Program-made: the position numbers and the translations under genes
The notes under the pieces: model-generated
What the model saw: only the letters and a program-made list of their open reading frames with translations
The model's database searches: none
Told to the model about the DNA's origin: nothing
In this document: positions 1 through 64,000 of the stretch, one piece after another
How positions within the stretch are numbered: position 1 is the first letter of the stretch
How the letters are laid out: the number at the start of each line of letters is the position of its first letter
Assembly: GCA_965205485.1 (NCBI GenBank)
Contig: OZ242180.1
Coordinates: forward strand, 2,784,001-2,848,000
From: Candidatus Latescibacterota bacterium
GTDB lineage: Bacteria; Latescibacterota; UBA2968; GCA-2709665
Direction of reading: 5' to 3'
Length of the DNA: 64,000 nucleotides

Positions 1-595
1 ATTCGCCAACGTGCGCCTTCAATTTCATTCCGGCCGACCTTGCATTTCTGTAGATGGGAATCACGACGTCAACGGAACACGCGTTTTCGTCGGCATAAAG
101 GTCGATCGAAAGGAAGACGCCGGACTCGATTCCCGCGTGGATACGATGGACCATCTCCCTGTCGGCGACGATCTCTCGCGGTATGCCGAGTTCCGGCCTG
201 AGATCGATACGGTCGCGATAACGCTTCCTCAGTTCCTTGATGGTGGACGCGAATTCCGCGAAGCCGCTCTCGAAATGACTGGCAGACCGCACGTCGAAGC
301 TCATCTCCAGGCATCGGACGCCGTCTTCAATCGCGTCGCCGATCGCCGCCGCGGCCGTGAATTCAAAGGCCTCTCGCGAACTGATGTGGGGACCCAGAAC
401 CCTGACGGCGTAGTCATCCAGGGCCTTAATGCCGGGCATGGGAAAAGCCGGCCGTTCCAGCGGGTAACCGAGCCAGCGCTCCACATTCTCGATTCGCGTT
501 CCGAAGAAGGCGTGGCGGTGGAAGTCGGCTTTCGGCGCGCGCTGAATCGACTCCACGTCGCCCGACTCGAGGGCCTGCGCGAAGGGTAGGTTCAT
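1..595 (-). CDS. Adenosine/adenine deaminase family protein, running off the left edge (partial; not in the ORF track)
   Basis: Manual minus-strand translation from ATG at 595: MNLPFAQALESGDVESIQRAPKADFHRHAFFG...GMKLKAHVGE. It has the PKADxHxH metal motif and the HxGE motif of this family, and the frame is open to the window edge. Confidence 0.85.
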   Translation of the reverse strand, partial: MNLPFAQALESGDVESIQRAPKADFHRHAFFGTRIENVERWLGYPLERPAFPMPGIKALDDYAVRVLGPHISSREAFEFTAAAAIGDAIEDGVRCLEMSFDVRSASHFESGFAEFASTIKELRKRYRDRIDLRPELGIPREIVADREMVHRIHAGIESGVFLSIDLYADENACSVDVVIPIYRNARSAGMKLKAHVGE

Positions 596-717
596 TGTAC
601 GGCCATCAAATATACATACCTGCGCTGTCGTATTTGATTTTTAATTCCCGGTTTTTTCATTTTTCCATGCAGAAGGAAATGGTATCCAATGCACCTGTCG
701 CGCTTAAAAACAAAATT

Positions 718-791
718 TGGCTGCCCCCCAGGGATTCGAACCCCGATACTACGGTCCAGAGCCGCATGTCTTGCCATTAGACGAGGGGGCA
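718..791 (-). tRNA. tRNA-Gln (anticodon CTG)
   Basis: Reverse complement TGCCCCCTCGTCTAATGGCAAGACATGCGGCTCTGGACCGTAGTATCGGGGTTCGAATCCCTGGGGGGCAGCCA folds as a cloverleaf with GTTCGAATC T-loop, CTG anticodon, U1-A72 pair and encoded CCA. Confidence 0.95.
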
Positions 792-818
792 GCCATATTT
801 GCGATGCGTGTGGTCTGT

Positions 819-2258
819 TTATTGTGGAGCGGTCTCCCTTCGTCCCAGTCGTTCCAGGCCCGTCTTCATCCGCCGGATACACGTTTCCTGTCCCAGAACA
901 TCCATCATTTCGAACAGTCCCGGCCCCGTGTTCGTACCGCTGAGCGCGAGGCGGGTGGGATGGATCAGCTTTCCCGTTGAGATACCGAGTTGTCCTGAGA
1001 GCGTACGCGTGGCGCCTTCGATTTCCCCTTCGTTGAAGTCGGACAGCGCTTCAAGCCTGTCGATCAGCAACGCCAGCCGGGACGGGCTGTCGACCTTCCA
1101 GTGTTTCTTGCGGGCTTTTTCCTCGTACGATTGCGGATCGTTGAAGAAGTACTCGAAATTCAGAAAATCCCGTAAGGTCTGGATGCGCGGCTGCATCAAG
1201 CTTACGGCCCTCAGCAGGCTCGACCGTCGGGCATCCGCATCTTGCGCCGTTATCCATCCCGCGTCAATCCACAGCTTCAGCGCTGCCCGCAAGAGTTTGG
1301 AAACAGGCTTCAACCTCAGGTGTTCGCCGTTCAGCCAGACCAGCTTTCGCTCGTCGAAGACCGCATTCTTGCTGAGCATTCCTTCAACGGAAAACGCCTC
1401 GATCAATTCCTCTTGTGTGAAGACCTCCCGGTCAACCCCGGGAGACCAGCCCTGAAGCGCCAGAAAATTAAACAGCGCCTCGGGCAGGATGCCTTGCTGC
1501 CGGTATTCAGTGACCGTCGTCGCGCCAAGGCGCTTGCTCAGCTTTCTGCCATCCGGGCCCATCAGCAATGTCGTATGCGCGTATACCGGGACCGTCCAAC
1601 CCAGCGCTTGAAAGAGCATCACCTGCTTGGGTGTATTGGAGAGGTGTTCCGCGCCCCGGATCACCAGCGTCACGCCCAGATCGTGATCATCGACGACCAC
1701 CGCCAGGTGGTAGATCGGTGATCCGTCCGCGCGCAGGACAATGAAGTCCTCCACCTCGACGTTGTCCCATCGTTGCGTGCCCCTGATGGGATCCTGCCAG
1801 ACCGTTACGCCTTCCGGAACCCTGAAACGCACCGTCTTCGGCCGCCCCTCGGCTTCAAATGCAGCCTGTTGTTCCGGTGTCAGGTCCCTGTTGTACCGAA
1901 CCCGCCGGCCCTCCGCCTGTGCCTGCTGCTGCAGGGCCCGCACTTCTTCCGGGGTCTCGTAGGCGTAATACGCGTGTCCGGTCTCCAGCAGCCGGTCAAC
2001 CGTTTTTCGGTGCGCATCCGCGTTACCGGACTGAAAAATCGGCTTGCCGTGAAACGCAATCCCCAGCCAGTCCAGTCCTTCCTTTATGGTCTGGAGAGCG
2101 GCGTCCGTGGACCGGTCCCGGTCCGTATCTTCAATCCGCAGGTGCAGCCGCCCGCCGTAATGCCGGACGTAGAGAAAGTTGAAAAGCGCAGTACGGGCGT
2201 TGCCCACGTGAAATCCGCCAGTGGGCGACGGCGCGAATCGAAGAACGGGATCGGACAT
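819..2258 (-). CDS. gltX: Glutamate--tRNA ligase
   Basis: RFAPSPTGGFHVGNART (HIGH-like), LRIEDTD and KLSKR (KMSKS-like) motifs. Start trimmed to ATG at 2258 (MSDPVLRF). Confidence 0.96.
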   Translation of the reverse strand: MSDPVLRFAPSPTGGFHVGNARTALFNFLYVRHYGGRLHLRIEDTDRDRSTDAALQTIKEGLDWLGIAFHGKPIFQSGNADAHRKTVDRLLETGHAYYAYETPEEVRALQQQAQAEGRRVRYNRDLTPEQQAAFEAEGRPKTVRFRVPEGVTVWQDPIRGTQRWDNVEVEDFIVLRADGSPIYHLAVVVDDHDLGVTLVIRGAEHLSNTPKQVMLFQALGWTVPVYAHTTLLMGPDGRKLSKRLGATTVTEYRQQGILPEALFNFLALQGWSPGVDREVFTQEELIEAFSVEGMLSKNAVFDERKLVWLNGEHLRLKPVSKLLRAALKLWIDAGWITAQDADARRSSLLRAVSLMQPRIQTLRDFLNFEYFFNDPQSYEEKARKKHWKVDSPSRLALLIDRLEALSDFNEGEIEGATRTLSGQLGISTGKLIHPTRLALSGTNTGPGLFEMMDVLGQETCIRRMKTGLERLGRRETAPQ

Positions 2259-2267
2259 TAAGAATCG

Positions 2268-2295
2268 CTGAGACGTGAGAAGTAAGGCGTGAGAC
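2268..2295. repeat. Four imperfect heptamer tandem repeats (consensus GTGAGAC) just upstream of gltX
   Basis: ctgagac-gtgagaa-gtaaggc-gtgagac. Confidence 0.45.
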
Positions 2296-2511
2296 GAGAA
2301 CAGCGACGTCCGCGCCGATTTCGTTTTCGAAGTGAGCGTAATTCGAACCGCCCACGTGCCGGCGGTGAATCGGTAGCCATATGTAATCGGCGGTCGGCAA
2401 CTTGACGCGAGAAACAAGAAGCAAGAAACGTCGCCGGACGATTGGGGTGAGGGGTGTGGCCCTCTTCCTTCTTGCTTTTTCCTTCTTCTTTGTCAGTGCC
2501 GCTTGTTTTCT

Positions 2512-2604
<93 letters not shown>

Positions 2605-2628
2605 GCATAAAAGATTCCGAGAAATCTA

Positions 2629-2657
2629 ATTTTACCAAATCGTGCCCGCAAAATCAA
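2629..2657 (-). promoter_or_regulatory. sigma70-type promoter for tRNA-Ser(GCT), possibly reading on into gltX and tRNA-Gln
   Basis: Minus strand TTGATT-N17-TAAAAT about 25 nt upstream of the tRNA. Confidence 0.6.
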
Positions 2658-2965
2658 GGAAAACCTGTGATGCGGAGACTATTTCGCCAGGCGTCGGGGA
2701 ACCGGCGCAGTCTAAAACGAAAGGGCCTAAAAGCCCTGCCTGTACATCGGATTCGGCCGCCCTTTCACCTCGGGCCGTCCGCGTTTAACCCAGGGTCTCG
2801 AGTTGCCGGTCGTCGGCCGGAGCGAGCAGCCCGCCGTGAACCGCCAATGCGTATCGCGGCGAATTTCACCAATCATCAAGGACTCAATGAATCCAACTGG
2901 AAATTCAACATCAGGTCGTTATATTTCGTACCCATTCTAAACCGAAACCGGAAAGGCTAAGAGTG

Positions 2966-3652
2966 ATGCGTACTGGTGTTCTGTTCGATCTCGATGACAC
3001 GCTGATCGACCTCCAATACTCTCGTCGCCATGGGCTGCGCGCGGTTCAGGAGATTCTGACCGGCCTCAAGCGGGTCTCGCTGGAGGAACTCGAACTTGCT
3101 CACGACGAGGAGTTGAACCTGACCTATCCGCGTACGCTCGACGGCAGTCTGTCCGCCGAGGAAGCGGGCCGTTTACAAATACACGGCATCTGCCGGCGTT
3201 ACAACCAGGAAACAACCCGTGTGGCAGAGGCTGCAGAGGCTTACGCGCAAGCGCAGCAGTCCAACCCCACGCTTGTACCGGGTGTCGAGGCGTTGTTCGA
3301 CGCGCTGCGGGGACGGGCGAAGATCGGAGTCGTCACCAACGGCTGTCCGCTTCAGCGATACAAGCTGGAACTGTTCGACCTTTTTCCCCTGGACGCGCTG
3401 GCGATATCGGAGGAGGTGGGAGCGGAAAAACCGGACCCGGCGATCTTCCGTTACGCGCTTGATGAGCTTGGGATGAAGAAGGCGACAATGATAGGTGATT
3501 CGTGGGATAATGACGTTCTGGGAGCGGTAGGATGCGGTCTGCCCGCGATCTGGCTGAATCGTTACCGTCGAACCTGTCCCGATCCTTTACTTGCCGTTGA
3601 AATCAGTGGATTCGAGCCCGTGGAAGATGTTCTGAATGTCCTGAATCTTTAG
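2966..3652 (+). CDS. HAD-superfamily hydrolase (YjjG/HAD-IA-like)
   Basis: FDLDDTL (motif I), VTNG (II), KPDPAIF (III), IGDSWDND (IV). Confidence 0.9.
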   Translation: MRTGVLFDLDDTLIDLQYSRRHGLRAVQEILTGLKRVSLEELELAHDEELNLTYPRTLDGSLSAEEAGRLQIHGICRRYNQETTRVAEAAEAYAQAQQSNPTLVPGVEALFDALRGRAKIGVVTNGCPLQRYKLELFDLFPLDALAISEEVGAEKPDPAIFRYALDELGMKKATMIGDSWDNDVLGAVGCGLPAIWLNRYRRTCPDPLLAVEISGFEPVEDVLNVLNL

Positions 3653-3689
3653 CCAATCGTCATACACAACCCTGGAATGGAGGCGAAAG

Positions 3690-3968
3690 ATGACGGTAAC
3701 CGTGCACATCCCGGAGCCACTTCAGAAGTGGACGAAAAATCAAGCCACGGTAGAAATCGCGGATGTCATCTCCATAGACGACGTGATTGACAGCCTGGAA
3801 AGGGAACATCCGGGTATCAAGGACAAGCTGGTCGAGAACGGAGAGATTCGAAAATATCTCAATGTCTTCCTCAATGAGGAAGATATCAAATTCATGAAGG
3901 ATGAAGACATCCGTCTCAGACACGGAGATAGCGTGTTCATCATACCGTCCATAGCGGGAGGCAATTGA
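3690..3968 (+). CDS. MoaD/ThiS/CysO-family sulfur carrier (ubiquitin-like) protein
   Basis: VTVHIP..L, NVFLNEEDI and C-terminal IIPSIAGG followed by one extra Asn; RBS GGAGG. Confidence 0.88.
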   Translation: MTVTVHIPEPLQKWTKNQATVEIADVISIDDVIDSLEREHPGIKDKLVENGEIRKYLNVFLNEEDIKFMKDEDIRLRHGDSVFIIPSIAGGN

Positions 3969-4083
3969 TGGACCGGCGAGATTCTCTGGCTCGTGGATCC
4001 GCGCTTTCCACGGCAGCGAATCCAAGGGCGGAAGACAGGCGCCTGTCCGGCTGTACTTACCGGCGTTTTGGAGGGCGTCCGTA

Positions 4084-4758
4084 GTGTCCGTGCTGCCCGT
4101 CGTCTTCCACAACCTGCTTCGATACGACACGCTCACGTATAGCGACAACCTATCCGCCGCTTTTACTGTCGGATACCGCCTTGAAGATCGCCCGGACGAC
4201 ACGTGGAGCGTCCGGTTCACTAAGTTCAAATTCGATCCCGACGACGCTTCCACCCAGGGCGGGGTGAGGCTCATGGCGCACGCCGCAGGCATTCTTGTTC
4301 AAGGTCTCGGATTGGACCCCAACAGGACGGTCTTCGCGCCAGCGCTGCGCTCCGCAGAAAAAACCGCGGATTCTGAGGGATTGATGGCGATGCTCGCAAG
4401 TCGGTGCGCCGGAGCCTGCCGTTACGAGCCGGGGCTGTTGCGCAAGGAAGTCCATCCGCCCACGGGCAGAGGAGGACTGTATCCTGAATTTCGGGCCTTA
4501 CTGGTTGAGCAGGCTGACTATCGTTCCGCTTCCCTGGATGCCGACACGGTCTTCATCGTGGACGACTTCGTAGCCACTGGAATGACGCTGTCCCTTGCAG
4601 CTACCTCAATTCTGAAGCGCAACCCGGACGTGACCGTGTACGGATTCGCGCTGGCGAAACCGGAATGGCATAAAATGGTCCTCGATTGGCATGGCGTGGA
4701 TCTCAGCAACAGCCACATACCATCTCACTGGTCTTCGATATGGTCGGCGACCCCCTGA
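4084..4758 (+). CDS. Type I phosphoribosyltransferase-fold protein (ComF-like)
   Basis: PRPP-binding loop VFIVDDFVATGMTL; start codon uncertain. Confidence 0.78.
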   Translation: MSVLPVVFHNLLRYDTLTYSDNLSAAFTVGYRLEDRPDDTWSVRFTKFKFDPDDASTQGGVRLMAHAAGILVQGLGLDPNRTVFAPALRSAEKTADSEGLMAMLASRCAGACRYEPGLLRKEVHPPTGRGGLYPEFRALLVEQADYRSASLDADTVFIVDDFVATGMTLSLAATSILKRNPDVTVYGFALAKPEWHKMVLDWHGVDLSNSHIPSHWSSIWSATP

Positions 4759-5078
4759 AAAAGGAGTGTCGCTCTTACTCCTGAGGGCGCTCAATGGCTT
4801 ACCGGCAGGCAGACGAACAAGCGGGTACGTGTCAGCTCTTCACAAGGGAGGGGATCGCGAACGACCACGAGGCCGCGGACGCCTGCTCCGTGTCCGTCCG
4901 CGACAGCGACGGGTTGGGCGCCGTCCGCATAGACATGAACGATAAATCCGTCAGGGGGCGTCTATTGCCTCCTGACGGCTCTCTATTACCCGAACGTTCA
5001 GAAAGGCCGGTGTCCGGACGTCCTTCAGATCATGCGCAACGCCCGCCGGTCAGGAAATACAGCTGTCAGATTCAGAAT

Positions 5079-5167
5079 TGGCGGTGGGGGTGGGATTCGA
5101 ACCCACGGATCCGGTAAGGATCAACGGTTTTCAAGACCGCCACGTTCGACCACTCCGTCACCCCACC
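5079..5167 (-). tRNA. tRNA-Ser (anticodon TGA)
   Basis: GGTGGGG...GCGGT-CT-TGA-AA-ACCGT, long variable arm, GGTTCGAATCC, 3' CCCCACCGCCA. Confidence 0.95.
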
Positions 5168-5212
5168 GTCACGATTCACAGGATCCAGACATCCGCGGCG
5201 GTTCTACAAAAA

Positions 5213-5240
5213 ACTATAGAAAACGGGTGTTCGCTGTCAA
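5213..5240 (-). promoter_or_regulatory. sigma70-type promoter for tRNA-Ser(TGA)
   Basis: Minus strand TTGACA-N16-TATAGT. Confidence 0.65.
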
Positions 5241-5432
5241 GACCTTTGTCTCCCGAAACCACTCCCGGACGGCCGGCCGGACATCCTTGTTTTTGCCCGA
5301 TGAAGTCGTCTATTTCCGCCGGTTTAAGATGTACAAGATTGGGGTTGCGCCGCCCTGGAGATTCCTGTATCATTAGTCAAGTTTGAGGCGTTCCCGGGTG
5401 GTCCGGATTCTGTCGGCGTCTGCTGCCGCACG

Positions 5433-7088
5433 ATGACCGCCGGGGCTTTTCAGACAGCATCCCACGGAGGCCCGGTGCCCCAGGTCCATGCCAGGCTCGT
5501 AACCGGCGCACAGATGGCCCGCATCGACCGCGGGGCCATGGAACGCGGGGTTTCCGGCATCCGGCTGATGGAGAATGCGGGGCGCGGCGCGGCCGGGGTT
5601 CTCGACGACCTCGCCGGTGGCTTTCAGGGCAAACGAATCGCCGTCCTCTGCGGCAAGGGCAACAACGGCGGCGACGGGTTCGTGATTGCGGATCTCGCCG
5701 CCTCGTCAGGCGCTTCGGTTTCCGCCTTTCTACTGGCAACGGAAGACCAGGTCACGGGCGACGCGCGCCACCACCTGGATCGAGCCCGGAAGAACGGCCT
5801 TGAGATCGAAGAAATCGTTGAAATTAAAGATCTTGTACGAATCCGGCCTGTGCTTTCCAACGCGGCCGCCGCTGTAGACGCCCTCCTTGGAACCGGGATT
5901 CGGGGCGAACCCCGCGGGCTGATCGCCGGCGCAATCGAAACGCTTCGGGACGCCGCCTGTCCCATCCTGGCCGTAGACGTTCCGTCCGGCCTGGATGCGG
6001 ACACCGGCCTTGTAGATGGGGCCTGCGCCGCTGCAACGCGCACGGTCACCTTCGGACTCCCTAAAATCGGGCAGTTTCGCTTTCCGGGCCGGTCCCTCTG
6101 CGGAAGCCTTTTTTGCGCGGACATCGGACTGCCTCCCGCGGCTGTCGCAGGTGAAGACGTCACCTGTCAACTCATTGCGGCGCACGGAGGCGCGGCGCTT
6201 CTGCCGCGACGTCCGCCGGATGCCCACAAGGGCGATTGCGGCAGGGTGGTCATCCTCGCCGGTTCAATGGGTTTCACGGGCGCCGCGGTACTTTCGGCGC
6301 AGGGGGCGCTCAGGTCCGGCGCCGGGCTGGTTCAGGTCGGCGCGCCGGAGAGCCTGAACGACATTCTTGAGGTCAAGCTCACCGAGGCGATGACCCGTCC
6401 GCTTCCAGAGGTCCGGAAACACCGCTGTCTCGCCCTTCGCGCCCGCGGCGACATACAAAGGTTGGTCGAGGAGGCCGATTGCGTGGCGCTGGGACCCGGG
6501 CTGGGCACGCACCGGGAAACCGTCGAATTGGTCCGGCGGATCGTTCACGATATCCAGGCGCCGCTCGTTCTGGACGCAGACGGCATCAACGCGTTCGCCG
6601 GAGCGCCCGAAAACCTGAAAATGCGGACGGCGCCGACCGTTGTCACGCCCCACCCGGGGGAATTCGCGCGTCTCACCGGTCTCGGCAGAGAGGCCGTCTG
6701 TTCGGATCCCATCGGCTCGGCGCAGACACTGTCCGGCGAGGCCGGCGTCATCGTCGTACTCAAGGGCGCGCCGACCGTTGTGGCCGTGCCCTGCGGCCGA
6801 ACGTACGTCAATCCCAGTGGGAATGCAGGCATGGCCTCGGGCGGATCCGGAGACGTGCTCACCGGAATTCTCGCGGCACTGATCGGTCAGGGGCTGGACC
6901 CCGAGTCAGCGGCCAGCCTCGGTGTCTACCTGCACGGGTTAGCCGGGGACCTGTGCGCCGAACGCGCGGGTGAGGCCGGAATGATCGCGAGCGACATCGG
7001 GGCGACGCTCCCTGGCGCCGTGCGCGCTATTGAAACAGGCGCGGACAAGAATCGATACATTCAATTTCATGCGTTAACAGTCCGTTGA
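5433..7088 (+). CDS. nnr: Bifunctional NAD(P)H-hydrate repair enzyme (NnrE epimerase + NnrD dehydratase)
   Basis: LMENAG, CGKGNNGGDG, DVPSG, HKG, TPHPGEF and GSGDVLTG motifs. Confidence 0.95.
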   Translation: MTAGAFQTASHGGPVPQVHARLVTGAQMARIDRGAMERGVSGIRLMENAGRGAAGVLDDLAGGFQGKRIAVLCGKGNNGGDGFVIADLAASSGASVSAFLLATEDQVTGDARHHLDRARKNGLEIEEIVEIKDLVRIRPVLSNAAAAVDALLGTGIRGEPRGLIAGAIETLRDAACPILAVDVPSGLDADTGLVDGACAAATRTVTFGLPKIGQFRFPGRSLCGSLFCADIGLPPAAVAGEDVTCQLIAAHGGAALLPRRPPDAHKGDCGRVVILAGSMGFTGAAVLSAQGALRSGAGLVQVGAPESLNDILEVKLTEAMTRPLPEVRKHRCLALRARGDIQRLVEEADCVALGPGLGTHRETVELVRRIVHDIQAPLVLDADGINAFAGAPENLKMRTAPTVVTPHPGEFARLTGLGREAVCSDPIGSAQTLSGEAGVIVVLKGAPTVVAVPCGRTYVNPSGNAGMASGGSGDVLTGILAALIGQGLDPESAASLGVYLHGLAGDLCAERAGEAGMIASDIGATLPGAVRAIETGADKNRYIQFHALTVR

Positions 7089-7197
7089 TAAAGTCGCTCT
7101 GCAGGCGAGGGCGCGCAACGCAGTATTTCGGCCACGAGAGCCGGCCGCAGCCCGGATGGGCTTTTTCAACGGGCTGCTCAACTGAGAACCGGATCAA

Positions 7198-7725
7198 ATG
7201 CCGGATATCCGCGAAAGCATCGACGAGATGATTGAGGAGTCCTATCTCTCCGGGCTTACTGACGGTGAAATCAGGGCCGACATGGAACGCTTCGTGAGCA
7301 TCTGCGGCAGGGTTATCCGCGAGAACGTACACGACAGGAAACAAACCCGCAGGCTTACCGAACAACTCGCCAGGGCGCGGGCGCTCAGTCTGGTTGAAGA
7401 CGCGTCCGGATCTAGTGACGACGCGGATCTTCTTATCCCCGACGCGGGCGCACGTTCGTCTCTCAAGGGGCGGTACGCAGAGAGGGTGGCCCGAAACAAA
7501 CGTCTCATTCTCAGGGTCATCCGCGAGTGCGATCCGAAACTTGAACAACTTATCGAACAGGAGCGGTTTTCGGGATCGATTCCGGAACCATCCGCGCCTG
7601 CGATGCCCATCGGCGTCAACCCGCCCCGGAACAGGGCGAAGGATTTTGTCCTGAAGACGTGTTTTGCCGTCACGCTGCTCCTCATCCTCCTGCTGGTCTA
7701 CCTGGTTCTGCTGCAAAATGTCTGA
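7198..7725 (+). CDS. Hypothetical protein with a C-terminal transmembrane anchor
   Basis: 175-aa ORF filling the nnr-carB gap and ending in hydrophobic FAVTLLLILLLVYLVLL. Confidence 0.65.
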   Translation: MPDIRESIDEMIEESYLSGLTDGEIRADMERFVSICGRVIRENVHDRKQTRRLTEQLARARALSLVEDASGSSDDADLLIPDAGARSSLKGRYAERVARNKRLILRVIRECDPKLEQLIEQERFSGSIPEPSAPAMPIGVNPPRNRAKDFVLKTCFAVTLLLILLLVYLVLLQNV

Positions 7726-7862
7726 GACGCCGTCCGCCATACGGTTCCACTCCGCCTGCGAGCATGCGCCTTTTTCAAGGACAGCCGCAGGTTTTTTTCT
7801 TAGAAAATGATCGACCGCCCGTGACCGGATCCATTTCATAGACCGAGACCTTTCCTGCGATT

Positions 7863-9311
7863 ATGCCCAGACGTAACGACATTCAGAAAATCATGCTCAT
7901 CGGTTCCGGGCCGATTGTCATCGGCCAGGCCTGCGAGTTCGACTATTCCGGCGCGCAGGCATGCAAGGCCCTGAAGGAAGAGGGATATACAGTTGTCCTG
8001 CTGAACAGCAACCCCGCGACGATCATGACGGATCCGGAAATGGCGGACCGGACCTACGTGGAACCGGTCGCGCCGGAGGTATGCGCGGCCATAATTGAAC
8101 GTGAGCGACCCGAAGCGCTCCTTCCTACGCTTGGCGGACAGACCGGACTGAACGTGGCCATGGAGCTCTACAACAGCGGCGTCCTCGATGAATTCAACGT
8201 GGAGATGATCGGCGCGAATGCCGAAGCCATTGAGAAGGCAGAAAACAGGGAACGCTTCCAGGCCGCAATGGCCGGTATCGGCGTTGAATTTCCGAAAGGG
8301 AGATTTGCGCACAGCGCGGAAGAAGCCCGCGATATCGTCGACGAAATCGGCTATCCTGCCATCATTCGTCCTTCCTATACGCTTGGAGGCACCGGCGGGG
8401 GCACGGCCTATAACGCCGAAGAGTACGAACATCTCGCGGTTCGTGGGCTGGATCTCTCGCCCACGACGGAAATACTGGTCGAAGAGTCCATCATCGGGTG
8501 GAAAGAGTTCGAGCTGGAGGTCATGCGCGATCTGAACGACAACGTGGTTATCATCTGTTCCATTGAAAATTTCGATCCCATGGGAATCCACACGGGCGAC
8601 TCCATTACCGTAGCGCCGGCGCAGACCCTGACCGACAAAGAGTATCAGGCCATGCGGGACGCGTCCATCGCCGTTATCCGGGAAATCGGCGTGGAAACCG
8701 GAGGATCCAATATTCAGTTCGCGCTGAATCCGCTGGACGGACGTATTGTCATCATCGAAATGAACCCGCGGGTGTCCCGGAGTTCCGCGCTGGCCTCGAA
8801 GGCCACGGGGTTCCCCATCGCGAAGATCGCAGCCAAACTCGCCGTGGGATACACCCTGGACGAAATCCGGAACGACATCACCCGGGAAACACCCGCCTCA
8901 TTCGAGCCGACCATCGACTATTGCGTGGTCAAGATTCCTCGGTGGACCTTTGAAAAGTTCCCCCAGACGGAGGACCTCCTTGGCACCCAGATGAAGTCGG
9001 TGGGTGAAACCATGGCCATCGGCCGGACGTTCAAGGAGGCCTTTCAGAAGGGCCTGCGTTCCCTCGAAATCGGCCGCGCCGGATTCGGGGGCGACGGAAA
9101 GGACCTGGCAATCTCCGAACTCGACCGTGCCGTGATCGAGCACCGGCTGCGAGTACCCAATTCCCAGAGACTCTTCTATCTCAAGGCAGCACTGGATGCG
9201 GGTTGGCCGTTATCCGAACTGTACGACCTGACGGGTATCGACCCGTGGTTCCTCGAAAACCTGCGGCAGATCACCGAATTCGAAAAGGAACTCGCCGGAC
9301 TCGTCGCGTGA
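7863..9311 (+). CDS. carB: Carbamoyl-phosphate synthase large chain, N-terminal part (carboxyphosphate ATP-grasp domain and start of the oligomerization domain)
   Basis: [25 protein letters not shown] and [18 protein letters not shown]; stops after 482 aa. Confidence 0.93.
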
Positions 9312-9328
9312 ATTTTAAGACAGCTTCT
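9311..9328. repeat. Solo terminal inverted repeat of the MITE-like element, in the gap between the two carB parts
   Basis: aattttaagacagcttct matches the element end at 39301-39318 at 17/18 and the end at 19504-19521 at 16/18. Confidence 0.75.
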
Positions 9329-9346
9329 TAGGAGCATCGCAGCCGT

Positions 9347-11179
9347 ATGCGCCTTAAACAACGAACCATCGACGACCTCCGGGCCCGAATCGGCCGCAGA
9401 GATCTCATCAAGGCCAAACAATACGGTTTCAGCGACCGGCAGCTTGCCCATCTCTGGAACACCAGTGAATGGACCGTAAGGGCCCTCCGTAGAGAATTGA
9501 ACATCCACGCGGTCTATAAAACCATTGACACGTGCGCCGCCGAGTTCGAAGCGTATACGCCTTACCATTATTCGACTTACGAAGACGAAAACGAGGCCAT
9601 CCGCTCCGAACGTCCGAAAATCATGATCCTGGGCGGCGGCCCGAACCGCATCGGGCAGGGCATCGAATTCGACTACTGCTGCGTGCACGCGGCTTTTGCG
9701 CTGAAGGAAGACGGCTACGAGACAATAATGGTCAACTCGAACCCCGAAACCGTCAGCACGGATTACGACACTTCCGACAAACTCTATTTCGAACCGCTCA
9801 CGGCCGAAGACGTTCTGAACATCGCGCATCTGGAAGAACCTGACGGCGTCATCGTACAGCTCGGGGGCCAGACGCCGTTGAACCTCGCTCGCGACCTGGA
9901 GCGCGGCGGCGTCAATATTATCGGCACGTCTCCCGACAGCATCGATCTGGCCGAAGACCGCAAGCGATTCGGCGCGCTGATCCGGCAACTCGGCATTTCC
10001 CAGCCCGAAAACGGAACGGCCACCAGCGTGGACCAGGCCGTCGCCGTGGCCGACGCCATCGGCTATCCGGTGCTCGTCCGTCCCTCGTATGTCCTTGGCG
10101 GTCGGGCCATGGTAATCGTCTACGAACGCAATGCGCTGCTCAGCTATATGGAGAAGGCGATCCAGGCATCGCCCGAGCATCCCATCCTCATCGACCGATT
10201 TCTCGAAGATGCGCATGAGTTCGACGTGGACGCCGTGGCGGACGAAACATCGGTGGTGATCGGGGGCATCATGCAGCATATAGAAAGCGCCGGCGTGCAT
10301 TCGGGCGACAGCGCCTGCGTGCTGCCGCCGTACGACATTTCCGGGGAACACCTCGATGAACTCCGTACCCATACCCACGCGCTGGCCGGCGCATTGAACG
10401 TCGTGGGGTTGATGAACGTACAGTTCGCCCTGCAGGACAATAAGGTCTACATCATCGAGGTCAACCCGCGCGCCAGCCGGACGGTGCCCTTTGTTTCGAA
10501 GACGATCGGCGTTCCCCTGGCCAAAGTGGCGGCGCGCGCCATGGTGGGCCGGTCCCTTGCGGAACAGGGGCTGACCGGTGAAATCTCCTTCGATCACATC
10601 GCAGTCAAGGAGGCCGTATTGCCCTTCGCCAAGTTTCCGGGTGTGGATACCCTGCTGGGTCCCGAGATGAAGTCCACGGGCGAAGTGATGGGCATTGACA
10701 CCGACTTCGGTCTGAGCTTCCACAAGGCGCAGTTCGGCGCGGGCGTGCGGCTACCCACCTCCGGCGCCGTGTTCATCTCCGTCAACGACCGGGACAAGGA
10801 AGCCGTGATACCCGTCGCCCGCCGGCTGTCGGAGCTTGGTTTTCAGATTGTCGCGACCCGCGGCACCCACGCCAGGCTCAAAGCGCACGATATTCTCGCC
10901 GAGTCCATTCTCAAGATCCAACAGGGACGTCCCAATATTCTGGACGCCATAAAGAACAGGTCGATCGTCCTGATGGTGAATACGCCTGCGGGTGAGGCCG
11001 CGCAAGCCGACGATCACAGGATTCGCCAGGCCACGCTTCAATACGGTATCCCGTACACGACCACGCTGGCAGGGGCGTCGGCCGCGGTGGCCGGTATCGA
11101 ATCCCTTAAGAAAAACGGCGCGGTCAGAATTCGTTCACTCCAGGAATTCCACGGGAAGGAGGGGCGAGAAAACGCATGA
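9347..11179 (+). CDS. carB: Carbamoyl-phosphate synthase large chain, C-terminal part (carbamate phosphorylation domain + MGS domain)
   Basis: GFSDRQLA, DTCAAEFEA, GPNRIGQGIEFDYCC, GVHSGDS and EVNPRASRT; has its own AGGAG upstream and a different frame from part 1. Confidence 0.93.
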   Translation: MRLKQRTIDDLRARIGRRDLIKAKQYGFSDRQLAHLWNTSEWTVRALRRELNIHAVYKTIDTCAAEFEAYTPYHYSTYEDENEAIRSERPKIMILGGGPNRIGQGIEFDYCCVHAAFALKEDGYETIMVNSNPETVSTDYDTSDKLYFEPLTAEDVLNIAHLEEPDGVIVQLGGQTPLNLARDLERGGVNIIGTSPDSIDLAEDRKRFGALIRQLGISQPENGTATSVDQAVAVADAIGYPVLVRPSYVLGGRAMVIVYERNALLSYMEKAIQASPEHPILIDRFLEDAHEFDVDAVADETSVVIGGIMQHIESAGVHSGDSACVLPPYDISGEHLDELRTHTHALAGALNVVGLMNVQFALQDNKVYIIEVNPRASRTVPFVSKTIGVPLAKVAARAMVGRSLAEQGLTGEISFDHIAVKEAVLPFAKFPGVDTLLGPEMKSTGEVMGIDTDFGLSFHKAQFGAGVRLPTSGAVFISVNDRDKEAVIPVARRLSELGFQIVATRGTHARLKAHDILAESILKIQQGRPNILDAIKNRSIVLMVNTPAGEAAQADDHRIRQATLQYGIPYTTTLAGASAAVAGIESLKKNGAVRIRSLQEFHGKEGRENA

Positions 11180-12966
11180 AATCAGACCGGAAGATTCCGC
11201 TGTCCTGCATCGTCCTGCTTGCGGGTGCCCTGGTTTCCGGGTGCGTCTATTACAACACGTTCTACAACGCCCGAAAACAGTACCAGGAGGCCGAACGCAA
11301 GAGAGAGGAAGCCGAGAACGTGTCTGCCACCGGCCAGAAGAGCCGGCAAATGGTGTTCCGGTACCGCGATTTTTATATGCGCGCCATACGCAAGGCTTCC
11401 ATCGTCCTCGACCGGCATCCCGACAGCAAGTGGGTGGACGACAGCCTGCTGCTGATCGGTAAGGCGTTCTACTGGCGCGGAAGCTACCGTGACGCCCTGC
11501 TGAAGTTCCAGGAACTGCAGGACAATTTCCCGGAAAGCCTGCTGCTCACCGAAGCCCTCTACTGGAATGGAATGTCGCTCTGGGCGGCGGGAAGGGCCGA
11601 AGAAGCGCGCCCGGTACTGGCCGACGTCGGCGAGAGCGCCGATCCGGTGTTTTCCGGGAAAGCCCGGCTCGCGCTGGCCGAACTGGAAGCCGAAGCCGGC
11701 GAGTACGCCGCCGCCATCGATGCGTACCAGAAACTGCTTGAGTCCAAACCCAGGGGTCTTGCCACGAAAATCTGGGTTGGTATCGGCAACGCCAGGTTTC
11801 AACTGGAACAGTATGAAGACGCGCTGCTGGCCTATCGCCGCGTCTTGAAGTCGAAACCGAAGAACAAGATCAATTTCGAAACCCGCCTCCAGATCGGCAG
11901 CATTCTCGAACGTCAGGGAAAACTGGACGAAGTCCTGGCAACGTACAACCGCATACTGAAGATAAAGAGCCTGAGATCATATGAGCCCGAAGTCCATCTC
12001 AAACGGGCGAATGTGTACCAGCTCATGGGTAATCAGGAAATCGCCGATGAGATCTACCTAGAAGTTATCGAACACAACCCGAAGACCGAATTCAGCGCCG
12101 AAGCCTACTACCGGTTGGCGATGTTTGCCCAGACGACCCAACGAGATATGGAGAAGGCGAAAGAGCTTTTCGCCAGCGCCCGAAAGGAAAATCCAGGTTC
12201 CGACGCCGGAAGGGCGGCCAGAGACCGGGAAAAGGACCTGGGCAAGCTGGAGCGCTTTCAAAAGGCGGCGGCCAAGGGCAAGAAAAAGGGCCTCAAGGCG
12301 CTGTTCAACGTGGCGGAGATGTATCTGTTCAACTTCTCGGAACCGGATTCCGCACTCGCCACCTATCGAAGGGCATATTTTATCGCCGACAGTCTCGATG
12401 CCGAACTGGCGCCAAAAGCCCTGTATGCCATCGGCCTGATCTATGCGGACAGTCTGAAGAACCAGGAAGCGGCCGAGAAGACGTTCCGGAAACTGATCGA
12501 CAGGTACCCCGTCAACCCGTACGCCGTGGGCGCCCGTCAGCGGCTGGCGCAGGCCCTCGAAGACGACGCGAGGGCGGAAGCGCGGTTTCGCGAGGCCGAA
12601 ACGCTGATGGCAGGTGGCGTCAACCCGTCCGGCTACCTGGACATCCTCAGACAGTTGCCCTCGGATCATCCCAACAGCCCCTTTGCGGCCAGGGCCCTGT
12701 ATACAGTCGCGTGGACTCACGCAAACCGCCTGGACAACCCCGATTCCGCGAGGGTCTATTACCAGAAACTCGTGGACGGCTATCCTCTCACGGAATTCGC
12801 GGAACTCGCGTCGAAGAGCCTCAAAGGCGATTTCCTGACAGTCATCGCGCAGTCCGACCCTGACGCGGAACCGGCCGGTCGTAAAAACAGTTCGAAGCCT
12901 GCAGACCGGAGAAATGACAAACGCCGGCGGGATTCCGAAAGCCCGGGTAAGAATCAATCCCCGTAA
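11176..12966 (+). CDS. TPR-repeat lipoprotein (BamD/PorW-SprE-like)
   Basis: Lipobox LVSGC, YYNTFYNA, P-x-S-x-W-V-D-D motif and many TPR-like helices; ATGA overlap with carB part 2. Confidence 0.8.
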   Translation: MKSDRKIPLSCIVLLAGALVSGCVYYNTFYNARKQYQEAERKREEAENVSATGQKSRQMVFRYRDFYMRAIRKASIVLDRHPDSKWVDDSLLLIGKAFYWRGSYRDALLKFQELQDNFPESLLLTEALYWNGMSLWAAGRAEEARPVLADVGESADPVFSGKARLALAELEAEAGEYAAAIDAYQKLLESKPRGLATKIWVGIGNARFQLEQYEDALLAYRRVLKSKPKNKINFETRLQIGSILERQGKLDEVLATYNRILKIKSLRSYEPEVHLKRANVYQLMGNQEIADEIYLEVIEHNPKTEFSAEAYYRLAMFAQTTQRDMEKAKELFASARKENPGSDAGRAARDREKDLGKLERFQKAAAKGKKKGLKALFNVAEMYLFNFSEPDSALATYRRAYFIADSLDAELAPKALYAIGLIYADSLKNQEAAEKTFRKLIDRYPVNPYAVGARQRLAQALEDDARAEARFREAETLMAGGVNPSGYLDILRQLPSDHPNSPFAARALYTVAWTHANRLDNPDSARVYYQKLVDGYPLTEFAELASKSLKGDFLTVIAQSDPDAEPAGRKNSSKPADRRNDKRRRDSESPGKNQSP

Positions 12967-13005
12967 CAACCCCTGCAGTCATTCAAGACATCCCGGTCTG
13001 CCCGG

Positions 13006-13815
13006 ATGACGCTTCGTCCAATGATGAGTCAATTCCTTCAGGAAAACGCCGAAGTCCTCGAAAACGAGCCAATTGCTCGAAACGTCTACCTGATGCGCCT
13101 GCAAGCGCCGAGAATCGCACGGGCATGCCGCCCCGCCCAATTCGTACAGATCCGCACCGACGCGGGTCAGTCGCCCTATCTTCGACGTCCATTCAGCGCA
13201 CTTCGCACGCACCCTGAAGCGGGATCGATTGAGGTGGTCTACGACGCCATCGGTGAAGGCACTCGCCGGATGGCTGCCGCCTCGGCCGGGCATCGCCTGG
13301 ACCTGCTAGGCCCGCTCGGAAAACCCTTCGTCCCGTCGACGACCGGCCGCGTACTGCTGGTCGCCGGAGGGGTCGGTCTGGTACCGCTCGCCTTCCTGGC
13401 CTGGTTCCACAGCGAGCGCCGGGATGACATGGTATTCCTGATGGGGGCAGCGAACCAAGGACGGATGCCCGATATGGATCGTGTGATTCCCTCCGATCTG
13501 CGTCGGTGGCTGGCCACGGACGACGGCAGCCTGGGTCACGAAGGCCCTGTGACGGATTTGATTCCGGAACACGTCGTGCCGGGCGGTACCCAGGTGCTTA
13601 CGTGCGGACCGCACGCCATGATGGCGCGGGTCGCCGAGATCGCGGCAGAGCGCCGCCTGCCATGCATGGCATCCATGGAGAATCACATGGCCTGTGGATT
13701 CGGCGCGTGTGTCGGCTGTGTGGTGGAATACCGGGAAGCGGAAAGGGAAGACCATCGATACCGGAGAGTCTGCATTGAAGGCCCGGTGGTGGACGCTCAT
13801 GCGATCGTCTGGTAG
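13006..13815 (+). CDS. pyrK: Dihydroorotate dehydrogenase electron transfer subunit
   Basis: LRRPFS, GPLG, AGGVG, TDDGS, CGP and MACGFGACVGC...C [2Fe-2S] motif. Confidence 0.93.
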   Translation: MTLRPMMSQFLQENAEVLENEPIARNVYLMRLQAPRIARACRPAQFVQIRTDAGQSPYLRRPFSALRTHPEAGSIEVVYDAIGEGTRRMAAASAGHRLDLLGPLGKPFVPSTTGRVLLVAGGVGLVPLAFLAWFHSERRDDMVFLMGAANQGRMPDMDRVIPSDLRRWLATDDGSLGHEGPVTDLIPEHVVPGGTQVLTCGPHAMMARVAEIAAERRLPCMASMENHMACGFGACVGCVVEYREAEREDHRYRRVCIEGPVVDAHAIVW

Positions 13816-13863
13816 ACGGCGCCTCGCCTTCAGAGCGGCTTTATCAACGGACTGTCAACGACC

Positions 13864-14787
13864 ATGGACCTTTCCACGCACATCGGCGGCGGCCTGACCA
13901 TCAGAAATCCTGTAATGATGGCCTCGGGAACCATCGGACACGGCGCCGAATACGAGGGCATGTTCGACTTCGCGAGGGTCGGCGGCGTGGTAACGAAAAC
14001 CATAACCTGCCATCCCCGCGCCGGCAACAGCGCCCCCCGCACCGCGGAAACCCCTTCCGGAATGCTCAATTCCATCGGCCTCACGAATCCCGGCCTCGAC
14101 GCCTTTATTGCCGAAAAGGTCCCGCCCTTGCAATCGCTTCCAACAGCGCGAATTGTCAGCATCGCCGGTACTTCGATAGGCGAATTCGCCGAAATGGCGC
14201 GGCGGTTCAACGACGTTCCGGGCGTAGACGCCCTGGAACTGAACATCTCGTCGCCCAATATGAAAGACGGCGGACAGCTCTTCGGGTGCCGCGAGGAGGC
14301 CGCGCACGATGTCACGGCGGCAGTGAAGGCGGTCGCAAGACTTCCGGTCATCGTCAAACTCACGCCCAACGTAACCGACATCGCCACGGTGGCCGCGGCA
14401 GTGGAAGAAGGCGGCGCCGACAGTATCGCTCTGATAAACACCTTGCTTGGCCTGGCCGTGGACGCCGGCACCCGGCGCCCCGTTCTGGGGAACGTCACGG
14501 GCGGCCTTTCCGGACCTGCCATCAAGCCGGTAGCGCTGGCGATGGTGTGGCGGGTCGCCAATACGGTTTCAGTTCCCATTGTGGGCATGGGCGGAATTGC
14601 GACGGCCCAGGACGCAATCGAGTTTCTCATTGTCGGCGCATCGGCCGTGCAGATTGGAACCACCACCTTCATCAACCCCTGGGCTGCCCTGGAGATTGTC
14701 GATGGCATCGCTGAATACTGCCGGAGCCACCGGATCGGGCGCATATCAGACCTCGTGGGTTCGTTTGAAACCGGGCCGCGGAACTGA
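13864..14787 (+). CDS. pyrD: Dihydroorotate dehydrogenase B catalytic subunit
   Basis: ASGT, NSIGL, ELNISSPN, KLTPNVTDI and GGLSGPAIKP. Confidence 0.95.
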   Translation: MDLSTHIGGGLTIRNPVMMASGTIGHGAEYEGMFDFARVGGVVTKTITCHPRAGNSAPRTAETPSGMLNSIGLTNPGLDAFIAEKVPPLQSLPTARIVSIAGTSIGEFAEMARRFNDVPGVDALELNISSPNMKDGGQLFGCREEAAHDVTAAVKAVARLPVIVKLTPNVTDIATVAAAVEEGGADSIALINTLLGLAVDAGTRRPVLGNVTGGLSGPAIKPVALAMVWRVANTVSVPIVGMGGIATAQDAIEFLIVGASAVQIGTTTFINPWAALEIVDGIAEYCRSHRIGRISDLVGSFETGPRN

Positions 14788-15229
14788 CCGAGTTGCAATT
14801 CACATTCTCCTGATCTTTGCAATCGGCCTGACTTCAGGCTGTTTCTCCCGGCCGAGGTATCGTACCTCGCCCCCCGGGAGCGACTCCGAAACGACGATCG
14901 TCGATTCTCCCGTTATCTCCACGAAAGACGCTTTTCAGGTTGGCCTTGCGTCGTACTATGCGCACAAGTTTCACGGCCGCCCCACCGCCAGCGGTGAGAT
15001 ATTCGATATGTACGGTCTTACCGCGGCGCACAGAGAGCTTCCGCTCGGTACCGTCATCCACGTAACCCATCTCGGAAACGGACGGAGCGTCAAAGTAAAG
15101 GTCAACGACCGGGGACCCTTCATCGAAGGACGGATACTGGACCTTTCCCTGGGAGCGGCGCGTCGTCTGGATATGGTGGAGGAGGGGGTCGCGCGGGTCA
15201 AGATCCGAATCATCAAGCGCATCGACTGA
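14765..15229 (+). CDS. rlpA: Septal ring lytic transglycosylase RlpA-family lipoprotein
   Basis: Lipobox LTSGC; GLASYY, TASGE, TAAHRELP and VNDRGPF...RILDLS. Start codon (TTG at 14765) uncertain. Confidence 0.88.
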   Translation: MKPGRGTDRVAIHILLIFAIGLTSGCFSRPRYRTSPPGSDSETTIVDSPVISTKDAFQVGLASYYAHKFHGRPTASGEIFDMYGLTAAHRELPLGTVIHVTHLGNGRSVKVKVNDRGPFIEGRILDLSLGAARRLDMVEEGVARVKIRIIKRID

Positions 15230-15276
15230 GGATTCGGCGACGCCGCGATCGTTTTGCGGTAGGGGTCTGCGGAGGG

Positions 15277-16527
15277 TTAGTTTTCGCGGCCGGATTGACT
15301 TTGCGAAAGCGTACGGAAGGCAAACTGCGCGATGAAATCGATGCCCAGCATCCTACCCATGACGCGCCCTTCCTTCAGGTCGATGGCGCTCAACCCCGGT
15401 CCGCCGCCGTCCAGCACCAGCGTGCCGATGTAGATACGTGCACCATCCGGAGCAACGCCGATCGTGGACGCGGCATCCCCGACCCGGAGACGCCCGGATA
15501 TCAGATTGCGTTGTACGTCAATGGTCACCAGGAATCCGCCGGAGCGTGACCCGGTCGAAGCCACGTAGAGCGTCTGACCGTCCGGCGAAAACGCCAGCCC
15601 ACGCGCGGAATCTCCACTCAATTGGATACCCGCCGCAACCTGATCCGAATCCAGATCCAGCACCGAAACGACACCGCGGTCGACGTTGGTCACGTACGCC
15701 CGTCGGCCGTCATTCGTAATGCCGATCTCCCCGGGGACGCCCCCGACAATGATGGAACTCGCGACTGCTCCCTGTTCCACGTCGATCACCGAGATGTCGC
15801 GGCTGTCGGCGTTCGCCACGTACAGCTTCCCGCCATCCGGAGTCATCGCCACGTCGATGGGTCTCTCGCCCACCGAGATCGTATCCACGGGAACCCGCGC
15901 GACCAGGTCCAGCACCACAAGCCGGTCGTGCCGTTCTTCGGTCACGTATGCAAAGCGCTCGTGGGGGCCAAGTACGACGCGACCCTGCGATTCCGTTGGG
16001 ATTGAGAAAAGCGCTTCGTGGTTTTCATCGATGGCGAAGAGCCCGAATCCTTCCGAGACGTAAATTGCCCGTTCGCCCGCCGAGACCGCCATACCGGTCG
16101 GTCCCCGAAACCTGAGATAGTCCGAGAGCAGATGCGACTCGGAATCGATCACCGCCATCCCGCCCAGTAGCGGGTCGAGCGCGTAGACGGCGTATCGCGA
16201 CGACGTCGCGACGCCGGAACGGGCGCCGAATGCCGAGCTGAAGGAGACGAAGTCGGGAAAGTTAACGGTGCCGTCGCCGTTCAGATCCATCCTTGCGTCG
16301 TACCCCGCGTCGCCTTCCGCGGTGTTGAAGCTGCGGGCGAACAGCAGAAAATCCGAAAAACCCACAACGCCGTCACCGTCAAAATCCGCGGTAAGCGGAC
16401 CTGTAGAGCCCTGCGTAACAGGACCCTCGGGTTGCCAGACCAGGACTGGACTCTGCCCATACGCCGAACTTCCGGAAGCGCAGGTGAAAAGCACGCAAAA
16501 CAGCATCCGATGGAGATTTTCGGTCAT
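15277..16527 (-). CDS. Secreted YVTN/YncE-type beta-propeller protein with an N-terminal dockerin-like EF-hand pair
   Basis: Signal-like N-terminus; DFDGDGVVGFSDF and DLNGDGTVNFPDF; repeated PDG..LYV(A/T)N blades. Confidence 0.82.
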   Translation of the reverse strand: MTENLHRMLFCVLFTCASGSSAYGQSPVLVWQPEGPVTQGSTGPLTADFDGDGVVGFSDFLLFARSFNTAEGDAGYDARMDLNGDGTVNFPDFVSFSSAFGARSGVATSSRYAVYALDPLLGGMAVIDSESHLLSDYLRFRGPTGMAVSAGERAIYVSEGFGLFAIDENHEALFSIPTESQGRVVLGPHERFAYVTEERHDRLVVLDLVARVPVDTISVGERPIDVAMTPDGGKLYVANADSRDISVIDVEQGAVASSIIVGGVPGEIGITNDGRRAYVTNVDRGVVSVLDLDSDQVAAGIQLSGDSARGLAFSPDGQTLYVASTGSRSGGFLVTIDVQRNLISGRLRVGDAASTIGVAPDGARIYIGTLVLDGGGPGLSAIDLKEGRVMGRMLGIDFIAQFAFRTLSQSQSGREN

Positions 16528-16588
16528 TAGACATCCTTTTCTGATGGCACTCGCGCCTTCAGGTATATAGCCGCAGTCCTTGCGGCCG

Positions 16589-17800
16589 TCAGCCGGCCAG
16601 TGCGGCACGCGCCACGCGGAGCATGTTGCCGCCCAGGATCTTGCGGATATCCCCATCCGGATATCCGCGCTGTACCATACCCACCGTAAAGAGCGGCCAG
16701 TTGGTCCACGCCAGACTCTTCACCATGTGTTCCTGACGCCAGTGCGCGTCGAATGCATCCGGCGGCCAGAAATACGCCCACCGTGGACGCCCCCGTTTAC
16801 GCGGGGCCTTTCTCCTTTCCGTTGCGGAAGCACGCGATGCGTACGCCGTATCCGTACCGATCGTAACATGATCGGCCCCAAACGTTCTGACCATATAATC
16901 GACATGGTCCAGCAGGGCCTGTATGTCGCCGCTTCGACCCAGGAATGCGGGTATGCAGCAGATGCCCACGTAACCGCCCGTATCCGCAATCGCCCGGATC
17001 ACGTTGTCCGGTTTGCACCGCACGTGTTCGTTTACCGCGCAGCAGCCCGAGTGACTTGCCACCATTGGGACCGCGGACGCCCTGGCCGCCTCCAGGCTGG
17101 TCTGCCAGCCCGCGTGCGCTACGTCCAGGATCACCCCGACACGGTTCATTTCGGCGACCACGGACCGGCCGAATTCGCTCAGCCCCGCGTTGGCCGGTTC
17201 GGCGCATCCGTCTCCCAGCATGTTGCGCCGGTTGTACGTCAGATGCATCATCCGAATCCCCAGTTGAAAGAAGATTCGGATGTACCTGAGTTCCTCTTCC
17301 ACGGACACCCAGTCCTGCGAAAGGGGGACACCGTTGCCGCTCATGTAAAAACACTGCTTGCCCTGCTTCTTGGCGGCCTCGATATCCGCGGGCGTGGTAG
17401 CGCGCAGCATGAAATCGCGCATGACGTCCGCCACATAGGTAAAACGTGCGAGACGCTTGATCAGCCGCAGAGGCGCCTGTCCCTCTTCTCCGGCATTCTG
17501 AGCGATGCATGTCACCCCGCTCGACCCCCAGGCTTCCTGGAACTCCGCACGCTCGACCGGATCGGTCGCGCACCGGGTCATCGACATCTCCTCATTCATG
17601 TCGTTCAGCTCCGCCTCCGACGCACCGGCTTCGATGGCGGCCGTCATCTCGTCTCCATCGATTGCGGCCCGGGGCGCGAATCCGTAGGTGTCGCACACGA
17701 TCGACTCCGCGTGCAAGGCCAACCCGTGTTCCAGTTCCTTCTTTCCGGGCTTCAATACCTGTAGCGCAACCTGCCGCGCTTCTTCGATCTTTTCATTCAT
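16589..17800 (-). CDS. Membrane/renal dipeptidase family (peptidase M19) amidohydrolase
   Basis: LTYNRRN, GLSEFGR, ILDVAH, ASHS and IGTD; start at MNEKIEE. Confidence 0.85.
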   Translation of the reverse strand: MNEKIEEARQVALQVLKPGKKELEHGLALHAESIVCDTYGFAPRAAIDGDEMTAAIEAGASEAELNDMNEEMSMTRCATDPVERAEFQEAWGSSGVTCIAQNAGEEGQAPLRLIKRLARFTYVADVMRDFMLRATTPADIEAAKKQGKQCFYMSGNGVPLSQDWVSVEEELRYIRIFFQLGIRMMHLTYNRRNMLGDGCAEPANAGLSEFGRSVVAEMNRVGVILDVAHAGWQTSLEAARASAVPMVASHSGCCAVNEHVRCKPDNVIRAIADTGGYVGICCIPAFLGRSGDIQALLDHVDYMVRTFGADHVTIGTDTAYASRASATERRKAPRKRGRPRWAYFWPPDAFDAHWRQEHMVKSLAWTNWPLFTVGMVQRGYPDGDIRKILGGNMLRVARAALAG

Positions 17801-18106
17801 CTTTCGTCCCTTGACCGTAAAGGTACTCGAAATTAAGGATCTCCATGAAATATACCACATCGTCCGCACGCGATCAACGACGAGATTTCGAGGAATGTCC
17901 GGTCCGGATCAGGTGCTTGCCGTGATGATGTGGTTGCGCAGCCATTGCCGCCGCCGTGAAATTCCCAAAAAAACCTTGCGTATTTCGATTTTTCTCATAC
18001 CTTTATGTGTCTTGATCCGAGGGTTTCCTGCCCGGGATCCCCGCGCCGGGCGAGCGCGCGGGGGTATGACCGAATATCGCCGGAAAAGGAGCATGAGAGA
18101 AGCCGC

Positions 18107-19333
18107 ATGAACGAACCGCAAGATGTGCATGAAATGGACGAGAAATACGTCGCAGACCGTGCCAGCGACGAATTCGCAGCCCTGTTGAAAGATGAACCGG
18201 ACCAGACGCCCGCACCGGTGCTTTCGGTGGGCCAGCGGCTCTCGGGTCGCATTCAATCGATCGATGAATCCTCGGTGTTTGTGGAATATGGAGGCCGGAG
18301 CGAAGCCGTTGTCGACATACAGGAACTTAAGGACGAGCAGGGTGTGGTTTCCTGCCGGGTCGGCGACAACATCGAAGCCTTCGTCGCCTCCGTCGAGAAT
18401 GAGGTTCGATTGACCATCTCCCGGCGGACCGGCAATGTCCAGATACTGCGCCAGGCATACGAAAACAGCATACCGGTCGACGGGCGTGTCACCGGATTCA
18501 ACTCCGGCGGTCTGGTCGTCAATCTCGGTGGCCGCCGGGCATTCTGTCCGGTTTCCCAGATCGATACGGGTTACAGCAAAGACCTGGCCTCCTATGCGGG
18601 GCAGACGCTTACGTTCAAAATTGTCGAATTCCGGGGCCGGGGCCGCAATATCGTACTTTCACGCCGCGCCCATCTCGAGGCCGAGGCTGCCCGCCGTGCG
18701 GATGAGCTGCGCGAGAAACTCAACGAGGGCGCTGAAGTCACGGGCAAGATTACCAGGCTTGAACGGTTCGGCGCTTTTGTCGACCTCGGCGGCGTGGAGG
18801 GTCTGGTGCACATATCGGAGATTGCGCACAATCGCGTCGGGCACCCGAAGGACGTGCTCCGGTCCGGAGACGAAGTCAACGTGAAGATCCTGGAACTCAA
18901 GGGTCTGGGCGGAGACAAAGAGCGGATCTCGCTTTCCATAAAGGCCCTCCTGCCCGACCCCTGGGACGGCGCGCTGGAGAGATACCGGGAGGGAGAGGAC
19001 ATCACCGGCAAGGTCGTTTCGATCCAGCAGTTCGGCGCCTTTGTCGAAGTCTCACCGGGTGTGGAAGGCCTGGTTCACGTGTCCCAACTCGCCCGCAGCC
19101 GTGTAGCGCGGCCAGCCGACGTGGTTTCCGTCGGGCAGGAAGTTCGCGCCCGGATCCGGAAGATCGACCGGGACAAGAAACGCATCTCCCTTTCCATGCG
19201 CGACCTTCAGGAAGAAGAAAAGAAGGCGGTTGAAGTAAAGGAAATCGAAGCGTTCAAGATCAAGGAAGACTCGTCAGACAACAAATCTGAAAGCGTCATG
19301 GCCGACGCCCTCCGCCGGGCCGGATTGCTATAG
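18107..19333 (+). CDS. rpsA: Ribosomal protein S1-like protein with about four S1 domains
   Basis: AFCPVSQI, FGAFVDLGGVEGLVHISE and FGAFVEV..GVEGLVHVSQL; shorter than six-domain S1. Confidence 0.8.
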   Translation: MNEPQDVHEMDEKYVADRASDEFAALLKDEPDQTPAPVLSVGQRLSGRIQSIDESSVFVEYGGRSEAVVDIQELKDEQGVVSCRVGDNIEAFVASVENEVRLTISRRTGNVQILRQAYENSIPVDGRVTGFNSGGLVVNLGGRRAFCPVSQIDTGYSKDLASYAGQTLTFKIVEFRGRGRNIVLSRRAHLEAEAARRADELREKLNEGAEVTGKITRLERFGAFVDLGGVEGLVHISEIAHNRVGHPKDVLRSGDEVNVKILELKGLGGDKERISLSIKALLPDPWDGALERYREGEDITGKVVSIQQFGAFVEVSPGVEGLVHVSQLARSRVARPADVVSVGQEVRARIRKIDRDKKRISLSMRDLQEEEKKAVEVKEIEAFKIKEDSSDNKSESVMADALRRAGLL

Positions 19334-19521
19334 AAGCCGTCTTAAAATTCCCAGCGGTCTTCGCACGGCTGCAAAAGCGCCGGTCGGCGTTGGTCAAACC
19401 CACCCAAGAGTGGCGAGGGGCGCGCAGCCACGATACATTGAATATGGGCGGGTTTTCCCGCCTTGACCGCCGCTTTTTCGCTCGTGCTCGGGAACTCACC
19501 GGTAATTTTAAAACGGCTTCT
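19332..19521. mobile_element. MITE-like non-autonomous element, copy A (190 bp, 18-bp TIRs)
   Basis: Ends agaagccgtcttaaaatt and aattttaaaacggcttct (17/18 inverted match). Both arms are near-identical to the reverse complement of 39131-39318. The left end overlaps the S1 gene stop TAG. Confidence 0.85.
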
Positions 19522-19585
19522 TTGAACAGGATCCCGCATCCGATCCGGTCCGACGAGACCGCGGAGAACGGCCAGGGATCCCGAT

Positions 19586-19936
19586 ATGCCACGCTATAAC
19601 ACCGATCCTGAAATCCTCCTCAAGGAAGCGCAATTCCATCCCTTTCGCGGCGGCGGGCCGGGCGGCCAGAACCGTAACAAGGTTGAAAGCGCGGTCAGAC
19701 TCGCACACCTTCCCTCCGGCATCACTGTCGTTGCGTCCGAACATCGCTCTCAGGGGCGGAACAGGGACCTTGCCCTCCAGCGTCTCCGGAAAAAACTCAT
19801 CGGCCTGAACCACACGGCCAGACCTCGAATTCCAACAAGACCCTCACGTGCGTCCAGAGAAAAACGCATGGAACAGAAACGCCGGCAGGCGCGAAAGAAA
19901 GCCCTGCGGCGCATCGTGGACGGGTCTTGCCCGTAG
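19586..19936 (+). CDS. arfB: Stop-codon-independent peptidyl-tRNA hydrolase (ArfB/YaeJ-like RF-1 domain)
   Basis: GGPGGQNRNKVESAVRL, RSQ..NR..A and a basic tail RPRIPTRPSRASREKR. Confidence 0.8.
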   Translation: MPRYNTDPEILLKEAQFHPFRGGGPGGQNRNKVESAVRLAHLPSGITVVASEHRSQGRNRDLALQRLRKKLIGLNHTARPRIPTRPSRASREKRMEQKRRQARKKALRRIVDGSCP

Positions 19937-20121
19937 TCCTCTGCGCGAGGGTCTCGCCATCCCCCGCATCCTGTTCCCCTTCCCGCGGAAAAGGCAGCGG
20001 CGGTTGCGCCAGGCGTCCCGTGGCTCTCCGCCGCCATTTACCTCAAAAATGAATCATATAGAAGGTTCATGCGTCTTACGATACGTGGAAGGAATCGTTT
20101 CCGTGCCTGTATGCGGATGAG

Positions 20122-23100
20122 ATGAATGCCTGTGCCAAACGAATCATCGTCGCTATGAACAATCGATCTTCCCTTATTTCGCGTATTTCCGTCAACAGAC
20201 CTGTGACAATTACGGTGTGCCTGGTGGCCCTGCTCGTAATGGGCGCCGTGGCCTATTCGCGGATCGCGGTGAAAATGATGCCGGCGGGTTTCGATCCGCC
20301 CTTTTTGTGGTTGAGCGTCAGGTATCCCGGTTCGACCGCCACGCCTCAGGAGGTCGAACAGCAGATCACACGCCCCCTGGAGGAGCGCCTGCGGACAATA
20401 AAGGGAATCGAGCAGGTGAGGACGTACACGGACAGCCGGGGCGTCGGCGCCCCCCTCCGGTTTCAGCAGGATGCCGACATGACCCTGGCTTACAACCAGT
20501 TGCGGGATCAATTGGACCGCCTCAAACCGGACCTCCCCGAGGAAGTGCGAGATCGGATATTTGTGTGGAAGTACAACGACGAAGGCTGGAATATCATGTG
20601 GGTCGGCGCGGCCCTCGACTCCTCAATCGTAGACGTGTACCGTTTCCTTGAAACTCATGTCCAGCGACCTCTGGAGCGCATCGACGGCGTGGCCAGGGTG
20701 GAACTCTGGGGTACGGACCCCAAAGAGGTCATGATCGAAATCGACCGGGAGCAACTGATGGCCCGGGGTGTGAACGTCTACGATATGGTCAGAAGTCTGC
20801 AGAACGACAATTTTGCGCTCAAGAGCGGCTATGTGAACGAGGGAACCAAGAAATTCTACGTCCGTTCTCTCGCCCGTTACCGCAGTCTGGAGGAGATTGG
20901 CGATATCCCCGTCGGCTCCCGGCAGGGCGGCGTCAGGTTGCGGGAAGTCGCCGACGTGGTCTACGATATTCCGGCCAGGAGCTGGTATCAGAGAATAGAC
21001 GGTCAGCCGGCTTCTTCCGTGGGGATCAAGGCCGAGTCAGGAGCCGACATCGCCACGGTTTGCGACCGTGTCTCCGAAGCGCTCATCCAGATAGAGAACG
21101 GGCCTGCCCTGGCCGGAAAAGTGCAATTCAACGTGTTCTTCAACCAGGGCGAGCTAATCCGGGGGTCGGTTGCGACTCTGAGGAATACCGGCCTCTGGGG
21201 CGGGTTGTTTGCCGCGCTGATCCTGCTGTTCTTCCTGCGTGTCGTCCGAATGACGGCCATTATTACGCTATCGATTCCGCTATGCGCGATGTTAACCGTC
21301 ACGGTGCTTTATTTTTCCGGGTGGTCCCTGAACCTCATGACTATGATGGGTCTGATGGTAGGCGTGGGGATGGTTGTGGACAATGCGGTCGTGATTCTGG
21401 AGAACATCTACCGCCGGAGGGAGAAGGGCGAGTCGCCGAAGCCGGCGGCCGTCTCGGGCGCGGGTGAAGTCGCCATGGCAATAACCATGGCCACGCTGAC
21501 CACCGTTGTGGTCTTTCTGCCCCTGATGTTGATGACCGGTAACGTGGGGATGACGTTCTATCTTTCCCGGATGGGCGTCCCCGTAATCGTGATGCTGGTG
21601 GGGTCTTTGTTCGTCGCGCTGCTGATCATCCCGCTGGCCTCGGTGCGGTTCGGGGGCGACCGCGTCAAGCCGGATTCGAAGTCCATCGGCTGGGCCCGGA
21701 TACGTTACGGCCGCGTTCTGAAATGGGCGTTGAGCCACCGCCGGGACGCCATATTGATCCTCCTCGCGGTATTCGCAACCATTGCGATTCCGGCCGGCAA
21801 GATGAAACGCTCGGATGCGTCCCGCGGAAACATCAACGATATTGGCATCAATATTCGAACACCCCGCGACTTCACGACATATGAAACCTTTGAATTGATG
21901 AACGAAGTGGAGGAATTCCTGGATTCCAAGCGGGAAGCGTACGGCATCCGAACCATCCGGTCCTGGTTCCGCAAGACCCGCGGGAACTTCCGGATCTATC
22001 TGGATTCGGATCCCAATGAGGCATGGTGGTACGTCGCGTACAAGAACGTGAGATCCGGTCTGGGCGTTCCGGTGGACAATGCGATGGAACGCACGGAGGT
22101 CATCAAGGACCTGAAACAGAACATGCCCAAATACGTGGGGGTGCGCATCGGCGTGGAGAGCCGGGCACGGGGAGGAGGCGACCCTTCAGTTTCCGTCTAC
22201 CTCTACGGTGACGACACCGAGGCGCTCGCGGGCCTCGTAACCGAAGTCGAGCGCCGGCTCAGGGCGATACCTTCGGTGGTGAACGTGGACTCGGACCTGG
22301 AACGTTCCACGGATGAAGCGCAGGTCCTTATCGATCGGGATCGTGCAAGACGCTACGGGATATCTCCGCAGGTGGTGGCGCGGACGCTGGCCTTCACCAT
22401 GCAAGGGGTGAGCCTTCCCCGGTTCCAGTCCGGAGAACGGGAGGTGGATACGCGCCTGTACCTGGAAGAGGCGGACCGGCAGACACTGCATCATCTCAAG
22501 AGTTTCATGTTCAGGTCCGCATCGGGCGACGAGATTCCGCTATCCGAACTGGCCAGCTTCAAGGTAAAGCCGGGGCGCGGGAGAATTCGGCGGGAAGACG
22601 GAAAGACGCGTCTGGAGGTGAAAGCGTTTACGACAAAGGACGATCTCAAGAGTCTATACGCCGAAATCGACCGGGCGATGGACGGTTTCGAAATGCCCAG
22701 GGGATATTCGTGGAACAAGGGAGAACGGTTCGCCCGGTTCCGGGAGTCCGACAACGATACGATTTTCGCGGTGGTGATGGCCGTTACGTGTGTCTTTCTC
22801 CTGATGGGAGTGTTGTTCGAGTCCGTGGTCCTGCCGTTCTCGGTGTTGTTTTCGATACCGTTTTCGTTCCTGGGGGTGTACTGGACGCTCTATCTGACCG
22901 GTACGCCGATGGACATGATGGCCAACATCGGCATGATCGTACTCATCGGCGTCGTCGTAAACAACGCCATCGTGCTGGTGGATATGATCAACCGGATGCG
23001 CCTGGAGGGCATGGGCCGCACCGAGGCGATTCTGGAGGCGGGACACAACCGGTTTCGACCCATTCTGATGACGACGTTCACCACGGTGTTCGGCCTGTTG

Positions 23101-23313
23101 CCAATGGCGTTGGGGAATAGCAATCTGATCGGGATTCCCTATGCCCCGCTGGGACGGACAATGATGGGCGGGCTGCTGGTTTCGACGTTTATGACCCTGC
23201 TGCTTGTGCCCATCTGCTATACGCTGCTGGACGACCTGCGGACGTTTCTGAAAGGCGTCGTTCGAGCCGCGTTCTTTCGCCCCGCCATCGGCGAACAGAC
23301 AGCGGACGACTGA
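20122..23313 (+). CDS. RND-family efflux permease (AcrB/SwrC-like)
   Basis: RPVT, VDNAVVILENI, VVNNAIVLVD, RFRPILMT and a 12-TM pattern; start may be 20155. Confidence 0.92.
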   Translation: MNACAKRIIVAMNNRSSLISRISVNRPVTITVCLVALLVMGAVAYSRIAVKMMPAGFDPPFLWLSVRYPGSTATPQEVEQQITRPLEERLRTIKGIEQVRTYTDSRGVGAPLRFQQDADMTLAYNQLRDQLDRLKPDLPEEVRDRIFVWKYNDEGWNIMWVGAALDSSIVDVYRFLETHVQRPLERIDGVARVELWGTDPKEVMIEIDREQLMARGVNVYDMVRSLQNDNFALKSGYVNEGTKKFYVRSLARYRSLEEIGDIPVGSRQGGVRLREVADVVYDIPARSWYQRIDGQPASSVGIKAESGADIATVCDRVSEALIQIENGPALAGKVQFNVFFNQGELIRGSVATLRNTGLWGGLFAALILLFFLRVVRMTAIITLSIPLCAMLTVTVLYFSGWSLNLMTMMGLMVGVGMVVDNAVVILENIYRRREKGESPKPAAVSGAGEVAMAITMATLTTVVVFLPLMLMTGNVGMTFYLSRMGVPVIVMLVGSLFVALLIIPLASVRFGGDRVKPDSKSIGWARIRYGRVLKWALSHRRDAILILLAVFATIAIPAGKMKRSDASRGNINDIGINIRTPRDFTTYETFELMNEVEEFLDSKREAYGIRTIRSWFRKTRGNFRIYLDSDPNEAWWYVAYKNVRSGLGVPVDNAMERTEVIKDLKQNMPKYVGVRIGVESRARGGGDPSVSVYLYGDDTEALAGLVTEVERRLRAIPSVVNVDSDLERSTDEAQVLIDRDRARRYGISPQVVARTLAFTMQGVSLPRFQSGEREVDTRLYLEEADRQTLHHLKSFMFRSASGDEIPLSELASFKVKPGRGRIRREDGKTRLEVKAFTTKDDLKSLYAEIDRAMDGFEMPRGYSWNKGERFARFRESDNDTIFAVVMAVTCVFLLMGVLFESVVLPFSVLFSIPFSFLGVYWTLYLTGTPMDMMANIGMIVLIGVVVNNAIVLVDMINRMRLEGMGRTEAILEAGHNRFRPILMTTFTTVFGLLPMALGNSNLIGIPYAPLGRTMMGGLLVSTFMTLLLVPICYTLLDDLRTFLKGVVRAAFFRPAIGEQTADD

Positions 23314-23374
23314 TCGTATGGGCGGACCGGCCCGGGCTTCTCCCGTGGCTGGTGTCTGATTATCAGGACACGAG

Positions 23375-23402
23375 GCCGGAGGTGCGAACCTCCGGCGTTT
23401 TT
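23375..23402 (+). terminator. Intrinsic terminator after the RND gene
   Basis: gccggaggt-GCGA-acctccggc followed by gttttt. Confidence 0.75.
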
Positions 23403-23579
23403 CTGTACATGTCATGGATGGGCCGGGGTTGAAGTGGTGGTTATAGTACGTTATATTGTGGCGTTGTCCGTCCGCGCGTTTCGGCGAATTGTGCGTGAGG
23501 AGACCGACGGCATGCGTGGTTCCGGCTGCGCTTCGCACGGCACAATTTCCCGATTTCCTGCCAGATATTTGGAGTTTCC

Positions 23580-24347
23580 GTGAATTTCAGGCCCTGTATC
23601 GATTTGCGTGGCGGGCGCGTGGTGCAAATTGTGGGCGGAACTTTGCGCCGCGGCGCCGCGCCTGTGACGAACTTCGAGACGGGCCGGTCCGCGGCCGACT
23701 ACGCGAAGATTTACAGAGCGGACAATCTGCCGGGCGGTCACGTCGTCATGCTCGGACCGGGCAACGAGTCGGCCGCGCTGTCCGCGTTGTCCGCCTTTCC
23801 CGGCGGGCTCCAGGTGGGTGGGGGCATCCGTCCGGAAAACGCGCGACGATATCTGGATGCCGGCGCCAGCCATGTCATCGTCACCTCGTATGTGTTTCGG
23901 GACGGGTGTGTAGACAACGATCGACTGGACAGGATGGTGCGCACTGTCGGCCGGAAGCGGCTGGTGCTGGACCTGAGCTGCCGGCGTCGAGGCGGCGGGT
24001 ATCTGGTGGTGACCGATCTGTGGCAGCGGTTTACCAGCGTCCGGGTGGACGGACCCACGTTGAACCGGCTCTCGGAATTCTGCGACGGGTTCCTCGTGCA
24101 CGGGGTGGACGTAGAGGGCAAACGGCAGGGGATCGAGGATTCCCTGGTGAAACTGCTGGGCGCCGAGTCGCCGATTGACGTGACGTACGCCGGCGGCGCG
24201 CGGCGGCTTGAAGACCTGGACCGTGTGGAGAGACTGGGAAAGGGGCGCGTGGGACTGACGATTGGCAGTGCGCTGGATATATTCGGCGGCGACGTGCCAT
24301 ATGCGGAAGTCGTGGCCTGGCAGCGGCGGCGCGAACGGCCGGCGTGA
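23580..24347 (+). CDS. hisA: ProFAR isomerase, eukaryotic His6-type
   Basis: FRPCIDL..G.V.QIVGG, GGHVVMLG, LVLDLSCR, HGVDVEG, TYAGG and TIGSALDIFGG. Confidence 0.9.
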   Translation: MNFRPCIDLRGGRVVQIVGGTLRRGAAPVTNFETGRSAADYAKIYRADNLPGGHVVMLGPGNESAALSALSAFPGGLQVGGGIRPENARRYLDAGASHVIVTSYVFRDGCVDNDRLDRMVRTVGRKRLVLDLSCRRRGGGYLVVTDLWQRFTSVRVDGPTLNRLSEFCDGFLVHGVDVEGKRQGIEDSLVKLLGAESPIDVTYAGGARRLEDLDRVERLGKGRVGLTIGSALDIFGGDVPYAEVVAWQRRRERPA

Positions 24348-24412
24348 GTCTGGTGATCAGGTGACCGAACGTTCCTGTCCCTGTCAGCAACTCGAGCGGA
24401 CTGCCTTTTCCG

Positions 24413-25426
24413 GTGGAGAACCCCGTGGCGACGTTCCGGGAGATCGGAGAGTTCGGCTTTATCGAGCGGATTGGCGCAGCCGCATTGCCCCCGGCCGTCG
24501 GTGTGTGCTGCGGGATAGGGGATGACTGCGCCGTGTTGGCGTGCGAAAACGACCGTGTGCGGCTCATCACGTCGGACTTGATGGTGGAAGGCGTTCATTT
24601 CGCGGTCGAGGGTTCCGATCCGGGTTGGTTGGGTCATAAGCTGCTTGCAGTGAGCCTGTCGGATATCGCGGCGATGGGCGGGGAGCCTCGCGAGGCCGTG
24701 GTTTCGTTGGCGATTCCCCCGGATTTTGACGTCGGATTCATGGAACGTGTATATCGGGGATTGCGCAGATTGGCGTCTCGCTTTGGCGTCAACGTCGTTG
24801 GAGGCGACACAACGCGGAGTACGGGGCCGCTGGTCATGAATCTGACGCTCACGGGCGAAATGGATCAGGACCGGGTGTGCTACCGTTCCGGCGCAGCCCC
24901 GGGTGATTTGATCTATGCGTCGGGCACGCTCGGGGATTCCGCGGCAGGCTTGAAACTTGCGCTGGGCCAAGCTGTCGGACTGTCTGAGGAGGACCGTGAG
25001 TTTCTTCTCCGCAGGCACCACAGGCCGGAACCAAGGGTGGCGTTGGGTCGGGCGCTGGCGGCATCGGGTACCGTGACGGCGATGTTGGATCTATCGGACG
25101 GGATGGCTTCGGACCTGCGGCATATCTGCAGGCAAAGCCGGGTTTCCGCGGTGATCGATGGGACGGCAATTCCCGTTTCACCCGCGTTCGGGAGATTTCG
25201 CGAGCATTCGGATGCCTGCACCCGGAACCTGGAGATAACGGGCGGAGAGGACTATGAATTGCTGTTTACGGTGGCGCCCGGGGGGAGAGATGACGTGGAA
25301 GCGCTCGGCGCCAAGCCGGGGATTTCCTGCATCGGGCGGATCGTATCGGGTGACGAGCGTGTATATGTCGAGAACGCGCAGGGACTGAGGTCGGAGCTGG
25401 AAGCGCGCGGTTTCAAGCATTTCTGA
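24413..25426 (+). CDS. thiL: Thiamine-monophosphate kinase
   Basis: GEFGFI, GIGDDCA, SDIAAMGG, GGDT, DLSDG and GGEDYELLF. Confidence 0.94.
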   Translation: MENPVATFREIGEFGFIERIGAAALPPAVGVCCGIGDDCAVLACENDRVRLITSDLMVEGVHFAVEGSDPGWLGHKLLAVSLSDIAAMGGEPREAVVSLAIPPDFDVGFMERVYRGLRRLASRFGVNVVGGDTTRSTGPLVMNLTLTGEMDQDRVCYRSGAAPGDLIYASGTLGDSAAGLKLALGQAVGLSEEDREFLLRRHHRPEPRVALGRALAASGTVTAMLDLSDGMASDLRHICRQSRVSAVIDGTAIPVSPAFGRFREHSDACTRNLEITGGEDYELLFTVAPGGRDDVEALGAKPGISCIGRIVSGDERVYVENAQGLRSELEARGFKHF

Positions 25427-25506
25427 GTCTGACTGTCTCCCTGAATGACTATCGGAACCCGGTCAGTCGATACGCGCCGGGTTGGAAGGAACAGGACTGA
25501 AAAGCC

Positions 25507-27951
25507 ATGTCCCGAGAGCCAGAGACGAATGGGGCCGTCAGCCTGACCGTTCCCGTAACCGGGATGAGTTGCGCGGCCTGCGCCGCCCGCGTTCAGGACG
25601 GATTACGAAAAACCCGGGGTGTAGGCGAAGCGTCCGTCAACTTCGCCACGGGAGATGCCACCGTGCAGTTGAGAGACGGTGTGTCCGGCACGAAGCGGGT
25701 TGTTCGTGAAATCGAGAGTCTCGGCTATGGGATACGTACTGAAGAGACAAGACTTGCCGTGGGCGACATGAGCTGCGCCGCCTGCGTATCCGCAATAGAG
25801 AACGCGATAACGGGGGTACCGGGCGTCGTCGACAGCGAGGTCAACCTCGCGGCCCGTCAGGCCACGGTGCGGCATTTCGCGGTCCCGGATTCCGTTCTGA
25901 CGCGCGCGGTAATCGATGCAGGGTACGGCGCGACAGTAGTGGAACCGGACGCCTCCGCGGAGGAAGGAGAACGGAGGGAGGAACGATCGGAACGCCGTTC
26001 GATTCGATTGCGATTCATCGTCGCCGCGGTGCTGTCAACGTTGATCATGGGTGTGGGTATGCTGCACGAGTCACTGGGAGCGCCGTACTCTCTCCGGCAG
26101 GTCCACCTTCTGCTCTTCCTCCTGGCAACTCCCGTGCAGTTCTGGTGCGGCTGGCGCTTTCTAAGCGGGTTCTGGAGCGGCCTGCGGCGCAGGACCGCTG
26201 ACATGAACAGCCTTATTGCCGTCGGGACGCTGGCGGCCTATGGCTACAGCGTCGCGGGCACTTTTTTTCCCCGGTCCGTTGCTGGGCCCGGAGAGCCCGT
26301 CAGCGTCTATTTCGACACGTCGGCTATGATCATTACCCTCATCCTGCTGGGCCGGCTCCTGGAAATCCGGTCCCGCGGCCGCGCGACCGAAGCCATCCGT
26401 ACGTTGATGGATCTCCGGCCCGAGACCGCGTGTGTCCTTAGAAACGGCGAGGAGACGCTGGTTCCTGTAGAGGACGTCGCCGTCGGCGACCTCATTCGTA
26501 TTCGACCGGGCGACAGAGTCCCTGTAGACGGCGTGGTGCAGGAGGGGCAATCGAGCGTGGACGAGTCCGTGATAACGGGTGAGAGCATGCCCGTTGAAAA
26601 AGTCAGACAAAGCCGGGTTCTCGGGGCAACGCTCAACAAGACCGGGAGTTTCACATTCGCGGCCACACAGGTCGGCGCCGAAACGGTGCATGCCCGGATC
26701 GTTCAATTGGTTCGCCAGGCCCAGGGCTCGCGCGCGCCCGTTCAGCGGATCGCGGACCGGGTTGCCGGGGTCTTTGTGCCTGTCGTTTTCGGCGTCGCGT
26801 TGCTCACGTTCGCCCTGTGGTGGTCCGCCGGTTCCGGATCCGGCGCTTCCAACGCGCTGCTCAATGCCGTTGCGGTCCTCATTATCGCCTGTCCGTGCGC
26901 GCTGGGTCTGGCGACGCCAACGGCCATTCTGGTCGGCACCGGCCGGGCGGCGGAACTGGGTGTCCTCATCAAGGGAGGCTCTGTCCTGGAGACGGCCCAC
27001 CGCCTCGATACGATCGTCCTGGACAAAACCGGCACCATCACTACCGGAAGACCTGCGGTAACCGATCTGGTGACGACAGGTACACGTTCGGAATCGGATC
27101 TGCTCAAATTGGCGGCGTCCGTCGAACAAGGTTCCGAACACCCCCTCGGAGAAGCCATCCGCGACGCGGCGCGGGAACGGAAACAGCCCGTTGAAGAACC
27201 TCTCGAATTTGAAGCCCTGCCCGGGCAGGGCGTGCGCGCAAAAAAGGCCGGCCGCACCATCCTTCTGGGCAACCGGCAGTTGGTGGAAAGCCAGGCCGAA
27301 TTGACCGATGACCTGGATGCGAAGGCGGCGCGTCTGGAAACCGCCGGCAAAACAGTCCTGTTCGTGGCCGTAGACGATCAGGTGGAAGGCCTCATCGGCG
27401 TGGCCGACGTCCTCAAGCCCGATGCCGTTCGCGCCGTCGCCGATCTCAAGTCACTTGACCTGACCGTCATCCTCCTGACGGGAGACAACGCAAGAACCGC
27501 CGTAGCCGTCGCGGAACACGCGGACATTCACCGGGTCATTGCCGGGGTCATGCCCCACGAAAAAGCCGCCCGAATCGAGGAATTGCAGGAAAAGAGACAT
27601 TGTGTGGCCATGGTCGGAGACGGCGTCAACGACGCGCCCGCCCTGGCGACCGCCGACGTCGGCATTGCCGTCGGCACCGGGACGGCCGTGGCGATGGAAA
27701 GCGCGGACATCACCCTCATGTCCGGTAGCCTCACCGGAATAGAGGCCGCGATCCGCCTGTCGGGGCGGACCATGCGCACGATTCGACAGAACCTCTTCTG
27801 GGCGTTTGCCTACAACGTACTGCTGATTCCGGTGGCGGCTCTCGGCCTGCTCAACCCGCTCGGAGGGCCCATGGTGGCGGCTGGCGCGATGGCGCTGAGT
27901 TCCGTCTCCGTGATCTCGAATTCGCTCCGGATCAGAAAATTCATGCGATAG
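25507..27951 (+). CDS. copA: Cu(I)-translocating P1B-1 ATPase with two HMA domains
   Basis: Two MSCAAC motifs, [31 protein letters not shown] and MALSS. Confidence 0.94.
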
Positions 27952-28050
27952 GCGGGAGGCTGGGGTTTTCCAGGCGCGGTCGCCATTTAAGGCCGCCGCG
28001 CTAAGCTAGACTGGCGCAGTTTTGTTCCGTATACGGAATCATCCGAAAAC

Positions 28051-29175
28051 TCACCGATTTTTCTTCGCGTACGCAAGGATGCCGTTAACGATCTTTTTCG
28101 CGTGGTGCTGCCGGTTCTTGTGATACCGGATTCGATAGGCCTCGTTCTCGTGGTGGACGTTGTGAACTTCAACGAGAATTTCGGCGTGGGCCTGATTATT
28201 CCGCAATACCGCCAGGTTCCGCCCCCGGATTTTAGCGGGGAGGTTCGGCTGGTGCAGGACCGAACGCATGACGCGAGCCAAATACCTGGAACGGCTGTCA
28301 ATTCTGCCCCGCCGTTTATGGTAGATTACCAGCGGACCCTTCGGGCGCCCGGGAGTGTTGTCCGCGTGCAGCGAAACAAACAGACTCCTGCCCCTTCGCG
28401 CTCCCTTTACGAAGCGGTTCGTCACCCGGACTCGCTGTGAAATATTGGCGCTTCTGGGCCGCACCTTTTCCGAATTCCTCCGGTTGTACCGCTCATCGTT
28501 GTAGACTTCGTTCTTTTCGTGCACGAATGTCGTTTTGGCCGGCAGGTTGTCGCGGATCAGATGATTGGGGCTGATCACCGTCAATGTCACCTCCGCGCCG
28601 AGCAGCCTGAGTTCTTTGAACATTCGCAACGCAATGTCGTACACGTATTCATCTTCGACCACGTAAACCCGCTGTTTCTTGCCTGCCAGGTTGGACACGA
28701 TGGCGCCCGGGTCGATTCCTCCGTGCCCGGGGTCGAGCACGATCCGCCATCCCTTCAGTGGTTTCCTTCTCTTCCTGGGCGCCTTGGCGAGAATCTCGTT
28801 GTCGAAGGCGCGCAACAGGATCTGGGCGCGTCGATAGTCCAGACCCGGGCTGGTTCGCGCCCTTTCGGAGTAGTTGCGATGCCTTTGCCTGCTCGCTTTC
28901 GGCTTTTGCCAGTAATATGGTCCGTTCGGCGCGTTGTATTTGGTAATACGAGGTGTCAGACGGAGTACCTGACCCGGATAGACGTTGTTGGACCGCAGCT
29001 TGTTGATCCGCTTGATTGCCCTGATGCTGGTCTTGTATTTCCTGGCAATCGACCACAAGGAATCGCCCTTTCGGACCTTGTGGACCAGCGAGAGTCCGGC
29101 GAGGGGACTTGCCAGCAGCAAGACCACGCAGAGCCCGGCGCTCAGAAGTCGCAAGAATCGAAGCTTATCCATCAT
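28051..29175 (-). CDS. N-acetylmuramoyl-L-alanine amidase (Amidase_3) with a LysM domain
   Basis: Signal peptide; HKVRKGDSLWSIARKY LysM; LDPGHGG...E, SLHAD and LVE zinc/catalytic motifs. Confidence 0.88.
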   Translation of the reverse strand: MMDKLRFLRLLSAGLCVVLLLASPLAGLSLVHKVRKGDSLWSIARKYKTSIRAIKRINKLRSNNVYPGQVLRLTPRITKYNAPNGPYYWQKPKASRQRHRNYSERARTSPGLDYRRAQILLRAFDNEILAKAPRKRRKPLKGWRIVLDPGHGGIDPGAIVSNLAGKKQRVYVVEDEYVYDIALRMFKELRLLGAEVTLTVISPNHLIRDNLPAKTTFVHEKNEVYNDERYNRRNSEKVRPRSANISQRVRVTNRFVKGARRGRSLFVSLHADNTPGRPKGPLVIYHKRRGRIDSRSRYLARVMRSVLHQPNLPAKIRGRNLAVLRNNQAHAEILVEVHNVHHENEAYRIRYHKNRQHHAKKIVNGILAYAKKNR

Positions 29176-29244
29176 TGTTGTTATCCGCTGAAGCACGAGT
29201 AGACCCACGGGCGCACCTGCCCGTATCTCGAGAGAGTACTCCAG

Positions 29245-29273
29245 ATTTTACGCCATTTGTCCGAAAAAGACAA
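29245..29273 (-). promoter_or_regulatory. sigma70-type promoter for the amidase
   Basis: Minus strand TTGTCT-N17-TAAAAT. Confidence 0.5.
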
Positions 29274-29427
29274 GTCGGCTATGGCTGTGAACGAGCCTCT
29301 GGAGCCGATACAAGTCGGTTGTTTTCGCCTTGCGTTCGGTGTATTTCACCAATAATTGTTGACAATCATTCATCGAAATGAAATATAAATCGCTAAATAA
29401 CAGTTATTTATATGGTTTTTTGTGATT

Positions 29428-29444
29428 CGGGCACGGTCCTTGCG
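29428..29444 (+). promoter_or_regulatory. sigma54 (-24/-12) promoter upstream of pspA
   Basis: cgGGCACggtccTTGCg equals GGCAC-N5-TTGC with exact spacing, preceded by an AT-rich tract. Confidence 0.8.
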
Positions 29445-29537
29445 TTATGTGGTCGGCAGATCGGCGGATGAGTGTCTGAATCCGGATTTTTTAACCGTGG
29501 CGGGCTACGGACACCCGCAAGAGAAAGGAGTACGACG

Positions 29538-30215
29538 ATGGCCAAGGGGATATTCTCCAGAATGGCTGACATCATCAAGGCCAACATAAACGACCTTCTG
29601 AATCGCGCGGAAGATCCGGAGAAGATGATCCGGCAGATGATCCTCGAAATGGAGGAGGCCGTTAACAAGGCGACGGCGTCCGTCGGGACGGCCGTGGCCA
29701 ACGAGAAACGTCTGGAGCGTCAGCTTCTGGACAAGACGGACCAGATCGAGGCCTGGCAGAAGAAGGCGGAACTGGCCGTGGAATCCGGCGAGGACGATCT
29801 GGCCAGGCGCGCTCTGGAACGAAAGGCCACGCTGGAAAAAGCCGCCGGGGATCTGGAAGCCGCGTTCGACGAGAGCCACAAGACCTCCGATCAGCTCAAG
29901 AAACAGCTTGGGCAGCTCAAGTCCAAACTGGACGAAGCACGCACCCGTCAGGGCGCGCTGATCGCGCGGCGACGCGCCGCTCAGGCTCGGAAGCAGATCG
30001 CCCAGGGCATTTCGGGCGTCGGTGACGACGCCTTTTCCAGCTTCGAACGCTTTCGCAGCCGGGTTGAGAATGAAGAAGCCGAAGCTTCCGCTCACGCGGA
30101 AATTGCCGGTGAAGATCCCTCGCTGGACGATACGTTCGAAAAACTGGAACGACGGAACACGGTGGAAGACGAACTCGAGGCGCTGAAGAACAAACTGCGC
30201 AAATCCGATGCGTGA
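29538..30215 (+). CDS. pspA: Phage shock protein A (PspA/IM30, ESCRT-III superfamily)
   Basis: GIFSRMADIIKANINDLLNRAEDPEKMIRQMILEME, EDDLARRAL and EDELEALK; RBS AAGGAG. Confidence 0.95.
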   Translation: MAKGIFSRMADIIKANINDLLNRAEDPEKMIRQMILEMEEAVNKATASVGTAVANEKRLERQLLDKTDQIEAWQKKAELAVESGEDDLARRALERKATLEKAAGDLEAAFDESHKTSDQLKKQLGQLKSKLDEARTRQGALIARRRAAQARKQIAQGISGVGDDAFSSFERFRSRVENEEAEASAHAEIAGEDPSLDDTFEKLERRNTVEDELEALKNKLRKSDA

Positions 30216-30849
30216 ATTTCGAAAAATCCTGGACGAAATCGCGTACGAGATCGACAGGACAATGCGCGACGCAACAGAGGCATGGCGTGATTTCAAGATG
30301 ACCCGACCCGCGCGGCAAGAGCCGGGAAGGGTTCGTCACCCCCGTTCGCGTCGGCTGTCCTTCCGATTCTCCGATCTGGCCACTGACGGGAGTTGTGCTA
30401 TGCGATACGCCTTCGCGCTGCTACTGAAAGTCACAGCGATTCTGTTCGTTTTCGGCGGTCTGATGGGCATAGTCTATTCCGGCTTCCGGTCGTCCGGTTT
30501 CATCCTGAACCCCCTTGACATTGTCATGGGTATCGCCGTAATCTCGTTCGCGCTGGTTTTCTGGCTGGCCGGCCGAAAGGTCCAGGTGTCGGCCGAGCAC
30601 AAGCGGTACGCGCAGTATCAACACCGCCTGCTCAGGCTCGCACGCGAGAAAGGCGGCAGCCTCACCGTTCTGGAGGCGGCTACGGACGGGAGGATGACCG
30701 TGGGAAAGGCAGAAGAGATCCTCGGTGCATTGGCCGTCGGCGGCAGCGCCGAGGTTCGGGTGTCAGAGTCCGGTCTCGTTGTGTATCACTTTCCCGAGAT
30801 TGAACATGGATCCGAAAAAACCCGGGCGAAACCGGTGTATGAACTTTGA
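30208..30849 (+). CDS. Two-TM membrane protein with a C-terminal winged-helix-like domain
   Basis: Overlaps the pspA stop; two hydrophobic segments followed by LLRLAREKGGSLTVLEAA...AEEIL...VSESGLVVYHFPEI. Confidence 0.72.
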   Translation: MREFRKILDEIAYEIDRTMRDATEAWRDFKMTRPARQEPGRVRHPRSRRLSFRFSDLATDGSCAMRYAFALLLKVTAILFVFGGLMGIVYSGFRSSGFILNPLDIVMGIAVISFALVFWLAGRKVQVSAEHKRYAQYQHRLLRLAREKGGSLTVLEAATDGRMTVGKAEEILGALAVGGSAEVRVSESGLVVYHFPEIEHGSEKTRAKPVYEL

Positions 30850-30876
30850 TACATTCGAAAATCACGGAGGGATGTC

Positions 30877-31092
30877 ATGTTTGAAGTCGGTATTGGCGTT
30901 GCGCTGATCGTCCTTGCCGTGGCGGTCCTCAAATACGTGGAGCGGCAGACAAAGGGTACCGTCCCCGGTAAGGTCGAGGAACGCCTGAATGCCCGGCTGG
31001 ACGACCTTGACAGGAGACTGACCGATATCCAGGAAATCATGATCGCGATCGACGAAAAGCTGAATCGCCAGGACTCGGGAGGCGCGTCGTGA
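30877..31092 (+). CDS. Small single-TM protein with a PspB-like coiled-coil tail (paralog 1)
   Basis: RBS GGAGGG; TM EVGIGVALIVLAVAVL; tail RLDDLDRRLTDIQEIMIAIDEKL. Confidence 0.78.
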   Translation: MFEVGIGVALIVLAVAVLKYVERQTKGTVPGKVEERLNARLDDLDRRLTDIQEIMIAIDEKLNRQDSGGAS

Positions 31093-31175
31093 ATCGCGCC
31101 AGGTTCACCGGATTACCTGAAGCGCGATCGGCCAGTATCAGAATCATATCTGCTCAAGAAACGGGGCGTTGAATC

Positions 31176-31550
31176 ATGAACACACAGCACATTCACGTCG
31201 GCGAGCGGATTCAGGGTGGGACGGCCGTTGTCACCATCAGCGGCGATCCGATCGCCCTGCCGGAGGTGGCGCCGCTCCGACGCGAAATATCGAACCTTGT
31301 AAACGGAGGCGCTCGCACCGTCGTGGTCGACCTTTCACGCGTGAACCACATGGGCGCCGCCATGCTTGGTGAACTGGCGAGGGGCATTAAAGCCACCCGA
31401 GACGCCGGAGGCGACCTGAGGTTGAGCGGCGTTTCCCGTCGTATCCGAAGAGTCCTCGCATTGACAGGACTCTCTCGATTCTTCAAGCAGGCCGAGATTG
31501 GAAACGGTACGACGGAAGCCGCCAGCCGAAACGTCAAAAAAGTGGCTTGA
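31176..31550 (+). CDS. STAS-domain protein (anti-sigma factor antagonist-like)
   Basis: VVTISG, VVVDLSRVNHMGAAMLG, GGDLRL and VLALTGL. Confidence 0.85.
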   Translation: MNTQHIHVGERIQGGTAVVTISGDPIALPEVAPLRREISNLVNGGARTVVVDLSRVNHMGAAMLGELARGIKATRDAGGDLRLSGVSRRIRRVLALTGLSRFFKQAEIGNGTTEAASRNVKKVA

Positions 31551-31615
31551 GACTTCAAATCGTCGGAATGCCGTCGCCACACAATCAAACGCGGGGACTT
31601 CAGAGGAGGGAAAGT

Positions 31616-32191
31616 ATGAGTTGGATTCTGGAACTGGCGTTGGCGCTTTGCCTGCTGATCGTTGCGGGTGGATACTCCGTTTATCTGATGACTCCCGGCA
31701 ACAAGAAGCCCAGTGGATCCACTGTGGGGATTTTCCTGGCGGTGGCGGCCGTCGGTTTCGTTGTCTGGGCATTCACGTCGGAACGGTGGAACCTGCTTCC
31801 TGGCGCCGAAGACATTCCCACTATTACCCTGACCGGCAATACCGCCGGTCTAACGGGTGAAAGCGTGAGACTATTTCTGGAAAATCAGAGACGCCTGGAG
31901 TCAACTGCCGGTAAACTCGAGGACGTCGCAGACCGTCTCGAGTTGGCGCAATCCGGAACAGGTCTGGGCATTGCGATGGAGATCGGCATTGGGATCTGTC
32001 TGATCATTTTCGCCGGGGGCCTTGTGAGCTATATACACCTCAGAAAGAAGAGGGAAGGCAAGGGGATGAGTCCCGAACGGGCCAAGCGAATGGAGTCGCG
32101 GCTGGACGCCGTGGACCAGCGGCTGAACGACCTCCAGGAAGTGATCATCACCCTGGATGAAAGGCTCAGGCGAGGCAAAACCAACGTCTGA
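31616..32191 (+). CDS. Three-TM membrane protein with a PspB-like coiled-coil tail (paralog 2)
   Basis: RBS GAGGAGG; last TM EIGIGICLIIFAGGLV; tail RLDAVDQRLNDLQEVIITLDERL. Confidence 0.78.
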   Translation: MSWILELALALCLLIVAGGYSVYLMTPGNKKPSGSTVGIFLAVAAVGFVVWAFTSERWNLLPGAEDIPTITLTGNTAGLTGESVRLFLENQRRLESTAGKLEDVADRLELAQSGTGLGIAMEIGIGICLIIFAGGLVSYIHLRKKREGKGMSPERAKRMESRLDAVDQRLNDLQEVIITLDERLRRGKTNV

Positions 32192-32222
32192 ACAACGACT
32201 GCAAGCCAAAGGAGGGATCCTG

Positions 32223-32600
32223 ATGACCCGTGAGTTTATTACCAGAGGCGCAATCGTCTTTATCCTGATTTTGCTTGGAGCGGTAACGCTGAGGTTTTTC
32301 TTCGGCGACCCATTCATGCCCGGGAGTTCGCCACGCTTCGTGAGTTTCGCCATTGCTCTTGCACTGGGGATTCTGCTGATCGGCGGGACAGTCGCGGTGA
32401 CCGTGTTCGCCCTCGGCTACGTGATGATATATCTGAAGCGTCGGAACAGCGGCCAGACTCACGGATTCGAAACGAACCAGACAGAAGCGTTCAAAACCCG
32501 GCTGAACGAAGTGGATCAACGCCTGACCGATGTTCAGGACATACTGATAACCATTGACGAGAAACTGAGCCGGTTGCAGGAAAACAGGAGCACGGGCTGA
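32223..32600 (+). CDS. Membrane protein with a PspB-like coiled-coil tail (paralog 3)
   Basis: RBS GGAGGG; hydrophobic segments followed by RLNEVDQRLTDVQDILITIDEKL. Confidence 0.78.
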   Translation: MTREFITRGAIVFILILLGAVTLRFFFGDPFMPGSSPRFVSFAIALALGILLIGGTVAVTVFALGYVMIYLKRRNSGQTHGFETNQTEAFKTRLNEVDQRLTDVQDILITIDEKLSRLQENRSTG

Positions 32601-32734
32601 TCATCGTCTCCATTCGAATCCGCCTCTGTACCGCGACGTCCGGGCGGACTCCAGGTCTTTCACGTAACTTTCAATCTAAACCGGAATGGCAGAGATAAAT
32701 CATCTGGCTACCGGAGAGTAGAAAGGACGGAACC

Positions 32735-32911
32735 ATGCTCGCGAAGATCCTCGGCATCATCCTTATCGCCATCGGCGCGTATCTCGGTATTTTCGAAGCG
32801 ATCAAGCTCATCGGCATGTCCCTGGAAATGGTGTTCTTGCTCCTTAAGCTGTTTGTGTCGTTTGTCCTGATTTACGTGGGTTACCGGCTGCTTACAGGAG
32901 AATCCAGATAA
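32735..32911 (+). CDS. 58-aa two-TM small membrane protein (PspG/LiaI-like topology); not in the ORF track
   Basis: RBS AAAGGA; MLAKILGIILIAIGAYLGIFEAIKLIGMSLEMVFLLLKLFVSFVLIYVGYRLLTGESR*. Confidence 0.72.
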   Translation: MLAKILGIILIAIGAYLGIFEAIKLIGMSLEMVFLLLKLFVSFVLIYVGYRLLTGESR

Positions 32912-32942
32912 TTGACCGACCATTAGAGAGGAAAACCAATAG

Positions 32943-33518
32943 ATGAAAAACGAACGGTATCTGGTCCGGAGGGCAATCGAAGGTGACGCGGCCGCCTTCG
33001 GCGTCCTGTACCGGGCCTGCCACGAACAGATCTACGCCACGATGGTGCGTCGAACAAGCGACCCTGAAACCGCACAGGATCTCGTACAGACCGCGTTTTT
33101 GAGGGCATATACGGCCCTTGGCTCCTATCGAGGCGATGCCGCGTTTGCCACCTGGCTCACCCAGATCGCCCTGAACGTCCACAAGTCCCACTTCCGCAAA
33201 CAGCAGGTGCGCCGTCGGTGGACAACGGTAACCGAAGATCCTGCCGCACTCGTGGAAGCCACGCGCGTGCCCGCCGCGGGCGAGAATCCTGAATCCACGG
33301 TCGAGCGAAACCAGCGGCGCGAACTCGTGAGAATGAGCATTCACGCATTGCCGGAAAGATATCGCGAAGTTATCTGGATGCGTTATGTTCGCGACTGGTC
33401 CTACGAGGAGATAACACGGGCGCTGCAGATTCCTATGGGGACGGTCAAGACATGGCTCAATCGCGGACGTTACCAGTTGAAGGGCGAATTCAGAAAGCGG
33501 GGACTGGTACCCTCCTGA
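32943..33518 (+). CDS. ECF RNA polymerase sigma factor (SigW/RpoE-like)
   Basis: GDAAAFGVLY, AQDLVQTAFLRAY, FATWL, LPERYREV, SYEEI and GTVKTWLNRGR. Confidence 0.92.
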   Translation: MKNERYLVRRAIEGDAAAFGVLYRACHEQIYATMVRRTSDPETAQDLVQTAFLRAYTALGSYRGDAAFATWLTQIALNVHKSHFRKQQVRRRWTTVTEDPAALVEATRVPAAGENPESTVERNQRRELVRMSIHALPERYREVIWMRYVRDWSYEEITRALQIPMGTVKTWLNRGRYQLKGEFRKRGLVPS

Positions 33519-33601
33519 GTTCGCGTGACTTCAAGTTCCGGACAATTCCAGTTTTGGTGCTCGAACGGGAGGTCTCAGCGCTTGCATTGGCGTCTCATTC
33601 G

Positions 33602-33661
33602 GGGCGAAAACTGTAGCCGAGCATCGTCCCGGCGCCAGGCACCGTGGGCGAAAACCGTAGC
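33602..33661. promoter_or_regulatory. 16-bp direct repeat pair, a candidate operator upstream of nfeD-flotillin
   Basis: gggcgaaaactgtagc (33602) and gggcgaaaaccgtagc (33646), 15/16 identical and 44 bp apart. Confidence 0.5.
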
Positions 33662-33794
33662 GATTTTGTATTGACGCAAAGAAGATTCTGTATCACATTT
33701 CGCGGCGCAAAGCGCTTTACCGATACAGACCGTTTTTCCGCGTACGGGAGATCGTCGTTGCAAACTCAAGGAGATCCGAAGAAGGGAGCCGGAT

Positions 33795-34391
33795 ATGGAT
33801 GCCTGGTGGATGGAACTGACCGTGCTCAATCAGATTTTCTACGTCATGGCGATTTTCTTCAGTGCGTTTTTCGTCTGGCAACTCCTGGCTGCCTTGCTCG
33901 GTCTCGGAGGAGGGGCGGACGCGGGGATCGCAGGAGATGCGAACTTCGGCGATACCGGGCCGGAGTTCAACGACGGTACGGTTGCCTCATTCAAGCTGCT
34001 GTCTATCCGGTCGCTCATTGCCTTTGGCATGCTGTTCGGGTGGGCGGGTGCCCTGTATCTCCAAAGAGGGATGGAAGTACGAACCGCCCTTGTCTACGCG
34101 CTTGTATGGGGCAGCGCGGGCATGGCGGTCGTGGCCTATTTCTTCCACGGTATCAGGCAGCTTACCGAAACCGGAAACGCAAGCCTTGATACGTGCGTAG
34201 GCACGTCGGGTGAAGTGTATCTGGATATTCCGGAAGGCGGCACGGGGCAGGTCCGGGTGATGGAGAGCGGGACGGTCGCGTACGTGACTGCCCGAGGAAA
34301 GAACGGCATGCCGGTCTCCGCCAGGACGCCCGTGCGCATTCTCCGGGTTGTGAGCGCAACCACGCTTGAGGTCGAGCCCCTGAAATCATGA
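33795..34391 (+). CDS. NfeD-like (YuaF/YqiJ-type) membrane protein with a C-terminal OB-fold
   Basis: TM segments followed by VGTSGEVYLDIP..GTGQV; lies directly upstream of flotillin. Confidence 0.82.
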   Translation: MDAWWMELTVLNQIFYVMAIFFSAFFVWQLLAALLGLGGGADAGIAGDANFGDTGPEFNDGTVASFKLLSIRSLIAFGMLFGWAGALYLQRGMEVRTALVYALVWGSAGMAVVAYFFHGIRQLTETGNASLDTCVGTSGEVYLDIPEGGTGQVRVMESGTVAYVTARGKNGMPVSARTPVRILRVVSATTLEVEPLKS

Positions 34392-34485
34392 GAAGCTGGA
34401 TCAACATGATATTTGCAGCCAGCGCGGATTTTCCCCGGGAAAGATCTCATTCAACGGTGCTATATTCAGTCGAGGAGGGATTGCA

Positions 34486-36000
34486 ATGGCAACCGAGACG
34501 ATTCTGACAATCATCCTGCTGTTGGTGGTGTTTCTTCTCTTCGTGACGTTTATTTCCCGGTACAAACGGTGTCCGTCCAACAAGATATTGGTCGTCTACG
34601 GGAAAACCGGAAAGGGTGCCGCAAAATGCGTCCACGGAGGCGCGGCCTTCGTTCTTCCGCTCCTGCAGGATTATGAGTATCTGGACCTGGAACCGTTTGT
34701 CGTTCCCATAGACCTGGACAACGCGCTTTCTCAGGAGAACATCCGTGTGTCCGTACCCACAACCGTCACCGCGGCGGTTTCCAATCAGGCGGGCGTGATG
34801 CAGAATGCGGCGATCCGACTCCTGGGCCTTTCCCGCGAACAGATCCAGAGCCAGGCGCAGGACATCATCCTGGGCCAGATGCGGGCGGTGATCGCCACCA
34901 TGCAGATCGAAGAAATCAACAGGGACCGGCAGGCGTTTATGTCCAAGGTCAATGAAGCCGTGTCAACCGAAATGGAGAAAATCGGGCTGGCCGTGATCAA
35001 TGTAAACATCAAGGATATCGAAGACGAAAGCGGCTATATCAAAGCCCTCGGTCAGAAGGCGGCCGCCGAAGCCATCAATCAGGCGGCAATCGACGTGGCC
35101 GAGCAGGAGAAAATGGGCAAGGTGGGTGTGGCCGAACGGGAACGAGACCAGCGTACGGACGTGGCCGCGGCGAATGCGGCCGCGGACATCGGCGAGGCCG
35201 AGGCCGCCAGGGACAGGCGCCAGCGGGTTGCCGCGCTGGAATCCGAGGCACAGATCGGGGAGGCAGAGGCCACCAGGAACAAACGCCAGATGGTCTCTGC
35301 CCTGGATGCGGAAGCGGTCCAGGCCGAGACGGAGGCCGATTCCAAGAAGGCCGGTTACATGGCGCAGCAGACCGTAGCCGAGGAGGTCGCGCGTCAGAAG
35401 GGACAGGAGGCCGCCAAGGCAGCCGACGGCGCCATCCGGGTCGCTCAGGAAAAGGCGGAAAGAGAGGCAGAGGACGCCCGGGCGCTACGCGAAGAAGCCC
35501 GCCTTAGAGCCGAAATCGTCGTAGAAGCCGAGGCGCAAAAGAAAAAGCTGGTTGTGCAGGCCGAGGCCGAGAAAGCCCAGAAAGCGCTTGTGGCGGAAGG
35601 CGAGGCCGCCGCGATTCTGGCCGAGCGACGGGCCGAAGCGGAGGGCACTCAGGCCATACTGGACGCCAAGGCCGAGGGATATAAGGAACTGGTTGCCGCC
35701 TGCGGCGGTAAAGACCAGGCTGCCGCAGCCTTCCTCATCGTCGAACGGCTGACAGAGGTCGCGGGCATTCAGGCCGAAGCCATTCAGAATATCCCGCTGG
35801 AGAAAATCGTGGTCTGGGACGGCGGCAACGGACAGGGAGGTATGTCCAACCTCGGTCAGCGTCTGATGGGCGCGATTCCTCCCATGCACGAACTGGCAAA
35901 GCTGGCAGGTCTGGAACTGCCGGAGTTTCTGGGCAGGTTGGCAGGCGGAGTGAATCCGGCGGACGGTAATGAAGACAAAACCGGAGAATCCTCCGGATAA
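34486..36000 (+). CDS. Flotillin family (SPFH/band 7) protein
   Basis: N-terminal TM, RYKRCPSNKILVVYG, GQMRAVIATM, EEINRDR and a long AEA-rich coiled coil. Confidence 0.93.
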   Translation: MATETILTIILLLVVFLLFVTFISRYKRCPSNKILVVYGKTGKGAAKCVHGGAAFVLPLLQDYEYLDLEPFVVPIDLDNALSQENIRVSVPTTVTAAVSNQAGVMQNAAIRLLGLSREQIQSQAQDIILGQMRAVIATMQIEEINRDRQAFMSKVNEAVSTEMEKIGLAVINVNIKDIEDESGYIKALGQKAAAEAINQAAIDVAEQEKMGKVGVAERERDQRTDVAAANAAADIGEAEAARDRRQRVAALESEAQIGEAEATRNKRQMVSALDAEAVQAETEADSKKAGYMAQQTVAEEVARQKGQEAAKAADGAIRVAQEKAEREAEDARALREEARLRAEIVVEAEAQKKKLVVQAEAEKAQKALVAEGEAAAILAERRAEAEGTQAILDAKAEGYKELVAACGGKDQAAAAFLIVERLTEVAGIQAEAIQNIPLEKIVVWDGGNGQGGMSNLGQRLMGAIPPMHELAKLAGLELPEFLGRLAGGVNPADGNEDKTGESSG

Positions 36001-36025
36001 ACCCGATTAGTCATGGAGTAACCTG

Positions 36026-37651
36026 TTGACCAAATCTGACATATCAGACAATGGTCCGGCGCCGTCCGACCGCATAAGTATCGTTCGGACCCTCCCGGAA
36101 TCCGCGAATGCAGACGCACGGAGGCACTGCCGCGACGGTGATTCCGCGTTGGAAACCGGGGACATGTCGAGAGCTGAAGCCGCTTACGCTTCGGCACTGA
36201 GTCACGACGCGGGCAACCTTCGTGCGCTCCACAACCTGGGTGTCGTCCACTATAGAAGGGGCAACTGGCAGCATGCGCTCGCAAGCTTCGAACGTGCGCT
36301 GGGCTTGACCCATGACAATTCGGACCTGTACTTCAAGATCGGTATGTGCCTGCTCAAGACGGGCGCAGATGGCGCGTCGGAGGCCTTCGAGTCCGCCATC
36401 GCGGGCAAGCCGGAACATCTTGAGGCGCGCTTTCAACTGGCGCTGTTGCGGGCGGAGGGCGCGGAATCGGGATCCAGGGGTCGGCAACAGGCGGTCGAAA
36501 TGCTCCGTTTTATTCTGGAGGCGGTGGATCGCGGCGTGCACTACGGCAACGTGGACGGTGCCTGCTTCCTGCTCGCCAGCTTTCTGGACGACCTTCCGGA
36601 GAACATCGAGGAAGCGATCGCTGTTTACCGTCGTGGTCTGGAAGCGAATCCGCTGTTCGCACCGGGTCACAACAACCTTGGCATCCTGCTCATGCAATCG
36701 GGTCAGACCCTTCAGGCCCTGGGTGCATTCAAGATAGCCATCCAGCTCGAGCCGGATTACGCGCTGCCCTACAGGAACCTGGCGCATCTCTTGTTCGATC
36801 ACAAGAGTTCAGCGCAGATGGAGCAGGAATATACAACCATCATCGAAGAATTCGGCGCAAAGGCTGCTTCGGTTCTGGCAAGGTTGTCCCTTGAGCTCAT
36901 CGACATGGGACGTGTGCAGGTGGGTGAGAGCCTGTACACGCGTGGCCACCAGATAAAGAACCTGATGGGTCTGGTCGGGAGCCGTACACGCAGGCTGATT
37001 CGAAGGAACCGGAAGGACAACACGGTGCTCGATGATCTAAGGGAAATCGCACGCGATCAGGAGCACATCTACGACCAGTGGGTCGCGTACCTGCGCAGCA
37101 TGAAGCAGGACCCGTTGAATCCCACACTGGTCGATATTCCACTGCTGTTGCGCAACATCAGAAAGACGGTCTCGAGCCGGACCGGTGGTACGTTGCTCCG
37201 CTTCGCATTCGAACCGCAGGTGCCCCAGGTCAAGGTCGACCCCGGAATGTTGCGTGAGGCGGTTACCAACCTGATTCTCAACGCACTGGACGCCGTAGAC
37301 GAGGATGGTGCGGTCACGGTACAGGCCGGCTACGACAATAAGCGGGCGTCGGTGTTCATCGAGGTGGAAGACAACGGGCCGGGCATATCCGAAGAAATCC
37401 AGGGTCGCATCTTCGATCCGGGGTTCTCAACCAAAGAAAAGGGCAATGGATTCGGCCTCAGCATCTGCTCGCGGATCGTATCCGCCCACAGGGGAAACCT
37501 GCGCATGATCAGCCGTCCGGGCGCCGGTGCCGTGTTTCGCATCGACATTCCAGTGGACTTCGAGCTCGTTTCCGAATCCGAAAGCATCGGCTGGAGCGGG
37601 GATCCGTTAGCTGCGTCCAGGCTGCCGCTGGCCGAGGAATTCATCGAGTAA
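36026..37651 (+). CDS. Soluble sensor histidine kinase with N-terminal TPR repeats
   Basis: TPR-like helices (ALHNLGVVHY, GHNNLGILL); H-box-like RGHQIKNLM; N box NLILNALDA; G1 DNGPGI; F box FDPGFSTK; G2 GNGFGL; no TM segment. Confidence 0.88.
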   Translation: MTKSDISDNGPAPSDRISIVRTLPESANADARRHCRDGDSALETGDMSRAEAAYASALSHDAGNLRALHNLGVVHYRRGNWQHALASFERALGLTHDNSDLYFKIGMCLLKTGADGASEAFESAIAGKPEHLEARFQLALLRAEGAESGSRGRQQAVEMLRFILEAVDRGVHYGNVDGACFLLASFLDDLPENIEEAIAVYRRGLEANPLFAPGHNNLGILLMQSGQTLQALGAFKIAIQLEPDYALPYRNLAHLLFDHKSSAQMEQEYTTIIEEFGAKAASVLARLSLELIDMGRVQVGESLYTRGHQIKNLMGLVGSRTRRLIRRNRKDNTVLDDLREIARDQEHIYDQWVAYLRSMKQDPLNPTLVDIPLLLRNIRKTVSSRTGGTLLRFAFEPQVPQVKVDPGMLREAVTNLILNALDAVDEDGAVTVQAGYDNKRASVFIEVEDNGPGISEEIQGRIFDPGFSTKEKGNGFGLSICSRIVSAHRGNLRMISRPGAGAVFRIDIPVDFELVSESESIGWSGDPLAASRLPLAEEFIE

Positions 37652-37654
37652 GTC

Positions 37655-39061
37655 ATGAACGCGCAAATCGTTGTCGCAGACGACCAGTCCGAAATCCTGG
37701 GCATGCTCACGCGAAGCCTTCAGGTGGATGGCCGGATCGTGAGGGCATTTCCCACCGGTAGAGAGGCCTTCGCGTATTTGCGAAAACACGTTTCGGACGT
37801 TGACATGGCGATTCTGGATATCGACTTTGGACAGGCCGAGCCGGACGGCCTCGAAATTCTCCGTCAGATTCGCGATCTCGCACCCGATCTGCCGGTGATC
37901 ATCCTCACGGGCAAGGGCACCGTGGAGAACGCCGTAGCCGCCCTGCGCATGGGCGCTTCCGACTTTATCGAGAAAGACTTCTATATTGAAGACCGGCTTG
38001 AACTCAGCCTTGAAAAACTCGACCGCGTACTTGCCGTGCTCAAGGAGAACGCTCGCCTCCAGGCCCGGGTTAAGGATCTGGATCGGGAGAACAGATTCTA
38101 CCGTGACGAATTCGGCAAGAAATACAGGACGGTAAACGCCAGCTCACAGATGCTGCGGATTATGCAACAGGCCGAGCGCATCGCTTCCATCCCCCGACCG
38201 GTCCTGGTCCTCGGCGAACCCGGAACCGGAAAGGAACTCGTGGCCGCCGCGATCCACTACGGTGGGGTACGAAGAGATCGTCCATTCGTCAAAGTCAACT
38301 GCGCCGCCCTTTCCGCCAACCTCCTGGAAAGCGAGCTCTTCGGCCATGAGAAAGGCGCCTTTACCGGAGCCACGGAAGCCCGGCCGGGCCGGTTTGAAGC
38401 GGCAAACGGCGGCACTCTGTTGCTGGACGAGATCGGCAACACCACGCCCGAGTTCCAGCAGAACGTCCTGCGCGCCATTGAATATCAGGAGATCCAACGG
38501 GTGGGCGGCGCCGCGCCGACCAGCGTGGACGTACGTATCATTGCCGCCACGAATGCCGACCTCGAGCGCGAGATCGTCGAAGGCCGCTTCCGGCAGGATC
38601 TGTACGACCGCCTGCGCTTCGAGATTATCCGCATTCCCCCCCTACGGGAGCGTCGTGAAGACATCCGGCCCCTCGCCGTATTTTTCGTCGAACAGATCGT
38701 CCGGGAGGTGCCGGGCCTGGAAGCGCGTCCGTTTTCGGAGAGCGCGCTGCGGATGCTGTTGGGCTACGCGTGGCCGGGAAACGTGCGCGAGCTTAAATTC
38801 GCTGTCGAACGCGCCGCCTGCATGGCCGTGGGTGCATCCATCGAGCCCCGGGACCTGCCGCCGGAGATCTCCAGCGGGGCCGCCGCTGCGCCCGGAGACG
38901 GGTTTGACGCCCAGGTTACGGCGTTTGAACTCGGCTTGCTCAGAGGCGCGTTGAGCCGCGCAAACTGGAACCAGCGCAAGGCCGCCGAGTCGCTCTGCTT
39001 GAGCTACGATCAGTTTCGTCACTTTTACAGGAAGTACGGACTTGCAGGAGAGAAATCCTGA
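37655..39061 (+). CDS. sigma54-dependent activator: receiver domain + PspF-like AAA+ domain + HTH
   Basis: REC (ADD, ILD, LTG, EK); [20 protein letters not shown] and WPGNVREL; PspF-like LRAIEY, ATNADL, DRLRF and [20 protein letters not shown]. Confidence 0.92.
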
Positions 39062-39130
39062 CACACTCTCGCACGTTGACAGGGAAAGCGACCAACCGAG
39101 GTTCATTACGGCATATCCGGCTTGATCGTA

Positions 39131-39318
39131 AGAAGTTGTCTTAAAATTCCCGGTGAGTTCCCGAGCGCGAGCGAAAAAGCGGCGGTTATGAGGCGCGAGG
39201 GGCGCGCAGCGCCGACGGGAAAATCCGCCCATATCTGTCTATACGGGTGGGTTTGACCAACGCCGACCGGCGCTTTTGCAGCCGCGCGAAGACCGCTGGA
39301 AATTTTAAGACAGCTTCC
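39131..39318. mobile_element. MITE-like element, copy B (188 bp), inverted relative to copy A
   Basis: Ends agaagttgtcttaaaatt and aattttaagacagcttcc; the arms match the reverse complement of 19332-19521. Confidence 0.85.
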
Positions 39319-39330
39319 AAGGAGACAGAT

Positions 39331-39735
39331 ATGTTCAAGGAACCGGACGTTATAGCGCTTACAACGGAGGTTCCGCTCAATCATATTTGGGATGTCCCGT
39401 CCAGCAGCCCGCTGATTGAGAAACGCAATCCGGGGGAAGGGCTGAAAGTCGGCGACATTGGCACGATTGTATATGTGCAGGGCAACGGGGAAGCACTCGA
39501 GGTTGAATTCCTGGGCCCGGAAGGCAACACGATAGGCGTTGCCACGATCTCGCCATCACAGGCCCGCTTGGCCACGGAAGAAGACCTCACTAACCGATCT
39601 CTTCCGGAAGAAGCTGACAGTGCGGCTCTATCACGGCCACAGGATAGATTTGGAAGGCCCAGTTCTTTGTCAGTACAGGAAGATCCCGAAAACTACAACA
39701 CGCAGGACACGAATCCGGACAACACGGAGGTGTAA
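39331..39735 (+). CDS. DUF4926-like protein
   Basis: DVIALT...GLKVGDIGTIVYV..NGEALEVEF..PEGNTIGVATI; RBS AAGGAG. Confidence 0.68.
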   Translation: MFKEPDVIALTTEVPLNHIWDVPSSSPLIEKRNPGEGLKVGDIGTIVYVQGNGEALEVEFLGPEGNTIGVATISPSQARLATEEDLTNRSLPEEADSAALSRPQDRFGRPSSLSVQEDPENYNTQDTNPDNTEV

Positions 39736-40523
39736 TGAACATTGTCGTATTCGGCGCGGCGGGCTGGCTCGGAAGGGCGGCGCTGGCCGCTCTTGACGGA
39801 AACCATCGGATCCGGGCTTTCGACTACGGCCCGCAGGCCTGGCAGTCATGGAACGATACCGACGGCGAATGGACGGGCGGTGAAGTCGTACACGGAGATA
39901 TCGTGGATTTCGATGCCGTTCACGGCGCCGTGGCGGACATGGACGCGGTTCTGCACATGGCGGTGTACCACTCGGACGAGCCCGGCGCCCATGGCGTTGA
40001 CGATCAGAAACCCTTTCTGATCAACATCAAGGGACTCTGGAACGTGCTTGAGTCCGCCCGGCGACACGGCATCGGGAGGATCGTGCACATCGGTTCCTGC
40101 CAGACCGCCCATCCCGGCGGCGTCTTCTTCTCGGCCGACGTCAGGCGGCCCGACGGAGGTCTGTACGGCGTTACGAAGCGCCTCCAGGAAGAAATGTGCC
40201 GGCAGTATTACGACGCGTTCGGGATGCGCATCATCGTACTCCGGCCTGACTACATCGTTGACAGCAGACTCGGGATCGGCCGGTACAGGGAAAAGCTGGG
40301 TACGGAAGCACGTCCTTATCGCCAGGGATGGGTCTGCCGACACGACCTTGCGGAAGCATGCCGGCTGGGCCTGGAGTCCCGGGACATCGACTTCGACGTC
40401 TTCCACGTCGTGGGAACGCCGGGCGCGGAAAAAACGTGCAATGTCGCACGGTCCCGTGAGATTCTCGGTCTGCAATACAGGGGAAATCTCGAACAATACC
40501 GGATCGGCGCCGGCGTGGAATAG
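39735..40523 (+). CDS. NAD-dependent epimerase/dehydrogenase (extended SDR, uronate dehydrogenase-like)
   Basis: GAAGWLG Rossmann motif and YGVTK catalytic motif. Confidence 0.87.
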   Translation: MNIVVFGAAGWLGRAALAALDGNHRIRAFDYGPQAWQSWNDTDGEWTGGEVVHGDIVDFDAVHGAVADMDAVLHMAVYHSDEPGAHGVDDQKPFLINIKGLWNVLESARRHGIGRIVHIGSCQTAHPGGVFFSADVRRPDGGLYGVTKRLQEEMCRQYYDAFGMRIIVLRPDYIVDSRLGIGRYREKLGTEARPYRQGWVCRHDLAEACRLGLESRDIDFDVFHVVGTPGAEKTCNVARSREILGLQYRGNLEQYRIGAGVE

Positions 40524-40559
40524 ACAGACCACGAGCCAAAATAACGAAAGGAGACGCCA

Positions 40560-40985
40560 ATGTCCGCCGAAGACAACGCTCGAATTGCCCGGGAGTCCCT
40601 CGAAGCCGCCTTCGCCTGTGACTGGAAGCGACTTCGCGAAACCTACGCCGACGACGCCACCATGGCCGGCGGCGCACTGAACATCCGGGGTGCGGAAAAC
40701 CTGGTGGCGCTCTGGCAGGGCTGTCACGAGGAAGAGCGGGACATGCGGCTGGAAATACTCAATGTCGTCGCAGACAACGTCATGGCCGCCGTGGAGTTTC
40801 GTTTCAGGGGTATCGTAAACCAGCCCCTTCCCGGGCTGCCCGAAGCAATGTACGGCAAACGGCTGGATGCCACCGAAGTGCATATGTGCCGGATTCAGAA
40901 CGGAAAAATCACCGCCGTGACGATTTACGGCGGCGTCCTTGAATCTCCCGACGTCCCACTCAAGCGGGTCTGGGTGGACAAATAG
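40560..40985 (+). CDS. SnoaL/NTF2-like protein
   Basis: EDNARIAR, YADDA, RG.E and RIQNGKI; strong RBS AAGGAG. Confidence 0.8.
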   Translation: MSAEDNARIARESLEAAFACDWKRLRETYADDATMAGGALNIRGAENLVALWQGCHEEERDMRLEILNVVADNVMAAVEFRFRGIVNQPLPGLPEAMYGKRLDATEVHMCRIQNGKITAVTIYGGVLESPDVPLKRVWVDK

Positions 40986-40997
40986 GCAAGCAGGCTC

Positions 40998-42107
40998 ATG
41001 CCGTATCAACAGATCGACCATCGGGACCTCGTCCTCAGACCTCTGTCGGAGAGACGGAGCAAGTTCTCGATCGACGAGATCATGGTCGACCCTGACGGGG
41101 CCGCGCCCGACCCCGTGCTGCTGGCGGACAGGCTGCGGCGCGTTGCCGAAGAAATCCGGGACGCCAGGAGGCGGGGCGCTTCCGTCATGCTGGCGTACGG
41201 CGCCCATCTGGTCAAGAACGGCCTGGGGCCGATCGTGACCCGCCTGATGGAGGGCGGTTGGATCACCCATCTGGCCACCAACGGCGCCGGCACGATTCAC
41301 GACTGGGAATACGCCTATCAGGGGCGATCCGAAGAAGACGTGCGGGCGAACGTCGCGAAGGGGTGTTTCGGAACGTGGGAGGAAACCGGCCGATACATCC
41401 ATCTGGCCGTTCTCGCCGGTGCGCTGGAGGGCAGGGGCTACGGCGAATCCCTCGGAAAGTTCATTGCCGACGACGGTTGTGAGATTCCTTCCCGCAACGA
41501 CCTGGCATCCGCCCTGCTCGACTGGGCCGCGGTTCCCGCGGACTCGCCCGCCATGCCCGCGTACGCCGAAATGCTCCAGGTCCTCTCGCGATTTGACATT
41601 CCTTCAGGCCGCTTCCGCGTCGAACATCCATACGGAGATTTGTCGCTTACGGCAGGGGCTTACCGACTCGGCGTGCCGCTCACCGTTCATCCGGGTATCG
41701 GCTACGACATCATCCACAACCACCACCTCGCGAACGGCGCGGCAATCGGCCGCGGCGCGGATATCGATTTTCGGGTGTTCACGCGCGGCGTGGTCAATCT
41801 GGATGGAGGCGTGTTCCTCTCAATTGGCTCGGCCGTCATGGCGCCGCAAGTCTTCGAAAAGGCCCTTTCGCTGGCCAACAATCTGCGCATTCAGGAACCC
41901 AGGCGCGTCGTACGCCCGTTCATCGCGGTGAACGATCTGACGCCGGTGACCTGGGATTGGTCCACGGGCGAACCTCCCAAAGACAACCCGGCGTACTATC
42001 TCAGGTTCTGCAAGTCGTTCAGCCGAATGGGAGGCGAGATGATTTACGTCGACGGTGACAACCGGACCTTCCTGCACAATCTCTACCGAATTCTAAAGGA
42101 GAAGTAA
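40998..42107 (+). CDS. Uncharacterized deoxyhypusine-synthase-like (DHS/NAD-binding fold) protein
   Basis: YGAHLVKNGLGP, HLATNGAGTIHD, TVHPGIGYDI and IGSAVMAPQVFEKALS. Confidence 0.65.
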   Translation: MPYQQIDHRDLVLRPLSERRSKFSIDEIMVDPDGAAPDPVLLADRLRRVAEEIRDARRRGASVMLAYGAHLVKNGLGPIVTRLMEGGWITHLATNGAGTIHDWEYAYQGRSEEDVRANVAKGCFGTWEETGRYIHLAVLAGALEGRGYGESLGKFIADDGCEIPSRNDLASALLDWAAVPADSPAMPAYAEMLQVLSRFDIPSGRFRVEHPYGDLSLTAGAYRLGVPLTVHPGIGYDIIHNHHLANGAAIGRGADIDFRVFTRGVVNLDGGVFLSIGSAVMAPQVFEKALSLANNLRIQEPRRVVRPFIAVNDLTPVTWDWSTGEPPKDNPAYYLRFCKSFSRMGGEMIYVDGDNRTFLHNLYRILKEK

Positions 42108-42201
42108 CGGACGATCGAAGGGAGTGCCGGAACTTTACAACCGTCCCGAAGGAAGGGTAAACCGGCCCGCTCCGTCTCGATGGACTCACCCGAAAGACGC
42201 T

Positions 42202-43374
42202 ATGGACGCCGCGCCCGAACCCGTTATCCTCATCCACTATCACGAAATCGGCCTGAAGGGCAGGAACCGCGGCCGGTTCGAACGGCAGCTGCTCACCAAC
42301 ATCACTCGCGCATTGAAAGGCCTGCAGCGCGGGGCCGTCCGACGCCTTTCAGGTCGCATCATCCTGGAACTTCCCCCGGACGCTCGGACGGGGGCCATCC
42401 GGGAGCGCCTGGTTGACGTATTCGGGATTGCGAATTTCTCCGAAGCCGTTCTCGTCCCCAACGCCATCGAACACATACGGGCTGCGGTGTGGGAGGTCGT
42501 TCGACAGGAGGACTTTAGCTCGTTCAAGATTGCCGCGCGTCGCGGAGACAAGAATTTCCCGCTGACATCAGAGGGAATCAACCGCGACGTGGGCGCCCAC
42601 GTACAGAAGCTCTCCGGCGCGCGGGTCAAACTGGAAGATCCGGACCTGACCTGTTTCGTCGAAGTTTCCTACGAGGGGGCCTTTGTCTATACCCAAAAAA
42701 CACCCGGGCCCGGTGGGCTTCCCGTGGGCGCGAACGAGCGTGCCGTCAGTCTCCTTTCCTCGGGCATCGACTCGCCGGTTGCTTCATACAAGACGATGAA
42801 ACGCGGCGTAAGGCTCTCGTTCGTACACTTTCACAGCCAGCCGTATACCAACCGAAGCTCACAGCGCAATACGGAGGAGCTTACCCGGGTGCTGACGCGG
42901 TACCAGTACAGGTCGACACTGTATCTGGTCCCGTTCGTCGAGATCCAGCGCCGCGTGATGACCCACGCGCCGCCGGGCTACCGAGTGGTCCTCTATCGAA
43001 GGGTCATGTTGCGGATCGCCGAAGCGATTGCCGAACGGGAAGGCGCGCAGGCCCTTGTCACGGGCGAGAGTATCGGTCAGGTCGCCTCGCAGACCCTGTC
43101 GAACATACGCGCGATCGAGGAAGCGACACCGCTTCCCATTCTGCGACCGCTTTCCGGGGACAACAAGGAGGAAATCATCGATCTTGCCCGGCGCATCGGA
43201 ACCTACGATGTCTCAATCGAGCCCTATGAAGACTGTTGTACGGTCTTTGTACCCAAACATCCGGAGACCCGCGCCAATCTGAATGCGGTACGTGAGATCG
43301 AGCCGAAGCTGGACCTGCCCCCGTTGATCGATCAGGCGCTGAAGTCAACAGAGGTGAAGACGGTAAACTACTAA
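42202..43374 (+). CDS. thiI: tRNA 4-thiouridine(8) synthase ThiI (no rhodanese domain)
   Basis: YHEIGLKGRNR, THUMP domain, PP-loop SSGIDSPVA, TGESIGQVASQT and EDCC. Confidence 0.93.
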   Translation: MDAAPEPVILIHYHEIGLKGRNRGRFERQLLTNITRALKGLQRGAVRRLSGRIILELPPDARTGAIRERLVDVFGIANFSEAVLVPNAIEHIRAAVWEVVRQEDFSSFKIAARRGDKNFPLTSEGINRDVGAHVQKLSGARVKLEDPDLTCFVEVSYEGAFVYTQKTPGPGGLPVGANERAVSLLSSGIDSPVASYKTMKRGVRLSFVHFHSQPYTNRSSQRNTEELTRVLTRYQYRSTLYLVPFVEIQRRVMTHAPPGYRVVLYRRVMLRIAEAIAEREGAQALVTGESIGQVASQTLSNIRAIEEATPLPILRPLSGDNKEEIIDLARRIGTYDVSIEPYEDCCTVFVPKHPETRANLNAVREIEPKLDLPPLIDQALKSTEVKTVNY

Positions 43375-44294
43375 ACGGCCTGTGGGTCATCGTGCATTCC
43401 GTCCGCTGGTATCCCGAACCGTTCAAAGACGGCGTCGAGCAGGCGCCGGATCGCGGGTCCGAAATAGCGCCCCTGTCGCCAGGCCACGCCAATCTCACGG
43501 CCGAATCGCACGCCCAGGACGTCTACGGTCACCAGAGCTCCCGATGTCAGGGAATCCTGAACGGTCAGATGCGGCAGGAAGGAAATACCCACGCCCGCCT
43601 CGACCAGCTTCCGCATGGCCTCCGGACTCCGCATTTCCATGACCACGCCTGGTGACACGCCCGCCTCAGCGAATCGCTCGTCCACGATTTTTCGCGACAC
43701 GGAATCGGCGTGAAACAGAATCAGCGGCTCCTCCGCGACCTCTTCCAGCGCCACCGACGAACGCCGGGAAAACGGATGCGACGCCCCTGCCACCAGCGGC
43801 ATCGAGTCTCGATGGATGGAAACCGTTTCCAGTTTCGGATGGACGAACGGAAGCGAAATCACCGCGAATTCGGAACGGTTCAGCAGCAGATCGTCCACGA
43901 GATATCGAGAGGGCGCAACCTGTACCGCAAGCGCCACGTTCGGGAAATCCCGCATGTACGCTTTCAGGATGTCCGGCAACAGATAGGTAACCGCGGCATC
44001 GATCGCGCCGAACTGAAATCCTTCGCCCGGCAGAACGTCCCTTCGTCTCAGCCGGTCTTCGGTCGATTCCACCAGGTCCTGGATCTGCATTCCGTAATTC
44101 GCGAGCGTCCTGCCCTCCATTGTCAGGCCCACGTGCCGATTGCCCCGGTTGAACAGCCGCACGCCCAGCGCGCGTTCCAGGTCGGCCACGCCGCTGCTGA
44201 CGGTAGGCTGCGTCACGTGCAGTTCTCGTGCCGCGCGACTGAAACTTTCCTCGCGCGCAACCGCCAGGAAGTACTTCAGATGTTGCAGGTTCAT
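43371..44294 (-). CDS. LysR-family transcriptional regulator
   Basis: MNLQHLKYFLAVAREESFSRAARELHVTQPTVS HTH plus a substrate-binding domain. Confidence 0.94.
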   Translation of the reverse strand: MNLQHLKYFLAVAREESFSRAARELHVTQPTVSSGVADLERALGVRLFNRGNRHVGLTMEGRTLANYGMQIQDLVESTEDRLRRRDVLPGEGFQFGAIDAAVTYLLPDILKAYMRDFPNVALAVQVAPSRYLVDDLLLNRSEFAVISLPFVHPKLETVSIHRDSMPLVAGASHPFSRRSSVALEEVAEEPLILFHADSVSRKIVDERFAEAGVSPGVVMEMRSPEAMRKLVEAGVGISFLPHLTVQDSLTSGALVTVDVLGVRFGREIGVAWRQGRYFGPAIRRLLDAVFERFGIPADGMHDDPQAV

Positions 44295-44395
44295 ACTCGT
44301 CCCCGATTGTCAGGTTTCAGGAATGTGTCACCATTCTTTCAGACGTTTACCCCGTCCCTTTGCATGGCCAGCGCGAAGGATCGCGACATAGAATC

Positions 44396-44425
44396 TGTAG
44401 GGGCGACCGGCCGCTCGCCCCTACA
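44396..44425. repeat. GTAG-type REP-like palindrome 1
   Basis: tgtaggggcga-ccggccgc-tcgcccctaca, 11-bp perfect stem. Confidence 0.7.
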
Positions 44426-44480
44426 ACAACCAGATATCGGTTGCTTCTGATTTCACCGTGATACGCGCCAGACGATTATT

Positions 44481-44509
44481 TGTAGGGGCGTCCCTTGTGG
44501 GCGCCCGTA
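44481..44509. repeat. GTAG-type REP-like palindrome 2
   Basis: tgtaggggcgtccc-ttgt-gggcgcccgta; shares the TGTAGGGGCG head with palindrome 1. Confidence 0.65.
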
Positions 44510-44540
44510 TTATGTCACCGGTGATTTAGACGTCATATCT

Positions 44541-44555
44541 ATAGAGAAATCCTAT
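44541..44555. promoter_or_regulatory. LysR-type binding box in the divergent lysR/ino1 spacer
   Basis: ATAG-agaaatc-CTAT (T-N11-A dyad) inside a very AT-rich tract. Confidence 0.6.
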
Positions 44556-44660
44556 AAATAATATAGTAATTATTCATTTGTCAAATATATAAATATACCT
44601 ATCTTTTTCACCTGTTTTTGTCCAGGAAGGCTGAACTTTACCTCTCGAAGGAGTTTTGAA

Positions 44661-45761
44661 ATGGCCAGGAAAGTCCGCGTTGCCATCGTCGGTGTCGGCA
44701 ACTGCGCATCTTCTCTCGTTCAGGGCGTCCAATATTACAGGGATGCTCCCGCGGACAGCTTCATTCCCGGGCTGATGCATCCCGAACTGGGCGGCTATCA
44801 CATCCGCGACATCGAATTCTCGGCCGCGTTCGACATCGACTCGAACAAGGTTGGCAAAGACCTCAGCGAGGCGATCTTCACCGAACCCAACAATACCGTC
44901 GAGTTCGCGGATGTTCCTCAGCTCGACGTTCCCGTTCAGCGCGGTATGACCCATGACGGGCTGGGCCGGTATCTCAGCGAAGTCATCACGAAAGCCGACG
45001 GGAGTACCGTAGACGTTGCTGAGGTTCTCAAGGCCACCGGTACCGATGTGGTTGTCAACTATCTGCCTGTTGGCAGCGAAGAAGCCACGAAGTGGTACGT
45101 GGAGCAGGTTCTTCAGGCCGGCTGCGGTTTTGTCAACTGTGTGCCCGTCTTTATTGCGAGCGCGGGGCACTGGCCCGAGCGATTCGAAAAGCGCGGCCTG
45201 CCCATCATTGGAGACGATATCAAATCGCAGGTGGGGGCAACCATCGCCCATCGGGTACTCACACGGCTCTTCCGAGAGCGCGGCGTCAAGCTCACCCGCA
45301 CCTACCAGTTGAATTTTGGCGGGAACACCGACTTCTACAATATGCTGGAACGTTCGAGGCTGGAATCCAAAAAGATCAGCAAGACCAATGCCGTGACTTC
45401 CCAGCTTGACTACGACCTGGGAGAGGCGAACGTACACGTCGGCCCCAGCGATCATGTGCCGTGGCTGGAAGACCGGAAGTGGTGCCACATCCGGATGGAG
45501 GGTGAAACCTTTGGCGGCGTACCGCTCAACCTGGAGCTGAAGCTGGAAGTCTGGGACTCGCCCAACTCCGCGGGCGTGGTCATCGACGCTGTACGTTGCT
45601 GCAAACTGGGTCTGGAACGCGGCTTGAAAGGACCGTTGCTGGGTCCCTCCTCCTACTTTATGAAGACGCCGCCCGAGCAGTTCAGCGACGACGAGGCCCG
45701 GGAAATGGTGGAAGATTTCATTCTGCAGTACGGGCGGAAACAGCCGGATCTCACCGGATGA
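44661..45761 (+). CDS. ino1: myo-inositol-1-phosphate synthase
   Basis: [40 protein letters not shown] and WDSPNSAG. Confidence 0.95.
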
Positions 45762-45824
45762 TCGTGCGGGTACGGACGCCCGTATTGTCGTTCAGGGGTC
45801 GATCCGGAACACTGAAACTAAAAG

Positions 45825-45852
45825 AAGGCCGCCGAATTCAGGGCGGCCTTTT
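45825..45852. terminator. Probable bidirectional intrinsic terminator between convergent genes
   Basis: aaggccgcc-gaattcag-ggcggcctt, flanked by A and T runs. Confidence 0.7.
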
Positions 45853-45872
45853 CCGTATCGGTATCGTCCACG

Positions 45873-48158
45873 CTAAGAGTTATCAAGAATCACGACCGCG
45901 ACGATGTCCCCGTCGTCCTGGTCCACGGCCAGGCCCACGTGCTTCCATTCGCCGTTCAGAATGCTTCGCCTCTGGGCCGCGCTGTGCATCATATAGGTAA
46001 ATACCTCTTCAACGGACGGACCCCGCGTATAACTCTCCGCACCCCAGGCCATCCGTTCGGTCACGGGGCCGCTTGACGACAAGACATCCCATAATCTCGC
46101 CCTGGCTGCATCCATCAGCCGTGGATGAGCCTCGAGGGCCGGCAGGCCCAGACGGCTGCGCGCGGCGTGGATCAATCCCGAAAGCCGGCTTCGGGCGTCG
46201 TCCGCGCCTCGAAACGGCAGAATCGCAAGGACCATCTTCTCAAGCGGCGACGGATTCCCAACGACCAGGGACCGGTCCGCGACAACGACGGACTCGCGTG
46301 GGAGTTGCGCCAGTACCTGAAAACGATAATGTCCGGACGCCGTAAGGACGCTTTCCGGGAACACACAGGAAAACCGACCTTCCTCCGGCTCGACGGTCAA
46401 TTCAGACACATTGCCGTCCGGCAGGCGGAAAATCGCCGCCAGCAGTCCGTCGACATCGGAAGTTAAAGCGCCCGCCACGCGCAGGCGATCCCCTGGCGGC
46501 AGTCTCCCGGGTGTTTCGTCGACGTCCGCGAGATCCTCCCTTATGGTTCCCCAATACCTGTAAGCGTTCACATAGGTCTTGATCCGCGTTCCGTCCGGAA
46601 ACTCCTCAACGTGGTTGCCTTCTGCGTCGCGCTGAAACCGCCGGCCGTCCGGAAACGTTTCCAGCCGGTTGCCATGGGCGTCGGTCTGTACCTCCCGTCC
46701 GTCGGGAAACACCTCGAGGCGGACGCCGTCCGCGCCCGTCTGGGCCTCGCGCCCGTCAGGGAACACTTCGACGGTCAACCCGTCCGCGTGTCGCTCGACG
46801 CGGGTGCCGTCAGGTTTCTCAATGACAGAGGAGCCGTCCCTGAATGACGTTCGCCTGGTCCCGTCGATAAATACCTCCACCCGCTCGCCGTCCGGTCCGC
46901 GCTGCACCCTCCGCCCGTCGGCGAATTCCTCGAGTACCGTTCCGTCCTGTGTCCGGGTAAGTCTTCGCCCGTTCGGGAACACGGTGACCCGGTGACCCTC
47001 ACCGGTTACGGCGACGATTCGGCCGTCCGCATAACGGGTCTCCGTCATCCCCTCGGGAAAGGTCATCTCCACAGTTCCATTCGTGCGCCTGACGTGGAGG
47101 GTGCCGTCCTCGAATCGCGTCCTCTCGCTGCCGTCAGAAAAAATCGTCCGCCTGGTTCCGGTCTTGAAGTGCTGGACGATACGTCCGTCCGAAAAACGCT
47201 CTTCCCGGTTGCCGTCCGCAAATACGGCGGCGATGCTTCCGTCGGGATGCGTCACACGTACGTTTCCCCTCGCATCCGTCATTTCGATCCTGCCGTCGGC
47301 ATAGCGATTTTCGCGCGATCCGTCCGGCAATTCAACTTCCACCCGGCCGTCCGGGAACACCATTCGCTGTCTGCCGTCCGGAAATGTCGTCCACACCCGT
47401 CCGTCCTTGTAATTTCGTCTGCGCATGCCCGGGCCGGGCGTCGTCCTGCTCCTGGGTTTCGGCCACACGCCCGCCAGTACCCGCAGATACCCATCGGGTG
47501 GCATCTCGGCACGTACCCCGGACCGGTGGCGGAGTCTGGGAAATATGCTCTGGTGGACGCCCACGGCATCTTCCAAAATCATTTCGTTCTTTGCCGGGCT
47601 TCCCGCGGGCAAGGCCAATTCGTCGTAGACATCGGGATGCAGATGCAGGTACAGATACTGAAACCTGCCCAAGGATTCGCCTTTCTCGCTTCCGACGACC
47701 GTGCCTGTACCAATCACGGAAGCAACCATCACGCCCGAGTCGGTCCGGCCTTCGGCCAGCCACGCCTCCGGAGCCCGATATTCTCTTTCCTTCCAATGAA
47801 TGTTCAGGTTTTCTACAGGCCGTATTTTATCCATCTGCACCGCGTAAGTCCGATACGGGACGAAGATCAGGTCCCCTGCAAAGACCACGGGTGACGATAC
47901 CAGAGGCCACCACGACCGGCTCGTCTCCTCGCTGGTCACGCTGTCCCGCAATACCCGGATCAACCTCCCCTCCGGCACGACCGCTTCCGCCGTGTATCCG
48001 CCGCCGGCCTCTACGTAATCGGCCACGGTCCATTCCGGATTGTGTGGGTATGGTCCCGGGCGCGCCACTGCGCCGGACAGGGTAACCGCCGCCTCTTTCT
48101 CCGCACACGCGGACAGAAGGACGGCCAGAGCCATCCAGACCGGCGGGTTGACGTTCAT
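45873..48158 (-). CDS. Lipoprotein with an SLBB domain, a long 9-aa (FPDG) beta-repeat region and a C-terminal CAP/SCP-like domain
   Basis: Lipobox LLSAC; VTLSGAVARPGPY...AGG SLBB; 31 x 9-aa repeats; IHAARSRLGLPAL...LMDAAR...MHSAAQRRSIL...HVGLAV CAP-like tail. Confidence 0.8.
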   Translation of the reverse strand: MNVNPPVWMALAVLLSACAEKEAAVTLSGAVARPGPYPHNPEWTVADYVEAGGGYTAEAVVPEGRLIRVLRDSVTSEETSRSWWPLVSSPVVFAGDLIFVPYRTYAVQMDKIRPVENLNIHWKEREYRAPEAWLAEGRTDSGVMVASVIGTGTVVGSEKGESLGRFQYLYLHLHPDVYDELALPAGSPAKNEMILEDAVGVHQSIFPRLRHRSGVRAEMPPDGYLRVLAGVWPKPRSRTTPGPGMRRRNYKDGRVWTTFPDGRQRMVFPDGRVEVELPDGSRENRYADGRIEMTDARGNVRVTHPDGSIAAVFADGNREERFSDGRIVQHFKTGTRRTIFSDGSERTRFEDGTLHVRRTNGTVEMTFPEGMTETRYADGRIVAVTGEGHRVTVFPNGRRLTRTQDGTVLEEFADGRRVQRGPDGERVEVFIDGTRRTSFRDGSSVIEKPDGTRVERHADGLTVEVFPDGREAQTGADGVRLEVFPDGREVQTDAHGNRLETFPDGRRFQRDAEGNHVEEFPDGTRIKTYVNAYRYWGTIREDLADVDETPGRLPPGDRLRVAGALTSDVDGLLAAIFRLPDGNVSELTVEPEEGRFSCVFPESVLTASGHYRFQVLAQLPRESVVVADRSLVVGNPSPLEKMVLAILPFRGADDARSRLSGLIHAARSRLGLPALEAHPRLMDAARARLWDVLSSSGPVTERMAWGAESYTRGPSVEEVFTYMMHSAAQRRSILNGEWKHVGLAVDQDDGDIVAVVILDNS
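46590..47426 (-). repeat. 31 uninterrupted 27-bp (9-aa) coding repeats, consensus R-x-x-x-x-F-P-D-G
   Basis: Counted in translation from MRRRNYKDG to NHVEEFPDG; every unit ends in Gly and there are no indels. Confidence 0.85.
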
Positions 48159-48253
48159 GGATCGCTCCGCGGCAGGCCCTGTCGACTTCCCGTTTCTCTA
48201 GTTGTCATCGGATGCTCCCGTCCTGCTCCCTTGTCCCTGGAGTGAGGACCTGC

Positions 48254-50716
48254 CTACCTGATCGTCAATCTCGTGGTTCCGGTCGTCGTCTGTTCCGACA
48301 CCTCGTCCGTTACGGTCACCCGCAGGAACTTTTCTCCCGGATCGGATGCGGCCATGTCCAGCTCCACGTATCCCTGGTCGTCTTCACGGTTCCCGATGTG
48401 GGCGTATTCGATCGAAATCGACGCCTGATCGTGTTGACGGACATTCAGGAGTTTGCCGATTCCGCTTCGAATACGGGCGCCAACCGATTCGCTCAGCGCC
48501 GACCGCATTTCGTATGACACCCGGTAACGCGTGGCTCCGAACTCATCCCGCTTCAGATTATAGACTTCGTAGTAGATGAAAACCGATTGCCCGCGCTCAT
48601 ACGTCCTCGTGGGATTGGGCACGACCTGGATGTCTCCCTTTCGGAAGCGATCGTCCTTTGCGGGCTGGATGGACGCGGCCATCTGGATGCCGCTCAGCCT
48701 CAGATATCCGCGGGCGAATGACGGCAGCACGACCTGCTGCTCGTAGACCTGGGATCTGCCCGTAGCGGTATCGATCACCTGGACGGACATCCGGTACCTG
48801 CCTGGCGGCGCCGAAACGCGGAACATCTCCGGAGCGTACGCCCTGCGGGCGGTATCCGCCGCGACGTCTGAAAACAGTTCGAATTCTCCGTCTCTGCGCA
48901 GTACACGCTCGTTCGCATCGTTGTAGAGCGCCACGCCGTTTTTCAGTCGGGCCGTTGGCTTTCCGTCGAACCCCGGGGGGAAGGACAACTCCCATAGCGG
49001 AATTCCATAGTATACTTCGAGATTCGAAGCCTCCTGCGCCCCCTTGAAGCCCGCCGAGTCGAAGAAATACGCCAGCGGTCCCGTGGCGAATGTGGGCCGA
49101 TAAAGTGTGGGCACGCGACGACCCACGTGGTCCAGTTTCAATTTGGGATTCATGCGCTGCCACGTATACAGGTGGCGGGAGTGTCCGCCCTTCCCGCTGG
49201 GCATATCGGCAAATTTGAATGACGTCTGTCCCAGCGTGCGGGTGAAGGTAATCTCCATCCCGGGCCCCACGTCCGTATAGATCCAGTATTCCCACACCTT
49301 GCCTGACACCGGATAAACGGGCCAGCCCAGAATGCTGGACGTCATCCGCAATTTACCGGAAAGATCCCCCGAGCCGTCACTCAAAGGGATCGCCCGATAT
49401 CCGCCGGTCGCGTCCCGCGTGACGCCCGCCTCCTCCATCTCGCGCAGATTCTCGCTGACGGGCCCTAAAACACTCGCTTCGCCGAGATCTCCGTCCCTTC
49501 CTCCGTAGGAAGTCGTTTCGCTGTTTCGCACCCTTAGCATGTGGGATAGCGCGTCGCCGGCATGTAGTGCGATCCGTTCCTTAATCCTGATCGCTTTCGT
49601 GTCCGTTTCGAAGCGGATGTTCTCGGAACTGCTCACGTGGGCGGGACGGCCGTAGCGGACGTAGACGTCGCCGCGCACGTCCCACGGGAACCGGTCCTTT
49701 CCGAAGTGCTCCAGCGAGTAGGCCACGCGGCGGTAGTGCTCCAGCTTTCGTTCGTTTCCGTCCGTTGCCGGGGCCGGGTCACGACTGGCCCAGTACTTCT
49801 CGGAAAGCGCCTTCCATTTTGCCGGGGGCGCCGACTCGAACTTCTCCCGCTCCTCCTCCGCCACCTTGCGCAGGTCATAGTATACGGCCTGAGTGTCGGC
49901 CCCGAGGTTTTCGAGGTACCTGTCGAAAAGGACGTCGGCGCGGTCGAACTCGCGCTGTTTCAAGTAGGCTTCGGCAAGCGCCACGAGCGACCGCTGCTGC
50001 AGGGGATTGCCGGACTCCGCAAGCGGCGTGAGAACCGTTACGGCCTCATCGGCCCTCTCCAGTACCGTCAATACCTCCCCCAGATCCAGCCGCGCTTCCG
50101 CGTGATCCGGGTTGACCTCGAGTTGTCTCTGATAAGCCGATTCAGCCCTTTCTCTCTGGACGTACTCTCCCGCTTCTCCATTCTTGTAGATGCGACCGAT
50201 ACGAAACCAGACATCCGGATGCGCCGGCGCGATTTTCGAAAGTCGCCTGTACGCCATCAACTCTTTGGTGTCGCCAATCTCCCGGAACGCCCTGGCCAGA
50301 TTATAGTACGCCTCGGCATAGGTTCGGTCCACCGAAATCGCATCCTGGAAGTATTTGATTGCCCACTGCAACCCCTTTTCCTTTTGCATGTAAACCATCC
50401 CCAGCCCATTGTGGGCGGGTCCGTATTTCCTCTTCCGACGCCGGGCATCCATAAACGCGTCTTCGGCCTTATCCAGGTCGCCACGCTTCAGATACACGTG
50501 GCCGACGCCGACCAGGGAAGGCGCATGCTTGCTGTTGATTCCCAGTGCTTCTCTGAATTTCCGGAGCGCGGCGTCCGCGTTTCCAGCCTCGAACAATCGC
50601 ATGCCCTCTCCAAAAAGCCTCTCAACCGTCGTCCGGCGGGTATCGTCGGATTCGGTGGGGCCGCTGCTTGCCGTACTCAGAAAAACTGACAATCCGAAAG
50701 CAAGAATATATCTCAT
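48254..50716 (-). CDS. Secreted TPR + GWxTD-like domain protein
   Basis: Signal peptide MRYILAFGLSVFL; TPR helices; W..RDP.P.T..NE...EHYRRV and WDVRGDVYVRYGRP; C-terminal Ig-like domains. Confidence 0.8.
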   Translation of the reverse strand: MRYILAFGLSVFLSTASSGPTESDDTRRTTVERLFGEGMRLFEAGNADAALRKFREALGINSKHAPSLVGVGHVYLKRGDLDKAEDAFMDARRRKRKYGPAHNGLGMVYMQKEKGLQWAIKYFQDAISVDRTYAEAYYNLARAFREIGDTKELMAYRRLSKIAPAHPDVWFRIGRIYKNGEAGEYVQRERAESAYQRQLEVNPDHAEARLDLGEVLTVLERADEAVTVLTPLAESGNPLQQRSLVALAEAYLKQREFDRADVLFDRYLENLGADTQAVYYDLRKVAEEEREKFESAPPAKWKALSEKYWASRDPAPATDGNERKLEHYRRVAYSLEHFGKDRFPWDVRGDVYVRYGRPAHVSSSENIRFETDTKAIRIKERIALHAGDALSHMLRVRNSETTSYGGRDGDLGEASVLGPVSENLREMEEAGVTRDATGGYRAIPLSDGSGDLSGKLRMTSSILGWPVYPVSGKVWEYWIYTDVGPGMEITFTRTLGQTSFKFADMPSGKGGHSRHLYTWQRMNPKLKLDHVGRRVPTLYRPTFATGPLAYFFDSAGFKGAQEASNLEVYYGIPLWELSFPPGFDGKPTARLKNGVALYNDANERVLRRDGEFELFSDVAADTARRAYAPEMFRVSAPPGRYRMSVQVIDTATGRSQVYEQQVVLPSFARGYLRLSGIQMAASIQPAKDDRFRKGDIQVVPNPTRTYERGQSVFIYYEVYNLKRDEFGATRYRVSYEMRSALSESVGARIRSGIGKLLNVRQHDQASISIEYAHIGNREDDQGYVELDMAASDPGEKFLRVTVTDEVSEQTTTGTTRLTIR

Positions 50717-50932
50717 CTTGCGACCCTCCGCGCGGGAACGGGTACGGCGCGCCAGCGCCGGAGTTTCCGCCAGGCATCGACCGTCGACCCCGGGCACCAA
50801 CTTACGCAATGTGGCGCCATGAGCGGGACAGTTGATCACGTACCCATGAAAGACACGATGCCGCGGGTGACGGTTCCCTGAGATATCGCCGGTCGCGTCA
50901 CGTTGTGCCAACCTCTACGGGGTCGGGCCAGC

Positions 50933-51796
50933 TCAACGCCATCGAAGTGGACCCATCTCCGGGGCGCGCGCCACGTCGCTCAGTTCGGTCATGGTCGCGG
51001 CGCCGCTGGAAACCGTGCTGACCCTCGCGTCGGCGAGGACGTACCGGAACGCACTGAGCGCGACCGTCCCTGGCTCGTCCCGGAGGCGTTCGATAATCAC
51101 TTCCGCGTTGGCGCGTTCGGCGGGATCCTGCAGGTTTTCGAGCGCTGCCTCTCGCCGGGGCTCGTCGGAGAAAAGCCCTCCGGCGAGTACGGTGGCAACG
51201 ACAATGCCCATCCCGCTTGCGGCTGCCGCCGGTAAAACCGCTTCGGCGGCCTTCTGCGAGCAGGGGTGGTAATCGTGAAAGACGAGCAGGGTGTCGAACT
51301 CATCCGTTCCGGCGAGTTTCGCCAGCAGGGGGATGGCCCGGTCCGTTATGCCGATATGGTCGCACAGGCCTCGCTTCTGAGCCTCCCGAAGCCCCTCGAG
51401 GGTCCCGCCCCGTTCCATGACGCGTTCCCATCCGGCTTCGCTCACCTGATGGATCTGCGCCGAAAAAAGCCTCGATATTCGCAGCCGCTTCAGGCTTCGT
51501 TCGAGGCTTCGCAAAACGCTGTCGCTGCGATAGTCGAAGTCTTTGGGGTCATATCCGACCTTTGTGGCGACGTGCATGCGCGCCTTCGCGGCTTCGAGGG
51601 CATAGCCGAACAGCGCTTCGCTCCTGCCGTAAAGGGGCGCGGTGTCGATATAGTTGATTCCCAGTTCGTTCGCACGCTGGACGATCTCGACCGCGTTTTC
51701 CAGCTCGCGATCGGGATCCGGCCCTCCGATGTACGCGCCGCCCAGGCTGACCTCGCTGACCCGGATACCAGTCTTGCCGAATTCGCGGTATTGCAT
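50933..51796 (-). CDS. Aldo/keto reductase
   Basis: REFGKTGIRVS, GINYIDTAPLYG.SE, ATKV and SLKRL. Confidence 0.9.
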   Translation of the reverse strand: MQYREFGKTGIRVSEVSLGGAYIGGPDPDRELENAVEIVQRANELGINYIDTAPLYGRSEALFGYALEAAKARMHVATKVGYDPKDFDYRSDSVLRSLERSLKRLRISRLFSAQIHQVSEAGWERVMERGGTLEGLREAQKRGLCDHIGITDRAIPLLAKLAGTDEFDTLLVFHDYHPCSQKAAEAVLPAAAASGMGIVVATVLAGGLFSDEPRREAALENLQDPAERANAEVIIERLRDEPGTVALSAFRYVLADARVSTVSSGAATMTELSDVARAPEMGPLRWR

Positions 51797-52040
51797 GTTT
51801 CCTCCTTCCTGCTTGATTCAAGCCAAAAGATAGCCGAATGACGGTGGTCACGCAAGGTATCGGGGGTCCAGACATGGAGGGTGAAGAGTTCCTCGCGCGC
51901 CCTGTCTATGCGACTGCCGAATAGGTACGACTACACATTGGACCTTAAACTGGCTATATTTCTGCGACCCTGTGTTGTTACGGCTTATTGACCGCCCTCG
52001 CGCCCGCAGGTGCGTCAGGGCGCGAAAAAGGAACGTAGAA

Positions 52041-55000
52041 ATGGTTTCGCGCGCGGTTGTCCTTCTCCTTCTCCTTTCATCTGCGACAACGTCCCTCCAC
52101 GCGAATCCCGCGTCAATCCCGCCGGTGTATGACAGCCTCAAGGATCTGCACCTGAACACCGTACTGGTGGAGAATGGCCGGGCGGTTGCGACGATCGTGG
52201 TTCCCGCCAATGGGATGTACGACGCTGAAGCGGCGCGTATCCAGCGGGCTATTCTTGAACGGACCGGTGTACAGGTTCCCCTGACGCAGGACGATTCGCC
52301 CGCCGTTTCGGTGCCGATCGCGGAAAACCTGATATTGCTGGGCAACAGGTCCACGAACCGGACGATTTCCAAGCTGTACGATCGATATTACACGTTGCTG
52401 GACCTGAAATATCCCGGACCGGGCGGTTACGTCGTGCGTTCTCTACACAATCCCTTCGGCAACGGTCGCAATGTGATTGCGGTGGGCGGGAGCGATGCCG
52501 CCGGGGTGGGCCTGGCGGCAGATGTCTTTATGCGAAAAGTCGCCGAAAGCGCCGGCAATGGCGCCGGCCTGTCGGTCGGCTGGATGATGGAGATCCGCCT
52601 TGGAAAAGCGGTGCAGGTACCGGAAGCGCTCCAGCAATTCGAGACCTGGGAGGCTTCCGCGGGTTACCGTTCCGTGGGGTATTTCGGGTGGAACAGCATC
52701 AGCAAACACATGGCGATGTACTATATGACCGGCCAGGAACGCCATGCTCGGGAGTTTCTCCGGCTGGCGTTTCCGGACGACGCGGCGAAGGCCCAGATCG
52801 CGGCGATCGACGGTGAACGGATAGAGAACAAGGATGAGCCCCTCAGCGGTCCGTACCATTACACGGCGCATATGCTGGTTCTCTACTGGGACCTGATCGA
52901 GGAAAGCCCGGTCTTCACGAACGAACAACGGCTGCGGATCACCAACGCGTTTGCGAAGCAGTTTTCGCACGATCCCTACGGCCAGAGCCGGACCGCCATG
53001 ATCGTACGAAACCTGGATATGGGAAGAGAGGCCTATAACCCGCCGCCCGCAGGCGTCGGAACGCGGCACCACCAGTGGGCCGCCATTGCGCTCTACTGCC
53101 TTGGCCGGTACTTCCAGAAGGATTACCCGCACCCTCTGTGGCAGCACTGTATCTGGGCGGCTGAATGGCAATTCTCACCATTGCGCCACCACGCGTGGGT
53201 GATGGGCGAAGCCGACAACCTGTATTGGTACAGCACCGGCATCGCCCCGATTCTCACCTATATGCTCATCTCGGGGGACCGCGCGGCGTTGGAGAACGGC
53301 GTCCTGAAGACACTACTGAGGGGGCAGGAGATGCTGATATCCGGGCGCGAGCCCGACTGGGCCCTACGCTACGCGTCCATCGGATACCTTCACAAAGCCG
53401 CGTATCTGACAGGTGACGGGAGATATCTGGAATACGCACGCCGGACCGGGGTGAACCTGGACGAGTTCCGGCTGGGGCAGTCCTTCTGGCCGGAGTCCGG
53501 CCTGGCTCCGGTCCAGCCGGCCGATCTTGTCCAAAGGTGGAGCGTCCTGGAGTTGCCGGAGCCAATGTGGAAACGACGCGCGAGCGGGCTGCCGCTTTCG
53601 GACTCGTTTCAATTCGGGAGCTTTCGCAGCGCCACCGACGCTACGGGCGATTTTATCCTGATCGACGGGCTGAACGGAGCGTCCCGGAATCCCTACCACT
53701 CGTTCGCGGTCCTGGAGCTCCGCCTCGACGGAGAAACAGTACTCCAGGGCTACGGGAATCAGGTGCTCACGGGTGCCGACGGGCTGGTGGCGCCGCGCAG
53801 CCCGATGGACGCGGCGCTGCGTTATCGGGACGTCGTGGGCCGGACGGCCGTCGCCGTCGCCGAGGTTCCCGATGCGTCGTTCTGCAGCTGGCGCCGCGCC
53901 CTGGCGCACCGGGAAGGACGGTATGCGCTGTTTATGGACAGGCTGAAGTTCCGGGTGGACAGCGCGAATCTCGAAGTCAGAACCCAATGGACGGCGCCGG
54001 GCCGATGGCGTACGGCTTCAGCGGGCGGCGAGTCGCACATCGAGACCGGCGGCAATCGCTTTGGTATCCGGGCCTCCGATCCCGTCGAGATCACACTGAA
54101 CGGGAGAACCGCAACCCTGGCCTGGACGGGCGCCGTATCGTCCGATGAAGAACGCGCGTTCTTTTCGCTGATTGCCGCGGCCGGTGCGGATGGGGCCCCG
54201 GTCTCCTGTCTGCGGCTTGGAACGCGGGCGGCAGTACTCGGCCTTCCGGCGCCGGCCATCGCCGTCGACGGAGAATACGGCGGCATTCAGGGCGACGTGG
54301 TCCTGCTGGCCGGCGATCACCTCTTCGGGAAGGACTTGAAAACCGCAGGGTTGGAGGGGGATCTGATCAGTGCGGACGAGCCGGTCGATCTGGACTGGGA
54401 CTTTCAGTCGGGATCGGCGGTACTCACGACAGCGGGAGAGACACGCATCCGGGCGGCGTTCTCGGAACCGGCTGACGTCCTGCTGGATGGCGTTCCGCTC
54501 TCTGTCCTGGCGTTTTCCGATAGCGGCGCCGTGTTCGATGTGCCGGAGGGTCGGCACGAATTGACTGGCGCGATTCCCAATCCCAATCTGCTCTCCGAAA
54601 CGATCGAGCGGCTCAGCGGGATGTTGTCGCAGGCCCGGACGGAACGCCGCCGGAGCGCGGAAAACCCTGGTGTTCCTGCAACGCCGGAAGGTCCGCCCGC
54701 GCCTCTGTTTCTGAGGACACGGACCGGCGGCGCCGTGACGGACATGATTTCCTTCGCGTCTGAGGGCGAGAGGTGGATCGGCGTCGCGACGGAAAGAGGG
54801 GTACATCTGCTGGCGCGGGATGGCAGGGACGGCCGGTTTTTCCGCACGGACGCCCCGATCCGGGTGATGGCCTGGTGGGATGCCTTCCAGTTGTTGCTTG
54901 TGGGGTGCAGGGATGAACAGGTAATCGCGTTCGACCTGGAAGGAAGGCGCCGCTGGACGTTCGTGTCCGAAATGCACCCGGCGGTCTACCGGGCCGGGAA

Positions 55001-56159
55001 GACCTACTGGTTCAAGACGGCGCCGGGCCACGAGGGGATCCACGGGCTGCATACGGGCATCTTTCGAAACGGGAAGAGCCAGGCATTCGTGGGAAGCGCG
55101 TGTACGCTGGAAATTCTGAACGGCAGGGGAGAGCTGGAGGAGAGGCTTCCGGTGTTCTGGGGGCCCGGAACCCGGTTCGCACTGATAGAGAGCCCCCGAG
55201 GCGGCACGGATCTCCTGGTTGCAAGACAGCCCACGGATTCGCACGCGCTATCGGTGGTGAACAGCCGATCGTTGCAGGTGACCCGGGGCCGCTTCGCCGG
55301 GGTTCCCGCGGGGCACACGTATATTGGGGGATGGGCCTCGATGAGCCGGAAACACATCTTCTACGAAGACCTGGACGCGGACGGGGCGAGAGAGGTGATC
55401 AGCGAGATCAACGGCACGTGGAACCGGGTGACCGTGTGGAACGCAAACGGCGCAGCCCTGTACAACGCGAACTTCGGCCCGGGAAATCGGATTCCCGCTC
55501 AGAATATGCGCGACCTGGATATCGGGGACCTGGACGGTGACGGGAAGAAGGAAATCGTGGCGGCGACGTCCACGGGGCTCGTGGTCGCGCTGGATGCGCG
55601 GTGCGATCGAGTGTGGACACGCCGGCTTCACAGCCCGCCCACGGTGCTGGCGTTCGTGCGCGCCAGTGACGCGTCGTGGGTGGTGACCGGCTGCGAGGAC
55701 GGCAGCATCGTGATGTTGGATGGATCCGGAGAGGTCCGTGGCCTCGGAAGGGTGTCGGGAAAGCCCACCCGCATCCTGAGAATCGGAGATGGCGCGGTGA
55801 TCGGGACCGATACGGGCGAGGTGACGGGATGGAAGATCGGCGGCCGCTTTCTGAGCGACGCTCCGGCCGAACCCGTGGAATACGCCCTGCATCAGAGTTT
55901 CCCGAACCCGTTCAACAGCGAGTGCCAGATCGCCTACCAGTTGCCCGGCTCCGGCGACGTCTCGCTGGTCGTCTTCAATCTGCTCGGACAACGGATCCGC
56001 GTTCTGGTAGAGGGAGAACGGCAGGCCGGATATTACCAGGTGACCTGGGACGGGAGGGACGACGCGGGCAGGGAAGTGTCCAGCGGCGTCTACTGCAGCC
56101 GCCTGGAGGTGGATGGCGGCAAGTTTACCGCTGTTCGGAAAATGGTACTGTTGAAGTAA
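52041..56159 (+). CDS. Large secreted multidomain protein (possible polysaccharide-active enzyme) with an FG-GAP-like propeller and a C-terminal FlgD-Ig/T9SS-like sorting domain
   Basis: Signal peptide; DLDADGAREVI and DLDGDGKKEIV; terminal LHQSFPNPFN...WDGRD..G..VSSGVY...KMVLLK. Confidence 0.8.
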   Translation: MVSRAVVLLLLLSSATTSLHANPASIPPVYDSLKDLHLNTVLVENGRAVATIVVPANGMYDAEAARIQRAILERTGVQVPLTQDDSPAVSVPIAENLILLGNRSTNRTISKLYDRYYTLLDLKYPGPGGYVVRSLHNPFGNGRNVIAVGGSDAAGVGLAADVFMRKVAESAGNGAGLSVGWMMEIRLGKAVQVPEALQQFETWEASAGYRSVGYFGWNSISKHMAMYYMTGQERHAREFLRLAFPDDAAKAQIAAIDGERIENKDEPLSGPYHYTAHMLVLYWDLIEESPVFTNEQRLRITNAFAKQFSHDPYGQSRTAMIVRNLDMGREAYNPPPAGVGTRHHQWAAIALYCLGRYFQKDYPHPLWQHCIWAAEWQFSPLRHHAWVMGEADNLYWYSTGIAPILTYMLISGDRAALENGVLKTLLRGQEMLISGREPDWALRYASIGYLHKAAYLTGDGRYLEYARRTGVNLDEFRLGQSFWPESGLAPVQPADLVQRWSVLELPEPMWKRRASGLPLSDSFQFGSFRSATDATGDFILIDGLNGASRNPYHSFAVLELRLDGETVLQGYGNQVLTGADGLVAPRSPMDAALRYRDVVGRTAVAVAEVPDASFCSWRRALAHREGRYALFMDRLKFRVDSANLEVRTQWTAPGRWRTASAGGESHIETGGNRFGIRASDPVEITLNGRTATLAWTGAVSSDEERAFFSLIAAAGADGAPVSCLRLGTRAAVLGLPAPAIAVDGEYGGIQGDVVLLAGDHLFGKDLKTAGLEGDLISADEPVDLDWDFQSGSAVLTTAGETRIRAAFSEPADVLLDGVPLSVLAFSDSGAVFDVPEGRHELTGAIPNPNLLSETIERLSGMLSQARTERRRSAENPGVPATPEGPPAPLFLRTRTGGAVTDMISFASEGERWIGVATERGVHLLARDGRDGRFFRTDAPIRVMAWWDAFQLLLVGCRDEQVIAFDLEGRRRWTFVSEMHPAVYRAGKTYWFKTAPGHEGIHGLHTGIFRNGKSQAFVGSACTLEILNGRGELEERLPVFWGPGTRFALIESPRGGTDLLVARQPTDSHALSVVNSRSLQVTRGRFAGVPAGHTYIGGWASMSRKHIFYEDLDADGAREVISEINGTWNRVTVWNANGAALYNANFGPGNRIPAQNMRDLDIGDLDGDGKKEIVAATSTGLVVALDARCDRVWTRRLHSPPTVLAFVRASDASWVVTGCEDGSIVMLDGSGEVRGLGRVSGKPTRILRIGDGAVIGTDTGEVTGWKIGGRFLSDAPAEPVEYALHQSFPNPFNSECQIAYQLPGSGDVSLVVFNLLGQRIRVLVEGERQAGYYQVTWDGRDDAGREVSSGVYCSRLEVDGGKFTAVRKMVLLK

Positions 56160-56254
56160 TTTTCCGCCAGGAATTGCGATGATTTCGTGGAAGGCTGAAT
56201 CCGGATCCGGTTCGACCGCGAAAGGGGAGAATTCGCGCAACAGCGTTCGCCGGG

Positions 56255-57673
56255 CTATCTCTTTTTGGGAATGTACAGGTCGGTCGCGGTACCCAGGTGG
56301 ATCTCGGCGGCGATGCCCAGGGATTCGGAGAGCGAAGGATGGGGGTGGATCGTGTGCGCCAGGTCTTCGGCGACGGCGCCCATTTCAATGCCGAGGACGG
56401 CTTCGGCGATGAGTTCACCGGCGTTGGGGCCGACGATCCCCGCCCCCAGAATTCGGCTGGTTTCCGGGTCGAAAACCAGTTTCGAAAGTCCCTCGGTTCG
56501 GCCGAGCGTTGCCGCCCGGCCTGAGGCGGCCCAGGGAAAGCGTGCGGTTTTCACAGGGCGGTCCTGCGCCCGCGCGTCGGTTTCCGTGAGGCCGCACCAC
56601 GCGATCTCGGGATCCGTGTAGACAACAGAGGGGACGATGCTGTCAAAGGCCGCCGGTTGGCCGGCGATCACTTCGGCGGCGACTTTCCCCTGGTGGGCGG
56701 CCTTGTGGGCGAGCCCGGGGCCATCCACCACGTCTCCAAGGGCGAAGATGCGGGTGTCGGCCGTACGCATGTGTCCGTCGACGACCATGAAGCCGGCATC
56801 CGTGAGCCCCACCCGCGTGTTTTCCAGTCCCAGGTCCCGGGTGTTCGGAACCCGACCGGCCGAGAGCAGGATGTTGTCGAAGGCCTGCGCGCTTGCTTCG
56901 AGGTCCCCTTCAAAGCTCGCGGTTATCACGTTATCACTTTCCTCCAGGGAGGCGACGGCGGTGTTGACATGGATGCCGTCAAAAATGCCCTCGAGGTACT
57001 TTTGCAGGGGTTTGACCAGGTCCCGGTCCACACCGGGAAGGAGGCCGCCGGTGATCTCGACCAGCGTCACACGGCTTCCCAGCCGGGCGTAGACGGTACT
57101 CAGTTCGAGGCCGACGATCCCTCCGCCTACGGCAAGCAGGCGATCGGGGACGTTCTCCAGTTCGAGCGCTCTGTCCGAATCCAGGATCTTCGGACTGTCG
57201 ACGTCGAAAACAGGGGGCACTGCCGGCCGGGACCCCGTGGCGACGATGGCATGCACGAAGTCGATTTGCGAGACGCCGTCACCTCCGGAGACGCGGATCC
57301 GCCGGGAAGACTCGAATGCCGCTCGACCTCGGATGCGCCTGATACGGCGGCGCCGGCACAATGCGTCGAGGCCTCGCGAGAGATTCGCGAGAATTCCGTC
57401 TTTCCAGCCGCGCATCTTTTCGAGATCGATTTCCGGTTCGGAAAACGTCAATCCAAAGGCTGCCGCTTCACGGGACTCCGAAATCAGGCCGGCGACGTGC
57501 AGCAGGGCCTTCGACGGGATGCAGCCGCGGAGCAGGCATGTTCCTCCGAGCCGGTCGTCGGCTTCCACCAGCGTAACCGGGATACCGAGGTCCGCCGATC
57601 TGAACGCGGCGGCGTAGCCGCCAGGCCCGCCGCCGATGACGAGGAGGTCGGTCTTGTGGGTGCCATTCGGCAT
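56255..57673 (-). CDS. lpdA: Dihydrolipoyl dehydrogenase (E3)
   Basis: GGGPGGY, GGTCLLRGCIPSK and HPHPSLSE. Confidence 0.95.
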   Translation of the reverse strand: MPNGTHKTDLLVIGGGPGGYAAAFRSADLGIPVTLVEADDRLGGTCLLRGCIPSKALLHVAGLISESREAAAFGLTFSEPEIDLEKMRGWKDGILANLSRGLDALCRRRRIRRIRGRAAFESSRRIRVSGGDGVSQIDFVHAIVATGSRPAVPPVFDVDSPKILDSDRALELENVPDRLLAVGGGIVGLELSTVYARLGSRVTLVEITGGLLPGVDRDLVKPLQKYLEGIFDGIHVNTAVASLEESDNVITASFEGDLEASAQAFDNILLSAGRVPNTRDLGLENTRVGLTDAGFMVVDGHMRTADTRIFALGDVVDGPGLAHKAAHQGKVAAEVIAGQPAAFDSIVPSVVYTDPEIAWCGLTETDARAQDRPVKTARFPWAASGRAATLGRTEGLSKLVFDPETSRILGAGIVGPNAGELIAEAVLGIEMGAVAEDLAHTIHPHPSLSESLGIAAEIHLGTATDLYIPKKR

Positions 57674-57736
57674 GGTCGCTCCGGACGAGGGTACGCGGAC
57701 GGCCGTGATGCGGTCCGTAGGGTCGTCTGAACGGGT

Positions 57737-59029
57737 TCATCCCCCGAGGAGCATGCGCTCCGGATTCTCCAGGGATTCAACCAGATGTCTTGTGAATCGT
57801 GCGCCATCGGCTCCGTCCACGACGCGATGGTCGTAAGACAGGCAGATGGGCATGATGAGACGGGCCTCGACACGTCCGTTGCGCACGACGGGTTCCTGCC
57901 GGGACCGTCCCATGCCGAGTATGGCGACTTCGGGGAAGTTGACGATGGGGGTAAAGGACGTTCCGCCGATGCTTCCCAGGTTGGTGACGGTAAATGTGCC
58001 GCCCTGGAGCTCTTCGAGGTCGGCCCGTCCCTCTCGCGTGCGGCGGGCGAGATCGTCGAGTTGAATGGCCAACTCGAAGATGTCTTTCCGGTCGACGTCG
58101 CGGATAACCGGCACGAGAAGGCCCCTGTCCGTATCAACAGCCACGCCGATGTGGTAGTAGCGCTTGAGAACGAGCTGTCCCGCGGCCAAATCGAGGCTGG
58201 CGTTGAATTGCGGGAAGGCCTTCAGCGCGCTGACGACGGCTTTCATTACAAATGGCGTGGGCGTGAGTTTGCCGCCCCGGGCATCTGTACTGGCCTTGTG
58301 TCGCTGCCTGAAAGCTTCCAGATCCGTCGCGTCGGCCCGGTCGAACTGCGTCACGTGGGGTACCTGCGACCAGGCCGTGCCCACGTTCTGCGCAATCGTC
58401 CTGCGGACCCCGGGCAGGGGTTGTCGCTCGACGTGGCCCCATCGGGTGAAGTCCGGCAGGTCCGGCGCGACGACGGGCCCTGCCTGCGCTGCTTCGTTCA
58501 GGGAGGACTGTACGTATCGCTTTACATCGTCGCGGGTGATCCGACCTCCCGCGCCGCTGCCCGGAACCTGGCGCAGATCGACGCCGAGTTCCCGGGCGAA
58601 TCGTCGCACGGAAGGGGCGGCCGGCACGGTGACGCGTGAGGTCTCCGCGGCGACAGGCGTCCCTTCGTCCGGGCCCGCGTCTGCCTCAGCCGGCGGCGCC
58701 TGCGGTTCCTCCGGCGCGTCCGCCGGAGGCGGCTCGACATCATTGCCTGTCTCGTGCGATTCGCTCGCGGCTTCCCGCCCGTCCCCGGAAAGTGCCGCGC
58801 TGACGGTGATCAGCACGGCGCCGGGCGAGATGCTTTCGCCGCTCCTGACGTTGACCGAAGCGACGGTTCCGGCAATTGACGATGGGACTTCAACCAGCGC
58901 CTTGTCGGTTTCCAGTTCGATAACGGGCTGATCGACCGCGATTGAATCTCCTTCCGACACCAGGATGCGCACCACGTCGCCCTGATCGATGCCTTCGCCA
59001 AGGTCCGGAAGTCTGATCTCATCCGCCAC
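57737..59029 (-). CDS. aceF: Dihydrolipoamide acetyltransferase (E2) with a single lipoyl domain
   Basis: ETDKA lipoyl site, AAPSVRRFARELGVDL and DHRVVDG; GTG start with AGGAGG. Confidence 0.93.
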   Translation of the reverse strand: MADEIRLPDLGEGIDQGDVVRILVSEGDSIAVDQPVIELETDKALVEVPSSIAGTVASVNVRSGESISPGAVLITVSAALSGDGREAASESHETGNDVEPPPADAPEEPQAPPAEADAGPDEGTPVAAETSRVTVPAAPSVRRFARELGVDLRQVPGSGAGGRITRDDVKRYVQSSLNEAAQAGPVVAPDLPDFTRWGHVERQPLPGVRRTIAQNVGTAWSQVPHVTQFDRADATDLEAFRQRHKASTDARGGKLTPTPFVMKAVVSALKAFPQFNASLDLAAGQLVLKRYYHIGVAVDTDRGLLVPVIRDVDRKDIFELAIQLDDLARRTREGRADLEELQGGTFTVTNLGSIGGTSFTPIVNFPEVAILGMGRSRQEPVVRNGRVEARLIMPICLSYDHRVVDGADGARFTRHLVESLENPERMLLGG

Positions 59030-59119
59030 GGTTCCTCCTTTGCGGGCGCCACAGACGCAGCTGGAGTTTTAGCCCTGAGATATCGCCCAACGGCAACCCG
59101 TTTCCGGCACGTGACATAA

Positions 59120-61822
59120 CTATCCGTAACTCAATGTTGGGCCGGCCGAGACGGGATTCGCTTTATCGGGGTCGACGCCAAGGTCCGCGATGGCGCGTGC
59201 AACCTCGTCTGATCCGATCATTCCCTGGCTGGAGAGGGCGTGGATGGCGGCGACGGCGATGGATTCGGCATCGACTTCGAAGTGCCGGCGAAGCGCCTCT
59301 CTGGTATCGCTTCTTCCGAAGCCGTCGGTACCCAGCGAGACAAGATCCAGCGGCACCCACGGCCGGATCATGTCGGGCAGGATCTTCATGTAATCGGAAG
59401 CAGCCACGACGGGGCCCCTGGCGTCTTCGAGTACTTCAGTGATGAAGGGCTTGCGCGCCGGTTCTGACGGATGTAACCGGTTCCAGCGTTCCGTCTCCAG
59501 GGCGTCTCTTCGAAGTTCCTTGTAACTGGTGACGCTCCAGACCTGCGCGGAGATGCCATATCTCTCAGCCAGAATGCGCCTGGCGCGTATGGCCTCCCTC
59601 AGGATGGCGCCGCTTCCGAACAGTTGAACCTGGTGAGCCGCGCCTGCCAGCGACGCCTCCTTGAGTTTATATATGCCTCTGATGATGCCTTTTCCGGCGC
59701 CCTTGGGCATGGCCGGCATGTCGTAGGGTTCGTTTCCCAGCGTCAGATAGTAGAAGATGTCTTCCTGCTCGTTGTACATCCGCCGGATCCCGTCCTGGAC
59801 GATGACCGCGATTTCGTACGCATAGGCTGGATCGTAGGTGAGCAGATTGGGTACGGTGTTGGCCAGTACGTGGCTGTGGCCGTCCTGGTGTTGGAGGCCC
59901 TCGCCGTTCAACGTTGTCCGGCCGGCCGTGCCACCCAGGAGGAATCCCTTGCAACGCATGTCCGCGGCGGCCCAGATCAGATCGCCGATGCGCTGAAAGC
60001 CGAACATGGAGTAGTAGATGAAAAACGGGATGGTGTTCACTCCGCAGGTCGCATAGGCGGTGCCGGCGGCGATGAACGAGCACATGGAACCGGCTTCGTT
60101 GATTCCTTCTTCCAGAATCTGGCCTTCCCTGACTTCCCGGTAATACAGCAGCCTGTCGGCGTCGACCGGCTCGTAGAGCTGGCCGACGCGGGAGTAGATT
60201 CCGCATTGCCGAAAAAGCGGTTCCATACCGAACGTGCGGGCTTCGTCCGGAATGATGGGTACGATGAGCTTTCCGATGTCGGGATCGCGCAGGAGCTTGG
60301 AGAACATGCGGACGAAGGCCATCGTCGTGGACGCCTGCCGCCCCTGCGTGCCCTTCAGGAATTCGTCGAACAGGTCCAGCGAGGGGACGGCGAGAGGTTC
60401 CGTGTTGACCTGCCGGCAGGGCAGGTACCCGCCCAGTTCCTCCCGGCGGCGCTTCAAGTATCTTATCTCGGGGCTGTCATCAGGAGGCCGGTAGAAAGGC
60501 GCGGCGGCGACTTCGTCGTCGGAGATCGGGATACCGAAGCGCGACCGGAATTCCCGAAGTTCGTCCTCGTTCAGCTTCTTTTGCTGGTGCGTGACGTTCC
60601 GGCCCTCGCCGGATTCGCCAACCCCGTACCCCTTGATTGTCTTCGCCAGGATGACGGTGGGTGAACCGCGGTGCTCCACGGCCGACCTGTAGGCGGCGAA
60701 GACTTTTTCCGGGTCGTGCCCGCCGCGTCGCATCTTCTGCAGCTGTTCGTCCGAAAGGTGGTCGACCATATCCAGCAGACTGGGATGCGTGCCGAAGAAA
60801 TCTTCGCGGATATATTCGCCCGATTCAACGGTATATTTCTGGTATTGGCCGTCGACCACTTCGTTCATGCGCTGTACCAGGATGCCGTCGTGGTCGCGAT
60901 TCAGCAGCGGGTCCCAGTCGTCTCCCCAGATGACTTTGATGACGTTCCAGCCGGCGCCGCGAAAGGCGGCTTCCAATTCCTGAATGATCTTGCCGTTGCC
61001 GCGTACGGGCCCGTCAAGCCGCTGGAGATTGCAGTTGATCACGAAGATGAGGTTGTCCAGCTTTTCCCTGGACGCCAGGGTGATTGCGCCGAGGGATTCG
61101 GGCTCGTCGGTTTCGCCGTCGCCCATGAAGACCCACACGTGGGAGCCGGAGGTATCCTTGAGGCCCCGATCTTCCAGGTAGCGGTTGAACCGCGCGTGAT
61201 AGATGCCCATAATCGGCGAAAGGCCCATGGACACGGTGGGGTATTCCCAGAAGTCGGGCATCAGCCATGGGTGAGGATAGGAGGACAGCCCGCCCGGACG
61301 CCGGAGGTCCCTGCGGAAATTTTCCAGGGCTTGCTCGTCGATCCTCCCTTCGAGGAACGCCCGGGCGTAGACACCCGGCGCGGCGTGCCCCTGGAAATAC
61401 ACCTGGTCGCCCACGAATCCGTTGCCACGGCCGTGAAAAAAGTGGTCGAAACCCACCTCGAGCAGCGTGGCGGCCGATGCATAGGTGGAAATGTGGCCGC
61501 CGATCCCGTCGTATTCCCGGTTGGCCCGTACCACCATTGCCATTGCGTTCCATCGGATGATGCTCTTGATACGGCGTTCGATTTCGCGGTTGCCCGGGTA
61601 CGGATGCTGCTGGTCCACGGGAATCGTGTTGACATAGGGCGTATTGGCGCTGAACGGGATGACGACGTCCGCACGGTTCGCCCACTCTTCGATTTTCTTG
61701 AACAGGAAGCGCACCCGGTCCGGACCGTAGTTTTTCAGAGCGTAGTCGAGCGATTCGATCCAGTCCTGGGTCTCGGCGGGGTCGACGTCTCGGGATGGAA
61801 CTCGAACGACTTTGTCAGACAT
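59120..61822 (-). CDS. aceE: Pyruvate dehydrogenase E1, homodimeric type
   Basis: GGHISTYAS, SSYPHP, GDGETDEPE, NCNLQRLDGPV and GEGLQHQDGHS. Confidence 0.96.
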   Translation of the reverse strand: MSDKVVRVPSRDVDPAETQDWIESLDYALKNYGPDRVRFLFKKIEEWANRADVVIPFSANTPYVNTIPVDQQHPYPGNREIERRIKSIIRWNAMAMVVRANREYDGIGGHISTYASAATLLEVGFDHFFHGRGNGFVGDQVYFQGHAAPGVYARAFLEGRIDEQALENFRRDLRRPGGLSSYPHPWLMPDFWEYPTVSMGLSPIMGIYHARFNRYLEDRGLKDTSGSHVWVFMGDGETDEPESLGAITLASREKLDNLIFVINCNLQRLDGPVRGNGKIIQELEAAFRGAGWNVIKVIWGDDWDPLLNRDHDGILVQRMNEVVDGQYQKYTVESGEYIREDFFGTHPSLLDMVDHLSDEQLQKMRRGGHDPEKVFAAYRSAVEHRGSPTVILAKTIKGYGVGESGEGRNVTHQQKKLNEDELREFRSRFGIPISDDEVAAAPFYRPPDDSPEIRYLKRRREELGGYLPCRQVNTEPLAVPSLDLFDEFLKGTQGRQASTTMAFVRMFSKLLRDPDIGKLIVPIIPDEARTFGMEPLFRQCGIYSRVGQLYEPVDADRLLYYREVREGQILEEGINEAGSMCSFIAAGTAYATCGVNTIPFFIYYSMFGFQRIGDLIWAAADMRCKGFLLGGTAGRTTLNGEGLQHQDGHSHVLANTVPNLLTYDPAYAYEIAVIVQDGIRRMYNEQEDIFYYLTLGNEPYDMPAMPKGAGKGIIRGIYKLKEASLAGAAHQVQLFGSGAILREAIRARRILAERYGISAQVWSVTSYKELRRDALETERWNRLHPSEPARKPFITEVLEDARGPVVAASDYMKILPDMIRPWVPLDLVSLGTDGFGRSDTREALRRHFEVDAESIAVAAIHALSSQGMIGSDEVARAIADLGVDPDKANPVSAGPTLSYG

Positions 61823-61892
61823 TTGCGTCCTCGTCAGCCTCTCTTATACATAAACCCTAACTTACAACCTCACACCGACCAATCGGCCCCTG

Positions 61893-61921
61893 AATTTACC
61901 GGTAGATGCGCGAAAAGTCAA
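61893..61921 (-). promoter_or_regulatory. sigma70-type promoter for aceE-aceF-lpdA
   Basis: Minus strand TTGACT-N17-TAAATT. Confidence 0.55.
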
Positions 61922-61958
61922 ATTTGTTGCCCTTTCGCGCGGCTTGGGCGGAAACAAG

Positions 61959-61993
61959 AAAAAAGCCCCCGGAGGCGCGCCACCGGAGGCTTT
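61959..61993 (-). terminator. Intrinsic terminator after the PFOR beta-type gene
   Basis: Minus strand aagcctccgg-tggcgcgcct-ccgggggctt followed by a T run. Confidence 0.75.
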
Positions 61994-62030
61994 ACGTACA
62001 GCGATCCGTTGAATTGTGTACAACGTGTCT

Positions 62031-63674
62031 TCAGATAATACCGGCCATCTCCTGGAGCATGCGCCAGTTCTGCCGGCGGTCTTCCTGGGCGGCCATCAGG
62101 GTTTCGGATGGATTGCCTTCTTTGTCGAAGTGCTTGGCGAAACGCCCCTCGGTCCGGGCGAAAGTAACAAAGTCGACGGTTTCACCGGTCTTGCGAATGG
62201 TATACCAGTCGTCCTTGACGGCGGGGTTCCCCCGGAGATCCAGCCGCTCCTTGATGCGTTCTCCCTTGCGCGGATCGTAGATGAAGATGGGGAATGCCCT
62301 GGACTCCATGGCCAGTTTGGCCTGGTGTCCGGCCAGGTGGTCTCCCACGCCGTGTTCGGGCTGGCACGTGGTGAAAACGTTGATGACGGCCGGGCCGTCG
62401 AATTCGTTGGCGGCGGCGATCGCGCGGTAGAAGTGGTTCTGCAGGCTGCAGATGGTCTGGGCCACGAACGTGTCCGGATGCATCATGCAGATCTGGCCGA
62501 GTTCCTTGCGGCGTTCGGTTTTACCGGGAACGGCGGAGCCGTGGACGGACATTTTGGTGTTCTGCCCCATGTAACTTGAAGTGGAGGCCTGGCCGCCGGT
62601 ATTTGAGTACACCTGGGTATCCAGGACCAGGACGTTGATATCCATTCCGGACATGAGCATCCGCGAGAGCGCCTGGAAACCGATATCCAGCATGGCCCCG
62701 TCTCCGCCGATGACCCAGATCTTCTTGTCCTGCCAGCCCATCTGATCCCAGCGGGCACGCACGCCCATGGCATCTGTGGGCCCGTTTTCGAAGAGGGAGT
62801 TGGTCCAGGGCACCGTGTAGGGGTTGTATGGATAGGTGGAGGTGTAGACGGTATTGCAGCCGGTGGATGCGACGAGGCCGATGTTCTCGGGTCCGTGCAG
62901 ATAGCCCGTGGATGCCAGCATCATGCGCAGGGCTGTGGCTTCACCACAACCCATGCAGGATCCGGCGCCGCCCACGTAGAGGAGCGATCTTTCGGCCAGC
63001 ATCATGTCCTGAACGGATTTTTCGAGGATATATTCGCTGGGAGATTCAGGCAGGTCGTTGTGGAAGTCCCAGGCGGCTCGGAATTCCTCCAGGTTGTCTT
63101 CCGTCTTCGTAACCATCTTCAACGCGTCTTTGTCTGCGCAGACTTCGACGCACTCGGCGCAACCCTTGCACTTGGTGGGATCGATGAAAATGCCGAAATA
63201 GGCGCCTTCCTTGCCCTTCTTCTCAAAGTTCTTGTAGTACTTCGAAGTCTCGGAAAACTGGTTGCGCAGAAATTCCCGCTTTTCCGGATCGGTCGTCTTG
63301 GCCAGTGCGGCGTCCAGGTCTTCGCGGGTCGCAATCTTGCCGAGAATGGCCGTATCGGGACATTCCGTGACGCAGTCCATGCAGCCGACGCAGTTCTCCT
63401 GGATGAATTCCGGGATCTCGGGCGCGATGTAGCTGAAGTCGCGAAGGGCGCCGGTGCCCGGCCCCACGAGGCTGCGGGCAACGCCGACGTCGGCAGGCAG
63501 CCCCTGTTCGGCAATGCCTGTATTGTAGCCGGCCACAACACGGCCGTTGAAGTCTTCGATATCGAGCAGGGTATGCAGGTTTAGCGGAGACGAAGAGATC
63601 GGCTCCTCGTCCATTTCCTCCAACGAACTGACGCTCAGCAGCGTGGAGGGCTCGCTTTTGCCATTGGTCGACAT
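62031..63674 (-). CDS. Pyruvate:ferredoxin oxidoreductase subunit (2x[4Fe-4S] ferredoxin domain + TPP-binding beta domain)
   Basis: CVGCMDCVTECP, CKGCAECVEVC, GSCMGCGE, STGC, GGDG and YSNTGGQ. Confidence 0.9.
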   Translation of the reverse strand: MSTNGKSEPSTLLSVSSLEEMDEEPISSSPLNLHTLLDIEDFNGRVVAGYNTGIAEQGLPADVGVARSLVGPGTGALRDFSYIAPEIPEFIQENCVGCMDCVTECPDTAILGKIATREDLDAALAKTTDPEKREFLRNQFSETSKYYKNFEKKGKEGAYFGIFIDPTKCKGCAECVEVCADKDALKMVTKTEDNLEEFRAAWDFHNDLPESPSEYILEKSVQDMMLAERSLLYVGGAGSCMGCGEATALRMMLASTGYLHGPENIGLVASTGCNTVYTSTYPYNPYTVPWTNSLFENGPTDAMGVRARWDQMGWQDKKIWVIGGDGAMLDIGFQALSRMLMSGMDINVLVLDTQVYSNTGGQASTSSYMGQNTKMSVHGSAVPGKTERRKELGQICMMHPDTFVAQTICSLQNHFYRAIAAANEFDGPAVINVFTTCQPEHGVGDHLAGHQAKLAMESRAFPIFIYDPRKGERIKERLDLRGNPAVKDDWYTIRKTGETVDFVTFARTEGRFAKHFDKEGNPSETLMAAQEDRRQNWRMLQEMAGII

Positions 63675-63798
63675 GGAAATTTACTCCCGATCCGGCTTGA
63701 ACGACCTCAACCGGCCGGATCTTTACGGTTTATGTTTCTATCGACGTCATGTCGTCACGCATCCGGAATCACGCTGTGGGCGGGACGGAAACGACCGG

Positions 63799-64000
63799 TC
63801 AGCATCCGATCGAGACCAAGCCGGCCGGAAGTTCGTCCGTTTCCTGATCGATTGTGCTTTCGATCAGTTCCCTCGGGACTTCGAATACTTCCCGGTACCC
63901 TCTCCTTATGGCGCCCATATTGGCCTCCACGACGCCCTTGCCCTTGCTCCCCCAGTATTTGTTGACCGCGTTTTCCACGTTGACGAACAGCTCGTCTTCC
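63799..64000 (-). CDS. 3' end of a PFOR gamma-domain-containing subunit (partial; enters from the right edge)
   Basis: Manual translation EDELFVNVENAVNKYWGSKGKGVVEANMGAIRRGYREV...C*; this KxxGxKG..VVE.N..AI..G motif is typical of PFOR gamma-domain ends. Confidence 0.75.
   Translation of the reverse strand, partial: EDELFVNVENAVNKYWGSKGKGVVEANMGAIRRGYREVFEVPRELIESTIDQETDELPAGLVSIGC

Follow-up and report, generated by a model that had tools for sequence, protein, structure and literature searches.

Predicted two-component control of a sigma-54-dependent pspA operon by a PspF relative in Candidatus Latescibacterota

PspA is a bacterial ESCRT-III-like membrane-repair protein. In the genome of an uncultured Candidatus Latescibacterota bacterium, open reading frame and family calls place pspA first among twelve co-oriented genes that end in a histidine kinase and a receiver-bearing relative of PspF. 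They occupy 29.3-39.1 kb of the window, the whole stretch of 64,000 nucleotides that was analysed (Table 1). The arrangement raises the question of what controls pspA here: docking of PspA on the activator, phosphorylation of the activator's receiver, or the ECF-type sigma factor encoded in the same locus. Judged from sequence, this is probably a sigma-54-dependent Psp operon whose PspF-related activator is under two-component control, not PspA docking.

Gene content of the locus and its conservation

Table 1. Predicted genes and regulatory elements of the pspA locus (positions in the window).
Feature	Position	Strand	Evidence
Upstream activator site 1 (predicted), GG-N9-CC palindrome GGTTGTTTTCGCC	29317..29329	+	
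Upstream activator site 2 (predicted), GGTGTATTTCACC, family consensus TGGTG-N5-CACCA	29338..29350	+	
Sigma-54-like -24/-12 promoter element, GGGCAC-N5-TTGCG	29429..29444	+	
pspA, 225 aa from ATG 29538	29538..30215	+	PF04012 E 1.8e-50
2-TM winged-helix membrane protein (TM2wH)	30208..30849	+	AlphaFold model, hydrophobic segments
71-aa protein, N-terminal TM and coiled coil, PspB-like build	30877..31092	+	
STAS-domain protein, accessory	31176..31550	+	PF01740 E 5.8e-13
214-aa ORF, coiled-coil-tail paralog, three TM-like segments	31547..32191	+	
147-aa ORF, coiled-coil-tail paralog, two TM-like segments	32157..32600	+	
58-aa hydrophobic 2-TM protein	32735..32911	+	
ECF-type sigma factor, accessory	32943..33518	+	Sigma70_r2 E 1.7e-15, r4_2 E 7.4e-15
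Sigma-70-like promoter upstream of nfeD, TTGACG, 18 nt, ACATTT	33671..33700	+	
Divergent NfeD/YuaF-like protein, three TM helices and beta-rich C-terminal domain	33795..34391	+	
Flotillin (SPFH/Band 7)	34486..36000	+	Band_7 E 1.1e-27
Soluble TPR histidine kinase	36026..37651	+	HATPase_c E 3e-23 and TPR families
REC-AAA+-HTH sigma-54 activator, PspF-containing clade	37655..39061	+	Sigma54_activat E 6.7e-63, Response_reg E 1.5e-20

The encoded PspA matched PF04012 (PspA_IM30) over profile positions 1-217 of 220 with 172 bits (cut-off 33.9), and TIGR02977 with 185 bits, under the cut-off of that model. Orthologs were found in 41/41 related genomes. The longest pspA reading frame (29472-30215) opens on a GTG at 29472, and the ATG at 29538 is the probable start. 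Relatives of the 214-aa ORF align only from residue 14-24, so its true start probably also lies later. For pspA and for the 214-aa and 147-aa genes alike, the real starts are probably downstream of the longest-ORF starts.

Synteny was counted over the 44 loci whose downstream sequence reached 9 kb or more; like all the related loci counted here, these are kin selected by PspA similarity, and the counts overstate independent support. Kinase and activator each accompanied pspA in 44/44 of these loci, as did the winged-helix protein (44/44), the coiled-coil protein being present in 43/44; all four occurred together with pspA in 43/44. Across 14 genomes, the kinase and activator were encoded downstream of pspA in 13 of 14 loci. 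Presence of the remaining genes was more variable, with ECF sigma in 42/44, nfeD-flotillin in 36/44 and STAS in 12/44 loci, and the most divergent versions of the locus carry none of these three. They are apparently later, accessory insertions into the operon. The 58-aa protein is also encoded in the ECF-less locus L076. Where nfeD-flotillin is missing, the kinase gene follows its preceding gene with no promoter-sized gap. The promoter before nfeD is conserved as TTGAC(G/A), 18 nt and a hexamer whose second base is A and whose sixth is T, and has equivalents in other genera. Given the accessory insertions and this sigma-70-like promoter, the twelve genes probably form two transcription units in the window's genus.

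The TM2wH gene starts ahead of the pspA stop, so that the two overlap, and the protein terminates with a near-invariant PVDEL. No Pfam family was matched by this protein. Two hydrophobic segments are present, and the AlphaFold model (mean pLDDT 73) displays a winged-helix fold at residues 148-195 (block pLDDT 82-90). The three coiled-coil proteins are paralogs, as the preliminary description had proposed, cross-matching at 35-42% identity. Alignment showed TM segment(s) and a conserved coiled-coil tail in each. Their order of an N-terminal TM segment, basic residues and a conserved helix is the PspB build. PF06667 (PspB) was matched by 0/25 family members at E up to 10. A comparison by hhalign with seven alphaproteobacterial PspBs gave a probability of 28% (E 6e-4, 30 columns), and for the coiled-coil protein the Atlas gave 0.90 to a cluster bearing the automatic name 'Phage shock protein B family'. 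The best PF06667 match in the genome sits outside the locus (E 0.11), with no PspB above cut-off genome-wide. The three paralogs thus look PspB-like in build at the sequence level. No PF04024 (PspC) match turned up anywhere in the genome (97% complete); the control search was positive in seven reference genomes. The lack of a recognisable PspC noted earlier is therefore upheld, but a lack of PspB/C-type sensing cannot be claimed, because the coiled-coil paralogs look PspB-like.

Flotillin was identified by Band_7 (97.6 bits, cut-off 23.6) and has an N-terminal hydrophobic segment; its match to the FloT equivalog NF058507 (E 7.4e-41, 140.7 bits) is far under the cut-off of 700. Assignment of its neighbor as NfeD is tentative: the window's copy had no Pfam match even at E 10, PF01957 was matched weakly by 14/20 orthologs (best E 0.0016), and a profile search of PDB sequences returned nothing. 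The low-confidence model (mean pLDDT 60; C-terminal domain block pLDDT 32-62) shows three TM helices followed by a C-terminal part rich in beta structure. An NfeD-like gene directly precedes flotillin in 36/36 loci having either gene.

The pspA promoter, the activator and the kinase

A -24/-12 element lies 60-140 nt upstream of the pspA ATG in 48/51 related loci with the first pattern used, and in 49/51 when its first base was left free. Its GG and TTGC are invariant, unlike the spacer. Paired GG-N9-CC palindromes, 21-22 bp apart, lie 88-135 nt upstream of the -24 GG. The pair is kept in 47/50 promoter regions (47/48 of those offering 200 nt or more), whereas 200 shuffled controls averaged 0.2 such regions and never exceeded 2 of 50. 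Of 193 sigma-54 matches genome-wide, 16 have at least one GG-N9-CC site, and the pspA promoter alone among those 16 has two. The genome also encodes rpoN (PF04552, E 6.3e-60).

The product of the last gene in the locus matched Response_reg, Sigma54_activat and AAA_lid_14. It has the receiver Asp, Walker A and GAFTGA expected of an NtrC-family response regulator, the Asp motif being kept in 44/44 orthologs; its C-terminal HTH matched HTH_8 weakly (18 bits, cut-off 22). The AAA+ domain aligned with solved PspF chains at 252-253 bits, and the protein scored 344 bits against TIGR02974, under the cut-off of 443.55. In an IQ-TREE phylogeny of 36 AAA+ domains, the Latescibacterota activators and eight receiver-less PspFs, all encoded divergently from pspA, formed one clade (support 100/100), with the 13 other activator paralogs of the genome falling outside it. 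FastTree analysis of 151 AAA+ domains, midpoint-rooted and with weak inner nodes (0.0-0.86), recovered the clade at 0.999, there also taking in other REC-type relatives. By its sequence, the activator is a PspF relative with a receiver and an adjacent soluble kinase.

Among 22 orthologs of that kinase, H308, N415/N419, D449-G451-G453 and G473-G475-G477 are invariant, covering the H, N, G1 and G2 residues. The HisKA Pfam model had no match in the kinase at E 0.01. No TM-like segment was seen, the highest 19-residue hydropathy being 0.97. The preliminary description had named the twelve co-oriented genes, the sigma-54 promoter, the TPR kinase and the REC-bearing PspF-like activator, and each was borne out on these data. 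Its expectation that kinase and regulator stay with pspA in relatives likewise agrees with the 44 loci, and extends to a distant, Kofleriaceae-labelled lineage that links TPR kinase, REC activator, PspA and ECF in a different gene order. Among loci of at least 7 kb in that lineage, the REC activator is followed by PspA in 34/34, the TPR kinase lies just upstream in 32/34 and an ECF sigma factor downstream in 28/34.

Possible control of pspA

We propose that the locus is an envelope-stress operon of Psp type, confined to a single class-level group within Latescibacterota. Its effector would be PspA, made with small inner-membrane partners: the 2-TM protein with its cytoplasmic winged-helix C-terminus, one to five PspB-like proteins and the 58-aa 2-TM protein, with the NfeD-like/flotillin pair added in the window's genus. 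Transcription of pspA would start from the sigma-54 promoter, with the REC-AAA+-HTH protein acting through the two tandem palindromes about 100 bp upstream. The adjacent TPR kinase is predicted to phosphorylate the receiver, and PspA would not inhibit the activator by docking on it. Since the kinase has no membrane segment, it would read membrane state indirectly, most likely through binding of its TPR-like domain to PspA or to those portions of the membrane partners that face the cytoplasm. A second-tier output may come from the ECF sigma gene, and the sigma-70-like promoter before nfeD may supply basal kinase and activator.

The W56 loop is the PspA contact on E. coli PspF, and PspF has been proposed to bind PspA at a second site as well (PMC6003685, available text). 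PspA could thus still restrain the activator through a surface other than this loop, with two-component input added on top; we regard such dual control as unlikely, though it is the strongest competitor. It fits the placement of the AAA+ domain in the PspF-containing clade, the 'HY' signature that the activator shares with classic PspFs ahead of the loop, the proposed second site and the first position of pspA in the operon, as in E. coli. Against it, Trp at position 56 is present in 11/11 classic, receiver-less PspFs but in 0/45 receiver-bearing proteins (the window's activator, which has Arg, and 44 orthologs), and an off-state would already follow from the intact receiver Asp together with a kinase of the activator's own.

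Kinase and activator might instead be mere neighbors of pspA that act elsewhere, one of the 13 other activators serving its promoter. Genome G016 (97% complete, one contig) could be read this way. It lacks the winged-helix protein, encodes neither kinase nor activator downstream of pspA and no activator ortholog genome-wide (best match 44% identity, vs 71% in congener G020), and still retains, upstream of pspA, a -24/-12-like CGGCAC-N5-CCTGC with a pair of GG-N9-CC sites spaced 21 bp apart. Either the promoter has therefore become a relic in G016 or it can be used by a different activator. In the Kofleriaceae-labelled lineage the linkage occurs with no local sigma-54 match: strict [CT]GG[CT]AC-N5-TTGC was found in 0/20 long loci when both strands were scanned across 10 kb to each side, and under a looser pattern neither the kinase gene nor pspA was preceded by a conserved site. 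A visible local target is therefore not always present where kinase and activator are linked to PspA. Another sigma-54 promoter of the window's genome (G000:C1:5013017, minus strand) bears one similar half-site. We nevertheless consider independent action improbable, given linkage in every long locus and again, in another order, in the second lineage, the fact that the activator's nearest characterised relatives are pspA regulators, and the occurrence of the double site at the pspA promoter alone. Least probable of all, and very much so, is that pspA and/or nfeD-flotillin depend chiefly on the ECF sigma factor of the locus. In B. subtilis, pspA and yuaF-floT are under SigW control, and the ECF gene is frequent both in this operon and after PspA in the second lineage. 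However, when the aligned regions upstream of pspA, the 58-aa gene and nfeD were read, no conserved promoter of ECF type (AAC ... CGT-like) was recognised, the element upstream of nfeD is sigma-70-like, and the most divergent loci L075, L076 and L079 lack the ECF gene and keep everything else. The earlier suggestion that sigma-54/PspF, ECF and two-component logics are merged here is thus only partly right: the first and last are supported by the sequence data, but no sign was seen of ECF control of pspA or nfeD-flotillin, and a sigma-70-like promoter precedes nfeD.

Comparison with known systems

The nearest known system is enterobacterial PspF/pspABCDE. In both, pspA leads the operon and is served by a sigma-54 promoter and upstream activator sites, small bitopic membrane proteins are encoded after pspA, and the activator AAA+ domain is of the same clade. 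In contrast to its enterobacterial counterpart, the Latescibacterota activator has a receiver and cognate kinase, lacks the W56 Trp and is encoded at the operon end, not divergently. The genome is also without PspC or a PspB above cut-off, and the 2-TM winged-helix partner has no enterobacterial equivalent. In architecture (REC, helical linker, AAA+, HTH) the activator resembles NtrC1/DctD-type proteins, and its best full-length solved matches are the NtrC-family regulators 4l4u and 1ny5, but its AAA+ domain groups with PspF and not with the other NtrC-type paralogs of the genome.

A PspA homolog tied to a kinase and regulator of the same operon is also seen in LiaRS-LiaIH of Bacillus and other two-component PspA loci. 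According to the available text of PMC11237479, LiaRS-type systems employ a membrane-bound kinase, a receiver-HTH regulator, sigma-70-type promoters and partners of the LiaF or Toastrack kind. In the Latescibacterota locus a TPR kinase predicted to be soluble stands beside a regulator of the sigma-54 AAA+ type, and LiaF, LiaI, Toastrack and PspC families were not found among the twelve locus proteins. PspA-flotillin-NfeD/YuaF/YqiJ neighborhoods likewise have a 3-TM NfeD-like protein before flotillin near pspA (PMC9239133 and PMC11237479, available text), and acidobacterial loci also pair flotillin with an NfeD-like protein near pspA. The Latescibacterota pair differs in being inserted in a larger regulated operon with its own sigma-70-like promoter. 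The proposed two-tier output, in which a sigma-54 activator would control an ECF gene, recalls HrpR/HrpS-sigma-54-HrpL of Pseudomonas syringae, although those activators lack a receiver and control a type III secretion regulon (PMC4145663, available text).

The arrangement, put forward as a new architecture in the preliminary description, is not described in the available text of two large Psp surveys (PMC11237479, PMC9239133), from which the word Latescibacter* is absent. It is not a wholly new kind, as the underlying Psp system is known. A pspA operon under sigma-54 is of a well-known type; the novelty is a PspF relative with a receiver and its own soluble kinase.

Gene content and conservation of the psp locus

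All twelve genes listed in the preliminary description were recovered by ORF and family searches, and that list proved right (table). The source genome, a single contig of 5.1 Mb estimated as 97% complete, encodes three PspA paralogs, of which only the copy in the window is linked to regulators. A second paralog (locus L098, G000:C1:1408500-1421000) belongs to a gene row CesT/Tir-PspA-DUF4178, and a spermine synthase is encoded ~1.6 kb away, on the opposite strand. Neighbourhoods of the CesT/Tir-PspA-DUF4178 type already appear in a section of PMC11237479.

Table. Genes, promoter elements and flanking features of the psp locus, in window coordinates
Feature	Position	Strand	Remarks
Heavy-metal P-type ATPase gene	25507-27951	+	Upstream
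LysM and amidase_3 cell-wall hydrolase gene	28051-29208	-	Upstream, divergent from pspA
Sigma-70-like match	29273-29245	-	Faces the amidase gene
Predicted upstream activator sites	29317-29329 and 29338-29350		AT-rich stretch separates sites from promoter
-24/-12 element	29429-29444		GGGCAC-N5-TTGC, before pspA
pspA	29538-30215	+	From ATG after AAGGAG; PF04012, E 1.8e-50
Winged-helix protein	30208-30849	+	213 aa; start overlaps pspA stop
Coiled-coil protein	30877-31092	+	71 aa
STAS protein	31176-31550	+	
Coiled-coil ORFs	31547-32191 and 32157-32600	+	214 and 147 aa
58-aa protein	32735-32911	+	
ECF sigma factor	32943-33518	+	
Sigma-70-like element	33671-33700		Before nfeD
NfeD-like protein	33795-34391	+	198 aa
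Flotillin	34486-36000	+	
TPR histidine kinase	36026-37651	+	
REC-AAA+ activator	37655-39061	+	
DUF4926 protein	39247-39735	+	186-nt gap after activator gene; then NAD-dependent epimerase gene

The locus is real and strongly conserved. Kinase and activator genes were found downstream of pspA in 13 of 14 loci from 14 genomes of the order. Among 44 related loci with at least 9 kb of downstream sequence, the winged-helix protein, kinase and activator were each present in all 44, with a coiled-coil protein in 43, the ECF sigma factor in 42, the NfeD-like protein and flotillin in 36 each, and the STAS protein in 12. The most divergent loci (L075, L076 and L079) comprised PspA, the winged-helix protein, one or more coiled-coil proteins, kinase and activator only, plus the 58-aa protein in L076. 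This content defines a core of PspA, membrane partners, kinase and activator, and suggests that ECF, nfeD-flotillin and STAS, missing from these loci, are later insertions. Where nfeD-flotillin was missing, no promoter-sized gap separated the previous gene from the kinase gene, and kinase and activator are there predicted to belong to the sigma-54 unit. The preliminary description had proposed a merger of three regulatory logics, sigma-54/PspF, ECF and two-component. This was overstated as regards ECF and nfeD-flotillin, which are accessory; control by sigma-54 and a two-component pair is supported comparatively.

The accessory and smaller proteins were inspected individually. The 58-aa protein was ruled out as an ECF-specific anti-sigma factor, as its gene also occurs in the ECF-less locus L076. 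By eye, the STAS protein has no serine at what we take to be the position phosphorylated in SpoIIAA-type antagonists. The 198-aa protein is NfeD-like by build and position and only weakly so by sequence: a weak PF01957 match was obtained in 14/20 orthologs (best E 0.0016) and none in the window's own copy. A PDB profile search with it returned 0 hits, and its structure model was too poor for a fold search.

The winged-helix protein carries two hydrophobic segments and a C-terminal helix-strand-helix-helix-hairpin winged helix (AlphaFold, 35 homologs, mean pLDDT 73; block pLDDT 82-90). Foldseek against the PDB returned generic winged helices only, with MarR and TFE best (E 4e-3) and ESCRT-II chains at ranks 28 and 45 (E ~2e-2 to 3e-2); given such generic matches, no specific fold kinship was drawn. 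The protein occurs in 102/168 genomes of the phylum, all in three of its families (20/21, 30/31 and 51/76 genomes), being absent from 39/39 genomes of the other eleven. None of 140 homologs in a large protein collection is assigned to a Pfam family, and any that are named are called 'hypothetical'.

No PspC was found in the 97% complete genome. In build, the three coiled-coil proteins resemble PspB. They share a TM segment and, after it, a helix that is strongly conserved (consensus RLTDIQDVMIxIDEKL), and belong to a family of 126 members in 49/52 sources, with one to five per locus. Matches to the PspB Pfam family were seen in 0/25 members, and a genome-wide PF06667 search gave nothing in the locus. 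Alignment to PspB by hhalign was weak (probability 28%), and an Atlas neighbour of these proteins is auto-named PspB family (0.90).

Promoters and the regulator-less locus of G016

Conservation of the -24/-12 element was assessed in 51 related loci retrieved by PspA similarity. It was present 60-140 nt before the pspA ATG in 48/51, or in 49 counting L030, which has A at the first position. The other two were L052, with a flank of 46 nt only, and L074, which also lacks synteny. GG and TTGC were fixed across the loci while the five spacer bases varied, as would be expected if the site is functional. The source genome encodes rpoN. A pair of GG-N9-CC palindromes (consensus TGGTG-N5-CACCA), 21-22 bp apart and 88-135 nt upstream of the -24 GG, was found in 47/50 promoter regions, compared with a mean of 0.2 and a maximum of 2/50 in shuffled controls. 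Two of the three regions without the pair comprised less than 75 nt of sequence.

Scanning the whole source genome gave 193 sigma-54 pattern matches, 16 with at least one GG-N9-CC site upstream; two such sites were found at the pspA promoter only. This genome-wide search for a sigma-54 match with an upstream site yielded no second convincing target. At G000:C1:5013017, outside the window on the minus strand, a good sigma-54 promoter (TGGCAC-N5-TTGCA) is preceded by an AT-rich stretch and a single GG-N9-CC site similar to site 1 of pspA, and is followed by a 472-aa ORF and then by ORFs of 388 and 235 aa. It is possibly a second target, or possibly an unrelated sigma-54 operon.

A second type of element was seen within the locus. 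Where nfeD-flotillin is present, nfeD is preceded by a conserved sigma-70-like element, TTGAC(G/A) followed after 18 nt by a hexamer whose second base is A and whose sixth is T. Predicted internal terminators numbered 9, fewer than the 10.2 expected from shuffles.

One related genome, G016 (97% complete), provided a counter-example. Its locus (L017, G016:C1:1005921-1019921) retains pspA, one coiled-coil gene and the gene for the 58-aa protein, and has lost the winged-helix protein, ECF, kinase and activator. No activator ortholog was found elsewhere in G016, the best match having 44% identity compared with 71% in a congener. A -24/-12-like element containing CCTGC is still present before its pspA, as is a pair of GG-N9-CC sites at a distance of 21 bp from each other. 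These elements may be a relic, or may be served by another activator.

The receiver-bearing activator and the adjacent soluble kinase

The activator combines a receiver, in which the acid pocket is present and the Asp motif kept in 44/44 orthologs, with an AAA+ domain bearing Walker A and GAFTGA; the match to a Fis-type HTH was weak. Among solved chains, the AAA+ domain scored 252-253 bits with E. coli PspF, ~255 with NifA, 235 with ZraR and ~211 with NtrC1. An IQ-TREE phylogeny of 36 AAA+ domains placed the Latescibacterota activators and eight receiver-less PspFs in one clade (100/100 support), with the 13 other paralogs of the source genome outside it. The genes for the eight PspFs, from proteobacterial and acidobacterial loci, diverge from pspA, and the two proteins that were domain-scanned showed AAA+ and HTH_8 with no receiver.

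The clade was also recovered (support 0.999, 42 tips) in a wider FastTree of 151 domains, including the best single-domain members of a set of 1.84 billion cluster representatives. Within it, the Latescibacterota group (15 tips, support 0.979) was accompanied by three receiver-type sisters, eleven other N-terminally extended relatives, two short proteins and 11 classic PspFs, the last monophyletic with support 1.0. Response_reg was detected at E ≤1e-5 in 10/14 of the extended relatives as against 0/5 of the short ones. The loop around W56 is the place where PspA docks on PspF, according to a passage in PMC6003685. The residue aligned to W56 is Arg in the window's activator, and was Trp in 0/45 receiver-bearing Latescibacterota proteins compared with 11/11 classic PspFs.

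Across 22 orthologs of the adjacent kinase, H308 (the DHp histidine) was invariant, as were the residues of the N, G1 and G2 boxes. No TM-like segment was detected in the kinase, and its sensor would therefore have to work by contact between proteins. Within its N-terminus, conservation is highest over region 132-300, which has TPR-like repeats. Orthologs from genus g6 (L053-L073) are ~420 aa long; residue ~132 onward is kept, and the ~130 residues before it, with the N-terminal TPRs, are missing. The extreme C-termini of the winged-helix protein (near-invariant ...ARPVDEL) and of the kinase (conserved ...AEEFI) are side observations of note here: conserved termini adjoining a TPR protein suggest contact of the peptide-in-groove type. 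Binding of the conserved PVDEL C-terminus by the kinase TPR region was probed by complex prediction with kinase 1-300 and winged-helix residues 125-213. The score of 0.01 against a mark of 0.32, obtained without controls, counts as evidence neither way.

A second lineage and comparison with known Psp systems

Related gene sets were also retrieved from a distant group, using as probe P0155, a receiver-type clade member whose 90%-identity cluster includes two NCBI members labelled Kofleriaceae and some JGI members auto-named PspF. Of the 80 metagenome loci obtained, 34 were at least 7 kb long, and all 34 had the order TPR kinase, REC activator, PspA; the kinase was seen in 32, and the remaining two begin at the activator. 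PspA usually starts within 60 nt of the activator end, and an ECF sigma factor follows PspA in 28/34. The second-lineage kinase aligns with the window's kinase from residue ~164-181 to 511 at 29-34% identity. This lineage thus independently supports the view that the kinase, activator, PspA and ECF families would work together. The strict sigma-54 pattern [CT]GG[CT]AC-N5-TTGC was found in 0/20 long second-lineage loci (either strand, 10 kb each side), and a looser pattern gave no conserved site before kinase or pspA.

The fuller gene order in L102 and 33 other loci is TPR kinase, REC activator, PspA, a 139-aa gene, ECF and a 453-aa protein. The 453-aa protein has an anti-sigma-like appearance and no Pfam family. 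The product of the 139-aa gene was considered as a relative of the winged-helix protein and found to be unrelated (hhalign probability 0.3%).

The argument for rewiring rests at its core on three features: a receiver with its phospho-acceptor, an adjacent cognate kinase, and no PspA-docking residue on the activator. Comparative sequence evidence well supports a sigma-54 Psp operon in which a soluble kinase of its own and a PspF relative with a receiver would act as the switch. This would be a differently wired version of a known Psp system, and not a new kind of system. A broader reading, which we offer tentatively and consider rather unlikely, is that a widespread and so far undescribed class of two-component Psp systems exists. 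It would unite a PspF-clade REC activator, a soluble TPR kinase and PspA, often with an ECF factor, in at least two distant lineages, Latescibacterota and the Kofleriaceae-labelled group. The receiver-less, PspA-titrated proteobacterial PspF would then be a derived offshoot in which the receiver was lost and the W56 docking loop acquired. In Latescibacterota, the membrane-anchored winged-helix protein and the PspB-like proteins would replace PspB/PspC and link membrane, PspA and kinase.

To our knowledge, PspA/Vipp1/ESCRT-III proteins are universal membrane-repair machinery, and the sensing of membrane damage and the switching-on of PspA are understood in only a few model bacteria. The locus pairs this familiar effector with different wiring and with membrane partners of no described family, and its small protein set suffices to test the sensor question. 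An evolutionary corollary concerns the origin of receiver-less PspF: if the classic protein is truly nested among receiver-bearing relatives, there would be a concrete route to this 'unconventional' domain-less activator. The advance for the field is incremental, and the comparative support is good.

Sections of PMC11237479 cover PspF variants with ACT/PAS domains, LiaRS-type two-component contexts, in which a membrane kinase is paired with a receiver-HTH regulator, and PspA-flotillin-YuaF/YqiJ operons. Passages in PMC9239133 have PspF described in Enterobacteriaceae only, and PspA-Band7-NfeD contexts in Acidobacteriota. 'Latescibacter' is absent from the text of both papers, and a literature text search found no paper with both 'Latescibacter' and 'phage shock'. 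PspF is grouped with activators without a signal domain in a portion of PMC3162934, and Desulfovibrio PspF is given as single-component in a portion of PMC4641369. The classic PspF system is controlled by PspA titration; here, by contrast, the same sigma-54/PspF-type engine is proposed to be switched through phosphorylation by a soluble TPR kinase.

Follow-up and report, generated by a model that had tools for sequence, protein, structure and literature searches.

PspF is the textbook example of an AAA+ transcription activator that carries no regulatory domain and is restrained in trans by PspA, which is at the same time its effector. PspF is described as devoid of a signal-recognition domain (PMC3162934), the patch of the E. 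coli protein on which PspA docks consists of Y51, L52 and W56, PspA was proposed to mimic a cis-acting regulatory domain (Zhang et al., 2013; PMC3791423), and a second PspA-binding site is reported on E. coli PspF (PMC6003685). A PspA-family effector under the control of a kinase and a response regulator, within an envelope-stress cluster that includes small membrane proteins, is described for the Bacillus LiaFSR-LiaIH system in a published Psp survey, where neither PspF nor the two-component partners are analysed in detail (PMC11237479). A receiver-bearing relative of PspF was not found described in the literature consulted, and the supplementary tables of that survey, which deal with PspA contexts, may hold such loci. 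The locus presented here, from the uncultured phylum Latescibacterota, is best read as encoding a receiver-bearing two-component analogue of PspF.

The activator gene occupies positions 37655-39061 (plus strand) of the window, namely the whole 64-kb stretch of DNA analysed. Its frame is open throughout from an ATG start, and the product of 468 aa combines a receiver (REC), a linker helix, an AAA+ domain and a PspF-like HTH. Pfam placed Response_reg at residues 5-112 (PF00072, 73.8 bits), Sigma54_activat at 161-322 (PF00158, 211.8 bits) and AAA_lid_14 at 331-411, and the Walker A, Walker B and GAFTGA (EKGAFTGA) motifs of a sigma-54 enhancer-binding protein (EBP) are all intact. The preliminary description had noticed an intact REC (DD, D, T, K) fused to an AAA+ domain with LRAIEY, ATNADL and LYDRLRFE, and all of these are present in the translation. 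The receiver residues D9, D10, D55, T85 and K107 make up the acidic pocket, the phospho-acceptor Asp, the Thr and the Lys; D55 is invariant in 44 REC-bearing relatives and each of the other four is kept in at least 90% of them, which bears out the intact receiver, and a kinase gene ends 4 nt before the EBP start codon. By its receiver, AAA+ and HTH domains and the adjoining kinase, the window EBP has the layout of an NtrC-type response regulator, for which phosphotransfer and phosphorylation-dependent activation are predicted. In the AF2 model (pLDDT 87.7), the REC fold is followed by a single helix of 46 residues (111-156) and then the AAA+ domain, and the best whole-chain structural matches were the inactive state of NtrC1 (1NY5), NtrX and NtrC4. 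The Aquifex aeolicus proteins NtrC1 and NtrC4 (1NY5, 3DZD) share the domain order and a helical linker that continues the last receiver helix, a likeness that suggests, by analogy, an off-state held by receiver plus linker and released by phosphorylation; they differ from the window EBP, however, in that its linker helix spans 46 residues, its AAA+ and HTH group with PspF, and its target would be a psp locus.

The AAA+ and DNA-binding parts of this protein point to PspF. In a phmmer search of the PDB, the window EBP matched PspF with 253 bits over 228 residues and NtrC1 with 213 bits over 246, and its AAA+/HTH region is 45% identical to that of E. coli PspF compared with 37-41% for NtrC, ZraR and AtoC. 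The E. coli PspF segments given for comparison in the preliminary description (LRVIEY, ATNADL, LLDRLAFD, NQKRAAELLGLTYHQFR and HYLSSRWQGPF) proved correct against the annotated K-12 record, while NtrC, ZraR and AtoC diverge at these motifs (e.g. ATHQNL, LFHRLNVI, and A/S/A in the W56 column). The top NCBIfam model was the PspF equivalog TIGR02974 (pspF), at 343.9 bits, closely followed by AtoC (336), NifA (332.7) and NtrC (330.5), and the curated cut-off of 443.55 was missed, whereas eight REC-less representatives passed it in the same search space (450-504 bits). Among the 14 EBP loci of the genome, the window EBP is the best match to the PspF model and the only one whose HTH matches as well. 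In the IQ-TREE analysis of 96 rows, a clade of 55 rows joined 12 canonical PspF sequences with a 43-row sister group that includes the window EBP, with support of 99 for AAA+ plus HTH and 95 for AAA+ alone, and E. coli NtrC, ZraR, AtoC, GlrR, NorR and FhlA all fell outside. A FastTree of 146 rows was concordant on this clade (98), and an AU test rejected the grouping of the window EBP with E. coli NtrC/ZraR/AtoC/GlrR (p 4.9e-5). These trees are unrooted and come from 'quick' searches, and the choice of their rows among the top 150 matches to the query biases the sampling. The proposal that the AAA+ and HTH are PspF-like rather than NtrC-like was therefore upheld by the phylogeny that had been suggested as its check, in agreement with the psp-type locus described below; however, the label 'PspF-clade' needs narrowing, since the window EBP shares the joint clade with canonical PspF and yet stands outside the canonical clade itself (12 rows, support 100), in a sister group whose own monophyly is weakly supported (81 to 91). 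Judged from alignments and trees, canonical PspF has its closest relatives in the AAA+ and DNA-binding parts of the window EBP. Compared with E. coli PspF, which has no N-terminal domain, the window EBP carries a receiver and a long linker helix reaching residue 156, and it likewise departs from the TIGR02974 equivalog in its score under the cut-off, its N-terminal domain and its position outside the canonical clade.

The genes ahead of the activator, all on the plus strand, form a psp-type cluster. It opens with pspA (29538-30215), which encodes a PspA/IM30-family protein of 225 aa (PF04012, 172 bits) that shares 39% identity with E. coli PspA along its full length, and whose ATG is preceded by a Shine-Dalgarno-like AAGGAG. 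The next gene (30208-30849) overlaps the pspA stop with its start and encodes a membrane protein of 213 aa with hydrophobic segments at about residues 63-125, for which Pfam gave no family match; it lies beside pspA in all eight related loci. Translations, hydropathy and Pfam identified small membrane proteins and a STAS-domain gene in 30877-32600. A module of one TM helix plus coiled coil occurs in 30877-31092 and at the C-termini of 31547-32191 and 32157-32600, with cross-matches among the three ORFs, and was found in 7/8 related loci, whereas the STAS gene sitting between these ORFs (31176-31550) had no match in any of the eight. An ECF-type sigma factor of 191 aa follows (32943-33518; Pfam Sigma70_r2 and r4_2; 8/8 loci), then a membrane protein with an apparently NfeD-like layout (33795-34391) that has no Pfam match, and an SPFH/flotillin protein (34486-36000; Pfam Band_7; NCBIfam FloT at 140.7 bits, below the cut-off). 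The latter two constitute an optional module, present in five of the eight loci and missing from L042, L043 and L046. A soluble histidine kinase (36026-37651; 541 aa when read from its first start codon; TPR families and HATPase_c in Pfam) and the EBP complete the cluster. Even at E values up to 1, Pfam assigned the unnamed proteins to no credible family, and any PspB-like or NfeD-like label for them therefore reflects layout; a Pfam search of the genome for PspB and PspC also gave no match, which distinguishes it from the E. coli Psp system.

This order, from pspA through the membrane proteins, the ECF sigma factor, the optional NfeD-like/flotillin module and the soluble TPR kinase to the EBP as the last gene, was held in 8/8 loci from seven genera, and the pair of kinase and REC-EBP was likewise found in all eight. 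An orthologue of the window EBP is present in 39/41 genomes of its order, and of 48 Latescibacterota EBP loci, 45 have pspA upstream of the EBP gene and on its strand, the three misses being contigs shorter than 6.5 kb. Scans for terminators and sigma-70 promoters across 29000-39600 gave counts not above those of shuffled sequences, and no clear intergenic terminator on the plus strand. The EBP gene closes the cluster, at the opposite end from pspA and beside the kinase gene, unlike E. coli pspF, which is divergent from pspA.

Upstream of pspA lies a sigma-54 type -24/-12 element, GGCACGGTCCTTGC (29430-29443, plus strand), 95 nt ahead of the ATG. It contains the only exact GGCAC-N5-TTGC of the 64-kb window, in which no exact match stands before the genes for the ECF sigma factor, the flotillin or the kinase. 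Farther upstream, a putative enhancer (UAS, 29315-29352, plus strand), recognized by its dyad sequence and conserved position, comprises two sites of 17 nt with a spacing of 21 nt. Site I spans 29315-29331 (TCGGTTGTTTTCGCCTT), and site II, which has one mismatch to the dyad TTGGYG-N5-CRCCAA, spans 29336-29352 (TCGGTGTATTTCACCAA). The A+T-rich spacer between UAS and promoter (29353-29429, plus strand) could serve as a DNA-bending region, and comparable A+T-rich stretches occur in the nine loci inspected. Across Latescibacterota, a -24/-12 element with no or one mismatch was found 71-109 nt before the pspA ATG in 40/41 loci, and in 36 of the 41 pspA upstream regions the best match to the dyad falls 92-116 nt ahead of that element. 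The architecture resembles that of E. coli, where pspA is likewise preceded by a sigma-54 promoter, a two-site enhancer with 21-nt spacing and an A+T-rich spacer, and where a comparable TTAGTG-N5-CGCTAA dyad and a 21-nt repeat can be read in the pspF-pspA intergenic region; in the linkage to a pspA with such a promoter and enhancer, the window EBP also agrees with the PspF equivalog of TIGR02974.

At the genome level, a strict scan (TTGC at -12, TTGGTG/CACCAA dyad) returned solely the pspA promoter of the window and missed that of a pspA paralog, which has TTGT at -12, and it was replaced by a relaxed genome-wide scan. In the latter, 321 sigma-54-like sites were counted in the 5.1-Mb genome, and the dyad accompanies the promoter at only two of them, both before pspA paralogs, where about 0.33 co-occurrences would be expected by chance. 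The genome also encodes rpoN. Because the same dyad and promoter stand ahead of the second pspA paralog, the regulon probably consists of two psp loci. These elements would extend sigma-54 regulation of psp genes to an uncultured phylum, the Latescibacterota.

A second lineage, the relatives of P0147, also couples such an activator to PspA. The 90% cluster of P0147 includes two members labelled by NCBI as Kofleriaceae MAGs, and gene identities in this lineage were checked by Pfam in two loci. Among the second-lineage loci that span 8 kb or more, all 28 have a PspA-family gene downstream of the REC-EBP, the kinase is upstream in 26/28, and an ECF sigma gene follows in 25/28; the EBP-PspA linkage is thus kept in two distant lineages despite differing gene order. 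No conserved sigma-54 site was detected around the kinase and pspA genes of 23 loci, nor a conserved -24/-12 element on either strand of 20 whole loci, and sigma-54 control of pspA is therefore indicated by sequence for the Latescibacterota only.

The kinase consists of N-terminal TPR repeats, an H-box with H308 and an HATPase_c domain, and 24 orthologues show no variation at H308, N415/N419, D449-G453 and G473-G477. Its hydropathy profile shows no hydrophobic segment, in contrast with LiaS, which is membrane-bound (PMC11237479), and with no membrane segment it must read the stress state via a protein partner. PspA is a candidate for this partner. Complex prediction for PspA and the kinase gave an ipSAE, a model confidence and not a measurement, of 0.62 (median of three runs) against 0.00 for the best of three controls, and the mark applied was reached by 116/157 solved complexes and 2/215 mismatched pairs, a rough calibration since own alignments were used. 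The runs had at least 50% of contacts in common, with a partner pLDDT of at least 69. Within Latescibacterota, residues conserved in at least 90% of sequences are enriched at the interface, both in the kinase (14/26 vs 58/250 elsewhere) and in PspA (24/27 vs 116/198 elsewhere), whereas in the second lineage the interface was not preferentially conserved (0.17 vs 0.23 for the kinase and 0.32 vs 0.28 for PspA). The predicted complex supports binding of PspA to the TPR domain of the kinase.

Based on these findings, we propose, and consider likely, that a two-component system with the window EBP as its response regulator drives a phage-shock-like membrane-stress response, the control being exerted in cis by the receiver. 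The soluble TPR kinase would phosphorylate D55, as the adjacency of the genes and the intact catalytic and acceptor residues of the two proteins imply, and phosphorylation may free the AAA+ domain from the off-state imposed by the receiver together with the linker helix of 46 residues, in the manner of NtrC1, to which the fold is alike. The activated EBP would then bind both 17-nt dyad sites, which lie about 95 nt ahead of the pspA -24/-12 element, and remodel the sigma-54 RNA polymerase, the presumed regulon being the psp locus of the window and that of the second pspA paralog. Synteny, the PspF-like HTH and the fact that dyad and promoter co-occur only here and at the paralog suggest this site of action, which has to be set against the distance of 8 kb by which the EBP gene lies downstream of the promoter and against the 14 EBPs of the genome. 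The arrangement parallels LiaFSR-LiaIH, except that LiaR joins a REC to a winged HTH and works with the housekeeping sigma factor (PMC11237479), while the window EBP belongs to the sigma-54 AAA+ activators. Stress is probably signalled to the EBP by way of the kinase and not by direct binding of PspA. As for what the kinase senses, the N-terminal helical hairpin of PspA is modelled to dock on the conserved C-terminal TPR repeats, and sensing by this route is a tentative proposal with a chance somewhat below even; if it is true, feedback from PspA reaches the EBP via the kinase and not via a Trp56-type patch on the AAA+ domain.

An evolutionary course was suggested in the preliminary description, in which a REC-less, PspA-inhibited PspF acquired a receiver and then lost Trp56, so that control switched from PspA binding to phosphorylation. 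The alignment behind this idea is right, as E. coli W56 does correspond to R207 and L52 to G203, in a loop rich in Gly and Arg that retains only the Tyr (Y202) of the Tyr-Leu-Trp docking patch, and the shared AAA+/HTH clade with PspF is real. In addition, the 55 rows contain, besides canonical PspF, a second clade that is REC-less and pspA-adjacent, making a REC-less ancestor possible, and the four changes in REC presence counted within that clade, on an unrooted tree, fit gain or loss alike. The distribution of the Trp, however, speaks against a loss: it occupies the W56 column in 12/12 canonical PspF rows and in 0/84 others, among them those of the outgroups and of the Calditrichia-type clade that has no REC, with a single change on the tree. 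Absence of the Trp is therefore the background state, and Trp56 is, on the alignment, a derived mark of canonical PspF. Nor does the receiver look newly gained. The REC plus linker of the window EBP matched those of the distant sister-group members P0154, P0147, P0139, P0159, P0150 and P0166 with 61-117 bits, whereas the remaining REC-bearing EBPs in the trees reached at most 58 bits (the fragment P0156, left out of the trees, gave 94.9 bits), which indicates that the fusion is old and predates the split of the sister-group lineages. Moreover, the REC-less, pspA-adjacent clade of 15 rows sits inside a set of REC-bearing rows (95 and 97), which points to receiver loss there, and nearly all outgroup EBPs of the tree have an N-terminal domain. 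Gain of a receiver followed by loss of the Trp is thus improbable, and neither part of that claim is supported.

Two other explanations bear on the target and on the role of PspA. The window EBP might be an ordinary NtrC-family regulator of a target other than pspA, such as its own operon, the flotillin genes or the ECF sigma gene, with another EBP serving pspA; the closeness of the AtoC, NifA and NtrC scores to that of PspF, the 13 other EBP loci of the genome, the database names of its relatives ('NtrC family response regulator') and the second lineage, with no sigma-54 promoter found near pspA, are consistent with this. We nevertheless regard it as very improbable, because the window EBP alone among the EBPs of the genome has a PspF-type HTH, the dyad and promoter co-occur solely ahead of the two pspA paralogs, no other exact -24/-12 element exists in the window, the ECF sigma, flotillin and kinase genes included, and the EBP-PspA linkage persists across two distant lineages with differing gene order. 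Alternatively, control might be dual, with a functional receiver and with PspA also still binding the AAA+ domain and inhibiting it directly, at some surface outside the Tyr-Leu-Trp patch. In Calditrichia, Acidobacteriota and other MAGs, the REC-less relatives of about 321 aa beside pspA likewise have no Trp in the W56 column; lacking a cis domain, they likely depend on a trans regulator. The Trp is evidently not needed for PspA linkage in this clade, and its absence alone is insufficient to show that PspA binding was lost. The retained Y202 and the second PspA-binding site reported for E. coli PspF (PMC6003685) also fit dual control, whereas two of the three patch residues defined in the E. 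coli protein (PMC3791423) are replaced, and we assign this possibility little probability.

Returning to the two-component reading, in which the receiver governs the EBP and the kinase conveys the signal, a further step would be that PspA feedback was kept but re-routed, running from free PspA, docked by its N-terminal hairpin, to the kinase TPR repeats and thence to phosphorylation of the EBP, with canonical PspF as the derived form; this is possible, though we hold it to be rather unlikely. If true, at least two lineages would conserve a relay of PspA, kinase and regulator alongside an ECF sigma factor, canonical PspF would have lost its receiver and evolved the Tyr-Leu-Trp patch, PspA docking would have moved from the kinase to the AAA+ ring, and the REC-less, Trp-less activators beside pspA in Calditrichia and Acidobacteriota would represent a further transition state. 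The locus and its clade supply a comparison for the origin of the trans-control of PspF by PspA, namely close relatives of PspF that have a cis domain, a dedicated soluble kinase and the same effector. It also offers concrete pairs, PspA with the TPR kinase and the D55 receiver with a PspF-type AAA+ domain, together with a defined putative enhancer. As for current annotation, relatives of the window EBP appear in databases as 'NtrC family response regulator', and the automatic JGI annotation calls P0082 and three P0147-cluster members 'psp operon transcriptional activator', sometimes with 'PspF' added.

In the literature searched, PspF is described only as a protein without a sensory domain, and a wide survey of Psp systems gave, by its own account, no detailed analysis of PspF or of two-component partners (PMC11237479). 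Our preferred interpretation of the present locus is a two-component form of the Psp circuit. The ORF at 37655-39061 (+) is open and encodes a 468-aa enhancer-binding protein (EBP), in which Pfam places a receiver (REC) at residues 5-112, a sigma-54 interaction domain at residues 161-322 and an AAA+ lid at residues 331-411; all the motifs quoted in the preliminary description were found in its translation. In alignment with the E. coli proteins taken from the annotated K-12 record, it is 45% identical to PspF, 39% to NtrC, 41% to ZraR and 37% to AtoC. Its segments [20 protein letters not shown], together with the HTH motif ...LSYDQFR, are the counterparts of PspF LRVIEY, ATNADL, LLDRLAFD and ...LTYHQFR, and are unlike those of NtrC, ZraR and AtoC.

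The relationship with PspF was examined by models, searches and trees. The top NCBIfam model was TIGR02974 (pspF), at 343.9 bits under a cut-off of 443.55, with the AtoC, NifA and NtrC models close behind. Among the 14 EBP loci of its own 5.1-Mb genome, the window protein scored highest against the PspF model, and it was the only one whose C-terminus also matched the HTH of that model; among solved structures, PspF led when scores were taken per aligned residue, with 253 bits over 228 residues. When residues 147-468 were searched against 1.84 billion representatives, 78,125 matches had E <1e-30, and among the best 150 of these were eight REC-less proteins above the PspF cut-off. Of these 150, 31 (P0122-P0134 and other representative proteins) have more than one sigma-54 AAA+ domain (two or three) within chains of 399-1885 aa, and may be tandem activators or fused gene calls; they were omitted from the trees, as were five fragments of <290 residues.

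The trees covered the AAA+ plus HTH region of representative matches, the 14 own-genome EBPs, eight E. coli EBPs, orthologues from Latescibacterota and REC-less relatives identified afterwards. With query-biased sampling and 'quick' searches in mind, canonical PspF and a sister group that includes the window protein formed one clade with support of 98 in FastTree (146 rows) and 99 in IQ-TREE (96 rows; LG+C20, quick search), which was still 95 after removal of the HTH columns, while the monophyly of the sister group itself was weak (81-91). E. coli NtrC, ZraR, AtoC, GlrR, NorR and FhlA fell outside this clade, as did all the own-genome paralogs (13 in FastTree, 8 in IQ-TREE). Constraining the Latescibacterota rows to group with NtrC, ZraR, AtoC and GlrR, the kind of placement that the preliminary description had set against its own PspF assignment, with the exact rows picked after tree inspection, cost 146 log-likelihood units (p-AU 4.9e-5). 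The PspF relationship of the AAA+/HTH region is supported.

The preliminary description had further proposed that this PspF-clade protein gained a receiver and lost the PspA-binding Trp56, so that control switched from PspA binding to phosphorylation. The loop alignment was reproduced, with PspF HYLSSRWQGPF against [11 protein letters not shown] and R207 in the W56 column, where NtrC has Ala, ZraR Ser and AtoC Ala. In E. coli, PspA docks on a Tyr-Leu-Trp patch (PMC3791423), of which the window protein retains the Tyr alone. Since Trp occupies this column in 12/12 canonical PspF rows versus 0/84 other rows, with a single change on the tree, its absence is the general EBP state and the Trp itself is the novelty of canonical PspF; the proposed loss is not supported.

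A receiver gain in the window's lineage is likewise not visible in the data, which come from unrooted trees. The best matches to the receiver plus linker (61-117 bits) belong to sister-group members that fall in different subclades, and P0156, a fragment left out of the trees, scored 94.9, whereas the other REC-bearing EBPs in the trees reached at most 58 bits; the receiver fusion is thus old. REC-less proteins of ~321 aa, found in Calditrichia, Acidobacteriota, Lentisphaerales and other MAGs, form a clade nested within the REC-bearing rows in IQ-TREE, and receiver loss thus occurs in this family. These proteins are likewise without Trp at the W56 column, and a PspA-family gene lies at 11/15 of their loci. 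At loci L099-L113 (e.g. L099:9935-10900 and L108:9962-10918), REC-less PspF-like activators of ~321 aa from Calditrichia, Acidobacteriota and other MAGs lie beside PspA-family genes; several have GAYTGA instead of GAFTGA, and Trp occupies the W56 column in none.

Phosphorylation control, also part of the proposal, is supported by an invariant D55 and a retained receiver pocket among 44 REC-bearing relatives (D9, D10, T85 and K107 each in at least 90%), in which the PspF-like signature residues E276, Y277, T299, N300, D318, R319, L320 and F322 are also invariant. In the AlphaFold model (mean pLDDT 87.7), the receiver fold passes through a single helix (111-156) into the AAA+ domain, and inactive-state NtrC1, NtrX and NtrC4 match the whole chain best, suggesting that an NtrC1-like off-state may be lifted by phosphorylation.

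An orthologue of the activator occurs in 39/41 genomes of the order, and its gene is the last of a same-strand (+) cluster, whose order is retained in 8/8 loci of seven genera. The cluster opens with pspA (29538-30215), whose stop is overlapped by the start of a membrane protein gene, and continues with small proteins, a STAS gene (31176-31550), an ECF sigma factor gene, a membrane protein and an SPFH/flotillin gene (33795-36000), and a soluble TPR histidine kinase gene before the activator. An upstream same-strand pspA was found in 45/48 Latescibacterota loci, the three misses being contigs of <6.5 kb. The membrane protein encoded before flotillin has a C-terminal beta-rich domain and no Pfam hit, and we infer an NfeD-flotillin-like pairing; the gene pair is present in 5/8 related clusters and missing in 3/8. 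PspB and PspC had no Pfam match in the genome. Three paralogous modules (30877-31092, and the C-termini of 31547-32191 and 32157-32600) each combine a single transmembrane helix with a conserved coiled-coil tail after it that has a motif like RLDxVDQRLxDxQ, a layout that recalls PspB although Pfam gave them no PspB match; their copy number differs among related loci, with none in L042. The STAS gene, with an anti-sigma-antagonist-like domain, had no tblastn match in any of 8 related loci of other genera, and an unlisted, very hydrophobic 58-aa ORF (32735-32911, +) lies within the 343-nt gap 5′ of the ECF sigma gene.

The genome contains rpoN, and an exact GGCAC-N5-TTGC occurs once in the window, at 29430-29443, 95 nt 5′ of the pspA ATG. 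Across 41 upstream regions (five further loci were left out as their start-codon pattern was not matched), a -24/-12-type element with 0-1 mismatch lies 71-109 nt before the ATG in 40, and the best match to the dyad TTGGTG-N5-CACCAA lies 92-116 nt upstream of the promoter element in 36, with a weaker second site 21 nt before the dyad and an A+T-rich spacer after it. The E. coli pspF-pspA spacer has a similar 6-N5-6 dyad and 21-nt repeat, a likeness read from sequence only. GG[CT]A[CT]-N5-TTG[CT] occurs at 321 sites in the whole genome, and the dyad, with at most one mismatch allowed, lies 50-170 nt upstream of just two of the genome's sigma-54-like promoters, with 0.33 expected by chance: that of the window's pspA and that of a second pspA paralog at C1:593700 (perfect dyad, 92 nt upstream). 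This paralog (G000 C1:593608-594443; locus L003:1486-2157), outside the window and 44% identical to the window's pspA, is served by a sigma-54 -24/-12 element of its own and the dyad TTGGCG-N5-CGCCAA, with none of the 14 EBP loci closer than 100 kb; this paralog probably belongs to the same regulon.

The kinase has invariant H-box, N-box and G-boxes, variable N-terminal TPRs with a conserved stretch at 134-295, and no hydrophobic segment in its sequence. Because it is soluble, a protein signal would be needed, and PspA was chosen for complex prediction with kinase residues 20-295 (24-row alignment each). Three runs gave ipSAE of 0.49, 0.63 and 0.62 (median 0.62), against 0.00 for the best of three controls, with at least 50% of contacts in common and partner pLDDT of at least 69; the ipSAE mark was reached by 116/157 solved complexes and 2/215 mismatched pairs, counts that are rough given the custom alignments. 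The predicted interface joins kinase 202-243 and 271-279 to PspA 41-62 and 109-123, and its residues are more conserved than the remainder within Latescibacterota; the PspA hairpin involved is the one that in E. coli binds PspF (PMC6003685). PspA-kinase binding is thus a prediction that the model supports, and PspA signalling through the kinase would be a testable lead.

A second lineage is represented by P0147, a sister-group protein ~48% identical to the window protein, whose 90% cluster has two members with NCBI's Kofleriaceae MAG label. Among its relatives from metagenomes, no conserved -24/-12 element was found in 23 loci around the kinase and pspA or in 20 whole loci on both strands, and the predicted PspA/kinase interface residues had no preferential conservation; both results speak against simply carrying the Latescibacterota picture over to this lineage. 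Of the loci that reach 8 kb or more, the PspA-family gene lies downstream of the REC-EBP in 28/28, at distances from immediate adjacency up to 2.8 kb, a homologous kinase lies upstream in 26/28 (the two misses begin at a contig edge), and an ECF sigma factor follows pspA in 25/28, with Pfam checked on two loci. The kinase, REC-EBP, PspA and ECF sigma factor are thus a module retained in a different gene order.
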